Below are positions 1-64,000 of a stretch of 64,000 nucleotides of DNA, in pieces (position 1 is the stretch's first letter; each line of letters starts with the position of its first letter). The stretch lies in assembly GCA_014905635.1 (NCBI GenBank), contig JABVCE010000003.1, positions 992,001 through 1,056,000 on the forward strand. Direction: 5' to 3'. The position numbers and the translations under genes are program-made. The DNA comes from Scenedesmus sp. PABB004. Lineage: Eukaryota. The notes under the pieces are model-generated. The model did not search any database. It was not told the origin of the DNA and saw only the letters and a list, made by a program, of their open reading frames with translations.

Positions 1-185
1 CGCGTCGCGCCATGAGCCCGCACAGCTGCCGTGGGTGTGCGTACTCATCGCCCGGGGCGGGCGCAGGCGTCACGCACCGACAGCCGCGCCGCCTGCTGCT
101 CCTGCCCGCCGCGGCCCGCTCCCACCTGGGCGCGCGCTGCCGCCCCATGGAAGCGCTGGCGTAGGCTCTGCCACTCGTCAGAGCG

Positions 186-3100
186 ATGGGCGAGCAGCAG
201 CAGCACGGCGCCGGCGCCAGCGGCGCCGCGCCGCCCGCCGGCGCCGCTGCTGCGCCCGGCGCGGCCGCTCCGGCGCCCGGCGCGGCGTACCAGGTCGCGG
301 GCTTCGAGGTCCGCTTCCCGCACGAGGCGTACGGCGTGCAGAAGGTGTTTATGAACCAGGTGCTGCGGGCGATCGACCACGAGGAGAACGCGCTGCTCGA
401 GGCGCCGACGGGCTGCGGCAAGACGCTCTCGCTGCTCTGCGGCGCGCTGGCGTGGCAGAGCGCGCAGAAGGCCAAGCGCGCGGCGGCCGAGGCGGCCAAG
501 CGCGCGGCGGCCGCGGCGGCGGGCGCCGGCGAGGAGGGCAAGGGCTGCTTCGCCGACGCGCAGCAGGCCTGCTGCGCGGTGCCCGCGCCCGGCGCGGCCG
601 ACGCCGACGACGCGTCGCCCCCGCCGCCGGACGAGCCCGTGACGGTGCCCAAGATCTACTACGCGACGCGCACGCACTCGCAGATCGCGCAGGCGCGGCG
701 CGCGCAGGGGCGGCCGGGAGCGCAGCGCGCGCAGCGCGCACAGCGCGCGCACCGCGCACGCTCACCAGCCGCCGCCGCCACTGCCCTGGCAGGTGGTGCG
801 CGAGCTCAAGCGCACCGCCTACCGCCCCAAGATGACCGTGCTGGTGCGCCGCCGCCGCCGCCGCCCGCCGCCCGCCGCCCGGCGCGAGCGCCTTGCAGGA
901 CGCGGCCGCGCGCGCTCACCCGCCGCGCCCGCCGTGCGCCGCGCCCGCCGCCCGTTCTGCAAGGGCGCGCGGTCGCACTACTGCATCAACCGCGCCGTCG
1001 TGCGCAGCGGCGCGATCGACGCCAAGTGCGAGGAGCTGCTCAAGGAGCGGTCGGGCTGCCCCTACAAGAAGAACGCGGTCACGCTCACGCACGGCGTCGT
1101 GCAGGCGCGCCGCCGCCGCCGCCGCGCCGCGCGCCGCCGCCCGCCCCGTGCGCGCGCGCGCGCGCCACGGCCCCCGCGCTGAGCTGCCGCTCCGGCGCCT
1201 GCGGCGCGCCGGCAGGTGCACGACATCGAGGACCTCGCGCGCATCGGCACGCGCCGCAAGGCGTGCCCCTACTTTGCGGCGCGACACCTGGCCGACAGCG
1301 CGGAGCTCGTCTTCTGCCCCTACTCGTACCTGCTCGACCCGGGCATCCGCCGCGCGACCAAGGTGCAGGCAAGCGACGCGGTGCTCATCTTTGACGAGGC
1401 GCACAACATCGAGGACCAGGCCAGGCGCGCGCCGCCGCCGACGCGGCGAGCCCTCCCTGCGCCGCGCCGCGCCGCGCCGCGGCGAGCGCGCGCGCCGCGC
1501 CACGTGACGTGACGGCCGCCCCTCACGTGCCGCGCGCGCCAGGGAGGCGGGGTCGACGGAGCTGGACCTGGAGCAGCTCAAGCTCACCTTCCTCTCGCTC
1601 TCGCGCGCGGCGGCGATGAGCAGCGAGGCCGAGACGTACACGCCGCTGCGGGACGCGGTGCTCGCGGTGCGCCGCCGCGCTGCCGTGCCGCTTGCTGCTG
1701 CGCGTATGCGCCGCCGGCCTCGCTGCTCAGCGGCCGGCCGCGCGCGTGGGCACCGCGTGCCCACGCCGCGCCGCCGCGCGCCCGCGCCACCGCCCAGGTG
1801 ATCCAATGGCTCATTGGCCTCGCCGCCAACGGCGCCAGCTCCCCGGGCTTCAAGCAGTCCGGCTTTGAGCGCTTCGAGCGCATCTGGCGGGCCCGCCGGT
1901 GCGCGGCGGCGGCGGCGGCGGCGCGGCCGGCCCGCCCGCGCCGCCCGCGCGCCGCCTCACGCGCGGCAACCGCCGCGGCCGCGCGGCGGCCCCGCGCGCC
2001 AGATGGTCGCGGCGCTGGCCGAGGCGGGGCTGGGCCCGGTCGAGGTGGAGCAGCTGTGGACGTGCTACGAGCGCGCGCGCGCCGCCGAGGACAAGGCCGG
2101 CTTCGCGACCGGTGGGCCGCGTCGCGCCGGCGCCGCGGCTCGTGTGGCCGCGCGCCCCCGCCGCGCCGCGCGACGCCCTGCTGTCCGGCGGCTCACCGTG
2201 CCGCCGCGGGCCCGCAGAGGGCGAGGCGGCGCTGGAGGCGGTGCCGGCCACCGTGGAGAGCGCCAAGGCCGGCGGCGCGGCGCTCGGCTGCGTGGCCAAC
2301 CTGCTGACGGTGCTGCGGCTGATGTTTGGGACCTACACCGAGCCCGCCCCGGCCGGGCCCGGCGGCGCGGCCGAGCTGGCGGGCGGCGGCGGCGCGGGGC
2401 CGAGCGCGCCGGCGGGCGCGGCGGGCCTGCCGTCGCGCGCCGCGCTCAAGGCGCAGGGCGACTACGTGGCGGACTACCGGCTCGCTGTGCAGATGTGGGT
2501 GCCCCGCCAGGAGGGCGCCGGCAACGGACGGTGCGCGCGGCGGCCGGGCGGCGGAGGCCGGCCGCGCGGTGCCGGGCCGGGCGCGCGGCCGGGCCGCGGG
2601 CGGGCCGCGGGCGGGGCGGGGCTCACGCGGCCGCGCCGGCGCGCGCGCCCGCAGGGGCCGGCGCGGCGGGCGCGGCGGCGGCGGCCGAGGCGCCCAGCGC
2701 GGCCGAGTTCAGCGAGGCCGCGCCGGGCGTGGCGTCGAGCAGCTGGGGCATGGCGCTGTGCCTGTGGTGCCTCAACCCCGCGGTCGTGTTCCGCTCGCTC
2801 AGCGCCGTCGCGCGCAGCGTGCTGCTCGCGAGCGGCACGCTCTCCCCGCTCGACACCTTCTCGGGCGAGCTCGGCCTCGAGTTCCACGTCAAGCTCGAGG
2901 CGCCGCACGTCGTCGACATGCGCCGCCAGGCGAGCGCGCGCGCGCCGCGCCGGGGCGGGGCGTGCGTGCAGCAGAGAGCGCGCGCCGCGCGCGCGCGCGC
3001 GCGCGCGCGCTGTGCCGCGCCGACCGCGGCGCGCGCGGCCGCGCAGGTGATGGCGCGCGTCGTGTCGCACGGCCCCGACGGCCGCCTGCTCAACGCGACG

Positions 3101-5804
3101 TGGCGCGAGGCCGACAAGCTGGATTACCAGGACAGCCTCGGCCGCCTCGCGCTCGAGGTCTGCGGCGCCGTCCCCGACGGCGTGCTGCTCTTCCTGCCCA
3201 GCTACAGCCTCATGGACAAGCTCCGCGACCGCTGGAAGGTCCGGGGCCGCGGCGGCGCGGCGGGGCTGCCGAGACCGCAGCGCGCCACCGGGTGGCGGCC
3301 GGAGCCCCGCCGCGCAGCGCGCGGCGCGCAGCACGCTGCGCGCGCGCCGAGCCCCGCGCGCCGCGCGCGCCCGCAGGCGACGGGCGCGTGGGACGCGCTG
3401 TCGCGGCTCAAGGCGATCGTGCCGGAGCCGCGCGCGGCGGGCGAGGCGTTTGACGCCGCGATCGCCCAGTACTACGCGGCCATCGCCGGCGGCCGGGGCG
3501 GCCTCTTCATCGCAGTCTGCCGCGGCAAGGTGTGCGCCGCCGCCGCGGCGGCGCGCGCGCTCGGGGAGGGCGGGGAGGGCAGGGAGGGCGGGGGCAGGCG
3601 CGAGGCGGCGCGGGGGTGCCGCGCGCCGGGCTGCTGGCGCGCGCGAGCGCCGCGCCGCGCCGCGCCGCGCCACCGCGCAGGCGAGCGAGGGCATCGACTT
3701 TGCGGACGGCCACGCGCGCTGCGTGATGGTCGTGGGCATCCCCTTCCCAAACGTCAAGGCGCGCGCCGCGCGCGCGCGTGTGCCCGCGGGGCGCCGCCCC
3801 CGCGCCGCCGGCGCGCGCGCGCAGCGCGGCCCGGCTCGGCCCGACCCGCCGCGCCGCGCCGCCGCCGCGTCATCCGCACCCGCAGGACAGCAAGGTGGGG
3901 CTGAAGAAGGACTTCAACAACGCGAGCGCGGGCGGCCGCGGCGGCGGCGGCAGCGGCGCGCCGAAGCTGCTCAGCGGCGAGCTCTGGTACAGCCAGCAGG
4001 CGTTCCGCGCGCTCAACCAGGCGGTCGGGCGGTGCATCCGGCACCGCCACGACTACGGCGCCATCCTGCTGGTAGACGAGCGCTTCAGGCAGCCGCGCCA
4101 CCAGGGCGCGCTGTCAAAGTGGGTGCGCGGCGCGATCGCGTCGCCGCCGAGCACGCAGGCGATGCTCGCCGACCTGCGCGGCTTCTTCGACGGCCTCGCC
4201 GCCAACCCGCCCGGCGCGCGCCGGCGCCGCGGCCGGCGGCGCCGCACGCGGCGGGCAAGCCCGGCGCCGAGCGCGGCGGCGGCGGCGGCGCCAAGCCGGG
4301 CTACGAGGCGCACGCCGGCGGCGCCGGCGGCGGCGACGACGCCAAGGCGCGCTGGCGCCAGACGCTGCCGCCGTCCGGCCAGGCGGCGGGCAAGCCGCAC
4401 GCCGCTGACCCGCTGGCGCAGCGCAAGAAGGGCCGCACGTCGGGCCCGATGGACTCGTTTCTTGTCAAGCGCGAGCCCGCGGCGCCGGCCAAGCAGGAGC
4501 AGGCGGCGGCCAAGCCGGAGCAGGCGGCGGCCAAGCAGGAGCAGGCGGCGCCCAAGCAGGAGCAGGCGGCGGCCAAGCCAGCGCCGCCGGCGCCGGTGAA
4601 GCTGGAGCAGCCGGAGCAGGAGGCGCCCATGGCGCCGCCGCCGAGCGCCCCGCCCGGCGGTCCGGGCAACGCCGGCGGGATGGCGGTCACGGGCTGCCAG
4701 CCGCCGCAGGAGCCGCCGCAGCGCTCGCCGCTGCCGACGCCGGGGCGTCAGCGCACGCCGGTCAGCTGCCTGGACGCGCTCGTCGGCCCAGCGCCCCTGG
4801 CGCAGCTGGCGCCGGCGCCGCTGCTGGAGCAGCCGGCGCAGCAGCGACAGCAGCAGCAGCCGCAGCGAGCGCCGGCGCCGCAGCAGGCGCCGAGCGGCAC
4901 CGCGTTCAGCTCGGCGGGGCAGCTGATGGGCGGCGCTGGCAGCGCGCACGCCGCCGGTGCGCGGCCTGGGCCCGCCCCGCCGGCGCAGCCCGCCGCCGTC
5001 AGCGGCCCGCCGCCCACCGCGGGGCAGCTGGGGCGCCTGCGGGCGCTGGCGCGCCCGCCCAGCAGGCGCCAATGCCGTGCGTCGAGCCGGCGGCCGCCAG
5101 CGTGGCGGGGCCCAGCCAACGGCCGGCGGCGCAGCCGCCCGCGGCGCCGGGCGACGCGGCGCCGGGCGACGGCGCCGCGGCGGCGCAGCGCCTCGGCGTG
5201 GGCGCCTGGGCGCTGCAGCAGTGGGTCGGCAGCGACGTGGCCGCGATGTGCCAGCACCTGCGCGGCCAGGGCGTGGGCGAGGGCGGCGCGCGGGGCTGCA
5301 GCCTGCACCAGCTCGCCTGCTTCGGCGTGATGGGCAGCTTTGAGCTCGCCGCCGACGTGTGCGGCCGGTCGGCGCAGGGCCTGGCGGGCTTCTGGCCGCT
5401 GTGGTGCAGCCACCTGCCCACGGGCCTGCTCGTCGTCGCGGCGGCGGCGGGGCAGCTGCCGCCGGCGCCACCGCCGGCGGCGGCGGGCCCGCCCGCCCCC
5501 GGCTCGCTGGGCGCGCGGCTCGCGGCGCTCGCGGCGCAGCAGGCGGCGGGCCAGGCGCCGTGGCTGGCGGCCATGCGGCAGCGGAGGCTGGCCGACAACC
5601 TGCAGGACATGGCCGCCGCGTACGACCAGGTGGGCCCCGGGGGCGTACCCCCGCGCCGCGGCGGCGCGCGGGGCGGCTCGCGCGCAGTCCTCACCACGCC
5701 CCCGCGCGCCCCGCGCCGCGCCCCCCGCCGCAGGCGCTCGACGGCCTGGCGGAGCAGCCGCACCCGCAGCCGGTGGCCGCAGAGCCCGGGCAGCCGGCCT
5801 GGCC

Positions 5805-5858
<54 letters not shown>

Positions 5859-6435
5859 CCACCCTGGCCCGGGCCAGGGCTGGCAGCCGCAGCACCATCA
5901 CCAGCACCAGCCAGGCGTGCACCAGGTGCCGGTGCAGCAGCAGCAGCACCAGCAGCAGCTGCCGCGCTTCCAAGAGCACCAGCGGCCAGGGCCGGCAGCG
6001 GCGCCTGGCCCGGGCCAGTGTCAGCAGCCGGCGCACGCGGCGGCGTGGCAGCCGCAGCATCCGCCACAGCAGCAGCAGCAGTGGCACCAGCACCAGCGCC
6101 CGCCGCAGCACACGCAGCCGCAGGCCAGGCCCCAGCTCCAGCCGCACCAGCAGCCGCAGCAGCAGCACCAGGGTGTTTGGCAGCGGCAGGGGGGCGCGGC
6201 GCCGCCGAGCGGTCCGCCTGCCGGCGCGGCGCCGCCGAGCGGCCCCGTCGAGCTCTCGCAGTCGGCGCGCCAGCCCAAGCGCGCGGCGCTGCGCAGTGGC
6301 AAGTCGCAGCTGGCGGCACAGAAGCGCACGCGCCAGGCCGGCGACGGCGCCACGGCGGCGCCGCCCGGCGTGCCGCCGCCGGCGGGCCGCGCCGCGGCGG
6401 GGGACAGCGACACGGACAGCGACGACTTTCTGTGA
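186..6435 (+). CDS. Fe-S DEAH (XPD/Rad3 family) DNA helicase, FANCJ/RTEL1-like; ~14 exons; long low-complexity Q/P/A-rich C-terminus
   Basis: Spliced motifs: FPHEAYGVQ (Q motif), LLEAPTGCGKT (Walker A), IYYATRTHSQIAQ|VVRELK, LGARSHYC/CPY (Fe-S Cys), VHDIEDL..CPYF, FCPYSYLLDP, LIFDEAHNIED (motif II), WCLNPA, LASGTLSP, AVCRGK|ASEGIDF, VGIPFPNVK, RALNQAVGRCIRHRHDYGAILLVDERF. ATG 186; TGA 6433-6435. Apparent frame breaks near 4210-4230 and 5030. Confidence 0.9.
4481..4580 (+). repeat. Coding tandem repeat, 21-bp unit, ~4 copies (AAKQEQA-like)
   Basis: gcggccaagcaggagcaggcg-like units repeated inside the helicase C-terminal exon. Confidence 0.8.
5806..5856 (+). repeat. (CAG)n microsatellite encoding polyglutamine
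   Basis: Uninterrupted cag run in the last helicase exon. Confidence 0.9.
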
Positions 6436-6655
6436 GCGGAGCGCTGCGTGAGCGCTGCGTGAGAAACTTGCGCGGTTACCCCAACCGCACGCCCCCCGCT
6501 GCTGCTGTCTCAGCAGCCTGCCGCACGCGCCACCCCCGCCGCCGCCGCGGCCCGCGCTGCAGCTGCAGCGCTCCGCCGCCCCTCGCCCGCAATGCCCTAT
6601 GAGTACACCGATAGTACAGCTGGCGCGCCGCGCGCCCAGGGCTTCTGGTCCAGCC

Positions 6656-7632
6656 CTAGAAGAGGCGCCGCAGCAGGCGCCGCGCGGCCGCAGGGAGCGC
6701 CGCGCCGACGCGCGCCGCCGCCCGGCCGCCGCCGCCCTTGCCCAGCCACGCGCCCGGGAGCAGCGCCTGCACGAAGCTCGGCGGCTGCGCGCGGCGGCGG
6801 CCGCGGCGGCGGCGGCGGGAGTGAGGGGCGCGCCCGCTGGCTGGCTGGCTGGCTGGCGCACGCGCCTCCCAGGGCCGCGGCCTCACCAGCATCTCAAAGT
6901 GCACCACCACGCACATGAGCTCCTCGTCGTCCACGCCGCGCGCCACGACCTCGACGTCGTACTCGCCCTGCGGCACACAGCGCGGCGCGCTGCTGTGGCC
7001 CCGCGTCCGCCCCGCCGCCGTGCTGCGGCGCGGCACTGCGGCGCGGCACTGCGGCGCTGCGCAGCCGCGCTGCGCTGCCGCGCTGCGCTGCCGCTGCGCC
7101 GCGCTGCCCTGCCGCTGCGCCGCGCTGCCGCGCGCACCGGCGGCGCGATGGGCGGGAGGTCCTGGACGTAGGTGATGTCGATGGGCCCGGTCTTGATCGG
7201 GCAGGACGTCTTGCTGCAGAGGTCGTCGACCTCCTCGTAGATCTGCGTGTCCGCGAAGGAGACGTTGATGCTGATGAGGCCGTGCGGGACGTCGTGCACT
7301 GCGCGGCGGCGCGCGAGGGAGGGCAGGGAGCGGCGGTTGGCGCGGGGCGCGGGCGCGGCCGCAGCAGCAGCAGCGAGCGCGCGCGGCGTGGCGGCGCCGA
7401 CCGCGCCGCTGCGCGGCGGCCCGGGTGCCGCTCCTCTCCAGGGGGCCGCCGCCGCACCGGCGTTGCCCTTGATGACAAACGTGACCGAGCCGCCCGCCTG
7501 GGGCGGGTCGGGCGTCAGCTGCACCACGTCGGGCGTGAAGGGCACCTTGTCGGCGTCGCAGGGCGTCCAGGTGAAGGCCGAGGCCCCGCCCAGCGCCGCG
7601 ACGAGCGCGACAGCGGCGAGGAGGCCGCGCAT
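6656..7632 (-). CDS. ML (MD-2-related lipid-recognition)/NPC2-like protein, 4 exons, signal peptide
   Basis: MRGLLAAVALVAALGGASA signal peptide; FTWTPC..VQLTPDPPQAG..; DLCSKTSCPIKTG; LPPIAPP|GEYDV..ELMCVVVHF; last exon 6784-6656 ends in TAG. Confidence 0.85.
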
Positions 7633-7978
7633 GGTGGCTGATGGCAAAGCTGCTGCTGCTGCTGCCGTCGTCCCGCGGAGCAGGGAGCCAGCGGCGGCGG
7701 TCTGGAGCAGCTGCGATCGAGGCTCTGAGCGACTCTGCGCGGGGGGCGGGCCCGTTGCGAGCGCGCGGGCGCAGGTGTTTGCGACCGACCGCTCACATGA
7801 CTCTGGCCCGCGCCTCGATCGATCGCTGTCGCGGTGGTCCCGGCACCGAGCGCGCGCTCGGCGCGCAGCGGCGCGCAGCGAGAGCAGGAGAGCAGCCGCG
7901 CCGCGCGGCCCGTGCTCGCGGCGCGCGACATCTCGCCGCCGCAGCCCGCCACGCGGCAGCTGGTCGTCCCCGATCTCC

Positions 7979-9333
7979 ATGCCCGCGGCGGCGCGCCTGC
8001 CGGGCGCCGCGGCGGGCGCGGCGCGGCATGCCAGCGCGGCACCCCGCCCTGTCGCCGTCCGAGCGCTGTGCGGCGCGGGGGCGGGCCAATTGCGTCTCCC
8101 CCGGCCCGACCAGGCTCTGGGCGTGCCGGCGGCGGCGCAGCGGCGCCGCGCCGCGCCGGCGCCGCCGGCGACGCAGCAGTCGCCCGGCGGCCGGCGCGTG
8201 GCGGCGCGCGCCGCGCCGCCGGAGGCGCTCGCCGCGCTGGCGGGCCTGCAGGCGCTGCCCAACTGGGACTGGATCTGCGCGGCGCTCGCGGCGGTGTGCG
8301 CGTTTGTGTGGGTCAAGATGTTTGACGGCCTCGCCGCGGCGGGCCGGCTCGACAAGAAGCTGAGCCGCAAGCTCGTGCACATCACCGCCGGCCCGCTCTT
8401 CATGCTCACCTGGATCTTCTTCAGGTGGCCGCGCGGGGCCGCGGGGGCGGCGCGCGGCGGCGCGCGGGGCCGCAGGGACGGCACGCCGCGGGGCGGCAGA
8501 CCGACGCTGCCGCCGCCCGACGACGCCGCCGCCCGCCGCTGCGGCCCCGCCGCCACCGCCGCAGTGAGCAGCCGCAGGCGCGCTTCATCGCGGCGCTGGT
8601 GCCCAGCATCAACCTCGTCCGGTGAGGCGCGCGCGGACGGGGGCCCGCACACACGCCGCACGCGCCGCGCCCCGTCGCGCCGCCGCTGGCTGCGCGCGCC
8701 CCGCGGCCGACCCCGCGCCGGCCCCGTCCCGCCCCGCGCCGCCCCGCGCGCGCGTCCAGGCTGCTCGCGGTCGGCAGCGGCGCGCTGCCCGACCCGGGGC
8801 TCGTCGCGAGCGTGAGCCGCTCGGGCGACCGCGGCGAGCTGCTCAAGGGCCCGCTCTATTACGTCATCATCCTCATCAGCGTCACGCTGCTCTTCTGGCG
8901 CGTAAACCCCGCGGGGCTCATCACGGTCGCGATGATGGCCGGCGGCGACGGCGTCGCCGACGTCGCGGGGCGGCGCTGGGGCGGCGCGCCCGGGTGCGGC
9001 GGGGCGCTGCCGTGGAACGGCTCCAAGTCGTGGGCGGGCAGCGCGGGCATGTTTGTCGCGGGGCTGGCCATGGCGGGCGGCTTCTTCGCACTCTTCTGCG
9101 CGGCGGGGTACTTTGAGTGCTGGCCCCTCGCCGCGGTCGCGCCGTACCTGGTCGCCGTGTGCGGCGCGTGCACGCTCGTCGAGTCGGCGCCCATCAACGG
9201 CTGGTTCGACGACAACCTCAGCGTGCCCCTCGTCGCCGTGGGGCTCAGCCTCGCGCTGCTCCCGCTCGCGGCGTCGGCGGCGGCGGGCTGCGCGCTGCAC
9301 GCGCCGGCGCTGCAGATGCTGCACCTGGGCTGA
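7979..9333 (+). CDS. VTE5: Phytol kinase / farnesol kinase (CTP-dependent polyprenol kinase), likely plastid-targeted, 3 exons
   Basis: LSRKLVHITAGPLF; SRSGDRGELLKGPLYY; MAGGDGVADVAGRRWG; LPWNGSKSWAGS; DDNLSVP; Ala/Arg-rich transit-like N-terminus. VTE5 versus FOLK not resolvable by eye. Confidence 0.88.
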
Positions 9334-9782
9334 CGACGAGCGGCGCGCGCGCGCCGCCGGCGCGGCGGCGGCGGCGCGCTCGAGAGCGGGACTGCGGGGC
9401 TGCGTGCGGGCCGCTCGCGAGCAGCAGCAGCGCCTGCTGGCTCACCCTTTTTCGACCAGCTAGGTGGCGAGAGTGTGTCCCTCTGTGTGTGCGTGTGCCG
9501 GCACTGCGCGCCGCCATCATGCGGCGCGGCGCGGCCGAGTTTTGCGCGGCAGCGCGTTTTGGCGGCGCTCGCAGCGTGTTTTTTGTTGCCTCGTGGGCGC
9601 GCGCGCGTGCGTGTGCCCGTGAGCGAGTGTTTACCGCGGCGCAGCGCCTGCGCGGCGCGGTGACGCGCGCGGTCCCGCCCCGCCCCGCCCTCACACTCGC
9701 GCCCGGCCACCCCCACAGCAAGCTGCTGCTATTGGTACATGCTGCCGTTGTGGTACAGCGCGCCGGCGCCCGCGGCAGCGGC

Positions 9783-10975
9783 TCAGCTCAGCACCGGCGG
9801 CGGCGCGCTCTGCAGCAGCAGCCGCTTCACGCTGCCCAGCCCGAGCGCGAGGCGGCTGCCGCCCGACGTGCTGACCTCCCAGGGGAAGCTGCAGGGGCTC
9901 GCCGACACGACCGGCGGGATGTGCGCGCGGCGCTGGTTGAGCGCGGTGATGACCTCGCCCAGCAGCGCCTCCAGCGCGGCCTGCCGCTGCGCCTGGCGCA
10001 CGCTGCGGGCTGCGCGGCGGCGCGGCGCGGCGCGGCCGCCGTCGGCGGCGGCGGCGCGCCGCGGGCGTCGCCGCGCCACGCCACGCGCGCTGGGGGCGCG
10101 CACCGTTGGTGTAGGCGAGCGAGTGGTGGTCCTGCGCAAACACGTCAGACTGCACGATGCAAAAGTTGACGACCCTGCGGCGGGGCAGAGAGCGCAGCGG
10201 CGCGCGGCGTCGGGCGGCTGCGCGCGGCGGGCGCCGTCGTGCGCGGCCCCGCGCTGCCGCCGCGAGCGCGCACCACTTCTCCCAGAACAGTCGCTCGTCG
10301 CCCTTGCCAAACCAGCCGACCTGCCGCCGCCGCGGCTCGTAAAAGGCGAGCACCAGCTGCGCGTGCGGGGGTGGGGGGGGGCTCGGCTGCGTTGGCGGCG
10401 CCTGCTGCGGGGGCGGGCCGCCGCGCGCCGCGGCCCGCGCCCGCGTGCCGGCCGCGCCGCGCCTGCGCGACCTCCTGCGGCTTGCGCTCAAACGCGGCGC
10501 ACGCCTCGTCGATGCGCGCCTCCAGCCGCGCCACGACCTCCGGGTCGCCGCAGTGCACCTGCGGGCGCGCGGCGCGCGCTCGGGCACGCCCCGCCGCTGC
10601 TGCCGACCGCGCCGCTGTCGCGCCGCTGCCGCGCACGTATGTGATGTCGAACAGCTCGCTGTCCACGTCCACGGGCTTGACCTGGCCCAGCGATCGGTTG
10701 AAGAGGATCGTGTGCAGGACGCCTGCGGCGGGGGGCGCGCGGCGGTTGGCGCCGGGCGCTCGCTGCTGCTGCTGCTCCGCCGCTGGGGCCGCAGCGGCGG
10801 CGGACGCGGCGCGCGCTCACATCGCAGCACCTCGCGCACTTGGTGCAGCTCCACCTCCTGCGGCGCCGGGGCGGGCGGCGTGGCGGGCGCTGCGCGCAGC
10901 GGCGCCGCGGCGCGAGCAGCGGCGGACGCGGGCGCGCACCAGCGCGGAGAGGTTGAAGACCTCGCAGTTCGACAT
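9783..10975 (-). CDS. ATG101: Autophagy-related protein 101 (HORMA domain), ~7 exons
   Basis: MSNCEVFNL; VREVLRC|..LHTILFNRSLGQVKPVDVDSELFDITY|VHCGD; LAFYEPRRRQVGWFG (WF finger); WEKW; HIPPV..FPWEV. Confidence 0.9.
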
Positions 10976-11313
10976 CGCCGTCTGCTGCTTCTCGCGCCGC
11001 TGCTGCCTGTGCCGAGGAAGAGCTTGCAGACCAGGCCAGGCTGGGCAGCAGCAGAAGCGTCGCGTCTCAGCGCGCCCCCGCGGCTGCACGCCTCCGGGCG
11101 GGCTCCGCCGGCGCGCCAGCAGTGGCCCTGCTCGCGGCCTGCACCCCGCCGCCTCCACGCACTGCCCGGGCGACGCAGCGAGCAGCTGTCGGCGGCGCCA
11201 GCAGCAGCAGCGCAGGGCTCCTCAGCGCTCTCTCTGCCGTCGGGCGCGCTCCGGCCCCAGGCACGCACCGCGCCGTCTGGCGCGCGCGTCTGGCAAGCCG
11301 CTCCGGCGGCGCC

Positions 11314-13370
11314 ATGGCGGCGCGGGGGCAGCCTGGCGCAGGGGCGCCCGCCGCTGCTGCTGGTGCCGCCGCCGCCGACGCTGGCAGCGACGCCGAGGGC
11401 TGGCGGGACAGTGACAGCGAGGGCGCGGTGGACGGCGAGCCGCTTGACGAGGTGCCGCCGGCGTTGCAGCCGCAGCAGCAGCAGCACGCAGCGCGGCGCC
11501 GGCGGCGCGGCCCGCTCGCCCGGCGCATCTCTGTGGCGCTCCGCGCGCGCGCGCACGCCCTCCTGCAGCACCTCCACGCTGCCGGCGACGGCGACGGCGA
11601 GCTGCAGGGCGCGGTTGCGGCGCTGCTGGCCGACGCGGCGGCCGGCGCGGCCAGCAGCGACGGCGAGGGCGGCAGCGAGGGCGCGAGCGAGGGCGACGAC
11701 GACGCCGCGGCGGAGCCGCCGGGCTGCACGCGGTTCGACCCTGACCTCACTGCGTCGCACGCCTACCTCGGCGACGTTGACGAGCTCTCCGGCGCCGGTG
11801 CCGGCGGCTGGCTGCCCGCGGGCGCCAGCGCGCGGCTGCCCCTGCTCGTCCTGGACGGTGCGGGGGCGCCGCCGGTGGGCGAGTGCCGGCCTGCTCGCGG
11901 CCCCACGCGGCGCCGTGCCGTGGGAGCTGCGTGGCAACTCTCCCGCCACCGCCCACCTCTCACCCCGCCTCTCACAGGCGTCGTTCTGTTCCCGGGCTGC
12001 CAGCTGCCGCTGCTGCTGGGCACGCCGCACGAGCAGCGCCTGCTGTCAGCCGCGCTCGCGGCGCCGCCGCCGCTCACGCGCCTGCTGGCGGTGATGCCTT
12101 GGTGAGGCAGCGGCGCAGCACGCCCCCCCCCCCCCCCCCCGCAGCAAGCGGCGCGCTGCGCGCCCGCGCGCGGCCCCCGGCCGGCTCACCCCGCTGCCGC
12201 GCGGCGGGGCAGGCTGCGCGGCGCGCTGCCGGCGGCGCCGCGCCAGGTGTGCTGCACGGCGGAGGTGCGGCAGATGCGGCAGCACGGCGGCGAGGGCTTG
12301 ATCGCTGTCGTGGCGCTGGGGCGGCAGCGCGCCGAGCTGGTGGAGGCGCCGCACGAGGTTCTAGGCCGCGGCCGCTCGCAGTCGTCGGCGGTGGTGCGCA
12401 TCCTGCACGAGGGCTGCGAGACGGACGTGCCGCCGCCGCTGCGGCTCGGCGCGGGAGCGTTTGACCCCGCGCTGACGCGGCCGTGGGACCTGCGGCTGCT
12501 GGTGTTGCGCGTGCGCGAGGCGCTGCGCGCTGTGCTCATCCCGCCGTCGGTTGCCATCTACGAGGGCACCCCGCTGGAGTTCAGCTTTTGGGTCAGCTCG
12601 CAGCTGCCGCTGCCGCCGTCCACGCGCGCGGCGCTGCTCGCCGCGCCCTGCGCGTCTCATCGCCTGCGGTCGCTGCTCGGCCTGCTGACGCGGCTCGACC
12701 AGCTCGCGTGCGGCGGCTGCGCCGCGCCGCTCGCGGGCACGGGCGACGCGCTCGGCATGACCGCGGGCGGCGGCATCGCGGGCACGTTTGTCAACGCGCA
12801 CGGGTGAGCGCCGGCGCGGCGCGAGGGGCGCCGCGTCGCGCCGCTGCGCCCGTGCAACCCTGCCCGCCCGCCGCGCCCGCCCGCCGTGCCCGCCCGCCGC
12901 GCAGGTATGTCCACGAGCTCGTCACGCTCTGCCGCGTCGCGCCGGGCAGCGTCATGCTGGAGGGGCGGCCCGAGACGGCGCACAGCTGGTGAGCGCGCGG
13001 CGGCGCGCGGCGGCGCGCAGCGCGGCGGCGCGCGCGGCTCCGCCCACATGCACGCGCCGACGCTGCTGCTGGTCCGCCCAGGTTTCCGGGCTTTGCCTGG
13101 ACCATCGCACACTGCGGCGCGTGTGGCGCGCACCTGGGGTGGCGCTTCACTGCCGCGCGCGCGGGCCTCTCGCCGCGCGCGTTCTGGGGCCTGCGCCGCG
13201 CCGCGCTCGTGTGCACCACGCGCGCCGGCGGCGACGAGCAGGGCGGCGGCGGCGGCGACGAGCAGGGCGGCGGCGGCGGCGACGAGCAGGGCGGTGGCGG
13301 CGCCGGCATGGTCATCCAGCTGGGCGAGCTGCTGGTGCCGGCGGGCGGCGATCAGGGCGGGCGGGGCTAG
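11314..13370 (+). CDS. CRBN: Cereblon homolog (LON-N + CULT/thalidomide-binding domain)
   Basis: FDPDLTASHAYLGDV; LPLLVLDG|VVLFPGCQLPL; FSFWVSSQLPL; LACGGC..FVNAHG|YVHELVTL..HSW|FPGFAWTIAHCGACGAHLGWRF..FWGL; TAG 13368-13370. Confidence 0.92.
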
Positions 13371-13775
13371 CGCAGCAGGCAGCACGCGTGAGCAGCGGAG
13401 CGGGGAGAGGGGGGGGGCACAGCACGCAGGGGTTGCAGCGCAGAGGGACAGCGTTGAGGGCGTTGAGCCGAGTTGGCGGTTGGAAGCGGCAGGGGCATTG
13501 CCGTCGCCGTCGCCGGCGCGGATCGAGCGGGTTACTCTGAAGAGCCGCAGTGCGCCGCCGCCCCCAACTGCGCCCGCGCCGCCACCCCCGCCCCCGCCAA
13601 AACTGCCGCTGCGAGCCGACCGCCCCCGCCCGGCCGAGCGGGCGCACGGTGCGCCACCAGCCGCGCGCCCGCCGCGTCGGCGCTGGGTACTACCTCCTGC
13701 GTGGCACAAACCCCGGCGTCCTTGCTTGAAGCCCCGGGACTGCTGCACCCCGCACACCCCCCCCCCACCACCACC

Positions 13776-13996
<221 letters not shown>

Positions 13997-14000
13997 CTCC

Positions 14001-16776
14001 TCACTTCTTGCCCTTCTTCTTGCCGGCGCCCTTGCCGGCGCCCTTGCCCTCCGCCGCGGCGGCGGGCAGGAAGTCTTTGAGCTCGGCCACGCTCAGCCCG
14101 CCGTCCTTGGCGGCGGCGCCGCGCGGCGCCGCGGCGGCCGCCGCCGCCGCGAGCGCGCGCGCGCCGTCGGCCGCGTAGACCAGCGGGTGCGGCGCGTCGA
14201 GCGACCAGCCGCGCAGGCAGTTGAGCGCGGGCGCCGCGGCCGCGATGAGCGTGGCGCCCGCCTGCTGCATGCTCGCGGCCAGCGCCGCCTCGCTCGCGCG
14301 GAGCCGCGGCGTCATCGCGAGGTGCGACGCGCCCTGCAGCAGCTCGCTGCCGCCGAGCGTCAGCGACTGCGCGTGCGGGCGCGCGCGCGCGGGCGGGCGC
14401 GCGGGCGGGCGGGCGGGTCGGCGCGCGCGCGCCCGCCGCGCGGCCGCCGGCGCGCGCCAAGCCGCGCCCCCCGGAGCTCCGCGGCCCACCCACCTCCATC
14501 ATCGTGTGCGCCGCGAGGCCGGGCGCCATGTGCCCCACCGTGGTCAGCCACTCGTACGTGCGGCGCAGGTTGTTGCTGACCGTGGCGGCGGCGTCGCGCA
14601 GCGCGCGCATGTGCTCCGGCTTGGCGCCGCCCGGCTGCCGCATCAGGCCCGTCACGTGGCCCACGACCATGCGCATGTACTCTGCACCGGCGGCGGCGGC
14701 GCAACGTGCGGCGGCGGCGGCGGCGACAGGGCGTGGCGTGGGCGTGGGCGCTGGCACGGGGCAGGCGGCGCGGGTGTGGGCGGGCGGGCGGGCGGGCGGG
14801 CGGGCGGGCGGCGCGCACCGGTCTGGCTCACGGCCGCGGCGTGGACGGCCCAGTGGTAGGGCCCCAGCACGACCAGCAGGTCCTGCAGGCGGTCCCCCTC
14901 CTGGCGCGGGTCGTACATGCGCGCGGAGCTGCGGCGCGGGCGCGATGGGGGGCGGCGGTGGGCGGCGTGGGTGCGCGCGCGCGCGCGCGCGTTTGGAGGC
15001 GACAGCGGCGGCGACAGCGGCGGCGGCGGCAGACGCGGCGCGGCGCGCACCGGTACGCCCAGTTCTCGATGCGCGTGCTCGCGCTGCGCACGAGGGGGCA
15101 GTCGCCCAGCAGTGCGGCGTCGCTGTCGGGCAGCTCCACGCCGCACTTGCCGCACACCCAGGGCTTGAACGCCTCGGCCGAGGCCGCCTCCTCCGCCAGC
15201 AGCGCCGCGCGCGCCGCCGCGGACGCGGGGTCCTCCGCCGCGTCGGCGCCGTGGTCGTGCCCGCAGCAGCTGCCGTCGGCCGCGTGCGCGTGCGCGTGCG
15301 CCGCGTGGCGGCGCCGGTGCTCCGCCAGGTCGAGCGCGTCGAGCGCGGAGCGCCGCGCCGGCGCGGCGGGGTCGGCGCGGGCGGGGTGGAAGACGAGCAG
15401 GCCGACCGGCGGGGTCTCAAAGTTGGGGCAGTTGACCACGGCCTCGGGCAGGTGCCCGCGCTCGGTGCGCCGCGCCGCCTCAGGCGCGCAGGCCATGCAG
15501 GGGATGGCCGCCAGGTGGTCGGGCTCGTCCGCGCAGCGCGGGCAGGCGCAGCGGAAGGAGAACGCGTCCCACAGGTACGCCTGCCTGCGGCGGCGGGCGA
15601 CGCGCGGCCGGGCCGGCGGGCGCGACGTCGGCAGGCGCCGGCGCCGCCGCCGCCGGGGTCTGCTGCCGCGCCGCCTGGCCCGCCGCGGCTGCTGCCGTGC
15701 GGCGCGCGTGCGCACCTGCCGGAGCGGCCCATGACCTGGAGGTCAGACGGCAGGTAGCTCGTGGTCAGCAGCTCGCCCGCCGCGATGTCCTGCGGGGCGC
15801 GGCGGCGCGGGCGCGTGCCGGTGAGCGCGGGGCGCGCGGGCGGGCGCGGGGCGGGCACGCGCGGCCGCGCGGCTGCGCCGCGCCGCCGCGCGGCGCGCCC
15901 GACCTGCAGCGCCACGTTGCAGCCCTTGCCCTCGTGCGACTTGTAGTAGGTGTTGGGCTTGGCGCACGTGTGCGCGAGCTTGCTCGCGACGCGGAACATC
16001 ACGCCGCCGCGGGCCATGAACTGGTGCACGTTGAGCTCCGCCGCGAGCAGCACGCGCTGCACCACGGCCGCGTCGGTCGGCGCGGGCCGCGGCGGCGGCG
16101 GCGGCACCGCGCCGGCGGCGGCGCCGCTCGCCGCGACGGCGGCGAGGATGGCGAGAATCTTGTCCACGCCCGGCGCGAGCGCCGCGAGCACGCGCGCCTG
16201 CGCCGCCGAGCGCCGCACGGGCGCGGTGCCGTCGACGCCGTCGCCCTCCGGCGCGGCAAACATGTCGCCCAGCACCGCGTCCTGCACGTCCGGCGGCGCG
16301 CGGCAGAAATCGAGGTAGAAGCCGCACGCGCTGTTCCAGTCACGCGGGTCGATGCCCGTCGCGTCGCCCGCCTCCTGCGGCGCGGCGCGGCGCGGCGCGG
16401 CGCGGGCGGCGCGGGCGGCACGGCGGCTCGCGGGACGGGGCGCGGTGCTGCGTGCGGGGTGCACGGTGCCCCCACCACCGGCGAGCGCCGGCGGCGGCGC
16501 CGGGCGGCGGCAGCAGCGGACGGCGCGCCGGCGGCGGCCGGCGCCCGCGCCGCGCGGGGCGTCGACCGGGCTCGCCTCGGGGTGGGCCTTGATATGGGCC
16601 GCGACCTGCTTCATCAGGCCCATCAGGACCTTGTCGTCCGCCTCGTAGCGGAGCAGAGCGGGCTCACATGTGACCAGCTCGCCGGCCTTGATGTCGCGGG
16701 CCGCGAAGGCGCTGCGCCCAAAGACGGGGTGGTCCTTCACCACCACCGCGTCCGTGCTGTCAGCCGGGGGCGCCAT
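14001..16776 (-). CDS. SET-domain protein, SMYD-like (split SET, Cys-rich post-SET, helical C-terminus)
   Basis: FGRSAFAARDIKAGELV; ASKLAHTCAKPN; ALQ|DIAAGELLTTSYL; YLWDAFSFRCACPRC; additional CMAC and WVCGKCG; LGPYHWA; ends GKKKGKK*. Confidence 0.8.
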
Positions 16777-17192
16777 GGCGCGCCGCGCGCCGCGCGCCGC
16801 GGCCGGCGGCTCGGCGACGCGACTGCTGCTGCCTCTGCTGCTCGGCCGCCTGCTGGCGCGTCCGCTCCGTCCCGTCCCCTTTGCGTGATCGCCGGCGCCT
16901 GGTGCTGCCCCGGTGCGGAGCGGAGCAGAACCGCGCCGTCAACCGCAGCGCCAAGCGCGGCGGCCCGCGGAGCGGCGCTGCACCGACACCGCGTGTCGGC
17001 CGGTGTCGGTGCCGGCGGGAGCCGGTTCCAGCCACCGCTGAGCCCAGGCCAACAACGCCGAGCGCTCGCGCGCGGCACGCCGGGGCGTGCCCGAGGGCGG
17101 CCGGGTCCGTGCGCCCGCCGCCACGCGGAACCTGCCCCGCGGTCGGGAGCATCACGACACGGCCTACGCGGTGGGCAGGAGCACGAAACCTT

Positions 17193-17354
17193 GAAGGAGC
17201 AGCGCATGCCACCGGTCTGGGTACTCACTGCTGCGCCAACCCTGCGGCCGTCCACGGCGTGGCTGGCGCCCCGCGCGATCACCGCGCTCGTCCGCGGCGT
17301 GAGGCTGATGCTATGATGCTATTGCGGCTGTTGATGCTGTGAGCGTAAAGCACC
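17193..17354 (+). repeat. Diverged direct repeat, copy A (upstream of FG-GAP-like gene)
   Basis: Collinear blocks shared with 20590-20735: gagcagcgcat/gagcggcgcat, ccctgcggccg, gcgatcaccgcgctcgtccgcg/gcgatcatcgcgcccgtccgcg, gaggctga, gatgctat, gtgagcg..aagca. Confidence 0.7.
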
Positions 17355-17659
17355 AGAGCCCGCAGTCTGGTCGGGGGTGGCGAAAAAAGCCGCGCGGCGT
17401 CACCAGCGCAAGCAGCGGCGGCGGCCGCCGGCTGCGTGCCAGGCACATCGGCGCCGTGCCGACACTGGTCAGGCGCACGCGGGACTCCAGGCGACACGCG
17501 GCGCATCACCAGGGCTCGCTGCTGCGTCTGCAGCGCTGCCGATGCTTCTCCCGCCGCTCCGAGCGCTCCAGCCCGCCCGCTGGCCGGCGCATTCAGCACC
17601 GCTCGGGCCGCGTCCCGCGCCCAGCCCGCATCGCCAAGCACTCCGCAACTCTTTGCAGG

Positions 17660-20203
17660 ATGGAGTTTCGTCGCGCCCTCGCGCTGGCGGCGCTGGCCCT
17701 GTTGGCAGGCTCAGCGCCCGGCGCAGACGCGAGGTGGGTGTCGGAGAGGGCGCCGCCCGGCACCGCGGCGCGGCCGGGCGCCCCAGGGCTGACAGGGATG
17801 CGGGGCGCTCCCGAGCCTCCCGCGCGCTCGCCGCGTCCCCGCGGCCTCTGCGCTCGCTCCCAGCGCGTCACAGCGCTGCGCGGGACAGATCGCGCCGTGT
17901 CGAATGTCTCCTCACTCCACATTGAATGGCCCTGGTGACCGCCGCCGCTGCTGCCGCTGCCCCTGCAGGCGCTCGCTGCACGGCGGCAAGCACGACGACT
18001 ACCGCCCGAACGTGCCTGCGCCGCCGTGTGCTCAGGTCAACCTGACGTCCGTCACGCCCACGCCCCTCGGCGTGTTTGGCTGGTCCGTGGCGATGAGCAC
18101 CAAGGGCGACGCGCTGGCCATCTCTGCGCCCGGGGAGGGTCCGGAGGACTACAAGAAGCTCACCTCCCAGCTTCCCTGGATTGCCAGCCGCGGCGCCGTC
18201 TACGTCTCAACCGCGACCGGCCGCGTCAAGTCGAAGCGCGCCGCGCCCGAGCACAGCAGCAAGGGCGGCGGCGGCCACGGCGGCAAGCCCCCCGGCCCCT
18301 CCTCCTGCCCGACGTACCGCCCCCTCACCGCGCTGGTGCCGCCCGCGACCGCCAACGGCTATGGCCAGGGCTTCGGCCAGGCGCTGGCGATGAGCGCTGA
18401 CGGCTCGGTGCTTATCGTCGCGCTCGCTGGCTGCTACGTGCCGCCTGGCGGGCTGCCTCCTCTTTGCCCGAGCTTCCCTCCGGCCGTCGGCGCCGCCCCG
18501 GGCTCCCCGCCGAGCGGCAACTACACCTGGCCATTGGCGCCCCCCACGACAAGCTGCGTCGTCCCTGACGCGGTGCCGGTGCAGGGCTGGCTGGCCGGGC
18601 TCGGGCTCCCGTGCTCGTGCGTTTTCGCCACCGGCGGTGTGCCCGTCTGGCCCATCAAGTGCGTGCCTGACGCCGTCGCGACGCCCCCAGTCAACCCGGT
18701 CGTCCCGATGGTGCGCGCTGCAGGGCACGCCCGCCCGCCCGCGCGAGCCTGCGTGTCACTCTCGCCCCTGCCCCCGCCGTCGCCCCCGCCCCCGCGTCTT
18801 GCGCCGCCCTGGCCGCAGGACTTCCTGTGGGTGTACCGCCGCCAGGGCGACGGCACGTACAAGCTCGACACCACCGCTTCCGCGGGCCTCAAGATTCTTG
18901 GCCCCACCGTCACCAAGCAGGTCGGGTTCTGCGGCCGCCACCCTGCGCCGGCGGCGGCGGGCGCCGCGCTCGCCCTGCCGCGCTCACGCCCCTCCCGCTG
19001 CGGCCTCGCTGCCTCGCCCGCGCCCGGGGCCGGCGCCCGCAGAACCAGATCGACCAGCCCAACCTCTTCTATTACACCACCAACCGCGAGACCTGGCCGA
19101 GCATCAGCGCCAAGGGCGACGTCGTCGCGGTCAACGCGGACATCGCCTACCTCAGCAAGGACTCGCAGAACAGCCCGCTCTCAAGCGCCTCGGGCGTCCA
19201 CGTGCGCGCCGCGCCGCCCGCGCCGATCGCACCGCGCGCGCCCGCTCACGCTCGCCGCGCTCGCCGGGCGCGCAGGTGTTCCGCAAGAGCGGCGACACCT
19301 ACGTCGACGTGCTGCGCATGAAGGCCATCTACGCGAATGGCAGCCTGTGCCCGGATGAAATTGGAACGTGCTACAGCTGGACGCCCCTTTATCCGGCAAT
19401 CAGCCCCAATGGCCAGCTCCTCGCCACGGTCTGGGGCGGCATGTCGCCGGCCGACCCTGTGTCGCTGCACGTCTGGGACGGCCGCAAGTTTGTGCCCGGC
19501 CTCGTGCTGCCCTTTGAGGCTGAGAAGGACGGCGTGTCGAGTGCCAACCCCGCGTTCTCGGCCAACAGCGCCGTGCTGGGGCTGGGCATGCTGGTCCCTG
19601 TCAACAACACACTCGAGGCGCGCATCGACCTGCGCGTGCTCTACCTCCGCTCCGACCCCGTGACCAGCGCGCCCAACCTCACGGCCGCGCTCGCGTGCTC
19701 TATCAAGGTCCCTGGCTATCTCAACCCTTTGACGGGCGAAGGCATTGTGTCGAGTGCGCGCCACGCGCGACGCGGCCGCCTGGGCCCCTCGCCGGCGCCG
19801 CGCGGCCGCGCCGCGCGGCCGCGTCGCGCGCTGCAGTCTGCACCGCTGACTGCGCCGCCACGCTGACCGCCCCGCAGGCCTGGAGATCCTGCAGCTGCCC
19901 GGCCGCGGCAACAGCGCGGTTATGCGCGTCGCCGCATCGGTCGGGGCCGCGCCGACGCTGGTGTATGACATTCCCTTCACGCTCGCGCGGTCGGGCGCGG
20001 TCGAGCTGCTCTCCTGCCCCACCAAGCCCACCGCGTCGGTCGACCCGCCGAGCGAGGAGTCTACCTTCCAGGGCTGGGGCTCGGGCGGGTCGCAGGCGTG
20101 CTCAATCAACAACCAGGTCCTGGGCGGCATCCCCGGCGCCGTGGGCAGGGGCAACGACAAGCCCCTGCCCGCCGCCGGCGCGGCCGTGATCGTCGGCTTC
20201 TGA
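17660..20203 (+). CDS. Secreted protein with FG-GAP/integrin-alpha-like beta-propeller repeats and a Pro-rich segment; function unknown; ~6 exons
   Basis: Signal peptide MEFRRALALAALALLAGSAPGADA; FGWSVAMSTKGDALAISAPGE..GAVYV; FGQALAMSADGSVLIV; ISAKGDVVAV; ISPNGQLLA; FSANSAVLG; TGA 20201-20203. Confidence 0.65.
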
Positions 20204-20589
20204 GCCGCCTCACCGGGGGCGAATGATGCGCGGCGCCCACGGCGCCGCGTGCCCGCGGCGCGCGCCCAAGGCACGCCCGGCGAACGAGGCTCAGCTCGGT
20301 GCACACGCTGGCCGTCGCGCACAGGCCGCGCTTGACGTGCGCGGCGTGGCGAGTCTGCGCACAGTTGACAAAATGCCTGACGACCATGCCGCCTTTGCTC
20401 GCACCTGCTGCCAAGCGCCAAGCGCCAAACTCTGACCATGGGACGGGTGTCGGCCGCGCGCCGTGGCCCGACTTTGAACACACGTCGGGAGGTTCCAAAT
20501 GACATGCCCACGGCGGCAGGCGCGGACTCAGCGCATGCTGCAGCACAACACAACACACAGCTGTGTGTGGCGGCGGCTCTGCTCCTACG

Positions 20590-20735
20590 AAAGAGCGGCG
20601 CATTTCTTTGCTCCTCACTGGTGCTTTGGGGTGCGCACAGCTGGCCCTGCGGCCGCTGACGACGTGGCGGCGATCATCGCGCCCGTCCGCGCGGCTCGAG
20701 GCTGACGATGCTATGCTGGCGTGAGCGCAAGCAGC
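20590..20735 (+). repeat. Diverged direct repeat, copy B (downstream of FG-GAP-like gene)
   Basis: Collinear similarity to 17193-17354. Confidence 0.7.
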
Positions 20736-20862
20736 TGAACGCGCTGGGGCCACACAACCGAACAGTAACAACTTGACCAGCCATGCACGACTGATCAGGG
20801 GGTTGCTCCAACCGACCGCCGCGCGTCTCGCAGCGCCCGCGCACCGGCCGCCAGCGCGCACG

Positions 20863-22660
20863 TCAGCGCCGCAAGCTCGAGCCGGCCGTCGACGTGCCCG
20901 GCGACCAGGCCTGCAGCAGCTGCCCCGCGCGCGCGCCCGGCTTGGCCGGCGAGCCCGCCTGCCCCTGCGCCCGGCCGTCGCCGTGCAGGCGCGTGCGCAG
21001 GCGGCCCACCAGGCCGTCAAACTCTGCCAACTCCCGGTCCTGCGGGGGCGGCGGCGCGACCGCCCGGCTCAGCCGCGGCGCCGCTGCGCGGCCGGCTGCG
21101 TCGCGCTGCGCGGCGCGGCACGCACCCATGCCGCCCAGGGCTGGCGCTGGGACGCGCCGCCGCCGCTGGCGGCCGCCAGCGCCTGGGCCGGCGGCGCCAG
21201 CAGGGTGCTGAGATAGGAGCTCGGCGCCGCGGCCGACGCCGCCGCGTCCGCGCGCGCTGCCGCGAGGACGCCGCGCATTGACTCGGCCAGCGTGGCGAGC
21301 TGCTGATCTGCCTCCGCTGCGCGGCCGCCGAGGCTGCTGGCGGTCAGATCGAGCCTCGCGCACAGCGACTGCTGTGCCGCGGCGAGCTGCTGCACCTCCT
21401 GGCGCAGCGCGAGCAGGCCCGCCTCACCAGCCGCCGCGTGCTGCTGCGACGCGTGCTGAAGGTCCTGCGGCCCACCCGGCGCACGGAGGGCGGGCCCGCG
21501 TCAGCGCGCGCACGGGCATCCAGGCGCAGCGCGTGCAGCCGCTGCCGCCAGCAGCAGCCGCAGCAGCAGCAGCGGGTGCCGCGCCTCGGCCAAGCTCTGG
21601 AGCCGGACGACCGCCTTCTTCACTCGCTTGCCCTCCGTTGAGCAGCCCTCGATGGCGGCGCTGGTGCTCTCCCACTGCTCCTGCAGCGCCTCCATCTGAT
21701 GGTTGACCTGCTGCTGCTGGTTCGCGCACGCCGCCACCACGGCCTTCACCTTGGCCGCCATTGCCAGCAGCTCGCCCTTGGACCACGCCTCCAGCTCGCG
21801 CACTGCGTGGGGCGGGCGAGAGGGAGGGGGGGGGGGGGGGGGGGGGGTGACGCCGCGGCGGCACCGCGCCGCGTGCCGCGGACGGCGCCTGGGGCAGCCG
21901 CCGGCGCCTGAGCACGCGCGCGGGGGCGCCCCTGCCCGCGCCCACCCGACGACGCCGCCTTGGCCGAGAGGTCCTGGCGCACGAGGCTCAGCGTGCTGCT
22001 GACCTCCCGCTGCCACGACTGCAGCTGCTCCTCTGCCTCGCCGCGCTGCCGCTCCAGCTGCAGGCCCACGCTCGTGCGCAGCTGCTCCAAGCCGGCGCGC
22101 GTCTGCTCCGCGCCGTCGTCGTGCGCGCGGCGCAGCGCCGCGACCTCCGCCTGCAGCAGGGCGACCGCCGCCTCGTGCGCGGCCGCCTGCTGCTGCGCGC
22201 GCGCCTGCGCGCTGCGGAGCTCCGCCTGCAGGCCCGCGTGTGACTTGGCCTGCGCCGAGAGCTGCCGCGCCAGCGCCTCGACCGCCGCACGCGCGAGGTC
22301 GAGCTCCTGCGCCACGTTGCGCTCGCGCGTGAGCGCCCACACCGGCGCCCACTCGCCGCTGCTGGGCGAGGTGCGCAGCTCCAGCTCCGCCAGCCTCGCC
22401 GCCAGCTCCGCCAGCCGAATGTCCTGGAGGGGGGCGGGCGGGCGGGCGGCGGGCTGTCTGCGCGCCGCCGCGCGCAGACAGGCGCTTGCAGGAAAGAGCG
22501 GGAGGGCCGGCCGCCGGCTCGCCTGCTCGCGGTAGCTCGACTCGTGCTCGGTCACGAGCTCCAGGAGGCGGTCCAGCCTGTGCAGGTGCGCGGGGCTCGC
22601 CGCCGCTGCAGCGCCGCCCGCTGCAGCGCCGCCGCCCGCCCGCGCCGGCGAGCCCAGCAT
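20863..22660 (-). CDS. Coiled-coil protein of unknown function, ~5 exons
   Basis: ATG 22660; heptad-rich E/Q/A/L exons (LAQELDLARAAVEAL-type) joined across GC-AG (22424-22522) and GT-AG introns; last exon DRELAEFDGLVGRLRTRL..SSLRR*. Confidence 0.65.
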
Positions 22661-23382
22661 GGCGTCTGCTTGCCGGGGTCAGCCGGGGTCAAACTGCCAC
22701 GGCGCGGGCACGACAGGGAGAGCACACGGCTGCTGCGCCGCTCCGGAACGCCGGCGCGTTTTTCAAGCGCCGCCGTCCGTGCGATCGTTGGATTGACTGC
22801 TTCGCCCGCGGCGGGTGCGAGGAGCCCGGTCTGGGCACACAGGACGAACGCATGGAGACAAGCGACGGCGGCGGTTCGCGGCACAAGACTGCGAAAAACC
22901 GCTCAGCGGCGCTGCTTTTGACGCGCTGCAAAGCTCCACGCCGCCGCCCGCCCGCTGCAAGCTCCACCCCCCGCCCAAGCCAGGCAGCCAGCCAGCGGCC
23001 CCCTGCGCCGGCGCGGCGGCGGCGCTCCACGGTGAGCTGGGCGCCGCGCCTCACGCCGCCGCGCCCCGTGCCGCGGCGCGGCGCCAAGGCCTGCCCTTGA
23101 CCGTGGCCAGGCCGTGGGGCCGTGACCGGCCTGGCGGGCGGGGGCGGCGCACCGCCGGCGCGGTCCGGGGGCGCGCGCCGCGCGCTCGCGGCCGCCCACG
23201 GCGGCGCCGCCGCCCGCGCCGCCGCGCCGCTTGCCGTAGCGCGCGCCGGCGCCGCGGATCCCGACCCCCTGAGCACGGTGGGCGAGCTGGAGGCGCTCAG
23301 CGGCAAGGAGAACGCGGCGCCGCGGCCGTCTGCGCCCGCGCGCGGCGGCAAGCCGCCGCATCACCGCCAGCCGCCCGGCGCG

Positions 23383-25260
23383 ATGGACCCGCCGCGCAGC
23401 AGCGGCGGACCCGGCGGCGCCAGCGGCGCCAGCGCGGGCAGCGGAGACGGCAGCACGGGCGCCGGCGGCGGCGTCAGCAGCAGCCGCGGCGGCGCGGACG
23501 GCACCGGCGACGGCGGCGGGCGCGGCAGCAGCGACGGCGGCGGCGGCGCCGCCGGGCGCGCGTCGGCCGCGCCACCGCGCGAGCCCGCCGGCGCGGCGCC
23601 GCCGGCGCCGGGCGGCAAGGGCGGTGGGGGCAAGGCCGGCAGGCCCGCCGCCGCCGACCGCGCGCCGCCGCGGCGCAGCGGGCGCGAGCGCAGGACGGTG
23701 CAGCAGCCCGGCTACGTCGACTCGGGCAAGGTCTTCGCGCGCCCCCCGAGCCCCGCCGGCGGCGCCGGCGGCACGCCCGCGTGGCACGGCATCGCGCTGG
23801 GCGCGGCGCACCAGGCGGCGCTGCCCGCGCTGCGCCGCCGCGCGCCCGGCGGCCCGCCGCCGTGCGAGGCCAAGTTTGTGGGCGCGCTCGTGTGCGCCCC
23901 CGCGGCGCGGCGCGGCGCGGCCCGGCGGCGGCAGGAGCAGCAGCAGTCGCAGCAGGCGCAGCAGCAGTCGCAGCAGGTGCAGCGGCAGCAGGAGCAGCAG
24001 GAGCAGCAGCAGCAGCAGCAGCAGGGCGAGTGCGGCAGCAGTGTCAGCAGCAGCGCGGCCGGCGGCGGGCTGCCGCTGCCGGCCGGGCCCAACCCGGGGC
24101 GCACGCTCCCGCGCGGCACGTTCTGCAGGCAGTGGCAGGCGGCCGCCCCGGGCGAGGCGCGGCGCGCGCTGCTGCGGGGCTGGCTGCAGCGCATGGACGA
24201 CCACCTGGGGCCGGCGCTGGCACAGGTGCGCACCAGCACGGTGGCCGCCGCCAGACCGCACGCCCGCCCGCGCTGCGCGCCCGCGCACGGCGCCGCCTGC
24301 GCACGGCGCCGCCCGCGCGGCGCCCGCGCCCGGCCCACCTTGCCCGCCTTGCCGCCGCAGGCGCTGGGCGTGGCGCCGTCAGGCGGCCGCGTCGTCGTCG
24401 TCGGCTGGCACCCGGCCGAGGAGGTGCTGTTCACGCTGGGCATGCTGGAGAAGTGGAAGCTTTTCAAATACATAAAGCGCCGGTGCGCCCCGCAGGCCTG
24501 CTCCTCGCGCGCCGGCGCCGGGTTCGCACCCACGCCGCCGCGCCCGCGCCGCCGCGCCCGCGCCCGCCGCCGCTGCCGGCGGCGCAGGTACCTGCCGGGG
24601 CGCAGCGTGCAGGAGCTGGCGTCCTACTTTTACTGCTGCTTCAAGCCCCTGTGGACGGGCGTGGCGCAGGAGTACGCAGACCTGCAGGCCCACGCCAGCG
24701 CCGACGCGACGCGCTTCAGGGAGGAGCTGTGCCGACGGCTGCCCGGCATGTGGCACGGCGCGCTGGGCGCGCTCCCGCAGGCGGCGGCGCTGCCGCGCGG
24801 CGCCGAGGCGCACGCCGCGACGCACCCCGCGGTCGCGGCGGGCCTGGCCGAGGCGGCCAGCCGGGCCGCCGCCAGCGCCGCGGCGTGCGGCGGCCGCGCG
24901 CCACGCGGCAGCTGGCAGCGCAGGTTCCTCGCGGCGCAGGCCGGCGCGCCGGGGGCGGCCGAGGGCGCCGCGGCCGGCAGCAGCGGCGACGAGCAGCAGG
25001 GCAGCGGGGGGAGCAGCAGCACGAGCAGCGGCAGCGACAGCGACAGCGGCAGCGGGGCGGCCTCGGAACCCCCACACGAGCAGGGTTCGCCCCGCGCCGT
25101 CGTGGAGCTGGGCCCGCAGACGGCTGCGCGTCCCCGCAAGCGAGCCGCCGGTGCCGCCGCGCAGGGCGGCTTGGTCGCCAAGCGCCGCACGCCGCCGGCG
25201 GGGGGCGCTGCGGCCGGGGCGGCTTCGGGGGCAGCAGCGGCTGCAGGGCCGTCGGGGCGG

Positions 25261-25291
<31 letters not shown>

Positions 25292-25349
25292 AGAGGTCGC
25301 GGCAGACGTGGCAGCGGCAGAGGTGGAGGTGATTGCGCTCGACGCCTGA
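23383..25349 (+). CDS. SANT/Myb-like domain protein (putative chromatin regulator); start and stop uncertain
   Basis: WHPAEEVLFTLGMLEKWKLFKYIKRR|YLPGRSVQELASYFY matches the SANT pattern. In-frame introns 24226-24360 and 24483-24587. First in-frame ATG is 23383, but the frame is open and coding-like from ~23111. Stop at 25332 or 25349. Confidence 0.6.
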
Positions 25350-25760
25350 CGCCGCTGCCGGCGGCCGCGCCGCGCCGCGCGCCGCGCGCGGCTGCAGTTG
25401 GCACCCCGAGGTAACGCGGGCACGGTCGGTTGTTGCCATCGCCGCTGGTGGCAGCCCCTCTCTCTCCGCGCCGTGCATTCGAGCCGTTGGCAGCAGCGAG
25501 CAGGCAGCCACGCACGCGGGTGCGCGTGCCATGATGCGGCGGTGCAGCCGCGCGCCGTTATTGAGCTCGTTGGGCGCGCTTGATTTATTCAGGGCACGGC
25601 GCAAGCCGGAGCGGCGGCGGCACGTGCGCCCGTCCGAGGATCCGGCGACAGAGAGAAAGAGATCAGTGGTGCAGCACAGAAGGGCAGTCAGGCAGGCAGG
25701 AATCAGGGTTCAGCGCTCGCTCGTCAGAGTCGCTCCGCGCACAGGAACCTCACACCTCGC

Positions 25761-28700
25761 TCACACCAGCGGCAGCCTGAAGAAGCTGCGCACGTCCTCG
25801 GGGCGGTCCCCCGCGCGCAGCAGGCACTTGGGCGGGGCGCCGGCGCTGTAGAAGAAGCCCCAGCAGTCGGGCGCGGCGTTGCACGCGGCGCGGCAGTCGG
25901 CCACGCTCGCGCTCTCGCGCACGCCGCTGTCGCCCTGCACCGGGAGGGCGACGCCCTCCGCGCCGGCGGCCACGAGCGCGAGCCAGTCGACGCCGTCGGG
26001 CACGGCGCAGCGCGCGTACACGCCCGACGCCGCGGCGGCAGAGTCGGCCGCGTCGGCCGTGGGCGGCAGCCTGTAGTACACCTGCTGGCCAGACGTCGGC
26101 GCCGGCGCCGCGCCCTCGATCGCCGCGAGCGCGAGCCACGCGCAGTCGCCCGCGCCGGCCTCGGTGAGGGTGAGCTCCGCAAAGCAGCACTGGTCGTCGG
26201 GGCAGGCCGCGAGGCAGGCGGGCGCGGTGGTCGGGCCCGCCTCGGCAGTCCACGCGCCGAGCGCCGACAGCGCGTGCGACGTGCCCGCGTCGCCGCTGAG
26301 CTGCGTCGCGACGGGCACGCACGCGCGCCCCGCCGCGGCGCCGCCGATCAGCGTCGTGCCGGGCGACACGACGTCCTCCTCCTCGCCGAACGAGCTCTCG
26401 TACGACTGCGACGTCGCCGCGCAGGCCGTGCAGGCGCCGTCGGTGCCGTCCACGGGCTGGTAGGTGCCGACCGCGCACCTGGCGCACGCCACGGCCTCGC
26501 CGTCCGCGGCGGTGTTGCCGTAGCCGCGCGTGCACACTGCGGGCGGGGGGCGGGCGGCGCGCGGGTCGGCAGGGCCCATCGCGGCAGGGCCAGCCACTGA
26601 CCGGGGCGCGCGCGCACGCGCGCCCCGCGCGCGCCCGCGCGGCGCGGCGCCGCGCCGCGCCGGCGCGCACCGTCGCAGTCGTCGGCAGAGGTCGAGCGCT
26701 TGGCGGCGGTGGTCGCGCCGGCGGGGCACGCCGTGCAGAGGCTGTTGACGTCGGTCGGGCTGCCGCCGAGGCCGTACGCGCCGCGGGGGCACTCGAGCAC
26801 CTTGACGGTCGGGTCGCCCGGCAGCGCGTCGCCCGGCACGCTCACGCCGGCGGGCAGCACCCAGGGCGAGGTGCCGGCGGGCACGGAGGAGAAGTAGAGG
26901 CCATACCCGGGCGACACGAAGCAGTCGTCCGCGCTCGCCTGCTCCCCGGGCGTCGCCGTCGTCGTGCGCCCGGCCGGGCAGACGGTGCAGGGGACGAGCG
27001 TGCCCGCGGCCGCCCACGAGCCGGCGCTGCAGGGGCGGCTGGAGCGCACGTTGCCCGGCAGGGTGTCGACGCCGTAGCCGTCCATGTTGACGCAGTCGTC
27101 CGGCGAGGCCGAGCGCGGCGGCGAGACGAGGTTGACCGCGCACGGCCGGCACGCTGTCAGCGCTGGCGTCGCGCCGGTCAGGAAGAGGCGGTCGCCGCCG
27201 TCCCGGTCGCCGGCGGCGCCGTACGAGTTGGCGGGGCAGTCGGCCGCGACGTAGGCCGTGTCGTCGGCGGGGTCGAGCGACAGGCTCTGCCCGGGCAGGT
27301 AGTCTGCGGGCAGAGAGGCGCGGGGAGGGGCGGGGGCGCAGCGCCGCGGGTCAGCGCCGCGGGTCAGCGCAGCGGGTCAACGCAGCGGGTCAGCGCCGCG
27401 GGTCAGCGCCGCGGGGCACCACCTCTCCGCCCAGCCTGCGCGCGCGCCGGCGCCGCCGGCCAGCCCGCCGCGGCCCGCCGCCCCGGCTCACAGCAAGAGG
27501 CGAGGGACGTCGGCGCGAGGGTCGTATAGGCGGCGGGCAGGCCGGCAGAGTCGTCCGCGACGTCGTCGTTGGCCGCGGTGTCGGCGCTGCGCACGCCGGC
27601 GCCGCAGGGCGAGCACGCGGCCGAGCCGTCGCCGTCAGCCGTCTCCCTGACCGCGGGGTCGGCGTGCGTGACCCAGTCGGCGCGGTAGTAGCCCTTGCCG
27701 CTCGGCAGCGCGTTGGGGCACTTGGACAGGCCGTCGCCCCGGATGTAGAAGCCCGGCGGCACGGCGCACTCGGTGTCGTCCGCGGCGCCGACGCGCGCGG
27801 TGAGCGTGCCGCCGGGGCAGGGCGCGCAGGTGGAGGCGGTGCCGGGGGCGACCAGGCCGCCGGGGTAGAACGTGCCCCACGTGCACAGCGCCGGCGCGGC
27901 GTCGGCGCTCGCGTCGAGCAGCGTTGCGAACGCCAAGTCGTAGCCCGGCAGCCCGACTGCGGCCAAGGCGGGGCGGGGCGGGGCGGGGCGGGGAGGGTGA
28001 GCGGGCGGGCGGGTGCGGGCGCGTGTGTGACACGCACGCGTGCGCGCGCGCACTGCCGGCCCGCGGTCCGCGGCGCCGCCACGCTCACTGTTGCAGTCGG
28101 TGCGCTGCGACTTGCCGCCGGCGTTGGTGGTGAAGCCGCGCGGGCAGCGCGTGCAGAGCTGCGCGTCGGTCGAGCTGGGCAGGGCGGGGCCGGCGCGGAA
28201 GGTGCCCTTGGGGCAGCGCCGCACGGCGTTGCCCGCGTAGTAGCTGCCCGCGGGCACGCCTGCGGCGCGGTGCAGCGGACGGCGGCGGTCGGCGGCGCGC
28301 GCGGCGGGCGAGGGGGCCAGCGGCGCGCACGGCGGGCGCGGCGGGCGTGGCGCGGCGGCGGGCTCACGGCAGGCGAGGTCCAGGCTCGTGCGCAGCGCGC
28401 CGGCGGCGAGGCCGGTGTTGGCGACCATGCCAGCCGGGCAGGGCGTGCAGGCGGCGACGCGCGCGCCGCCGACGGCGTAGCTGGCGGGGCCACACGCTGT
28501 CGCCTCCTGGGTGGTGCGAGCGGCGGCGCTCAGGAAGTAGCCGGGGAGCGGCACGCTGTGTGCGCACGGGGCGGGGGCGGGCAGAGAGCGGGAGCGTCAG
28601 CTGCACAGCGGGGGCGTGGCGGGCGGTGGCCTCGCCCGCCGGCGCGTCGCACGGTGCCGGCCTCGGGTGTGCGAGCGCGCGCGCCGTCCGGCACGCCCCC

Positions 28701-29434
28701 CGGACTGCCCCCGCAAGGCCCCCACACAAACACACACAAACCCACACACGCGCGCACCACTGCGTGGACTGGTAGGACTTGACGGCCGGCGTGGTGAGGC
28801 CCCGCGCGGCAACGCTGGCGGTCGTGGCGGCCGCGGCCGCCACCTCGCCGTGGTAGCAGGAGCGCCGCACGCCGCGCGCGGCCGCGGACGTGTCGGCGTT
28901 GCCGGCCGCGGGGTTGCCGCCCTCGCACCAGTAGCCCTGCCGGCGGCGGCGGCAAGCGGCGGCGCGCGTGAAGGCTTTGCGAGGCGGGGCGCGGCGGCCG
29001 CGTGCGCGCCGAGGTGCCCCCGCGCGCACCTTCTCGCACGGGCGGCACACGCAGGGCGAGGAGCGGCAGTCCTCGTAGGAGCCGCGCGGGCACACTGGCG
29101 CGGCACGGCGCGCGGCGCGGCGTGGTCGGCGCGGCGGCGGCGGGGAGGGGAGGCGCGCGCGCGCGCGCGGCGGCTGCTCACCGCACTGCTGGCGCGTGGC
29201 GGAGCTGGTGTACGTGGGCAGGCAGGTTGAGCACACCGCCACGCGCGCGCCGTTGACGACGGAGACCAGGCACTTGCCAGGCGTGCAGCGCGCGATGATG
29301 CTCGCGCAGGTCCCGCCGGCCTGCAGGAGGGACCGCTCGGGCGCGGCGCCCACGCGGGCCGTGCCGGCCAGGAGCGCGAGGAGGAGGACGGGGAGGAGTC
29401 TCAGGCCTCGCGTGGGCGGTGTCTCGGGCGCCAT
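25761..29434 (-). CDS. Secreted Cys-rich protein with GCC2/GCC3 (ephrin-receptor-like) repeats and C-terminal PAN/Apple-like domain(s)
   Basis: Signal peptide (LLPVLLLALLAGTA); many CPxG(T/S)(Y/F)..CxxCPxGxTT units; C-terminal SVADCRAACNAAPDCWGFFY..KCLLR; stop 25761-25763. Confidence 0.8.
27339..27416. repeat. Intronic tandem repeat, 13-bp unit x6 (cagcgccgcgggt)
   Basis: Six adjacent near-identical units. Confidence 0.9.
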
Positions 29435-30013
29435 TGGTGCCTGCGCGGCGTGCGGCGGCGGCGCGCGGCGAGAGCAGCGGCGGCGTTGGCCGGCGCGTGC
29501 GCGCGAGTGCAGGGGCCTCCGGCCTCGTGCGCCACCGCGGATGGGAGTGGGCATATCGGGGCGCGCCCGGGGCGCGGTCGGGCGCTCACCGTGGTGCGGG
29601 CAGGCCGCGGGCGGGGCGCGAAGGCAAAGTGCCGCACGAGCTCGGACTCGCGGGGCGTCGGCTCCCGGCAGTTTCCACGTGAACAAGGTGATGCGCAGTG
29701 AGCCGGGAGCGCCCTTTAAGCACCACGCAGGGCGCCGCAGTCGAGGTTTCTGCGCGCACGCGCGCGTTTGACCGAATGACGCTCGTCATCTCCGCGGCTG
29801 TCGCCGGCGCTGATTGGCGCTCATTGGCGGCCGCCCTGCGGTTGCGGCACGGGCGCCGCTCCGAGGCCGAGTTACCCGAGACTCGCGCTCGCACTCGCCG
29901 CTCAAATACATCACGCCGGCCGACCGATCCGCGCCACGCAACGCGCCTCCCCGCTTGCAAACGCGGGCACGCGGCGCACCAACCACGACAGCGTCCTGCA
30001 CGCCAACCTGCAC

Positions 30014-31117
30014 CTAGCCCCCCTCGCTCGCTCCCGCCGCGTCGCCGCACGCGGCGCGCACAAAGCCCGCGCACCCGCCCTGCGCGCCCGCGCCCAGCAC
30101 CACCCCCAGCAGGCCCATGGCGTCGGCCAGGTCCTGCAGCCCCAGCGCGCCCTCGCCCTCCTCCAGCAGCTCCAGGAGCTCGCCCGCGGCCGCGGCGCAC
30201 GCCGGCAGGTCGCGCAGCCGCGCCGCCATCGCGGCGGGCCAGCCGCTGCCGCCGCCGCTCGCCGCCGCGCCCAGCGCGGGCTTGGCCCAATGCTGCAGCC
30301 AGTCCACGACGCCGACCAGGCGCACCATCGGCGCGGCGGCCTCGAACAGCTGCTCGTCTGACAGCCCAGCCACGGCCGCCGCGAGGCCCTGCTTGGCGGC
30401 CGCGCCGGCGCTGGGGCCGCCGCCGCCGCCGCTGCCGCCGCTGCCGGCGGCATCGCCGCCGGCGCCGGCGCCGGCCTCGCCCGCGCGGCTGCTGCGCCGC
30501 CGGTGGCCGCCGCCGCCGCCGCCGCTGCCGCTGGCCGTCTCGCCGGCCGCGCCGCCGCTGGCGCGCAGCCAGTGCGCCACGCCGTGCCGCACCGCGACCG
30601 CCAGCAGCGAGCGGCGCGCGGCCATCCACTCCGCGGGGCTGCTCAGCAGCAGGGAGAGCGCGAGCACGAATGACGCGCAGCCGCTCGCCTCGGCCAGGTC
30701 CTCGGCGCTGCAGCCCGCGCCGCGCCGCGCCGCGCCGGCGGGCGGCGCGGGCGTGGGCGCGGGCGGACCGCCCGCCAGGCCCAGCGCCGCGCCCGCGCCC
30801 GCGCCCGCCGCGAGCAGCGCGTGCGCCTCGGCCAGCTCGCCGGGCGCCGCCTCGCCCGCGTAGTACCGCCCGAGGCCGAGCAGCGCGAGCAGCAGGCGCG
30901 CGTTGCTCGCGCGCCCGCCGCCGCGCGCCTCGGCGCTGAAGCTCAGGCGGTACGCAAAGCGCCGCAGCAGCGCCGCGACGTCCGCCGCAGCGAGGCTCAG
31001 CCGCAGCAGGCTGCTGTCGCTCTCGCGGAACGCCGCGGCGCGGCGGCTCAGGCTCACGCCCACGGGCGGCGGCGGCGGCGGCGCCGCCACCGCGCCGCCG
31101 CTGGCGGCGCCGTCCGG

Positions 31118-31187
<70 letters not shown>

Positions 31188-34100
31188 CCGCGCGCCGCGG
31201 CGCCGCCCGCCGCGGCCTGCTCCGCGGCGCTCGGCGCGACGAGCTGCTGCTGCCAGAGCGCCGCGACCGCCGCGGCGTACGCCGCGTCGGCGCCGCCGGC
31301 CGCGGGCGCGGGCAGCGGCAGCAGCGCGTTGCAGAGCACGCTGCCGTTGCGCAGCGTCGCGCCCGCCCACTCGCGCTTGGGCTGGCGCAGCGCGGCGTCG
31401 GCCGCCTTGGCGGCCGCGTGGCAGGCCACGTGGATGAGGTTGAAGTGTGACACGCTCGCGAGGACCAGCCCATGCGGCGTGCTCCACGGCGGCGCGCAGC
31501 CGGGCCACTCGGCAACGGCGCAGACGCGCGTGAACGCGTACGCGCCGAGCAGCCCGCCCGGCTGCGCGCCGTAGCCCTCGCGGCAGACCATGCACGCGGC
31601 GTCGTCGTCGTCGGCGCCCGCGTCGAGCGCCGCGAGCTCCGCCGCGAGCGGCGAGAGCGCGGGCACGCCGCCGGGGCTGGGCAGGATGCGCGGGCCGCCG
31701 CCGCCGCCGCCGCCGCCGCCGTCGACCTGCACCATGCCCAGGCTCGCGAGCAGCGCCTCGCGCTGCCGCGCCGCGCGCGCGCGCATCGCGTCGGCCGTGG
31801 CGGCGCGCAGGCCCGCGACCGTGACCGCCACGGCCGGCTCGCCCGCGCCCGCGAGCGCCTCGAGGCAGGCCTCCGCGAGCGGCGTGAGCGTCGACCCCCC
31901 CGCCGTGCCCTCGAGCACGTGAAGCAGCGGCAGCAGGCGCGGCGCGCCGCTGCCCAGCGCGGCCGCGGTGGGCGCGTGCCCTGCGGCGAGCGCGGCGAGC
32001 AGGCGCAGCGCAAACGGCACGCCCGGCCGCCCCGCCGAGCGCGCCCAGGCGTCGCTGCCGGGGCGCACGAGGCCCGCCGCTGCCGCGGCCGCCGCCGCCG
32101 CGGACGAGGCGGGCGTGGGCGGCGGCGACGGGCTGGCCGCCGCGCCCAGCTCGGCCTCGCGCTCGCTGAACGCCGCCAGCAGGTAGGCCGACAGGCGGCC
32201 GGGCACGCCCTGCTGCAGCGCGAGCTGCTTGAAGCCCGCCGCCGCCGCCGCCGCCGGCGCCGCGCCGCCACTCGCGGCGCTGCCCCCGTCTGCGTCGCTG
32301 CCGAGCGCCTCGCACAGGCGCAGCAGGCCCTGCAGCTGCAGGCGGTGCTCCTGCGCCGTGAGCCCGCCGTCGGCGGCGGCGTGCACGGCCGACAGCACCG
32401 CGTCGCCGCCGGCGCCGTCGCCGCTGCCCTCGTCCCGCGGCGCGCCCGCCTCGGCCGCCGCCCCGGGCTCGCCGGCGGCGGCGTCGGCTGCGCACGCCGC
32501 GTCGAGCGCCGCCAGGTCGAGCGCGGGAGTAAAGTGCTGCAGCAGGCCCAGCTGCGCGGCGCCGCTGTGCTGCGCGAGCGCGGTGAGCAGGCGCGCCAGC
32601 ACCGCGGCGCAGCTCCCAAGCCCTGCGAGCTCCAGCATGCTCAGGCCGTCTGCGAGCTGCGCGACCTCCCTGGCAGAAGAGGAGGAGCCGGGCTGCGCGG
32701 CGGGCGGAGCCGGCGCGGCCGGCGCGGCGTCGCTGCCGGCGCCTGCTCCCGCCGCCGCCGCGAGCTCCCGCGCGAGCAGGCCCTGCTGCCGCTGCGGCTG
32801 CGGCTGAGGCGACGCCGGCACGAACACGGCGGCGCCGCCGTTGATGCCGCCGCCGCCAGCGGCGCTGGTGTCGAGCAGCACCGGCCGCCCGCTGGCGTTG
32901 GCCTCCGCCGCCAGCACCTCCAGCACCTCGAGCAGCAGCAGCAGCTGCGCGCCGGCCATGCCGCCGCCCAGCGCCGGCTTGGCGGCAGGGGCGCCCGCGC
33001 CCGCGCCGCCGCGGCCCGCCGCCGCGAGCAGCGGCGAGCAGGCCTGGTGCACCAGGTGCAGCAGCGCGCCCAGCGCGCCGCGCGCCAGCAGCGCCGCGCG
33101 GCAGGGCGCCAGCCGCACCGCCGCCCGCAGCAGCACGAGCACCTGGCCGCGCGCGCGGCGCAGCGCGCCCAGCGGCGCCTGCTGCGCCGCGAGCAGCAGG
33201 CCCAGCAGCACCGACAGGCCGGCGCCGTCGCCCGCCGCCAGCGCCGCCGCGAGCGCGTGCTCCGCCTCGCTGCCCTCCGCGCCGCCCGGCGCCGCCGCCA
33301 GCTCCTTGACGAGCGGCTCGGTCGCTTCGCCGTCCAGGCCGGACAGCCGGAACGTGACCGGCATCGCCGCGCCCGGCGGCGGCGCCGCGCCGGCCGCGCC
33401 GCGCGCGCCGGCGCCCGTGCGGCGCTGGCGCGGCCACCAGTGGCGCTCCACGACGTCCGCCACGGGCAGCGCGAGCGAGACGATGGAGCCGCCGACCAGC
33501 AGCTCCATGCCAAAGTCGTCGTCCAGCAGGCCTGTGCCCCGGCGGCGCGGCGGCGGCGGCGCGGCACGGCGGCGCGCGGCGGGGCGGGCGGGCGGGGTCG
33601 GCGGGCGCGCGGCCGCGCGCAGGCACGGCGGGGCCCTGCGCGGCGCGCCCGGGTCGCACCCGCCATGTCGAGGCGCGCGCAGACGTAGTTCTTGACGTCC
33701 CGCATCAGCGGCGCGCCGCCTCCGCCGCCGCCGCCGCCGCCGCCGCGCGGCAGCGCCGACAGCGCGACGAGGCCGCCGCTCGGGAGCTGGCCGGGAATGA
33801 ACTCCTCCTGACTGCCCGCCTTCTCCAGCAGCAGCTGGTAGCTCGGCGCGGCCTTCTCGGGCACCACCGCCGCCGCGAGCAGCGCCACGAGCGACGCGCA
33901 CACCGCTGCCGCGCCGGGCGGCGGCGGCGACGGCGCTGCCGGCGCGCCCCCCGCCGCACCGCCCGCCGGCAGGCGGCGCAGCTCGGCGCCGAGCGCCTCG
34001 ACCAGCGCCGCCACGAGCTGCGCCCGCCGCGCCTCGAGCACCGCCGGGGCAGCGGCGGCAGCGCGGCGAGCGCGGCCGCGCCACCGGCCTGCGCGCCGGC

Positions 34101-37100
34101 GCCGTCGCCGCTGCTGCTGCTGGCGTCGCTGGTGCGGCTGCCGCCGTCGCTGCTCACGCCGCCGCCGTCCGCGGCGCTGCCGCCCTCCAGCCAGCCCTGC
34201 CGGAGCAGGGCGTGCAGCCGCTCCGCCGCGGCGCGGCTGGCCGCCGAGCGCGCCGACAGCAGCGCGTCCAGGCCGGCCGTGGCCCACAGCAGGTCGCACA
34301 GGCAGGCGTGGCCGACCCAGCCGCCCTCACCCGCCGCGTCGGCCGCCGCCGCCTGCAGCTGCGCCAGGCCGAGCAGCAGCCGCTCCACCAGCCCCACCAG
34401 CAGCGGCAGGGCCGGCGCGGCGTCGCCCGTGCACGCCGCGCCGTCGTCATTGCCCGGCGTGAGCGGCCGGCGCTGCCGCTGCTCCTGCAGCAGCAGCGAC
34501 TGCGCCGCGCCGCGCAGCTGCCCGGCGACGGCGGCGAGCAGCTCGCCGAGCGCGGCGCGCGCAGCGCCGGCGTCGGCCGCCGCCTCGCCGCCGCGCTGCG
34601 CGGCCTCCCCGGTGCCATGCTCGCCGCCCGCGCCCGCCACCAGCGCGGCGACCGCGTCGGTCAGCAGGCCGACCAGCTCCTGCCCCGCCGCGGCCGCGGG
34701 CAGCAGCGCGGGCAGCCGCGCCTGCAGCAGCGCCAGCCGCTCCGCCGGCCGCGGGCGCAGCTGCGCCACGACGGCCGCCGCCTCCTTGCGCAGCTGCGGG
34801 CTGTGCGGGTGCAGCAGGAGGCCGGTCGCAAGCTCCAGCAGCTGCGCCAGCGGCAGCAGCTCGCGCGTGTCGGGCGCCGCTGCCGGCGGCGGGGGCGGCG
34901 CTGGGGGCGCCGCCGCCGACTGCAGGTGCGACTGCGGCTGCCGCTGCTGCGCCTGCTGCGCCGCGGCCGCGGGCTTGCCAGCTGGCGACGCTGCCGGCGG
35001 GCTGGTCGCGGCCAGCCCCTGCGGCTGCCGCCTGCCGCCGAGCGCGGCGCCGGCGCGCAGCGGCCCGCCACGTCCGCCGCCGCCGCCGGCGGCGCCCTGC
35101 AGCGCGCCCGCCAGGCGCTGCTGCTGCTGGCCGGGCGGGCCGCCCGAGCCCCGCCGGCTCAGGTAGTCCGCCACCTTGCGCGCCTCGAGCTCCTCTGCCA
35201 GCTGCGCGTCGTCCTCCGGCTCCGCCGCCTGCGCGGCCGGCGCACCAAAGGCGCCCCCGGCCGCGTGCGCCGCCGCCGCCGCCGCCGCCGCCTCGCCCGC
35301 GGGCGCCAGCGCGGGCGCCGGCGCGGGCGCGAGGGCCGCCGCGTCCGCGCCTGCCACGCGCGCTTCGGGCGCGGCGAGCTGCCGCTGCACGCCCGCGACG
35401 GTCGCCAGCACGCGCAGGCCCGGCAGCAGAAGGAGCTCCGGCCACACCGCCTGCCGCCCCGCGAGGCCAGCAGCGGCCGCCTGCAGCAGGCGCAGCAGGA
35501 GGCGCGGCGCCGCGACGAGCGCCGCAGGCGCCGCCGCGTCTGGCCGCTCGCGCTGCTGCTTCTCCAGTCGCTGCGCGTCGCCGCGCGCCAGCAAGAGCAG
35601 CAGCTGCACCGAGTGCCCCACCGCGGGCAGGCTGAGCGCGCCGTCGTCGCCGCGCGCGCGCCGCGCCGGAAGCAGCGCCGCCTCGAGCGCCGACAGCAGC
35701 GCGGCGTGCGCGGCCGCGTCCGCCCGAGCGAGGGCCAGCAGAAGCTGCCACACGCCGCTCGCCGCCGTGGTCGCGCCCGCCGCCGACGGCCGCGCTGCCG
35801 AGCTGCCGCCGCCGGTGGCAGCAGCCGCCGCGCCGCCGAGGCCCCCGCCCGGCTGCAGCAGGCCCAGCAGCACCGGCATGGCGCGCTCGTGCGCGAGGCC
35901 GGCCGCCACGGCCTCGGGCGCCGCCGACAGCATCGTGGCCAGCAGGTGCAGGCAGGCGCCCAGCACGGCCTGCGCGTGCCCGTAGCCGCAGCCCGCAAAT
36001 TGCGCCCCGCCCGCGCCGCCGCCGCCGCGCAGCTCCTCGAGCGGCAGGCCGCCGCCGCCGCGCAGCTCCTCGAGCGGCAGGCCGCCGCCGCCGCCGCCGC
36101 GTTCCGCGCCGCTGGCCGCCGCGTCCGCGTCGGCCGCCGCGTCCGCGTCGGCCACGGCCGCCTGGATGGCCGCGTGCGCGCGCGCGGCGGACAGCGCCGC
36201 CTCGTGCGCCGGCTTGCAGCGCTGCGTGTACTGCGACAGCAGCCGGCCCACGCCCGGGCGCAGGCCCTGACCGACGCCCGCGCCGCCGCCGGAGCTGGCG
36301 CCGCCGCCGGAGCTGGCGCCGCCGCCGGCGCTCGACGCGGCGCCGGCGCTCCCGCGCCCGCGCGCCGCGCCGGAGAACGGCGCCGCCGCGAGCGCGGCCG
36401 CCTGGTGCGCCGCCGCGGCCGCCGCCTGGTGGAGCGCCGCGGCCGTGTGGCTGGCGACCTCGGCCGCGTCGTCGAGGCCGGCGAGCGCCGCGCCCCGGTG
36501 CGGCTCCCCGAGCTGCGGCACGTGGTCCGGCGCGGGCGCCGCGAGCAGCTGCACCTCGAAACGGCCGTACCTGCGGGGCAGCGTGCGCGGGCGCGTGGGC
36601 GCGCGCGCGCGTGCGCGTGGGCGTGCAGCGCTGCGCCGCGCCGCCCGCGGCTGGCGGTGCGTGAGGGCGCGCACTCGCACCTGCTGTGCCCGCACTCTGA
36701 GCACATGAATGCGTCGGGCGCCTCGTAGTTGATGTGCCGGCACTGCCGGCACTGGTACGCGTTCTCCCTGCGCAGCACGGCGCACGGCGCGGCGCGGCGC
36801 GCACGTCGGCGGCACGCCGCGGACGCGGCGGCGGCACACGCGCAGCGCCGCGCCGGCGCGGCCCCCCGTGCGCCGCGCGGCGCGCGGCCGCGCCTGCAGT
36901 AGCTGCACATGCCGTGCCGGTCCGTCACGACGTGGCTGCAGCGCGGGCAGTGCAGCACCTCGGCGGCGGCCTCGTTCACGCTCGCGTGGAAGGCCGTGAG
37001 CTCGACCATGAGGCAGCTCAGCAGCAGCGGCAGGCCGAGCTCAACCGACACCTCGGTCTGCCCGGGCGCGAGCGACACGTGCGGTACCGCGAGCCGCCAG

Positions 37101-37110
37101 GTCGGCCGGG

Positions 37111-37141
<31 letters not shown>

Positions 37142-40100
37142 GGTGCCCTTGAGCTGCTGCAGCTCCGCCACGGCCGCGTCGGTGTACCACAGCCGCAGCG
37201 CGGCAACGTTCTTGGTCTTGCGCGGGCTGCTGATCGCGAGCGTCACGCGGTGCAGGCGGTGCCAGCCGTCCAGGCGCGCGAGCACCTGCGCGCGCAGGGG
37301 CGGCGCGCGTCGCGCCGGGCGGCGGCGGGCGCGGCGCGAGAGCGCACGCGCGCGCGCGCGCGCGCGCGCGCGTGGCGCGCCCCCGCGTGCGCGCACCTGG
37401 CGGTCGCCAAACTTGATCTCCACCGCCGCCGTGCCCAGCCGCATGCTGGTCGGCGTGGCGTGGCGCATGCCCGCAGCAAACACGTCGGCGGCGCTCACGT
37501 CGAGCCAGAAACCAGCAGAGGCGGCGCTGCCCGTGCCGCCGCCGCCGCCGCTGCCGCCGGGCGCCTCCAGCTCCAGCAGCTGCTGCAGCTGCTCGTACGC
37601 CGCGGCGCAGGGGTGCGTCGCGAGCGCGTCGGCGGCGGCGACGGTCGTCGCGAGCAGCTCGCGCGCCGCCGCCGCCGCGGCCGCCTGCCAGTCACCGCCC
37701 TCGGCCGCCGCCGCCTTGGTGAGGTGACCCGCCGCCGCAAAGAGCTGCAGCGACGCCGCGCCCGCGGCGCCGGCCGCGAGCGGCAGCGCGCCCAGCACGA
37801 GGCGCAGCAGCGCGCCGGGCTCGTCCGCGCCCGCGTCGCTGCGCGGCAGCGCCTTGTGCAGGAGCACGAGGGCTCGCGCCGCCTCCTTGCGCTCCTTGGG
37901 CTCGGGCCAGCCGAGCACGCAGCGCGCGACGTAGGCCCGCAGCAGCTGCTGCCGCCCCGCCGCCGCCGGCTCGGCGCCCGCCCCGAGGCCCAGCCAGCCG
38001 AGGTCGAGGCGCACAGCCGGCGCGGCGCCGGCGTCGGCCCCCTTGTCGGCGGGCTTCTGCCTGCCACCGCTGCCGCCGCCGGCGCCGCCGCCCTTCACGG
38101 CGCCGCCGAGCGCCAGGTTGAGCAGCCTCGCGGCCGGCAGGTAGAGCTGCGGCGCGCGCGAGGCCGCCGCGAGTCGCATCAGGAGCGGCAGCAACGCGCC
38201 GGTGCCGCCGCACACGTGCGCCCAGCACGCGGGGTGCGCCTCCGCCACCGCCTGCAGCTGCGGCAGCAGTGCCGCCGTCGCGCACTGCTGCGGCCAGCCG
38301 CCGTCGGCGGGCTCCGCTGCGGCGAGCTGCTGCAGCGCGGCCGCGTGCCGGCGCAGGCTGTGCAGCGCCCAGCGCTGCCGGTAGCCCGCCGCGCCGCCGG
38401 CGAGCTCCGTCAGCGCCCGCTTGGCCAGGCGGCGCACGGGCTTGAGCAGCTTGGCGCCCAGCACGTCGCACAGCGCCTCTGCCCACGCCGCGCCGTCGCC
38501 GCCGGGCGACTGCTCCGCGGGCGAGCCGAGCGCCGACGTCAGCGTGCCGACCGCGTCCCGCAGACCGAGCGGCATCAGCGCGTGCGCCAGGTCCACCGCC
38601 GCGGCGGCCAGCTGCAGCGGCAGGCCCTGCGCGAGCCTGCCGCCGCCGGCCGACTCCCAGGCGGGCTCCAGGAGCCACGCCACGCCGTGCTCGGCTGTCT
38701 CGCTTGCCGTGGCGCTCGCGGCGGGGCCGGCGTCGCCGCGGTTGTCATCGCCGTCGCGGGCGGCCGCAAACGCGGCCGCCGCCTCGGCGGCCGTCAGGCC
38801 CCACGTCAGCATCGCGGGGCTGGGGCCAAGCAGCGCCTGGAAGCCAGGGAAGCCCCCCGGCCCCGGCCGTGCCTTGCCGTTGCCCGTGACACGCACCGCC
38901 AGCGGCGCGCTGCGGTCGGCGGCGTGCTGCAGCAGCGGCAGCACGGCCTGCAGCGCCAGCAGCAGCGCCGCCTGAAGCTGATCAGCGGCCTCCGGGGCGA
39001 GCAGCGGCACGGGCGCCGTCGCGGCGCCTGGCTGCTGCTCCGCGTCGTTCGCTCCGGCGGCGGGCGGCGCCGTGCCGTGCGCGTGCTCGTTTGCCGTGCC
39101 GCTGGCGCCGAGGAGGTGGCGGAGCAGCAGCAGCTGCAGCAGCAGCCGCTCGGCCTCGAGCGGCGCGAGCCCGCCGCCGGCCGCTGCCTGCTGGCGCCAG
39201 GCGTCGAGGTCGTGCACGACGAGCGCCGCCACGCGCCGCGCCAGCCCCGGCGCCTCGCAGGAGGCCAGGGCGAGCGCCTGGTACGCCGGCAGCAGCGCCG
39301 CGGCGGTGAGGCCGCGCCGCCGCAGCACGCCCGCCGCGACGCGGCCGAGCACGTCGCGTGCGGCGGCGGCGGCGCCCGGCGCGCGGCCGCCGCCGGGCCG
39401 CGCCGCCTGCGCCAGCGCCGCCGCGACGTGCACGCGCAGCTGGGCGTCGGGGCCCAGCAGCAGCGCCAGCAGGCCGTCCGCGGCGCCCTGCACGTGCGCA
39501 GTGCCCTGCGCCTCGGCCTCAGCCAGCAGCAGGCCCACCGCCGTCTTGGCCAGCGGCACGAGCAGCGCCGGCGGCAGCAGCGGCGCGCCTCCGAGGCGCT
39601 TCAGGCCCGCCACCGCCGCCACGAGGCTGGCGGCGCAGGCCGCCGCGACGCCGGACTCCGCCTGCGGGCCGCCGCGCTGCGCCAGCAGCTCGCACACCGC
39701 ATCGGGCCGGGCCTGCAGCACGCTCGCCACGCAGGCCGCGGCGTGCAGGTAGGCAGACAGTGCGGCGTCGCCCCAGGCATCCCCCGGCGGCAGCGCTGCC
39801 AGCCTCAGCAGCACCTCCGCCGCCTGCCCGAGCTTCCAGCCGTCCTTGCGCCGCAGCGCGGCGGCCGGGAAGGCGCCGTCGCCGTCCTGCTGGCCGCCGC
39901 CTCTGCCCGCCGCGCCGGCGCCGGCGCCGGTCGCCGCTGCGAGCAGCTGGTGCGCCGCGGCCTCCAGGGCCCAGCTGGGCGTCCAGCGCGCCGCGGCGGC
40001 CGCGTCCGGGCACAGCAGCGCGCGCGCCACGGGCAGCACGGCCCCTTCGACCTCGCCGCCGCCGCCGCCCGCCTCGGCCGCCGCCGCCGCCGCGTCCGCG

Positions 40101-43100
40101 CCCGCGCGCAGCAGGGCGTGCAGCAGCACGTGGCTGCTGGCCGCGCCGCCTGCGCCGTCGCCGACGGGCACGGCGCCGGCCGGCAGGCTTGCGGCCGCGG
40201 CGGCCAGGGCGGCGAGCTCCAGCGGGAGCGCCTGCGGCAGCGCGGGCGGAGGTGTTGGGCGGGGCGTGCCGGCGCGCGCTCGGCCCGCAGCTGGCACCGG
40301 CTCGCCGGTGCGCCGCGCAGCCTGCCGCGGCGCCGCGGCTCACCTCCTTGCCCCCCTGCTCTGCTGCCGCCGCCGCGCGCGCCTGCACCTCCGCCGGCTC
40401 CTGGCCCCACACGTCCAGGTGGCAAAGGCCGAGCCGCCGCGCCGAGTCAGCCGGCGCGGCAAACTGCAGCGTCAGCGCGCCGCCGGCGCTGGTGGCGGCG
40501 CCGCCGCTGCCAGCCCCCGCCGCCGCCAGCGACTCGGCCGGCTGCAGGACGATCTGGTGCCAGCGCTGGCCGCTGCCCGGCGCCGCGAGCTGCACGGTGC
40601 GGCTGAAGCTGGCCGCCTGCGACGCGCCGGCGCCGGCGGCTGCCCCCGCACGAGCGCGCGGAGCCGCCGCGGCGCCGCCGCCCCCGCTGAGCGTGACGCT
40701 CGGCGGCGCGGCGCCGCCGCTGGGGAGCAGCAGCCGCAGCACCACCGGCGCGAGGCCGCAGCTCGCAGCATGCTTGACGACCAGGCGCAGGCCCGCGCCG
40801 AGCGCGGGGGCCTCGAGCCTGCGGTCGGGGTCGGCGGGCGTGCGCAGCAGCAGCCGCGCCGCCGCGTCGGCGGTGCCGGCGCGGCTGATGTCGCCGCTGA
40901 GCGACAGGTAGGCGTTCATGTGGCTGCACGCCTCCACCAGCAGGACGTCGGGGTCGGCCCGCGCCGCGACACCGCCGGCGGCGGCGCCGCCCGCGCCGCC
41001 GCCGGCCCCCGCGGCGCCGCCCGCCGCCGCCACGGCAGCCGCGGCGGCCGCCGCCGCTTCGCGCCGGCTCGGCTGGCCCGCGGCGCGCGCTGCGCCGCCG
41101 GGCGCGGCCGCCTCCGCCGCCGCCAGGGTCGCCGCGCCCGCGGCGGCGGCGCCGCCGCCGGCGCCGGCCTCCCCGCCGGGCTGCGCCGCGGGCGCCGCGA
41201 GCGCCGCCGCCGCGGGCGCCGCCGCCGCCGCTGCCGTCGCGCCCGGCTGCGGCGGCAGCAGCGCGCGCCGCAGCGCGGCGGTGTGCGGCTGCAGCGCCGC
41301 CGTGCCGGCGGGGCGGCGCGTCGTGTACATGTACAGGTTGCCGCGGCTGCACAGCCCCACCACCAGCAGCTGCTGGGTCCAGGGGAACGGCACGACCGCG
41401 AGGCCGTCCAGCACCGCGTCCGCCTGGCTGTGCCGCAGGTGCAGCGCCTGCACGTCGACGCGCCAGGCGGCGGGCCCGCCGCCGCCCGGCTGCCGCGGCG
41501 CGACGGCCGCCACGTACGCGCAGCCCAGGCCCCTGCCGCTCGCCAGGTGCTTGGCCTGCCCCGGCGCCACCGCCAGCAGCTGCGCCGCGCCGTACGCGGC
41601 GCGCGCCGCGGGCAGCAGCGGCAGGTCCCACGCCAGCGCAGCGGGGCTCAGCACGAGCGGCTTGGGCGAACCAAACACGGGGCTGCTCGCGCCCGCGGTG
41701 TCGAGCACGCAGCCCGCCAGCACCGCACGGCAGGCAGCGTCGAGCTGCAACAGCAGCTGCACCTGCCTGCCACTGCTGCCGCCGCTGCCGCTGCTGCCGC
41801 TGCTGCCGCTGCTGCCGCTGCTGCCGCCGCCGCTGCTGCTGCCGCCGCCGCTGCTGCTGCCGCCGCCGCCGCTGCTGCGGCTGCTGCGGCTGCTGCGGCT
41901 GCTGCTGTCGCTGCTCTCTGCCGTGCCCGCCACCAGCAGCAGCTGGCTCGCGGGGCAGAAGTGGCAGCTGCGGCCCTGCTGCAGCCGCTGCAGCTGCGCC
42001 GGCCAGGCCAGCGGCTCGGCCAGCAGCACCGTGCCCTCGTGCGGCTCATGATGCGCCTCCGCGGCCGCCTGCGCGCCGCCGGGCGTCGCCGGCCGCGGCC
42101 CAGGGCTGGGCGCGCGGCTGGCGGTGCCGGTGGCGCCGCCGGTGCCCGCGTTGCAGCTGAGCTCTGGCCAGTGGGCCGAGCACGACTGCGCCGCGTCCAG
42201 CAGCGTCTGGCTGAGCGGCGCCGCCAAGAGCGCGCCCTCGCGCGTCAGCAGCACGCAGTGCAGCACCGCCTCGCGCACCGCGGGCGCGCCGCCCGGCGCG
42301 AGCGCCGAGCCCGGCACAAACGCGGCGCCGCCGGCGAGCAGAGTGTGGCCCGCAGGGCGCACCGTGATCGCCGACCGCGCCGCCGAGTGGGTGAGGTCAA
42401 ACAGGTGGACGCCGGCCGGCGTGGTGAGCGCGACCCAGGTGTCGCTGCCGGGCAGCCAGGCCGCGCCGACGACCACGCGCGCCGCCTCGCCCGCGTCGTC
42501 GTCGCCCGCGGGCAGCGCGAGCGGCAGCCGGTCCGACACGCTGCAGTCGGACCCGTCCACGGCCCACACCTGCGCCTGGCTGTAGCCCGTGACCAGCAGC
42601 TGCCGGCCCGCGAGCCCGTCCCAGGCAAGTGAGAGCACGTGGAACTTGGCCGCATGCCGGCGCACATAGAACAGCCCGCCAGCGCCGGCCTCGCCGCTGC
42701 CGCCGCCGCTGCCGCTCGACGTCGACGCGCCGGCGCTCATGCTCCTGTTGCTGCCCGCGCTCGCGGCCGCCAGCTCGGCCTGCGCGGCGGCGGCGGCGGG
42801 TGGGCGGCGGCGGCGTGCGCGCGGCGTGCGCGCGGCGCGGCGCCCGGCCGCGCAGGCGCGCGGCAGCCGCGCGGCGCCCCGCCCCGCGCGGGGCCGTCGG
42901 CGCGGCCGCGCCCCCCCACCGGCGTGAAGAGGTCCCTGCCGCACAGCTCCGCCGCCAGCAGGCGGCCGTCCATGAGGCCCACCCACTCGCCGCGGCACAC
43001 CGCCACGAGGCTGCTCCCGGCCGCGGCGTCGGCGGCGCGGCGCGCCAGCAGGCCGCCCTCGAGCGCCTCGGCCACCTCCGGCGGCGGCCCGCGCGGCGCG

Positions 43101-46100
43101 GCGCCGGCGCCGCTCGCGCTGGCCGCGGCAAAGCCGCTGCCGCCGCCGCTGCCGCCGCTGCCGCGCGTGCTGCCCTCCATGTTGCCGAGCCGCACCACGC
43201 GCTGCAGCTCCACCAGCGGCGCCGGCAAGCCGGCGCCGCCGGCGGGCGCCTGCCGCCCGCCGCCCCCGTCCTTGGCGCCCCCGCCGCCGCCCTTGGCCTT
43301 GCCGCTGCCTGCCCGGTCCGAGCCGGGCGCCTCGCACAGAAGCTCCGAGGCCGCCAGCAGCGGAGGCAGCGGCGGCGCGGCCGCGGCGGCGCCGACGCCG
43401 GGCCGCTGCCCGCCGACGGCGCCGCCCTGCTGCAGCAGCTCCACCAGCAGGCGCGACAGCTGCATCGTGCTGGCCACGACGCCCAGCAGCACGCCCCACT
43501 GCGCCTGCTGGCGCTCCGCGCTGCCGGCCTGGAGGGCGGCGAGCCAGGGGCGCAGCAGCCGCGCCGCCTTGGCCAGGAGGCCCGCCGGCAGCAGCTGCCG
43601 CGCCGCGGCCTCCTGCTCGTGCGCCCAGCCCACGCTCCCACACAGCAGCAGGCGCTCCGCCGCGCCGGGCGCGTGGAGCGGGCGCGGCCCCGCGCCGCCG
43701 CCGGCCTGCTGGCGGCCCGCGCCGGCGCCGCGCTTGCCGGCCTGCAGCGCCCGGGCGAAGCTGCCACTCGCGGCCGCCTGCAGCAGGCCCGGGTGCAGCT
43801 GCGGGTCGTACGACCACGCCGCGGCGAGCGGGTCGGCGGCGTTGCAGGCCGCCGCGCCGGCCTCGCCGTCCGCCGGCGCCGCCGCCGGCGGCGACAGCGC
43901 CAGCCAGCTGCTGGCGCCGCCGCCCGCGCCGCCGCTCGCGCCGTCGGCGCCGCGGTCAGCGCCGCCGCGCGGCGCCGCGGCGGGCGCGAGGCACGCGCAG
44001 GGCACGGCGCGGCCGCGCGCGCCGTCCTCGCCGCCGCAGTCACAGAAGAAGCGGCTGCGCGCCGAGTAGACGAGGTCGTGCCCCGCGTGGCACACGGCCG
44101 CGCACGCGCTGCAGCAGCCCTTGGACTCGGTCAGGCCGCAGGTGTAGCACTGGTACCTGCGCGGCGGGCGCGTGGGGACACGCGGCGTCGGCGGGAGCTA
44201 AGCAGCCGCGGGGCAGGCAGGAGCGGCGGCCGGGGGCGCTGCGGGCGCACGGGCGTCGCCGCGGCGCGGCACGGCGCGGGCGCACCAGTGCTGCTCGATG
44301 AAGCTGTCGCCGTGCAGGGCAAAGCTGCACTGCAGCTGGCCGCCGCGCGCTGCCGGGCCGCGCGCGGCGGTGCCGCCGCCGCCGCCGGCCCGCCCCGGCC
44401 GCGCCTGCCCCGCCGCCTGGCGCTGCGCGTAGCGCTGGAGCGCAGGCGCCAGCCGCGCGCCGGAGCCGGCGCTGCTGCTGCTGCTGCCGCGCCGCCGCCG
44501 GCCGCCGGAGACGGCCGCCGCCGCGAGCGCCGCCGGCGTGGGCGCGGGCCGGCGCTCGCCGCCGTCGGGCTCGCGCGCCGGCGGCGCCGCCGCCGCGGAG
44601 GCCTCGGGCGCCGCGGCGCCGCCGCCGGCGCCGCCGCCCGCGCCCGCCGCGAGCTGCCCGACCGCCGCGACGATCGCCGCGTCGCCCGACGCCGCGGCGG
44701 CGTCGGCCGCGGCCTCGAGCGCCGCCGCCGGCGGCGTGAGCCCCGTGGCCGCCGCAACGGCGGCCAGCGCGACGTCCGGCGGGGCCCCCGCGGCGAGCAG
44801 CTCCTGCAGCAGCGCCGCAAACTCGCTGTCCAGCAGCGCCTGCTCGTCCTCCTCCTCCTCGTCCAGCACCAGCCCCGCCGCGGCGCCCGCGCCCGTGCGC
44901 GGCGGCGCGCCCGCGCCCGCCAGCGGCGCCGCGCCGCCGGCGCCGGGCTCGCCGCCGCCGCCGCCACCGCCGCTCAGCTCGTCGTCGGCGTCGTGGAAGC
45001 GCTCGCCGCGGCCGACGTCGTCGCCGCTCTCCCCCTCCTCCCCCTCCTCCTCCTCTTCATCCTCGCCGCTCTCAAACGCCTCTTCCTCCTCCTCCTCGCT
45101 GCCGCCGGGCGCGCCGCCGCCGGGCGCACCGCCGCCGGCGCCGGCGCCGGCGCCTGGGCTGCCGCGGCCGCCGACCGCGCTGGTGACGCCGCCGGCGCTG
45201 CGCTCGACGTGGAGCTCGTCGTCGTCGGCGTCGTCGCCGAAGTCGTCCACAAACTCCTCGTCGTCGTCGTAGTCATCCTCCCCAACCGCGAGGCCGCCGG
45301 GCTCGCCGAGCAGCCGCACCGCCGCCTCCTGCAGCGGCACGTCGCCGCCCGCCGCCGCCGGCGGCGGCGGCGGCGGCGCGCCGGCGGGCGGCTCGTCCGG
45401 CGCGGAGCGCAGGCTCTCCTGCGAGGCGCGCAGGTCGCCCGCGCACGTGCTGTCGCCGCCGTCGTCGCTGGCGACGCTGCTGGCGGCCGCGGGCGCGCCG
45501 CCGCCGCGGTTGCCCGACGACAGCAGCTCCTGCACAAAGAGAATCAGCGGCAGGAACGCGGCCAGCCGCTCCTGCAGCGGCGGGTCGCTGCCCGCCGCGC
45601 CGGGCGTGGCCGCGGCCGCCGCCATGGAGGTCGCGACAGCGAGCTGCTCCACGCCGCGCAGGCACGCCAGCAGGCCCTCCTGGCCCAGGCCCACGGCGCA
45701 GGCGGCGAGCATGCCGAGCAGCGGCGGCACCGACTTGAGGCCGGCCGCGCTGATGGCGGCGGCGCACGCCGGCGCCGTGTCGCCGGCGCCGCCGCCGGAG
45801 CCGGCGCCGCCCTCGCGCTCGCCGCCGCCGAAGCAGACGCGCAGGCAGCTGGCGAGCAGGCGCTCCAGCAGCGCCACGGCCAGCGAGCCGGCGGCGGCGC
45901 CCGGGTCCCGCTCGTCGGGCGCCAGCAGCGGCTGCCACAGCTCGCGGCACAGCCCCGTGCTGCCCGCGGCGAAGCCGCGCTTCACCTGCAGCTGCTGCAG
46001 GAGCAGGCGGTCAAACGTCGCCGCCGGCAGCGCGAGCAGCGAGCGGCGCGCCGCCAGCAGCAGCTCGTCGTGCAGCGCCTGCGCGTCGGGGCTCTCCGCG

Positions 46101-49100
46101 CCCTGGCAGGCGCCCAGCAGCTCCTGCAGCAGGTCCTGCACCCGCCAGACGTCCAGCGTGCGCGCGGCGAGGCCCTGCCACAGCCGCGCGAGCAGGCCCC
46201 GGCCGCCGGGCTGCTCCGCCGCCTCGCGCTCGTGCGCGAGCACCGCGGCGACGAGCTGCTGCGCCACGGCGCCGGCGCCGGCGCCGTCGCCGATGCTGCT
46301 GCAGGTCAGGCCCTCGCACACGGCGTGCAGGCGCGCCGCGGCCGCGCCTGCCACGGCCTGCGCGGAGCTGCCGGCGAGCGCGACGCCGTCGCCGCCGCCC
46401 TCGGCCGCCGCCACGTCGGCCGCCCATGCGAGCGCATCCGCCGTGCCGGCCACCGCGTCGCGCAGCGCGGCGGCCAGCGCGGCCGCGGCGTCGCCAGAGG
46501 GGCTGCCGCTGGCCGCCGCTGCCGCCGCGCCACTCGCTAAGTCGAGCTGCAGCAGGCGCTGATGCACCATCGGCTGCACCTGCAGCGGCCACCGCAGCTC
46601 CAGCAGCGCCAGGCTCGACAGATAGCCCGCGACCGCCGCCGCGCCGCCACCGGCGCCTGGCGCGGCAGCCGACGGCGCGCCCTCCGCGCCGCCCGGCGGC
46701 GCAGCCTCTCCGTCGGCGGCGGCCGCCGCAGCCAGGGCCGCGCCCGCGCCCACGAGCGCGTTGAGCGCGCGGCCGCAGCTGCCGGCCCACCACAGGCACG
46801 GCAGCGGCGCGGGCGGCAGGCAGGCGTGCACGGCGTGGAGCTGCTGCACTGCGGCGGCCCAGTCGCCGCCGCCGCCGCCCGGCGCGCCGAGGAGCGTCGC
46901 GGTGGCGCGCGCCGCGGCGGCGTCGAGCGCGCCAGCGCCCGCGGGCGCCCGGCCGTCCGCGGCGGCCGCCGCCGCTGCGAGCTGGTCCGCGGGCTCGCTG
47001 CTGCTCGGCCACGCGCGCCCCGGGGGCTCCGAGAGGGAGGCGAGCATGCAGTAGCCGAGGCCCTCTTGCACGACGTCCAGCTCGTCGGCAGCGAGGTCAG
47101 GGTCGACGGACAGCGCGAGCAGGCGCCGCACCGCGGCGCGCGGGCCCAGGGCGCCGTCGCGCGCGGCTGCGCCGGCGGCGTCGCCGCCGCCGGCGGCCGT
47201 GACGGCGGCCAGGCCCTGCGTCAGCGCCGCGAGCTGCACCGCCGCGAGCTGCTGCTGCAGCTTCGTGAGCAGGGGCAGCAGCGCGGGCAGGCGTGGCTGC
47301 AGCGCGTGCGCGTGGGCCTGCGGAAGAGGGGGGAGGGGGAGGGGAGCGCCGGCGGAGCGCCGGTGGGCGCGCGCAGGGGCCGGGCGGGGCGCGGCGCCGC
47401 GCTGTGCCGTGCGCCGCCGCGGCGCGCGAGAGCCGCCGCCGCGGCACGCCGCACCTGGATGTTGAGGCAGAGCAGGTCGAGCTCCGCACAGCACCCGGGC
47501 AGCTGCAGCCGCAGCAGCGCCGCCAGCCCCGCGCCCTGCCTGCAGAGCGCCAGCTTCTGCGCGCCGTCCTCCAGCGCCGCGACCAGCAGCGCGGCGAGGC
47601 CGGGGTGCAGCGGCTCGGCGCCGGCGCCGGCGCCGCTGCTGTCGCCGCCGCTGCTGCTGCTCCGGGCGCTGCCGCCATCGCCGTCGTCGGTCGAGCTCGC
47701 CGTGGTGGTGCCGCCGCCGGGCGTCGTGGGCGTCACCCGCACGCGGATGGGCGCGCCTGACTGCGGGTGCAGCGCCTCGAGCTGCTGCTGCAGCGCAAGC
47801 AGGTGCTGCGCCGAGCCAAAGGCATTGAACCCCGCGGCGGCAAACGCGTCGCGCGGGGCGGCGCCCGCCTGCTGCGCCGCGTCCTGCGCGCTTCGTGGTG
47901 CCAGCAGCTGCAGCAGCTGCAGGCCGCGCTGCTGGCAGCAGCCCAGCGCGAGCGCCGCTGGCCAGGCCTGCGCCCCGCCGACGACGACAGCTTCGGCCAC
48001 GCCCGGCAGCACCCTGTCGAGCGCCTGCGTGACCAGGGCATGCGCGGCGCAGCTGCCGTCGGCTGCCGGGGCTGCGCCCCGCTGGCCCCAGCCGCCGCCG
48101 CCGCCGCCGCGCTCTGCCGGCGCCGGCTGCGCGGCCGGCGCCTGCTCCTTCCCCTGCTGCGCCGGCCCCAGCAGCGGCCGCAGCAGGCCCTCGGCAGCCG
48201 CCTCCTGCTGCCGCCAGAGCGCCGCCGCCTGCGGCGTTGCGCCGGCGCCGGGCAGGCAGTCCGGGACGACCGCGGGCAGCAGCAGCCGCATGTCGCTGAG
48301 CCGCTCCAGCTGCTCCTCCGCCGCCAGGCCCAGCGCGTGCAGCAGCAGCGGCAGCTCGTCGGTGCTGCGCTCATAGCGCAGCAGCGCTGCAACCCACTGC
48401 AGCCCCAGCGGCTCGAGCAGCAGCCGCGCGGCGGCGGCCGACCCGCCGTCGCCAGCCTCGCCGTCGCTGCCCGCCGCAGACGGCTCGGCGCCGGGCGCCA
48501 GGCAGCGCTGCAGCTGGTGCTGCATCCACGCCAGCGTCGGCGCCTGCTCCGCCTGCAGCAGCCACACCAGCAGCCCCAAGCACGCGTGCAGCGCGGCCAG
48601 CTCCAGCGCGCAGGGGCCGACCGACGCGCCCCCGCTGCGCGCCGTCTCGCCCGCGGCGGCGGCACCGCCGCCCGAGCTGCTGCCAGGGCTGCCAGGCGCG
48701 GCCGACGCGGGCACCAGCCGCAGGATGTGCGCGAGGGCCTGCGACGTCACCGCCGCCAGCAGCGCGCGCTCGGCTGCCGGCGCAGCGAGCGCCAGGGCCA
48801 GCAGCGCCGCGAGCCGGCCGGGGCTGAGCAGCCACGCGAGCTCCGCCTGCGTCTGCGCCAGCGGGGCAGCCGCGCTGTCGCCCGGCTCGGACGCGCCCGC
48901 CGCACCCGCCGCCGCGTGCACCAGCCCGGCGGCCAGGTGCAGCCACGCGGGCCGCGCCAGCTGCGCCGCGGCGGCCTCGCCCTTGGCCGCGTGATGCAGC
49001 AGCACGGAGACAGCCACCTGCTGCAGCGCCGCGGAGCGGCTGTGGCTGTGCCCCGCGGCCGCCGGGCCGGCGCCCAGGAGCACCACCTGCAGCACGAGCT

Positions 49101-51039
49101 GTGCGGCCGCCTCGCTGCCGCACGCCGCGCGCTGCAGCGCGGACTGCACGCGCAGCTGCAGCGCGGCGAGCGCGCCAGGCTCATCTGCGTCCGGCCCCGC
49201 GCCGCGCGGCAGCTGCATGCCGACGACGCACAGCGCCACGCGCAGCGCTGCCGCCGCCAGCGGCTGCAGGCCCGCGTTGCCCGCGGCGGCCGGCTCCGCG
49301 CCCACCCCGGCCAGGCAGTCCAGCAGCGCGTCGCCGAGCGCCGCCGCCAGGCAAGCCCACGCCGGCCCGAGCGGCGCGGGCGCCGCGGCGGCCTCGCCGC
49401 CCGCGGCGGCGCCGTCGTCTGCGGTCGCCTCGCTGGCAAAGATTTGCTGCATATAGTTTGGCTCGCCCTCGTCGTCATCGTCGTCGTCGGGCGCGTGCAC
49501 CAGCGGCGCGGGCTCGCCTGGCGCAGCGCCGGGCGCCGCCGGGGCCGCGCGGCTGCCCCCGCCGCTCGCCGCCGCCCGCCGCAGGGCCAGCAGCAGCAGC
49601 GCCAGCAGCGCGGCCGGCTGCTGCTGCGCGCCGGGCTCGTCGCCAGACGCGAGCGCCTGGTCCAGCACGCGCCAGGACGCCCCGCCGGGCTTGCCGCCGC
49701 GGTCGCTGTCGCCGCCGCCGCCGCTGTTGCTGCCACAGCCCTGCAGTGCCTCAGCAGCGGCGCCTGACCCACGCAAGAGGCGCGCCAGCAGCTGCACGCG
49801 CTCCACGCACCAGCCACCCACGCCGGCGTCGCGCTCCGCTGCGTCGGCGGCGCCCGCCTGCAGCACGGCCTGCCCGCTGAGCAGGCCCTGCGCCTGCCCG
49901 CCCGCGGGCAGCAGCGCGCGCGCCAGCCGCGCCACCGCGTCGCCGCGCCCCAGCGCCGCGAGCAGCAGGCCGCGCAGCTGCTGCGCCAGCGGCGGCCCGC
50001 CGACCAGGTGCAGCCGACCGCAGCCGAGCGCGAGCCGCCATGCGGGCTCCACGGCGCCCAGCGCCGGCGGCGCGGCCTCGGCCTGGTCGCTGCTTGGCGC
50101 AGCCGCAGGGCGCGCCGCGGCCGCCGCCGCCAGGCCCTGCAGCACATCTTGCAAGCTGCGCACGAGCTGCGGCGCGGGCGCGGCCGCCACGCCCTGCGCC
50201 GCTGCCTCCTCTGCGGCCGCCGCCGCCAGCTGCAGCAGCGCTGCCGACAGCGGCCACGCCTCGCTGGCGTCGTCCGTGGCGGCCGCCGCCCAGCGCGCCG
50301 CCGCGCCCGCGAGCTGCTGCAGCGCGCCCGCGAGCGCCCCAGGCCGCCCCTGCTCCAGCGCCGCCAGCAGCGTCGCGGCCTGCCGCGCCGGCGCCGGCAG
50401 CACGCTCGGGCGCGGCGCCGAGCTCATGGGCAGCTGGCCCAGCAGCTGCCGCAGCGCCGCCTGCGGGCCAGAGCTCGGCTGCGCCTGCTGCTGGCGCGGC
50501 TGCGTCTCCTGCTGCCCCGCTCCGCCGCCGCCCGCGGGCAGCGCTGACGCCAGCACGCCGCGCAGCGCCCCTGCTGCTCGCACCCTGCGAGCGGCGGCGT
50601 CGGGCGCGGGCGTCGGGGCGGGGGCGCGGGCGCGGCGGGTGCGCGGGTGCGCGGGCGCGCAGGCGCGCGCTGCGGGCAGCGGCGCGGCAGCGGCGGCGCA
50701 CCGCGCGGAGGGCGCTGGGGCCGGCTCATCGCCCGGGTGCGCGCAGAGTGAGCTCAGGGCGTCGGTGAGCGCGTCCAGCGCGCCTGCGGCGCCTGCGGCA
50801 GGGCAGGCGGCGACGCCATCAAGCGGCGCGGCGCGGCGTCGCGCCGCCGGCGCGCCGGCCAGGCCTGCGCCGCGCCGAGACGGCGCAGCGCGCGTCTGGT
50901 GCTGCCGTGGGCCCGCACCTGGCCGCGGCGGAGGCAGGTCGAGATCGGCGCACGCCTGCGCGAGGCCGCCCACGCCTCGAGCCTCCTCGCCGCCGTGTTC
51001 CTCGCCGCCGTTGGTGTCGACGCCGTCCATCGAGCCCAT
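30014..51039 (-). CDS. BIG: Giant E3 ubiquitin ligase BIG/UBR4 (auxin transport protein BIG-like)
   Basis: UBR box QCSF..FIEQHW|YQCYTCGLTESKGCCSACAAVCHAGHDLVYSARSRFFCDCG (~44030-44335); Cys-rich LHCPRCSHVVTDRHGMCSYCR|ENAYQCRQCRHINYE..CSECGHSR; QEEFIPG, MRDVKNYVC, DDDFGMELLVGGSIVSLALPV, GLDGEATE; C-terminal CMVCREGY..SVSHFNLIHVACH..EWAGATLRN..CNALLP; TAG 30014-30016. The N-terminal third and the start codon are less certain. Confidence 0.9.
31119..31180. repeat. (GCC)n microsatellite encoding poly-Gly in BIG
   Basis: Uninterrupted gcc run. Confidence 0.9.
41770..41910. repeat. Mixed GCT/GCC triplet repeat encoding a Ser/Gly-rich insert in BIG
   Basis: ctgctgccgccg-type triplet array. Confidence 0.85.
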
Positions 51040-51371
51040 GCCCGCGCGGCGTCCCTCGCTGCGCCCGTCGCTAGCCGGCGCCCCGCGCCCGCTGCTGCGC
51101 CCCCGGCATCGGCACCGCCTGCTGCGTCGGCCCTCCGCGAAGCGTGTGAAGTCACGATCCCGTGTCCGGAAGGGCAATGGCGCCGCTGTCGGCGCGGCGG
51201 CGGCAAGGCGGCGCGGGCCTCGAGGTCTCAAGCAGCGCGCGCGCCGCCGTGCGGTCCCTCTCCCCGCGCAGGCGTCACGCCGCCGCCGAGGCGCCTCCCA
51301 CACCACCGGCAGCACGGGAGGACGCCACCCAGGCAGCGCCGCCCCCGCCGCGCGCCGCCGCCGCCGCAGCG

Positions 51372-54300
51372 ATGGAGCTGCGCGACCTTGCCCGCGCCGC
51401 CTTTGCGGCGGGGCGCTTCGAAGGTACCTCCGGTCACTCGCGCTTGCTGTCGAGGCGGCAACCGGCTCGCGGGGCCGCGAGAGGCAGCTTTTCAGCTGTC
51501 GGCAGCGCGCGCGCGCGCGAGCGGCTCTGCGCCTCCGCGGCTCCAGCCCGCGCCCGCGCCCCGCAGACGCGCTGGCGCTCTACCTGCAGGCCCTGGCGCT
51601 CGTGCCCGCCGACGCCCCGCCCGCCCCCGGCGGCCAGCCAGCCGAGCGGGCGGCGCTCGCCGCCAACGCGTCCGCAGCGCTCCTCCGCCTGAACCGGGCG
51701 GACGAGGCGCTCGCGTTCGCTGACGCGGCTGCCGAAGCTTCGCCGGGGTGGCCCAAGGCACAGTATCGCCGCGCCGCCGCGCTGGCGGAGCTCGACCGCC
51801 ACGGCGAGGCCGCGGCGGCGCTGGCGCGCGTGGCGGCGGGCCTCGAGGCGGCGGGCGAGGCGGGCGAGGCCGCCGCCGTGCGCCGCAAGCTGTGCGCGGC
51901 CACCGCGGCGGCGGCTGCGGCGGAGCAGCACCTGCAGGTGCAGTCGGAACTGGCGGCCGCGCACGCGGGCTGGGCGGCGGCACACGCGCGCGAGGTGCGG
52001 CCTGCTGCGAGCGGCGAGCGCCGCACGGGGCAGCTGCTCCGCCGCGCTGGCCAGCGCAAGGTGCAGGCTCGACGCACACTCACCCCTCCCGCCGCCCCTT
52101 GCCAGGCCGCCGGGCGGCAGGCGCTGCTGGGCCAGCTGCGCCAGGGCATGGCGGGGCACGCGTGGGAGCCGGCCGACTGGGAGTGGCGGCCGACGTGGGC
52201 GCCGAGCATGCGCGACGACGCCGACGACGACGGCGACCGCGGCGGCACCGCCCCGGCCGGCCTGCTCGGCGGCCTCGCCGGCGCGTTTGACGGGTCGGAG
52301 CAGCGCGCGCAGACGCTGGGCCTGGTCGCCGGCCTGTCCACGCAGCTCGCGGAGCTCGACGCGCCGCGCCGCGGGCTCGCGCTGCTGCGCGACGCGCCGC
52401 TCCTGTCCTGGTACGCTCGCGGCCTCGCGGCGGCACTGCAGGGCGCCGGCCCCGGCGCGCACGTCCTGGTCCTCGGCAACGGCGGCGGCGCGGTTCTGGG
52501 CCTGCTCGCGGCCGCGGCGGGCGCGGCGCGCGTGACCGTGGTCGAGCGCGCGCGCTGGGGCTTCCGCGCCGCGCAGCAGCTGCTGGCGGCCAACGCCGGC
52601 CTCGCGGCGGGCCGCGTGGAGGCGGCGCCGGTGCCGCTCGCGTGCGTCCGCGTCGCCGCGCGGCGGCCCGAGGGCGCGGCGGGTCCTCCTCCGGAGCAAG
52701 GGGAGCTGGACCACGTGATCCCCCAGGCGGCGGACGTGGTCGTGACTGACCTGATTGACTACAGGTGCGGCGCCTGCAGGCAGCTGCCGCGCGGCCGGCG
52801 GCGGTGGCAGTGCGCGGGCGCTCGCAGCAGCTGGGACCGCCCCGGCGCGCGCGCCTGCCCCGACGCGGCGGCACGCCCCGCGCCCGCGCCGCGCCGCCGC
52901 GCAGCGTGGTCGGACAGGGCCTCCTGCCGAGCCTGGCGACAGCGCGCGCGTCCGGGCTGCTCGCGCCGGGCGCGGTGGCGCTGCCTGCGCGCGTGGCCGT
53001 GCGGGGGATGCTGGTGGACACGGCGGCACCGCCGCGCGCTGCTGGCTTTGACCTGTCCGCAATGGCTCGCTACCACTGGCACCCCACCCTGGAGCGCGTC
53101 GACGCCGCCAGGCGCGCGCGGTGCCGGCGGGCTGCACCTGCCGCCTGAGAACGGGACCACGGCGGCCGCCGCTGGCGCGCGCGGCGAGGGCCACGCCGAC
53201 GCCGCCGCCACGCTGCCGCCGCCGCCGCAGGCTGCGCCAGTTTGGGCGCGCCTCGCCGGCCGCGGAGCTCCTGGCCCTGGACCTGCAGGCGCCCGGCGGC
53301 GCGGGCGAGGCGCGCGGCACTGTGACCTTGCCGCTGGCGGGGCCGTGCAATGCGCTCGCGCTCTGGTGCGAGCTGGCTGCGCCCGGCGGCGAGCGCGTCT
53401 CGGGCGGCCCCGCCGACGACGCCGACGCGCGCGACTGCTGCGGCGTCGCGCACAGCCTGGGTCAGGCCCTCCGCTACCTGGACACGCCGCTGCTGCCCCA
53501 GGGGGCGGCGGCCGCCGCCGCCGCCACGGCCGGCGACGCCGCCGCGGCCGAGCCGCAGACCGCGGCCGTCGCGGCGCGCGTGCAGCGCGGCCTGCGGCTG
53601 TCGCTGCGCGTTGAGGCGGGCCCCGGGCCGCTCGCGCCCGCGGCGACATGGGCGCCGCACGGCGCGCCGCGCCAGGCGATGCTGCCGCGCTGGCACTTTG
53701 ACATGATCGCCGACGACGCGCGCAACGCCGCGTACGACGGAGCGATCAGGTGCGTGACTGCGCGTGTGTGCAGCGCGCGCCGCGCGGCCTGCCGCCGAGC
53801 GGGTGGCGGCTCGAGGTCAGGCCCGGCGCGCGCCGCGACCCCGCGCCGCGCCCTGCCCCTGCCCCGCGCGGCGGCGCAGGCGCGAGGTCGCGCGCCTCAC
53901 GGCGGCGCGCGGCGGCGGCGGCGGCGGCGTGCACGTGCTGGACGTCGGCACCGGCTCGGGGCTGCTCGCGCTGATGGCGGTCAGGTGCGGCCCGCTGGCG
54001 CGCTCGGCGGCGGGGGGCGGGCGGACCCCGGCCTCGCGCACGTGCACGGCGGGGGAGCCTCGCTGTTGCACACCCGCGCGCCGCGCCGGCCAGTCCCTCT
54101 GCGCGGCCGCCGCCGCCGCCTCGGCCGCGGGGAGGCACCGCGCGCGCGCCCCGCCGCGCGCCCGCGCTCGCGCTGCGGTCGTGCGCTGCCCCCTCCGCCT
54201 CGGCCCGGCCCGGCTCGGCTCGGCGTCACGTCTGACTCCTGTCTGCGGGCGCCGGCTCGGGGGCTCAGCTGCTGGTGAAGAGCGCGTCCCAGCCGAGCAG

Positions 54301-57183
54301 GTACATGAAGCTCGAGTCGAGCAGCTGGCGCAGCAGGTAGAACTCGCCCGGCGTGAGGCTGACCGCGGCGGACGCGTTGGTCCCCGCGCCCTTGTCCGCC
54401 ACGCTCGCGTTGATGAAGTAGGCCTTGCCGTCAGGCGCGCGGCTCCACTTGAGCGTCTTGACCAGCTGCCCCTCGCGCCCGGGCTGGCCCTTGTCTGCGT
54501 GTGATTTGTGTGGGTGTCGGTGTGAGTGGGGGGGGGGCTGAGCGAGCGCGGCCGCGGCCGCGACCGCACGCACACACGCGCACACACGCCCACACCATCC
54601 ACCCCGCCCACACCCACCCACCACCCGCACACACCCACACCCACCCACCCACCCACCCACACCCACGCACACCCACACCCACACACATCAACACACGCAC
54701 GCACACAACACCCACATGTGTCGTGGTAGAACGTGTGGTCGGCCTCCGGCGCGGACAGCAGGTCGGCGACCTCCTGCGCGCGCAGCGCGATCGACACCTT
54801 GGCCTCCCAGTTGTACCGCCGCTCGCCCGCGGCGGACGCGATTTCAAACATCACAGTGCCCTCGCTGAGCGCGCGCGGGGCAGGGGTGGGCGGGCGGGGC
54901 AGGGGCGGGCGGGGCGCGGTCGCACGCGGGCGCAGACGCGCGGCGCGGGGCGCGCCGCGGGGCGCCCCGCCCGCCCGCCTGCCCCGCCGCGCCGCACCGC
55001 TCGATTTTGAACGCGCCGCCGGAGGTGTTGCCCCAGGTCGGCTTGATGGGGCGCACGTTGAGCGCGCCCTTGGTCTTGTAGACCGAGAACGCGGTGAACA
55101 CCGGCGGCGGGCCCGCCTGCGCGGCGCCGTCGCCTGCGGCGGCAGCGGCAGCGGTGCGGGCGGCGGGCGGTCGGGGCAGGGGCCGCTCACGCAGCGGCGG
55201 CGGCGGCGGCGGCAGGGGTCCCAAGCGGCGGCGGAGGGCGCCGCGCGCGGCCGCGCACCCGCGAAGCCCTCTGTGGTCTGCTCCATCACGCGGGGGGTCG
55301 TCGTGAAGCCGCGCCCGCCGCCGCGCGACGCCAGGGGCGCCCGCAGCGCGCCGGCCGCCGCCTGGCCGGCCGGCAGGCGCGCCAGCGACTGCAGCGCCCG
55401 GCTGCGGAGGAGCAGGGCGGCCATGGTGCCCCGCACGTGTGCACGCAGCGCCCGGCTGGCCAGCCACGGTCGGGCGGCGCCTCCCCCTTTCACGCGGGCC
55501 GGCCTGCGCGGCGGAGGCGGCGTCAGGCGCCTGAATGTGCCCCGACGCCCTGCCGCCGCCGCCGCCGCCGCCGCCGCCTGCCCGCCGGCGCCGCCGCGCA
55601 GGGCGGGCGCGGCGCGCACGACGGCGGTCGAGCAGGTGCGGCACCTCGCGGCGACCGCCGGCGCGGTGCTGGCGGCCAACGGCGCGGCCAGCGCGGTGCG
55701 CCTGGTGCACAAGGACGCCCGGCAGCTGACCGTGGGCCCGGACGGCGAGCTGGAGCGGCCCGCAGATGTGCTGGTCTTCGAGGTGCGCCCGGGGCGCGGG
55801 GATCGCGCTGTGCGCCGCGCCGCTGCGGCCGTGCTGCCGCTGCGCCACGATCTGCCGCTGGCACGCGCGTCCGCGGTCGCTGCACGCCCCAGCGACGGTG
55901 GCGGGTGCGGCTCGCTCGAACGCGCTCGCGAGCGCGCAGCCGCCCACCTGCGCGTCGCGCGGTCCACGCTCCGAGCGAGGCTGAGCGCACGCGGTCCCGG
56001 CAGCTGTCGGCAGCAGCTGGCGACAGCGGCGGCAGCAGCGAGACAGCGGCGGCGCTCGTGCGCTTGCGGCGGGCGGCGGGCGGCGGCGGGCGGTGCACTG
56101 GGCAAGACTGGGCAGAGCCTGCACCTGGCAGCGAGCCTGAGCGTCGGCCGCCACCGCTGACGGCGGTTCAGAAAATCCCCGTCGCACGCCCGCGCCCCGA
56201 CGCCCGCGCCCCGACGCCCGCGCCCCGACGCCCCCCACCCTGACGCCGCCGCCCTCCGCCACGCACGCCGCCGCGGGGCAGGTCTTCGACTGCGGCCTCA
56301 TCGGCGAGGGCGCGCTGCACCTCGTCGCCGCCGCGCGCGGCGCGGGGCTGCTCGCGCCCGGGGCGCGCGTGCTGCCGGCCGGCGCGCGCGTGCTCTGCCA
56401 GCCCATCCAGCTGCTCGCCGGGTGTGCGGGCAGCGCCTGCGGCATCGACGGCGCGCCGCTCGCGCCGTACGCGTGGGCGGGGCCGGACTACGTCGAGCTG
56501 GACCTGCGCCCCGGCGCGGCCGCGGCGTCGGCCGACGCCGGCGAGGGCGCGCCCGCGGGGGCTCGCCTGAGCTCGGCGGCGCGCCCGCGTGGCGCGCGCT
56601 CGCGCCGCCCGCGCTGGCGGCGGCGTTTGACTTCAACGCGCCCGACCCGGGCGCCACGTACGCGCCCGCCGTGCGGCGCGTCGAGTTTGCGGTCGCCCGC
56701 CGCGGCGTGGCCAACGCCGTCGCGTTCTGGTTTGATCTTACGCTGGATGAGCACGCGAGCCTGACCAGCAGCCCCTACGCCGCGCCCGGCGCGGCGCGTG
56801 CGACCTGGCAGCAGGCGGTGCAGCTGGTGCCGGAGGTCGCGGTGTTGCCGGGGCAGGTGCTGCGCCTCGACGCGTCCCACGACAGCTACGCGCTCGCCTT
56901 TGCCCTCGCTCCCGCCGACGCCGACGGCGCGTGCGCGCCCGCCGACGCCGACGCCGACGGCGCGCCGCGCCCGACCGGGGCGCCGCTCTTCGACCCGGCG
57001 TGGCGCGCCGCGTTTGAGCGCCTGGGCGAGGCGCGCGGCGCGCTGGCGAGGGCGGTCACGCAGGACCCGACCGAGTACCGGCGCGTCGCGGCGGCCGCGG
57101 CGGAGCTCGCGATGCGCCCCTGGGGCGCGCCGGCGGCGGACCCGCACTTTGCGTCGGCGCTGCTGGTGCAGCTCATGTCGTGA
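51372..57183 (+). CDS. TPR-containing protein arginine methyltransferase with two PRMT domains (PRMT7/PRMT9-like)
   Basis: TPR: MELRDLARAAFAAGRFE|DALALYLQAL..ANASAALLRL..PGWPKAQYRRAAAL. Domain 1 degenerate (VLVLGNGGG, TDLIDYSVVGQG). Domain 2: WHFDMIADDARNAAYDGAIR, VLDVGTGSGLLALMAVR|AGA..AVE, DVLVFE|VFDCGLIGEG, NAVAFWFDL, TWQQA. Alternative in-frame ATG at 51177. Frame break at the G run ~56557-56561. Confidence 0.85.
54265..55424 (-). CDS. WHY: Whirly ssDNA-binding protein, probably mitochondrial (WHY2-like), nested antisense in a PRMT intron; coding exons 55424-55259, 55133-54998, 54864-54716, 54494-54265
   Basis: Presequence-like MAALLLRSRALQSLARL..RGFTT; FSVYKTKGALNVRP (KGKAAL-like motif); EGTVMFEIA..RRYNWEAKVSIAL; FYHDTYKGQPGREGQLVKTLKW; VSLTPGEF..FMYLLGWD; all three introns GT-AG with the frame preserved. 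Confidence 0.9.
54566..54715. repeat. Degenerate CA/CCCA microsatellite in Whirly intron 3
   Basis: cacacccacac-type low-complexity tract. Confidence 0.8.
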
Positions 57184-57419
57184 GCGCGCACGCATGCGTG
57201 GCGCGCGAGGTTACCGCGGCCAGGGGGGCAATGCGCCCCGCCGCCGACGCCCGCGATCGACGGCGCGCTCGGCGCAGCTGCAACTGCAAAAACGGGCAAC
57301 CGCAAGAAGCGATCACTGCTGGTGTACACACGCGACGCGGCCGCACAGGGCGGCCTCCCCCAAACAGACTGCTGCTGTACAGGGCGCAGGCGCCGCCCGC
57401 CGCCCGCGCCGCCGGGCGG

Positions 57420-58271
57420 TCAGCCCTCGAGCGCTTCCAGCTGCCGCCGCTGCGCCTGCAGCCGCGCCGCGCGCGCGCGCACGCCCGCCTGCAGCGTCCG
57501 CGCCTCGAGCTGCGACACGCGCAGCTGCTGCTGCACTGCCTCCAGCTCCGCCTCGACCTGCGGCGCGGGCGGCGGCGAGTCAGCGCGTCGCCGCGCGCGC
57601 CCGGGCGCCGCCCCGCCGCCGCGCGCCGCGGCGGCGGCCGCCCCGCCCCCGCGACTCACCGCGATCGGCGCCGCCTGGACGACCTGGTTGTGGTAGAGGC
57701 GCAACGCGCTCAGCTGCCAGGTCGTGGCCGACGCGGCGCGCGCCGACGCCGCGCGCTGGAGCTGGCCCAGGCGCCGCTGCAGGCGCTGCTCCGTCGCCTG
57801 CTCCGCCGCGAGCCGGCTGCGCAGCGCCCGCAGCTGCCTGTCCAGGTGCGCGGCGTCGCTCTGCAGGCGGTAGCGCGCGAGCCGCCGCTGCAGGCGGCGC
57901 TCCTTGAGCTCCGCCTCGCACCTGCGCCATCGCGCCGTCGCGCCAGGCGTCGGCGTCTGGGGGTGGCGGCCCCGGGCGGCCCCCACAGCCACTGCAGCCT
58001 GCCGCGCGCGGGCGGCGCACCTGGCCCGGTACAGGGACCGCCAGTCCGGCGGCGGCGCCTGCTCGTGCTGCTGCTGCCGCTGCTGCTGCTGCTGCGCCGC
58101 TGCGCCCCAGGCCTGCTCGTAGAGCCTCCGCCACGCGCTGCCTGCGTTGACCACGACGCGGTGAAGGCGCCTGCAGCTTCTTGAGAGGCGCAGCATGTCC
58201 GGGGCGTCCAGGCAGCGGCAAATCGCCTCGAAGCACGCCCCGTCCAGGGCGAGGAGGCCGGCCTGGGCCAT
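57420..58271 (-). CDS. F-box protein with coiled-coil C-terminus, SKIP24-like, 3 exons
   Basis: LLALDGACFEAICRCLDAPDMLRLSRSCRRL..WRRLY (F-box); DWRSLY; RAASATTWQ..HNQVVQAAPIA|VEAELEAVQQQL resembles the plant SKIP24 C-terminus. Confidence 0.75.
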   Translation of the reverse strand: MAQAGLLALDGACFEAICRCLDAPDMLRLSRSCRRLHRVVVNAGSAWRRLYEQAWGAAAQQQQQRQQQHEQAPPPDWRSLYRARCAARARQAAVAVGAARGRHPQTPTPGATARWRRCEAELKERRLQRRLARYRLQSDAAHLDRQLRALRSRLAAEQATEQRLQRRLGQLQRAASARAASATTWQLSALRLYHNQVVQAAPIAVSRGGGAAAAAARGGGAAPGRARRRADSPPPAPQVEAELEAVQQQLRVSQLEARTLQAGVRARAARLQAQRRQLEALEG

Positions 58272-58628
58272 GGCGTGCCGCGCTCGAGGGCCGGAACGCG
58301 TGTGCCAGCCAGCCAGCGTGAGTGCGGTCCGAACGCGCGCAGCCGCAAAAAACACGCAAACCGGCAGCCACCCCGACTCCCGAATTCGAACCCGCGCCCC
58401 TGCCGCCCGCCCCCGGCCGCGCCTGGCTGTTCTGAGTCGGTTGTGAGCGACCGCAGGCCAGCGGGGTGCCGGTCAACGCGGTCGGTTGCTCGGGTTGTTA
58501 GCCTCTCTTCGCAGGCACCGCCTCCCCGCCGGGAGTCCCCGAGCCGTGCTCCCGGCGTCAATAGGTCGCCAGCAGTCGGCCGCAGTCGCGCGACCGAGCG
58601 GCAGCGCGGTTGCCATCGCGCGGCGGCG

Positions 58629-61600
58629 ATGGCAACAACAACAGCAGCAGCCCCGGCGGGTGGCCTCCGGCCGCGCCTAGGCGCGCCGGCGCGGGGCGCC
58701 CGCCTGGCCGGGCGACGCACCGTGAGCGCGCGCACCCGGGGGCCCGCGTCGGGGGGCTGCGGCGCGCCGCCGGGGCGGCGCCGCCCCGGGGCGCGCGCCG
58801 GCCGTGTCCGCGCTGCCCCGCCGCCCACCCCGGCGCCGCTCGCGCCCCGCAGGCGGTGCGCCTCTGCGCCCACTTCCCGCACCACCGCGTGCACCTGACC
58901 CCGGGCGGCGCGCCCATCCCGGCGCCGCGGGCGGGCGGCGGCGCGCCGCTCGCGCGCCTCGCGCCGCCGCCGAGCGCGGGCTGCGCGCCCGAGCAGCTGG
59001 TGGCGCTGCTGGACGCCTCCCGCTGGAGCGCGGCCCACGCCGGCTTCCTGGAGGCGCTGCTCGCGGCGGCGCGGCGCGCGGCGGCGGGGCTCGACGCCGC
59101 GGCGGCGCGCGCGGCCGCGCTGTGGGCGCACTGCGTCGCGTGCTGGCCCGCGTGGGCCGCGTCGCTGGCCGAGGACGGCGAGTACGTCCTGGAGTACGCG
59201 CTGGGCGTGCTGCCGGCGGCGGCGCTCGCGGCGCACGCTGCGCTCGCGCGCGCGGTCGCGGCGCTCGTCGCCTCGCCGCCGGCGCAGCGCGCGGCGGCGC
59301 GCGCGGCCGCGGCGGGCCGCGCCCTGGACGCCGGCACGCGCCGCCTGTGCGCGGCGGCGGGGCGCGCCACCGACGCGGCGCTGTGCGGGTGCGGGCGCGC
59401 GGCCGGGCCGGGCGCGGCGCGGCCGGGGCGCTTGGGCGGGCGGGCGGCCTGCCGCGCCGCCGCCGCCGACCCCCGCCCGCCCGCCCGCCCCGTGCGCGCG
59501 CAGCCTCGCGGAGCTGCCGCCGCTGCAGCAGCTGGCGCGCCTGGCGAGCGCCGCGGTGGGCCGCGAGAGCGCGGGCGGCGTCGCGCGGGGGCTGAGCCAC
59601 AGCGTGGCGGCGCTCGCGGTGGTGCAGCTCGCGGCGCCGGCCGCGGCGGCCGCGGCCGCGGCGCCGCGGTCGCGGCGCGCCCGGCAGGCGGCGGCGGCGG
59701 CGACCGTGCAGCAGCAGCAGAGCCTGAACGAGCTCGCCACGGTCGCCGCCGGGCGCAGCTGGGCGCAGCGGCTGCACATCGCCGGCCTCACCGGCTGGGC
59801 CCGGCGCGGCAGGCGCGCCGCGGCGCCGGCGAAGCGCCAGGCGGCGGCCGTCGAGCAGCAGCCGGCGCGCGGCGCGGGTGGCGTGACCGTGCACCGCCTG
59901 GTCGTGCAGCCGCTGCAGCAGGCGGGCTTCGTCGCGGTGAGCGAGCGGGCACGAACGGGGGAGAGACTGCCGGCGCGCTGCCCGCCGCCTCGCTCCGGCG
60001 GCCGCCGACGTGCCAGCTGCCCTGTGCGCGCCGCGCCGCGCGCAGGTCAACGGACGCGGCCCGACGCTGGCGGGCGTGATCGCCGCCGCGTCGGTGCTGC
60101 TCGCGGGCTGCGTCTACCGCGGCCTGCGCGCCCAGGCGGAGGCGGCGGCGGAGCGCGCGACGGAGCAGGTGCAGCTGCAGCTCAAGGCCGAGTCGCTCGC
60201 GGCGCAGCGCGCGGTGAGCGCGCGGCCGCGCAGCGGGGCGGGCGGGGCACGGGGGCGGCGGCGCGCGGCAGGGCCGGCCCCGGCTCACACCCGCTGGCGC
60301 CGCCGCGCCGCAGAGGTTCCGCCGCGCGCTCAGCGACAGCCAGGCCGCCAGCGCCGCGCCGGGCGCGGCGGGCCCCGCCGTGGCCATCGGCGGCGGCCGC
60401 CGCCGGGGCGCGGCGTCGCCGGCCGGCGCGCCCGACACGGACGCGTGGGAGGACGCGCTGCCCGACGCCGCGGCGGCGCTGCTGCCGGCGGGCGCGGCGC
60501 CGCGGCCGGGCGGCCGCGGGGCGCTGCCCGCGCTCGACGCCGCGGCGGCGCGCGAGTATGCTCGCTTCATGGCTGGCGCGCGCGCGACCGACGTGCCGAT
60601 GTGGGACAGCCACATGGTGGACGACCTGCCCAAGGTCTCGTTGACGGAGATGAACCGCCAGACGCAGATGATCCGCGCCGCCGCGACCGACGAAGAGCGC
60701 GCGGCGGTGGAGGACACGGGTGCGCGCGCGCGGGCGCGTGGCGCTCGCGCCGGCGGGGCGGCCGCTGCCGCAAGCACGCGCGGCGACCAACGCTTGCGGC
60801 CGCTGCCGCATGCGCGCAGAGGCGCGGCGCGTGATGGTGGAGGCGCAGCTCAACAGCCAGCTGGCGCAGCTCAGCGGCGCGCCGCTCGGCCGCAGCGCGC
60901 GCGAGGCGTGGCGCCGGGAGCAGCAGGAGCAGCAGGAGCGCGCCGCGCAGGAGGCGGCGGCCGGCGGGGAGGAGCAGGAGGGCGGCGCGGCGCGGCGTGG
61001 CAGCCCTGCGGGCGGCGCGCGCGGCGACGCCAACCCGTTCGCCATCCCGCTGGACGCGCGGGCGCAGTGGGAGGCGGACGACCACCTTTACACTGACACC
61101 AAGCCCCGCAAGGCCGGCGGCTGGGGCTTCGGCGGCGGCGGCGAGCGCGCCAGCGCGCGGCGCGCGCCGGCAGGCCAGGCGGCCGAGCCGCAGCAGGCGC
61201 GGCGCCGGCGGTTCGCGGACGAGCACACCGAGGTCGCCGCGGCGGCGCCCAGCGGCCACGGCGCCGACGGCCAGGCGGCCGGCAGCAGCCCGGCCAAGCC
61301 GGCGGCGACGCGCAGCGTGTTTGGCAGCACGCTGCCGCCCAAGGCTGGCGCCCCCGCAGCTGCTGCGGCGGCGGCGCCGGCGCCGGCTGCGGCGCCGCCC
61401 GCACAGCCCAGCGTGCCGGCTGAGCCGGCGGCCGCGGCGGCCGCGGCGGTGGGCCCGCCTGAGGGCAGCCCCGCGTGGGAGGCCAACGTGCGGGCAGAGG
61501 TGCTGCGCAGCGGCGCGGCGCGGCGCGCGCGGCGGCAGCAGATGGCGGGCCAGCAGGCAGGCTCGCAGGGGCCGTCCCTGCCCGAGCGCCGCCCGCTGCC

Positions 61601-62018
61601 GGCCAAGGGCCTGCAGCGGCCCAAGTGGCCTGGCGCCGATGCGGCGGGCGCGGTGGCGGCGGCGGTGGCGGCGCTCTCCGCCGCGCCCGCGCCCGGCGGC
61701 AGCGAGGCGCCGCCGCCGGCCGGCGCGCCCAGCGGCGGCGGCCTCGCGGCGCAGGTTTCGGCCCGGGACGCGCAGGGTGTGACCGCCCCCGCGGCCGCGC
61801 CGCGGCTGGCCGACATGCAGCGCCTGTCGGAGGCGGCCGCCGCGAGCGCCGAGGCGGCCGCCGAGGCGCGCGCCGCCGCGGCGCCAGCCGGCGCGGCCGG
61901 CGAGGAGGAGGCCAACCCCTTTGCCGTTGACCGCGCGACGGCGGTCGACGACGAGGCGGCGTTTGCGCAGGGCAGGGCGGTCGACGAGGAGGCGAAGCGC
62001 ATCCGGCTGGAGTTTTAG
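58629..62018 (+). CDS. Hypothetical membrane protein with transit-peptide-like N-terminus, ~6 exons
   Basis: MATTTAAAPAGGLRPRLG..; hydrophobic segment LAGVIAAASVLLAGCVY; EYARFM..WDSHMVDDLPKVSL; ends RIRLEF* (TAG 62016-62018); TGTAA at 62187. Confidence 0.6.
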
Positions 62019-62186
62019 GTCGGCGGCCGCTGAGCGGGCGCCCCGCGTCCGGGGGACGGCGGGGCGCAACGTGTGCCGGCGATTGAGGCGAGCGGCTGGG
62101 GACGAGGCGGCAGCGGCACTGGGGGCTGAAAAAAGCGGCAAGCACTGTTACCGTGTGCCTCTGGCATGCCCTGAGTCACGGCAACC

Positions 62187-62191
62187 TGTAA
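62187..62191 (+). promoter_or_regulatory. Canonical chlorophyte poly(A) signal TGTAA
   Basis: TGTAA ~170 nt after the stop at 62018. Confidence 0.55.
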
Positions 62192-62286
62192 CAGCAGAGA
62201 CCTCTTGCTCGACGCTCGACGCCACCGGCTTGCTCGGGCAGCGGCGCCCTGCCAGCCGGCATGGGTTCACGGACCGCCGCCGCCGC

Positions 62287-62888
62287 TCATGACCCCGCCG
62301 GCGCCAGCTGCTGTGGGCGTTGCAGGGCCTGCTCCGGCGGCCGTGGCTGCTGGCCCTGTTGCTGCTGCTGCTGCTCTCGCTGCTCCCGCTGCTGCTGCAG
62401 CTGGCGCTCCAGCTGCTCAAACGCGCCGAGCGACGCCTCGACCATGCTTGCGCCCTTCTTGGCCGGCGGCGCGCCGGCAGCGGGCTGCGCCGCGCGCGGC
62501 GGTGGCGGCAGCGGCGGCGTGTGAGGGGGCGCGGGAATCCGGGAGCGCTGCCAGCGCGGGCGCCGCGTCCGCGGCGCGCAGCGCGCGCGGCGCGCACCCC
62601 GCCACCGTGTCGCGCTGCCCAGTCCTGGTGCGCGCGCAGGTCGGCGCGGTAGACCTCCCACACGCAGTGCTCGCAGCCGCTCTGGCAGCAGTCCTCGGGC
62701 CCCGGCTCAACAGGGCAGGCTGGCGGCGCGGCGCCGCTGCTGCCGCCGCTGCTGCCACTGGCGCCGCGCACGGCAGCTGTTGGGGCGGCCGCTGCTGCTG
62801 CCGGGTGCCACGCGCGTCCCGCGCCGGCAGGCGTCAGGCCGCCCCAGCAACGTGCGGCGCGCCTGATCAGGGCGGCGCACGCGGGCAT
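62287..62888 (-). CDS. Oxidoreductase-like domain-containing protein (OXLD1-type), likely mitochondrial, 2 exons
   Basis: PVEPGPEDCCQSGCEHCVWEVY motif; C-terminal SLGAFEQLERQL; alternative upstream in-frame ATG near 63084. Confidence 0.8.
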
Positions 62889-63226
62889 GCGCGCCGCCGC
62901 GTGGTCGCCGGCGCCGCGCGCGACGTCGCTGCCTGCGCTGGGCGACCACGTCGGGAGCAGGCCTCCACTGTGCGCCAGCGGCGGCGGTGCGCTGCGGGGC
63001 CTGGGCGGCGCTAGGGCTGCGGCGCTGGCCGCAGCGCGGCGCGGGCTTTGCGCGCTGCGCAGGGCCGTGTGTGCAGTGAACATGGCAGGGCAGCCAGCCC
63101 TGGCCAGAAATGGTAAAAAGGCCTGAACCCCGCCGCCGCCGCCGCTGCGCCGCTGCCGTCCGCCGCCGCAGCGCACGCCGCCCAGACCCTGTCCGCCCTC
63201 CCGCACGTGAAGAGCAAGCAGCGCGC

Positions 63227-64000
63227 ATGACGGATGACGCGCCAGCGCACGCGGCGGCCGACACGCCGACGGCAGCGGCGGCAGCAGCGGCGGGCAAATA
63301 CGCGCCGCCCGGCAGCGCAGCAGAGGGCTCCGAGGAGCTGGACAGCGACTGCGTGCGGGACATAGAGGTCACCGACGACCGCACGCTGGTGCGCGCTGGG
63401 GCGGCGGCAGCGCCGCGCGGCGCGGGCGCCGTCGCCCGACGGCGCGTCGCGCCGCCTGCGCCACGCAATGCAGCGCATCGCCGAGCGGCATGCGTTTGAG
63501 AACGACGCCGGCTGCGTGTGCTGGGACGCGGGGCTGGTGCTGGCGCACTATTTGGTCAAGGCGGTGGCCGAGCTCGGGTCGATGAGCCTCGCTGACAAGT
63601 CTATCGTCGAGCTCGGCTCCGGCACGGGTGGGCACCCAGCAGCAGCGGCAGAGCTGCCCGCGAGAGGGCGCCGCCGGCACCAACGCTGCCACGCCGCCTG
63701 CCGCCGCCGCTAGGAGTGGTGGGCCTGACCGCGGCAGCGCTCGGTGCGCGGCGCGTGCTGCTGACGGACCTGCCTCACGTGCTGCCGCAGCTGCGGGGCA
63801 ACATCAAGCGCAACGGGCTGCAGGGCGTGGCTGAAGCGGCCGCGCTCGAGTGGGGCCAGCCGCTGCCGCCGCCGCTCGCGGGCGTGCCGCCGCCCGACCT
63901 CGTGCTGGCCAGCGACGTGGTTTACTCCGAGGCCGCCGTGCCGGCGCTGCTGACCAGCCTGCGCGCGCTCATGGGCGCCGGCACGGTGGCGCTGGTGGCG
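63227..64000 (+). CDS. METTL21/VCPKMT-like (family 16) protein-lysine methyltransferase, 3' end beyond the window
   Basis: GCVCWDAGLVLAHYL; IVELGSGTG|VVGLTAAALGA..LLTDL; LEWG; DLVLASDVVY. Confidence 0.9.

Follow-up and report, generated by a model that had tools for sequence, protein, structure and literature searches.

Nested protein-coding genes have been catalogued in animals (Kumar 2009; Assis et al. 2008, both cited in PMC3488318), and the part of PMC3488318 drawn on here describes nested genes as generally having no functional link to their hosts. These animal cases resemble the locus reported here in that an intron-bearing protein-coding gene sits in an opposite-strand intron of an unrelated host, with no evident functional link; they differ in that the present pair belongs to a unicellular green alga, Scenedesmus sp. 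PABB004, and that its host intron is just 1.6 kb long. The guest belongs with the Whirly family (potato p24/PBF-2, 1l3a; Arabidopsis WHY1-3, 4koo, 4kop and 4koq), with which it shares a full-length Whirly domain and from which it differs only in genomic position, the protein itself looking ordinary. In Chlamydomonas, one Whirly gene with a chloroplast-located product is described in the cited part of PMC4758235. The narrow full-text searches of the open-access literature found no description of a green-algal pair of such kind, which may exist elsewhere.

The analysed window is a stretch of 64,000 nt, in which a protein arginine methyltransferase (PRMT) gene of the PRMT7/PRMT9 clade on the plus strand and an independent antisense Whirly gene inside one of its introns very probably form a true nested pair. 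The features are listed below.

51372..57183, plus strand: PRMT host gene encoding TPRs at the N-terminus and a tandem pair of modules, a 7-exon model with the stop at its end
51372-51423, 51567-52764, 52905-53120, 53231-53749, 53880-53984, 55602-55782 and 56282-57183, plus strand: the PRMT exons, separated by six introns, all GT..AG
53880..53984, plus strand: PRMT exon 5, first half of SAM-binding motif I (the glycine-rich loop), its last two bases AG starting a split codon
53985..55601, plus strand: host intron of 1617 nt, GTGCGG...GCGCAG, its acceptor preceded by a C-rich (GCC)n tract at 55552-55597
55602..55782, plus strand: PRMT exon 6, with the other half of motif I and the Rossmann-fold strands that come next, matching PRMT7
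55783..56281, plus strand: next PRMT intron, 499 nt, upstream of Whirly as read on the minus strand
56545..56575, plus strand: apparent 1-nt frame change near 56559, by a G5 run, within a roughly 17-residue loop absent from the orthologues
55424..54265, minus strand: Whirly coding sequence including the stop, 681 nt (226 codons and stop) in 4 exons, with three GT..AG introns of 125, 133 and 221 nt
55259..55424, minus strand: Whirly exon 1, start context caccATGg, with an Arg/Ala/Ser/Leu-rich N-terminus and no Pfam match
54998..55133, minus strand: Whirly exon 2, PF08536 positions 1-27 (E 2.4e-4; 21.4 bits alone, under the 23-bit cut-off)
54716..54864, minus strand: Whirly exon 3, PF08536 positions 30-79 (E 1.3e-10)
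54265..54494, minus strand: Whirly exon 4 and stop codon, PF08536 positions 84-135 (E 1.6e-6)
57421..58271, minus strand: F-box gene, convergent with PRMT (Pfam F-box-like, E 2.2e-6)
58271-58017, 57917-57657 and 57554-57483, minus strand: F-box exons of the NCBI protein P0001, as mapped
56003-55947 (57 nt, in the 499-nt PRMT intron) and 55502-55425, minus strand: linking exons of the public WHY1 model, no Pfam match

As read from the sequence, the Whirly coding sequence (54265-55424) lies wholly within the single PRMT intron 53985-55601, with 177 nt of intron beyond its 5' end and 280 nt beyond its 3' end. An earlier note on this DNA had claimed an intron of 1617 nt with canonical ends, and the letters bear this out, with GT at 53985-53986 and AG at 55600-55601. 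It had also described the intron as more than ten times the local norm, which is roughly right: the intron is about 12 times the median of about 131 nt of ten other introns counted by hand (PRMT 143, 140, 110, 130 and 499 nt; Whirly 125, 133 and 221 nt; F-box gene 99 and 102 nt). Depending on the comparator the ratio runs from 3 to 16, the very next PRMT intron being 499 nt long.

The PRMT and Whirly identities reflect homology and not chance, because the Whirly exon pieces match PF08536 collinearly and the PRMT exon pieces match PRMT7 collinearly. For the host, residues 14-33 of the exon 5 piece were aligned by phmmer to residues 71-90 of the PRMT7 chain 3wst_A (E 2.1e-4), and residues 16-34 to 65-83 of 4c4a_A (E 0.63). 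Residues 1-59 of the exon 6 piece matched 85-143 of the PRMT7 chain 4c4a_A (E 1.1e-4), the sole PDB match at E<=10. Since the first piece stops at residue 83 of 4c4a_A and the second begins at 85, the split codon falls on residue 84. This agrees with the claim that the SAM-binding motif is divided by the intron: an AG|G codon, encoding R, is shared between the exon ending with GCG GTC AG at 53984 and the exon restarting at 55602.

A search of representative proteins gave 316 proteins at E<=1e-3, among them some of about 960 aa in which the match to the C-terminal region of the query likewise lies at the C-terminus. Seven of these, algal orthologues picked for length (about 960 aa, full-length), were taken into a MAFFT alignment. 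The split-codon R was aligned without gaps to R in all seven, and once exons 5 and 6 were joined, motif I and the acidic post-I residue matched the seven orthologues and the PRMT7 chains column for column. Both glutamates of the double-E loop were found at the exon 6/7 junction and were invariant in the alignment (E418 and E427 of P0006); the catalytic role of these glutamates in PRMTs is established. Exon 6 shared 30 of 61 residues with P0006, and the C-terminal exons as a whole showed 40-53% identity to the orthologues (with P0006, 137 of 260 residues), so these exons are not decayed. The 7-exon model aligned end to end with the orthologues of about 960 aa, and its first exons match those of the NCBI model P0004. 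On PF22528, the beta-barrel or oligomerisation subdomain, the C-terminal piece scored 17.6 bits, under the 27-bit cut-off; the orthologues P0007, P0009 and P0015 exceed that cut-off, and the window piece matches these three with E values down to 6.7e-37.

The best PDB matches of the orthologue P0007 were PRMT7 (E 2.8e-30) and PRMT9 (E 1.2e-25). The host resembles these two proteins in having two tandem PRMT-like modules, and its TPRs are N-terminal as in PRMT9. In PRMT7 and PRMT9 the active module comes first, whereas in the alga the module matching their catalytic N-terminal module is C-terminal (P0007 residues 574-860). The first module carries D and G/F in the alignment at the sites of the second module's two loop glutamates. 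The module order thus appears reversed relative to PRMT7/9, because the C-terminal module matches their catalytic module and the first module is without both loop glutamates.

For the guest, the results showed that the whole Whirly protein covers PF08536 positions 1-135 of 136 (E 5.6e-33; 114.1 bits, the cut-off being 23). Its best PDB match was 1l3a_A, potato p24, over residues 32-193 (E 1.4e-27), and all six of its PDB matches, to 2e-23, were Whirly proteins. Exon 4 shared 65-69% identity with two algal Whirly proteins known from transcriptomes, and the residue of the codon split between exons 3 and 4 aligned without gaps to the transcript-derived orthologue P0002. An independent NCBI model sets the three introns at identical places, and the last 226 residues of the NCBI protein P0001 are identical to the 4-exon model. 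The claim of a complete 4-exon antisense Whirly coding sequence in the PRMT intron is supported by homology, splice sites and codon composition. No in-frame ATG precedes the Whirly ATG in its 826-aa stop-to-stop frame, and roughly the first 45 residues that follow contain no acidic residue, so that the N-terminus looks like a presequence. The missing Pfam match of exon 1 is expected, because a targeting peptide is presumed there, and the product is probably an organelle-targeted ssDNA-binding protein.

Codon-position composition was also compared. GC at codon positions 1, 2 and 3 was 0.857, 0.60 and 1.0 in exon 5, and about 0.86, 0.6 and 0.94-1.0 in PRMT exons 5, 6 and 7, a strong periodicity. 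In introns and in the host-intron flanks around the Whirly exons, GC was flat (0.75-0.93), with no codon-position periodicity. The Scenedesmus sp. PABB004 genome is given as 39.8 Mb with 78.5% GC in the cited part of PMC12571836. In a genome so rich in GC, chance produces long open frames, and open frames by themselves are therefore weak proof. TGTAA as a poly(A) signal occurred 3 times in the 64 kb against 2.15 expected, which is chance level, and it is unusable here. An Rfam search of 51000-58500 at E<=0.1 gave zero matches, and a perfect tandem repeat of 14 nt in 3.4 copies was found at 56186-56233, in the 499-nt PRMT intron.

The public models of the locus are the NCBI entries of Scenedesmus sp. 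PABB004, and the window proteins are 100% identical to them. The public PRMT model is a 640-aa 'TTC28' cut off at the nested gene and ending at 53974. The public 'WHY1' is a protein of 467 aa (P0001), encoded on the minus strand between 58271 and 54265, in which Whirly is fused to the neighbouring F-box gene. Judged from the sequence, both models are wrong, the one a truncated PRMT and the other an F-box-Whirly chimera. The earlier note had predicted that automated annotation would probably split the PRMT into two genes; the PRMT is indeed mis-modelled, and the error proves to be truncation to 'TTC28', not a split. Word-based protein search with 53232-53750 returned the truncated NCBI model as its sole match. 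With exon 6 (55602-55782, 60 aa) the same kind of search at E<=10 found it absent from database proteins of at least 106 aa, which is weak evidence, the self-match being missing as well.

Taken at face value, the truncated model suggests a broken host, in which the arrival of Whirly or a rearrangement split the PRMT: the TPRs and the first module would live on in a shortened protein, and the catalytic exons beyond the break would be either a decaying relic or part of a transcript of their own. The frame of exon 6 is open back into the intron on the plus strand, with an ATG near 55422, which formally allows a separate ORF downstream. Such a downstream-only product, however, would have no glycine-rich SAM loop, and the last exon of the public 'TTC28' is out of frame with respect to the conserved motif I that it overlaps. 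The canonical GT and AG stand at the exact spots required by homology and in the right phase, and the downstream exons retain their identity to orthologues, catalytic loops included, with GC3 of 0.94-0.99 and GC2 near 0.6. The remaining point in favour of a broken host is the frame change in the last exon of PRMT. The exon sum of the PRMT model is 3173 nt, which leaves a remainder of 2, so the reading frame is not intact in the assembly; beyond about 56559 the conserved PRMT sequence goes on in another frame. Taken together we regard a broken host as very unlikely. A single additional G in the G5 run would make the frame continuous. Should the frame change be genuine, and no assembly error at that run, the host may have become a pseudogene recently.

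Small introns were also considered as the cause of the frame change. The sole GT..AG option, 56492-56571 (80 nt), removes residues conserved in orthologues, and the GC..AG candidates, 23-119 nt long, have poor donors; none was adopted.

The public annotation would be correct if a 467-aa F-box-Whirly fusion existed, with Whirly as its C-terminal domain and with its gene overlapping the 3' half of PRMT in antisense. P0001 is so built by NCBI, and Pfam detects both the F-box-like and the Whirly domain in it. Against this, the F-box frame read straight past 57483 runs for 21 more codons to its own stop, the two linking exons give no Pfam match and run antisense to a PRMT intron and the region upstream of Whirly, and the 1479-nt and 444-nt 'introns' of the model engulf conserved PRMT exons. 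The transcript-derived relative P0002 (146 aa, possibly partial) has no F-box part, and a presequence-like segment such as the Whirly N-terminus would normally belong at the N-terminus of a protein. The cited part of PMC12571836 gives only 7,092 annotated genes for this alga, which is consistent with merged models and is no proof of them. We consider a genuine fusion highly improbable.

With just 177 nt between the Whirly ATG and PRMT exon 6, the latter may be overlapped by the Whirly promoter or 5'UTR, in which case the transcription unit would not be strictly intronic. In a variant of the nested arrangement, which does not exclude it, only the Whirly coding sequence would be intronic, and the Whirly promoter, the 5'UTR or a non-coding exon at the 5' end would reach across PRMT exon 6 into the 499-nt intron, giving exon-to-exon overlap. 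This is consistent with the short distance between the ATG and exon 6, with the unusual length of the adjoining host intron, which may contain Whirly promoter or 5'UTR sequence, and with the minus-strand exon that the public model has within that intron. Elsewhere in the window, however, genes stand close together and have short untranslated regions, with about 237 nt between the PRMT and F-box stops, and because of this packing a Whirly 5'UTR shorter than 177 nt is plausible. The interleaved variant is a real possibility, on balance rather unlikely.

Under the nested arrangement, the host would be transcribed on the plus strand through the 1617-nt intron, and its mRNA would join 53984 to 55602, which would restore SAM-binding motif I across the split arginine codon. 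Whirly, on the minus strand in that intron, is a gene in its own right: it has a start and a stop codon of its own as well as three small introns. Both genes would be expressed, with the host splice used, and both ends of the Whirly transcript would lie within the host intron. Selection most likely does not act on the nesting, and antisense interference, if any, would be a side effect and not a designed control. The earlier note had inferred that transcription of the two genes collides or is co-regulated. The contrary proposal to neutrality is that expression of Whirly, as guardian of organelle DNA, and of PRMT would be mutually exclusive or reciprocally tuned through polymerase collision or dsRNA, since host transcription has to run antisense across all of Whirly, and that selection keeps the arrangement in this extremely compact and GC-rich lineage, its closest relatives included; we think this very improbable.

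The origin of the nesting was approached through a PRMT scan of metagenome contigs, which confirmed 189 relatives, of which 80 were kept, all distant (39-45% identity in the best segment). The PRMT coding sequence was uninterrupted at the intron site in all 80 kept distant relatives, and no Whirly was found near PRMT in any of these 80, indicating that the nesting is derived and not ancestral. By tblastn, no Whirly relatives were found in metagenome contigs (178 pattern matches) or genome contigs (37 pattern matches). We infer that an intron-containing Whirly gene, not a retroposed one, relocated into PRMT in the lineage leading to this alga.

The nested arrangement is of a known, ordinary kind and of modest biological interest, and the main value of the locus lies in annotation correction and as a calibration point. 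Gene predictors that forbid overlap can mis-model compact algal genomes of 78.5% GC, and the gene count and domain architectures of this genome deserve caution, because only 7,092 genes are annotated according to the cited part of PMC12571836. As a small (1.6 kb) and clean host-guest pair in a culturable alga, the locus would be suitable for testing antisense transcriptional interference. For the biology of the alga, the wrong models make it appear to be without this PRMT catalytic domain and to possess an odd Whirly fusion.

A complete Whirly gene lies antisense within a single intron of a PRMT gene, as proposed in the earlier note, and the arrangement is confirmed by GT..AG sites, reading frames and family matches. 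On the plus strand, the host was modelled with seven exons.

51372-51423, plus strand, PRMT exon 1
51567-52764, plus strand, PRMT exon 2
52905-53120, plus strand, PRMT exon 3 (conserved; orthologues share 21-28 of 68-70 residues)
53231-53749, plus strand, PRMT exon 4
53880-53984, plus strand, PRMT exon 5
55602-55782, plus strand, PRMT exon 6
56282-57183, plus strand, PRMT exon 7

The six introns are all GT..AG and measure 143, 140, 110, 130, 1617 and 499 nt. The large one (53985-55601, plus strand) begins with GT at 53985 and ends with AG at 55601; exon 5 finishes with ...GCG GTC AG, its last base at 53984, and exon 6 opens with G at 55602, so an arginine codon is interrupted as AG/G. A C-rich (GCC)n tract (55552-55597) lies immediately upstream of the acceptor. 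The 499-nt intron, which on the opposite strand precedes the Whirly gene, holds a perfect 14-nt tandem repeat of 3.4 copies (56186-56233).

The conceptual translation of exon 5 aligned PRMT7 chain 3wst_A 71-90 (E 2.1e-4) and also 4c4a_A 65-83 (E 0.63), while that of exon 6 aligned 4c4a_A 85-143 (E 1.1e-4), the sole PDB sequence at E<=10. Exon 5 thus ends at residue 83 and exon 6 starts at 85, leaving exactly one PRMT7 residue (84) for the split codon. The spliced model was then compared with seven long orthologues, picked for length among the 150 matches listed, and the split-codon arginine matched an arginine in 7/7 without gaps and was invariant in the alignment. Motif I, the SAM-binding glycine-rich loop, was conserved once exons 5 and 6 were joined, bearing out the proposal that the intron splits this motif. 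Likewise conserved were the two-glutamate loop where exons 6 and 7 join and, farther downstream, a W-Q-Q-A-V-Q stretch. Identity to the closest orthologue, P0006, was 19/32 in exon 5, 30/61 in exon 6 and 137/260 in exon 7.

With the last 197 PRMT codons as query, HMMER matched 316 proteins at E<=1e-3; 95 of them passed E<=1e-10 and 3 passed E<=1e-30. Many of these relatives are ~960 aa long and match at their C-terminal end; source records label some of them 'type II protein arginine methyltransferase', and Mesostigma viride accounts for one cluster. The host (51372-57183) belongs to this ~960-aa family, represented in Mesostigma viride and by numerous contigs from marine metagenomes. Its members (among them P0007, P0009, P0015, P0020 and P0041) run from TPRs through a PRMT-like module, which lacks the two loop glutamates, to a C-terminal module whose best match is the catalytic module of PRMT7/PRMT9. 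This module order seems reversed relative to that of PRMT7/PRMT9.

The guest gene was assembled on the minus strand from four exons, the last three of which matched the Pfam Whirly profile PF08536 when scored singly.

55424-55259, minus strand, Whirly exon 1 (no Pfam match alone)
55133-54998, minus strand, Whirly exon 2 (profile positions 1-27, E 2.4e-4)
54864-54716, minus strand, Whirly exon 3 (profile positions 30-79, E 1.3e-10)
54494-54265, minus strand, Whirly exon 4 (profile positions 84-135, E 1.6e-6)

Its introns (125, 133 and 221 nt) are all GT..AG, and the 681-nt CDS encodes 226 codons plus stop. The ATG at 55424 (context caccATGg) is the earliest methionine codon of an 826-codon stop-to-stop frame. 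The gene takes up 1160 of the 1617 nt of the host intron, with 177 nt flanking its 5' end and 280 nt its 3' end. Exon 4 showed 65-69% identity to two algal proteins derived from transcriptomes, and the residue of the codon split between exons 3 and 4 paired without a gap with a residue of P0002, a transcript-derived algal relative. The first ~45 residues are rich in R/A/S/L and contain no acidic residues, suggesting a putative organelle presequence; in Chlamydomonas, a single Whirly gene is reported, whose product is a chloroplast protein (PMC4758235). A (CACC/CACA)n microsatellite of ~150 nt (54567-54716) occupies most of Whirly intron 3 and brings local GC down to 0.69, versus ~80% elsewhere in the window.

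The window has a G+C of ~80% throughout and its genes carry spliceosomal introns; two pieces encoded in it are 100% identical to NCBI proteins of Scenedesmus sp. PABB004, whose genome is reported as 39.8 Mb in 77 contigs with 78.5% GC and 7,092 genes (PMC12571836). GC was examined by codon position.

GC at codon positions 1/2/3
PRMT exon 5: 0.857/0.60/1.0
PRMT exon 6: 0.867/0.533/0.967
PRMT exon 7, first part: 0.86/0.63/0.989
Whirly CDS: 0.652/0.546/0.965

In the introns and both intron flanks beside Whirly, GC was flat (0.68-0.94 at all three positions). This contrast showed that both sides of the large intron are coding in the PRMT frame, and its interior only in the minus-strand Whirly frame. 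The structural reading, an antisense Whirly gene in a PRMT intron, has good comparative support.

The PRMT exons total 3173 nt, leaving a remainder of 2, and the conserved sequence changes frame by one base between ~56545 and 56575, beside a G5 run and in a ~17-residue stretch absent from all seven orthologues. An intron at 56492-56571, the sole GT..AG option for restoring the frame, was rejected because it would delete residues conserved in orthologues. The simplest reading is a one-base homopolymer assembly error; alternatively, the frameshift may be real and PRMT recently disabled.

The earlier note had also expected automated annotation to split PRMT into two genes. The public PRMT model is indeed broken, but by truncation and not into two genes. 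P0004 ('TTC28', 640 aa; 51372-53974, plus strand) shares the start ATG of the seven-exon model, omits exon 3 (52905-53120), and after 53749 enters an exon that is out of frame (53822-53971), reaching a stop codon (53972-53974) ten bases short of the large intron. It is PRMT cut off ahead of its catalytic module. In a weak search, the exon 6 translation was absent from database proteins of at least 106 aa. The other public model, P0001 ('WHY1', 467 aa; 54265-58271, minus strand), is a chimera of a minus-strand F-box gene and the Whirly gene.

58271-58017, 57917-57657 and 57554-57483, minus strand, three F-box exons
56003-55947, minus strand, 57-nt linking exon joined to them

From 55502, P0001 reads across the Whirly ATG into all four Whirly exons, and its C-terminal 226 residues are identical to our assembled model. 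It scored 114.1 bits against PF08536 (positions 1-135 of 136) and matched six solved Whirly sequences, the top match being to chain 1l3a_A of potato p24/PBF-2 over residues 32-193 (E 1.4e-27). Its two linking exons have no homology and are antisense to PRMT sequence, and the F-box frame, left unspliced past the modelled donor, runs 21 further codons to its own stop. TGTAA is the green-algal poly(A) signal, as in Chlamydomonas; it occurs three times in the 64-kb window, not above chance, and two TGTAC lie within the ~240 nt (57183-57421) that separate the stop codons of PRMT and the F-box gene, which converge here.

To date the nesting, a scan was made with the PRMT alignment, and 80 loci (951,389 nt in total) were kept of 189 confirmed relatives; they are distant, with best-segment identity of 39-45%. 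A single tblastn segment spanned the split-codon position in 80/80, indicating no intron there, and a Whirly match at E<=1e-3 was found near PRMT in 0/80. The nesting is therefore not ancestral to this PRMT family. Whirly relatives were not found in metagenome or prokaryote-genome contig collections. The guest keeps three introns, which rules out a retrocopy and suggests a DNA-level event in which either Whirly moved or the host gene was reorganized around it.

An ordinary host-guest gene pair is the best-supported reading. RNA polymerase II would transcribe PRMT through Whirly in antisense, the spliceosome would excise the 1.6-kb intron, and Whirly would be transcribed independently off the opposite strand. 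For animal nested genes, PMC3488318 reports that gains outnumber losses and describes no functional link to hosts, fitting a neutral process; in mammals, nested genes are reported to cause transcriptional interference (PMC3192792). A limited full-text search on nested genes with Chlamydomonas or plants found no such green-algal pair described. The practical value of the locus is the correction of two public gene models, and the Whirly/PRMT pair is a fresh instance of an already known gene arrangement.

Follow-up and report, generated by a model that had tools for sequence, protein, structure and literature searches.

At this locus of the green alga Scenedesmus sp. PABB004 a Whirly gene and a PRMT gene occupy the same DNA on opposite strands, which raises the question of how the two are arranged and where the Whirly transcript begins. 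The window, the whole stretch of 64,000 nucleotides that was analysed, is nuclear DNA. The preliminary description of the window held that the two genes are zipped together, each with exons in the introns of the other, on the strength of a predicted Whirly 5'-UTR intron that spans a PRMT exon. The features of the locus are listed in Table 1.

Table 1. Features of the PRMT, Whirly and F-box-like genes, in order of position in the window
Feature	Position	Strand	Basis or remark
PRMT exon with SAM-binding motif VHVLDVGTGSGLL, ends in phase 2	53880..53984	+	three-frame reading; continuous alignment to P0004 and P0005
PRMT host intron, 1,617 nt	53985..55601	+	donor CAG/GTGCGG, 11.4 bits; alignment to P0004 unbroken
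Whirly exon 4, stop 54267-54265	54265..54494	-	Pfam Whirly, E 2e-6
Whirly intron 3, 221 nt	54495..54715	-	contains GTGG/CACC-type microsatellite
Whirly exon 3	54716..54864	-	sequence reading; aligns with P0001 and P0002
Whirly intron 2, 133 nt	54865..54997	-	
Whirly exon 2	54998..55133	-	Pfam Whirly profile positions 1-32, E 3e-5
Whirly intron 1, 125 nt	55134..55258	-	GTGCGC...CGCAG ends; spliced product gives full Whirly domain
Whirly coding exon 1	55259..55424	-	sequence reading; identical to P0001 from residue 242 onward
Whirly leader, 79 nt, directly before ATG	55425..55503	-	untranslated in the present model, coding in the deposited fusion
Candidate Whirly 5'-UTR intron, 444 nt	55504..55947	-	splice scores and null tests
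12-nt perfect palindrome TCAGGCGCCTGA	55523..55534	both	CTGAC on minus, CTGAA on plus; single copy in the window
PRMT exon, 181 nt	55602..55782	+	mouse PRMT7 match; aligns to P0004 residues 747-811
PRMT intron, 499 nt, with tandem repeats and AT-richer patch	55783..56281	+	junction E/VFDCGLIGEG continuous with P0004
AT-richer patch GGTTCAGAAAATCCC	56164..56179	plus-strand reading	inside the 499-nt PRMT intron
Last PRMT coding stretch, stop 57181-57183	56282..57183	+	frame break near 56540-56570
Tail-to-tail 3' region common to PRMT and F-box genes	57184..57419	.	GC 0.75, minimum 0.55
F-box-like gene ending in a conserved C-terminus and a stop of its own	57420..58271	-	Pfam F-box-like, E 2.2e-6; 36 relatives

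The gene on the plus strand encodes TPR repeats and two PRMT modules. Two algal PRMT homologues, P0004 and P0005, both bear TPR, methyltransferase and PRMT_C domains and give collinear tblastn matches from about 51370 to 57177; the two methyltransferase modules are evident in the secondary alignments, so that the window gene combines TPR repeats with modules in tandem. The motifs VLDVGTGSG and FEVFDCGLIGEG, which we take to be methyltransferase motifs, are visible in the PRMT reading. The spliced translation aligns with P0004 at 46% identity over 259 aa (E 8e-53), and with P0005 likewise without a break, which establishes that the 181-nt exon said to lie within the Whirly intron is real. The reading frame is preserved over the junction 53984/55602, where AG and G form an Arg codon. 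The segment 55603-55782 aligns with residues 85-143 of mouse PRMT7 (4c4a; E 1.1e-4), making the SAM-binding core collinear with a solved PRMT, and the exon that follows the 499-nt intron aligns to residues 149-190 of C. elegans PRMT7, at an E value of only 0.17. Owing to the frame change in the last coding stretch, 56566-57180 was used as the query for protein comparison there; the break may reflect either an indel of the assembly or a candidate 80-nt intron (56492-56571). The window piece scores 16.4 bits on the PRMT C-terminal beta-barrel profile (PF22528), under the cut-off of 27; P0004 scores 45.9 bits on this profile and aligns to the window piece at 42% identity. The deposited protein of the PRMT gene itself was not found among proteins of 360-2000 aa.

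The Whirly gene is on the minus strand and has four coding exons that together encode 226 aa, from the ATG at 55424-55422 to the stop at 54265. Residues 314-448 of the deposited protein 'WHY1 [Scenedesmus sp. PABB004]' (P0001, 467 aa) are encoded by these four exons and match positions 1-135/136 of the Whirly profile PF08536 (E 5.6e-33, 114 bits, cut-off 23). Single exons also exceed this cut-off, at 28.1 and 24.3 bits, and exon 4 has 64-65% identity to two algal transcript-derived proteins. A metagenome scan with the Whirly alignment returned 168 pattern stretches, none of which was confirmed as a relative. The ATG stands in the context CACCATGG and is followed by MAALLLRSRALQ, which reads as presequence-like. 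Plant Whirly proteins carry an N-terminal organelle-targeting presequence, and the N-terminus here, beginning MAALLLRSRALQSLARLPAG, looks by eye like a putative presequence of this kind.

The full Whirly coding region, 54265-55424, falls within the single PRMT intron 53985-55601, and the PRMT exons at 53880-53984, at 55602-55782 and from 56282 onward join in frame in the alignments to P0004 and P0005. It is therefore almost certain that Whirly is nested antisense in one intron of the PRMT gene. The host intron compares with a median intron length of 122 nt in the window. The Whirly coding region occupies 1,160 nt of it, which leaves 177 nt on its upstream side and 280 nt on its downstream side. 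Since the nested gene fills most of the host intron, almost no space is left there for its own promoter and 3' end. The preliminary description was silent on this primary fact, that a single PRMT intron holds the entire Whirly coding region.

What that description proposed was an intron in the Whirly 5' leader. The minus-strand reading bears out each of its elements: a donor CGCAG/GTGGGC with the GT at 55947-55946, a branch sequence CTGAC at 55526-55522, the next AG at 55505-55504 with none between, and an intron of 444 nt that does enclose the PRMT exon. The coordinates given for the ATG, introns and exons were likewise correct. The proposed splice sites are good ones, and they are the same as those in the deposited annotation. 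The branch sequence overlaps the perfect palindrome TCAGGCGCCTGA, which was rejected as a special signal because 34 out of 100 shuffles match it with one mismatch or fewer.

The strength of these sites was scored with weight matrices built from 43 introns of the window, 8 of them homology-curated and 35 selected by coding contrast, none of the 35 being RNA-verified. Intron candidates were generated by a Viterbi gene finder that over-predicts (208 + 179 introns) and were then passed through the coding-contrast filter, which retained 40 of 384; one of these was subsequently removed, being within a PRMT exon. An unconstrained EM model of the branch point was discarded following its drift to a GCCGCC repeat motif, and the branch model used has the A as a requirement. 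The donor at 55947 scores 10.9 bits, at the 88th percentile of true donors. Across both strands the window has 4,444 GT sites, of which just 15 equal or exceed this score; 9 of these 15 belong to training introns. The acceptor at 55504 has a matrix score of 4.3 bits, which is the 14th percentile of true acceptors and is equalled or exceeded by 629 of 6,332 AG sites. Together with the branch CCTGACG 19 nt upstream, its composite score is 7.6, a value reached by 240 of 6,327 AG sites and surpassed by 72% of true acceptors. Of the 21 AGs that lie between donor and start codon it nevertheless ranks first, the runner-up having 3.0, and its branch and tract share 14 of 15 bases with the 3' end of the 499-nt PRMT intron, an end verified by homology (pair I13). 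The proposed donor is therefore top-class and the acceptor passable.

A donor-acceptor pair as good as this, in the same geometry, is present upstream of 3.15% of all positions in the window, a share that falls to 1.03% once training introns are set aside. Dinucleotide shuffles of 55425-56300 contain an equally good pair in 45 out of 2,000 cases. A donor alone of at least this strength appears in 184 of the 2,000 shuffles, so the donor on its own reaches only about p = 0.09. The pair is moderately more than chance, at around 1-2% of trials. No ATG is found on the minus strand over the 877 nt upstream of the Whirly start. Gaps as long as this make up 24 of 480, and 23% of bases fall in them, therefore the ATG-free run is weak evidence.

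If the pair is used, the Whirly transcript would start in the PRMT intron 55783-56281. The 444-nt 5'-UTR intron would then be removed, skipping the antisense copy of the PRMT exon, and the mature leader would consist of a short non-coding exon joined to the 79 nt that precede the start codon. Whirly and PRMT would in that case be interleaved, an intron of each holding an exon of the other. The chances are about even that this full arrangement, a nested Whirly gene with a leader spliced from the next PRMT intron, is correct as predicted from the sequence. The proposal can be extended to a zipped antisense pair in a compact algal genome of 78.5% GC, with the Whirly promoter and first exon in one PRMT intron, a PRMT exon in the Whirly 5'-UTR intron and the Whirly coding exons in the PRMT intron that comes before. 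In such a pair, transcriptional interference, or antisense pairing across the exon they share, might physically couple the transcription and splicing of Whirly, a DNA-binding organelle factor, with those of an arginine methyltransferase; this wider proposal is tentative, with a likelihood a little under even.

The next PRMT intron has features that make it a place where Whirly might have its promoter and a first, non-coding exon. It had been described as about 500 nt and oversized; it is real, measures 499 nt and is the second largest of the 43. Its GC content is 0.80, where introns are mostly 0.85-0.93, with a dip to 0.68-0.72 in 60-nt local GC. The AT-richer patch reported near 56168 is present in it, and is one of 50 such patches in the window, counted where 8 or more of 12 bases are A or T. 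A 14-nt repeat, with 3.4 copies at 56186-56233, is also found in this intron, and its tandem repeats explain part of its size. A hidden coding exon in 55783-56281 was rejected, neither strand having coding potential in the hidden-exon test. A hidden RNA gene was likewise rejected, there being no Rfam match at E values up to 1 in 53000-58000 and no match in a tRNA search of 53000-58500.

The alternative that survives best is that Whirly is nested and nothing further. Its transcript would start in the 177 nt before the ATG or just inside the PRMT exon 55602-55782, it would have a short unspliced leader, and the sites at 55947 and 55504 would be unused look-alikes. This is quite possible, although rather short of an even chance, and it fits the locus about equally well. 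Two divergently transcribed genes elsewhere in the window have their ATGs at 51039 and 51372, a distance of just 333 nt, which indicates that a promoter and leader are feasible in around 170 nt; about as much lies between the PRMT exon and the Whirly start codon. The mediocre acceptor agrees with this alternative, as do the frequency of equal or stronger donors in shuffled sequence and the length of the candidate intron, which exceeds 40 of the 43 training introns. Strong decoy donors also exist elsewhere, at +57846 and +22586, both antisense to coding sequence, and at 55436 (8.0 bits), which is unusable because it is 12 nt before the Whirly ATG. Against these points, the donor-acceptor pair is rare by chance, and the size and lower GC of the neighbouring PRMT intron are left unexplained. 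In addition, the 177 nt directly upstream of the ATG are 84% GC and (GGC)n-rich, unlike the only clear promoter region in the vicinity, which lies upstream of the F-box gene and is 72% GC. Of the claim that the genes are zipped, the opposite-strand entanglement holds, and the spliced-leader half remains a matter of splice scores.

The splice sites may instead be real and belong to another minus-strand transcript, either a non-coding RNA antisense to PRMT or occasional read-through from the F-box gene. The strong donor would suit such a transcript, as would 55783-56281 being without coding potential on both strands. Nothing indicates a separate transcription unit, however, and the Rfam and tRNA searches gave no match. 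The acceptor is also positioned only 80 nt upstream of a start codon with a favourable context, as expected for the end of a 5'-UTR intron. This explanation is accordingly very improbable.

The deposited GenBank model makes a single 467-aa F-box-Whirly protein from a transcript running from 58271 to 54265 across the PRMT 3' exons, with coding introns at 57482..56004 and 55947..55504. The preliminary description did not mention this competing model. The deposited model agrees with the present one in the four Whirly coding exons and in the intron 55947..55504, and splicing 55948 to 55503 yields the P0001 peptide ...SVDRATRR/PARVKGGG... exactly; it differs in treating the intron and leader as coding and in joining them to the F-box gene. 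If the annotation was made ab initio, the shared intron is not independent support for the spliced leader. The deposited P0001 carries an F-box-like domain as well as a Whirly domain, its frame is open throughout, and the crude gene finder of the present analysis likewise chained these genes; at 80% GC, open frames mean little.

The F-box gene itself speaks against a fusion. Six of seven aligned F-box relatives end at ...LAALxG, exactly at the stop of the window ORF, and this conserved tail is spliced out by the deposited model. The relatives listed are 58-281 aa in length, apart from one 711-aa match in 7 stretches (compared by length). The 45 linker codons (55425-55503 and 55948-56003) have a mean log-odds of -0.23, compared with 0.13 at the 5th percentile of coding sequence, and a GC3 of 0.82. 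The junction is also weak (donor 4.6 bits, acceptor -1.9 bits, composite -3.5). A tail-to-tail region of lower GC follows the F-box stop, with TGTACA palindromes at 57323 and 57376, and the context of the Whirly ATG, with the presequence-like N-terminus after it, suggests a start of its own. A single F-box-Whirly protein is thus extremely unlikely; as read from these sequence comparisons, the deposited fusion is an annotation artefact that appears to reuse the intron 55947..55504 by chance. Whirly is an independent organelle-type gene, separate from the F-box gene upstream.

The arrangement is of a known kind. Host and nested gene pairs, in which one gene lies in an intron of another and usually on the opposite strand, are described for Drosophila and mammals (PMC3814207, PMC5174743, PMC11694760). 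As in those animal pairs, the whole nested coding region is antisense in one intron and this host intron is far longer than its neighbours. The setting is different, being a small and extremely GC-rich green-algal genome (39.8 Mb; PMC12571836) with introns of about 120 nt, as is the large share of the host intron that the nested gene takes.

Gene pairs in which exons of each member lie in introns of its partner are termed interleaved, an overlap category of the Drosophila annotation literature; the term 'interleaved genes' did not occur among the papers that the literature search listed. The present pair would be the same if the intron 55947..55504 is used, with a PRMT exon in a Whirly intron and the Whirly coding exons in a PRMT intron. 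It differs in that the former half of this arrangement is drawn from splice-signal scores only. Introns in the 5'-UTR exist in plant and algal nuclear genes, and the candidate resembles them in its non-coding first exon, its GT-AG ends, a leader with no upstream ATG and an end some tens of nucleotides short of the start codon. It would differ from them in holding an opposite-strand coding exon of another gene.

For the annotation of this genome, the deposited model at the locus is wrong in fusing an F-box gene to Whirly across the PRMT 3' exons. The genome annotation has only 7,092 gene models (PMC12571836). This number, together with the rarity of stop codons at about 80% GC, suggests that fused gene chains may be common. 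A naive gene finder chained nearly the entire window into a few genes. The PABB004 annotation has served as a reference for gene prediction in another alga (PMC13248705). The general understanding of nested genes would stay unchanged by this locus, where Whirly takes up most of the host intron and has little room for a promoter of its own. If the spliced leader is true, the pair would be a compact and easily tested example of mutual interleaving outside animals, and would be useful for the study of transcriptional interference.

The plus-strand PRMT gene is about 5.8 kb long and ends with a stop at 57183. Its start appears to be the ATG at 51372, which would make 51372-51423 exon 1 and 51424-51566 the intron after it. 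Two algal proteins, of 1,116 and 1,049 aa (the homologues P0004 and P0005), are collinear with the gene. Each carries TPR repeats at its N-terminus, followed by a degenerate methyltransferase module and, after that, a canonical PRMT module with PRMT_C. In the window gene (51372-57183), as in these homologues, the first module is degenerate (LVLGNGGG, VVTDLIDY) and the second has canonical motifs. The module order in animal PRMT7 and PRMT9 is the reverse.

The PRMT exons were concatenated by coordinates using a script, translated and aligned to both homologues. The joined translation matches P0004 with 46% identity over 259 aa (E 8e-53) and no break at any of three junctions; the match to P0005 is likewise unbroken over three junctions. 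On its own, the exon at 55603-55782 matches mouse PRMT7 residues 85-143 (E 1.1e-4), and the following exon weakly matches C. elegans PRMT7 residues 149-190 (E 0.17). The exon 55602-55782 and the 499-nt intron after it, as proposed in the preliminary description, are therefore real. The chief structural fact is that the PRMT intron 53985-55601 (1,617 nt) holds the whole Whirly coding region in antisense, with 177 nt of host intron upstream of it and 280 nt downstream. Nesting of Whirly within the PRMT intron is very probable. The last PRMT coding stretch changes frame between ~56540 and 56570 (plus strand) and contains no convincing intron; the explanation is a 1-nt indel or assembly error in a G-run or else a weak intron of 80 nt (56492-56571), which would remove VELDL, seemingly homologous to P0004 and P0005 residues.

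Coordinates of coding exons and introns of the nested, host and neighbouring genes (Whirly exons by sequence reading)
Feature	Coordinates	Strand	Length (nt)
Whirly coding exon 1	55424-55259	minus	
Whirly intron 1		minus	125
Whirly coding exon 2	55133-54998	minus	
Whirly intron 2		minus	133
Whirly coding exon 3	54864-54716	minus	
Whirly intron 3		minus	221
Whirly coding exon 4	54494-54265	minus	
PRMT exon	...-53749	plus	
PRMT exon	53880-53984	plus	
PRMT exon	55602-55782	plus	
PRMT exon	56282 onward	plus	
F-box intron	57558-57659	minus	102
F-box intron	57922-58020	minus	99

The Whirly product is 226 aa, from an ATG at 55424 in the minus-strand context CACCATGG. Its last exon is 100% identical to the deposited protein WHY1 [Scenedesmus sp. 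PABB004] and 64-65% identical to two algal transcript-derived proteins; the Whirly part of WHY1 (P0001) matches positions 1-135 of the 136 in the Pfam Whirly profile (E 5.6e-33). Intron 3 is mostly a CACC/CACACC-type microsatellite (54567-54716), GT/G-rich on Whirly's own strand. No TGTAA or TGTAC is present on the minus strand between the Whirly stop and the PRMT exon; the sole near match is TGTGCAAC at 54070 (minus), ~195 nt past the stop. The Whirly 3' end may lie near or reach into PRMT exon 53880-53984.

A Whirly 5'-UTR intron of 444 nt enclosing 55602-55782 had been predicted, with donor CGCAG/GTGGGC (GT at 55947-55946), branch CTGAC at 55526-55522 and the next AG at 55505-55504. Reading the minus strand showed each of these motifs at its stated position, and the AT-richer patch was located at 56164-56179. 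Splice sites were scored with weight matrices from 43 introns of the window, 8 homology-curated and 35 from a crude gene finder (a coding-contrast filter kept 40 of 384, one was then dropped, and 35 entered the set). These introns were picked by homology or coding contrast rather than RNA-verified, a weakness of all the splice scores. At 10.9 bits the donor stands at the 88th percentile of true donors scored leave-one-out, and only 15 of the 4,444 GT sites in the window score as high; nine of these are training introns, two lie antisense to coding sequence and are clear decoys, and one, at 50918, follows an apparent coding first exon. The acceptor matrix score is 4.3 (14th percentile). Under a branch model with an obligatory A (consensus [GC]C[CT][CG]AC), CCTGACG scores 3.3 bits at 19 nt from the acceptor, near the median of true introns. 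In all, 240 of 6,327 AG sites match or beat the composite of 7.6, and 72% of true acceptors are higher. This acceptor ranks first among the 21 AGs between donor and ATG (runner-up 3.0), so that use of this donor would force an intron across the PRMT exon. Of the 15 bases of the candidate branch-plus-tract, 14 recur in the homology-verified 3' end of the 499-nt PRMT intron. A pair at least as good in the same geometry lies upstream of 3.15% of window positions (1.03% excluding training introns); among 2,000 dinucleotide shuffles of the region, 45 contained such a pair and 184 a donor as strong. The candidate minus-strand acceptor and the plus-strand PRMT acceptor mirror each other (55499-55606) as a 24-nt inverted repeat, 88% complementary and 60 nt apart; with the palindrome 55523-55534, this would place the 3' splice regions of the two strands back to back within ~100 nt.

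The prior for a 5'-UTR intron was set at 10-20%. The splice pair contributes a likelihood ratio of ~4-10 and the odd neighbouring intron a modest extra factor, and a Whirly leader spliced across the PRMT exon, true interleaving, would therefore have about an even chance. In its favour are the size of the 499-nt intron, rightly described as oversized (second largest of 43, median 122 nt), and its GC, 0.80 overall and as low as 0.68-0.72 locally, against 0.85-0.93 in most introns. The 177 nt adjoining the Whirly ATG have a GC of 84%, higher than the 72% ahead of the F-box ATG, and the minus-strand ATG-free stretch upstream of the Whirly start, 877 nt, is equalled by 24 of 480 gaps. A short unspliced leader, giving plain nesting, is a serious contender at somewhat under an even chance: the candidate intron exceeds 40 of the 43 training introns in length, tandem repeats account for part of the 499-nt intron, and most genes, as a general rule not specific to this alga, have no 5'-UTR intron. 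In addition, the PRMT gene diverges from a minus-strand gene (donor 50918) whose ATG, at 51039, lies only 333 nt from the PRMT ATG at 51372, so promoter plus leader can fit into ~170 nt. Use of the splice pair by some other transcript is improbable.

Least probable of all is the F-box-Whirly fusion protein as deposited. The 467-aa P0001 contains both F-box-like and Whirly domains. Its model follows the minus-strand F-box gene as far as ...TLQAG (donor 57482), joins it to a short exon, 56003-55948, splices 55948 to 55503, exactly the candidate intron, and reads the leader through as coding into the Whirly ATG; splicing at these coordinates gives the deposited peptide letter for letter. Across the 45 linker codons the mean log-odds is -0.23 and GC3 is 0.82 (log-odds of 155 trusted coding windows: median 0.54, 5th percentile 0.13), and the fusion junction is weak (donor 4.6 bits, acceptor -1.9 bits, composite -3.5). 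A search of the representative library with the F-box ORF yielded 36 relatives, of 58-281 aa except one 711-aa multi-stretch match, and in 6 of 7 aligned relatives a ...LAALxG terminus falls at the window ORF's own stop (57420-57422), a conserved tail that the fusion removes. Beyond this stop is a lower-GC region of 236 nt (57184-57419) with two TGTACA palindromes, where the PRMT and F-box genes meet tail to tail. The fusion was rejected on these grounds, and Whirly is thus a gene separate from the F-box gene; WHY1 (54265-58271, minus) is a false fusion of the two. The candidate intron, if real, is consequently a 5'-UTR intron. A naive gene finder likewise ran the window together as 4 + 1 'genes'.

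Both F-box introns are stop-free and multiples of three in length, so the entire gene can be read as one 283-codon ORF; its relatives lack both stretches in the alignment. TGTAA occurs only 3 times in the window on both strands and TGTAC 26 times, and the palindromes between the convergent genes may be a variant poly(A) signal, identical on both strands.

Interleaving is a recognised, rarer sub-type of nesting, and the phrase 'interleaved genes' is absent from the papers listed. Opposite-strand genes within introns are described as common in animals (PMC3814207, PMC5174743, PMC11694760). The Whirly/PRMT arrangement belongs to this known class of nested genes. Its practical value is a corrected annotation and a clean RNA-testable junction, 55948^55503. 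GC is ~80% across the entire window, and the comparative table for Scenedesmus sp. PABB004 gives a 39.8 Mb genome of 78.5% GC with 7,092 genes (PMC12571836); with so few models, such GC content and rare stop codons, this annotation may contain fusion artefacts at many loci.
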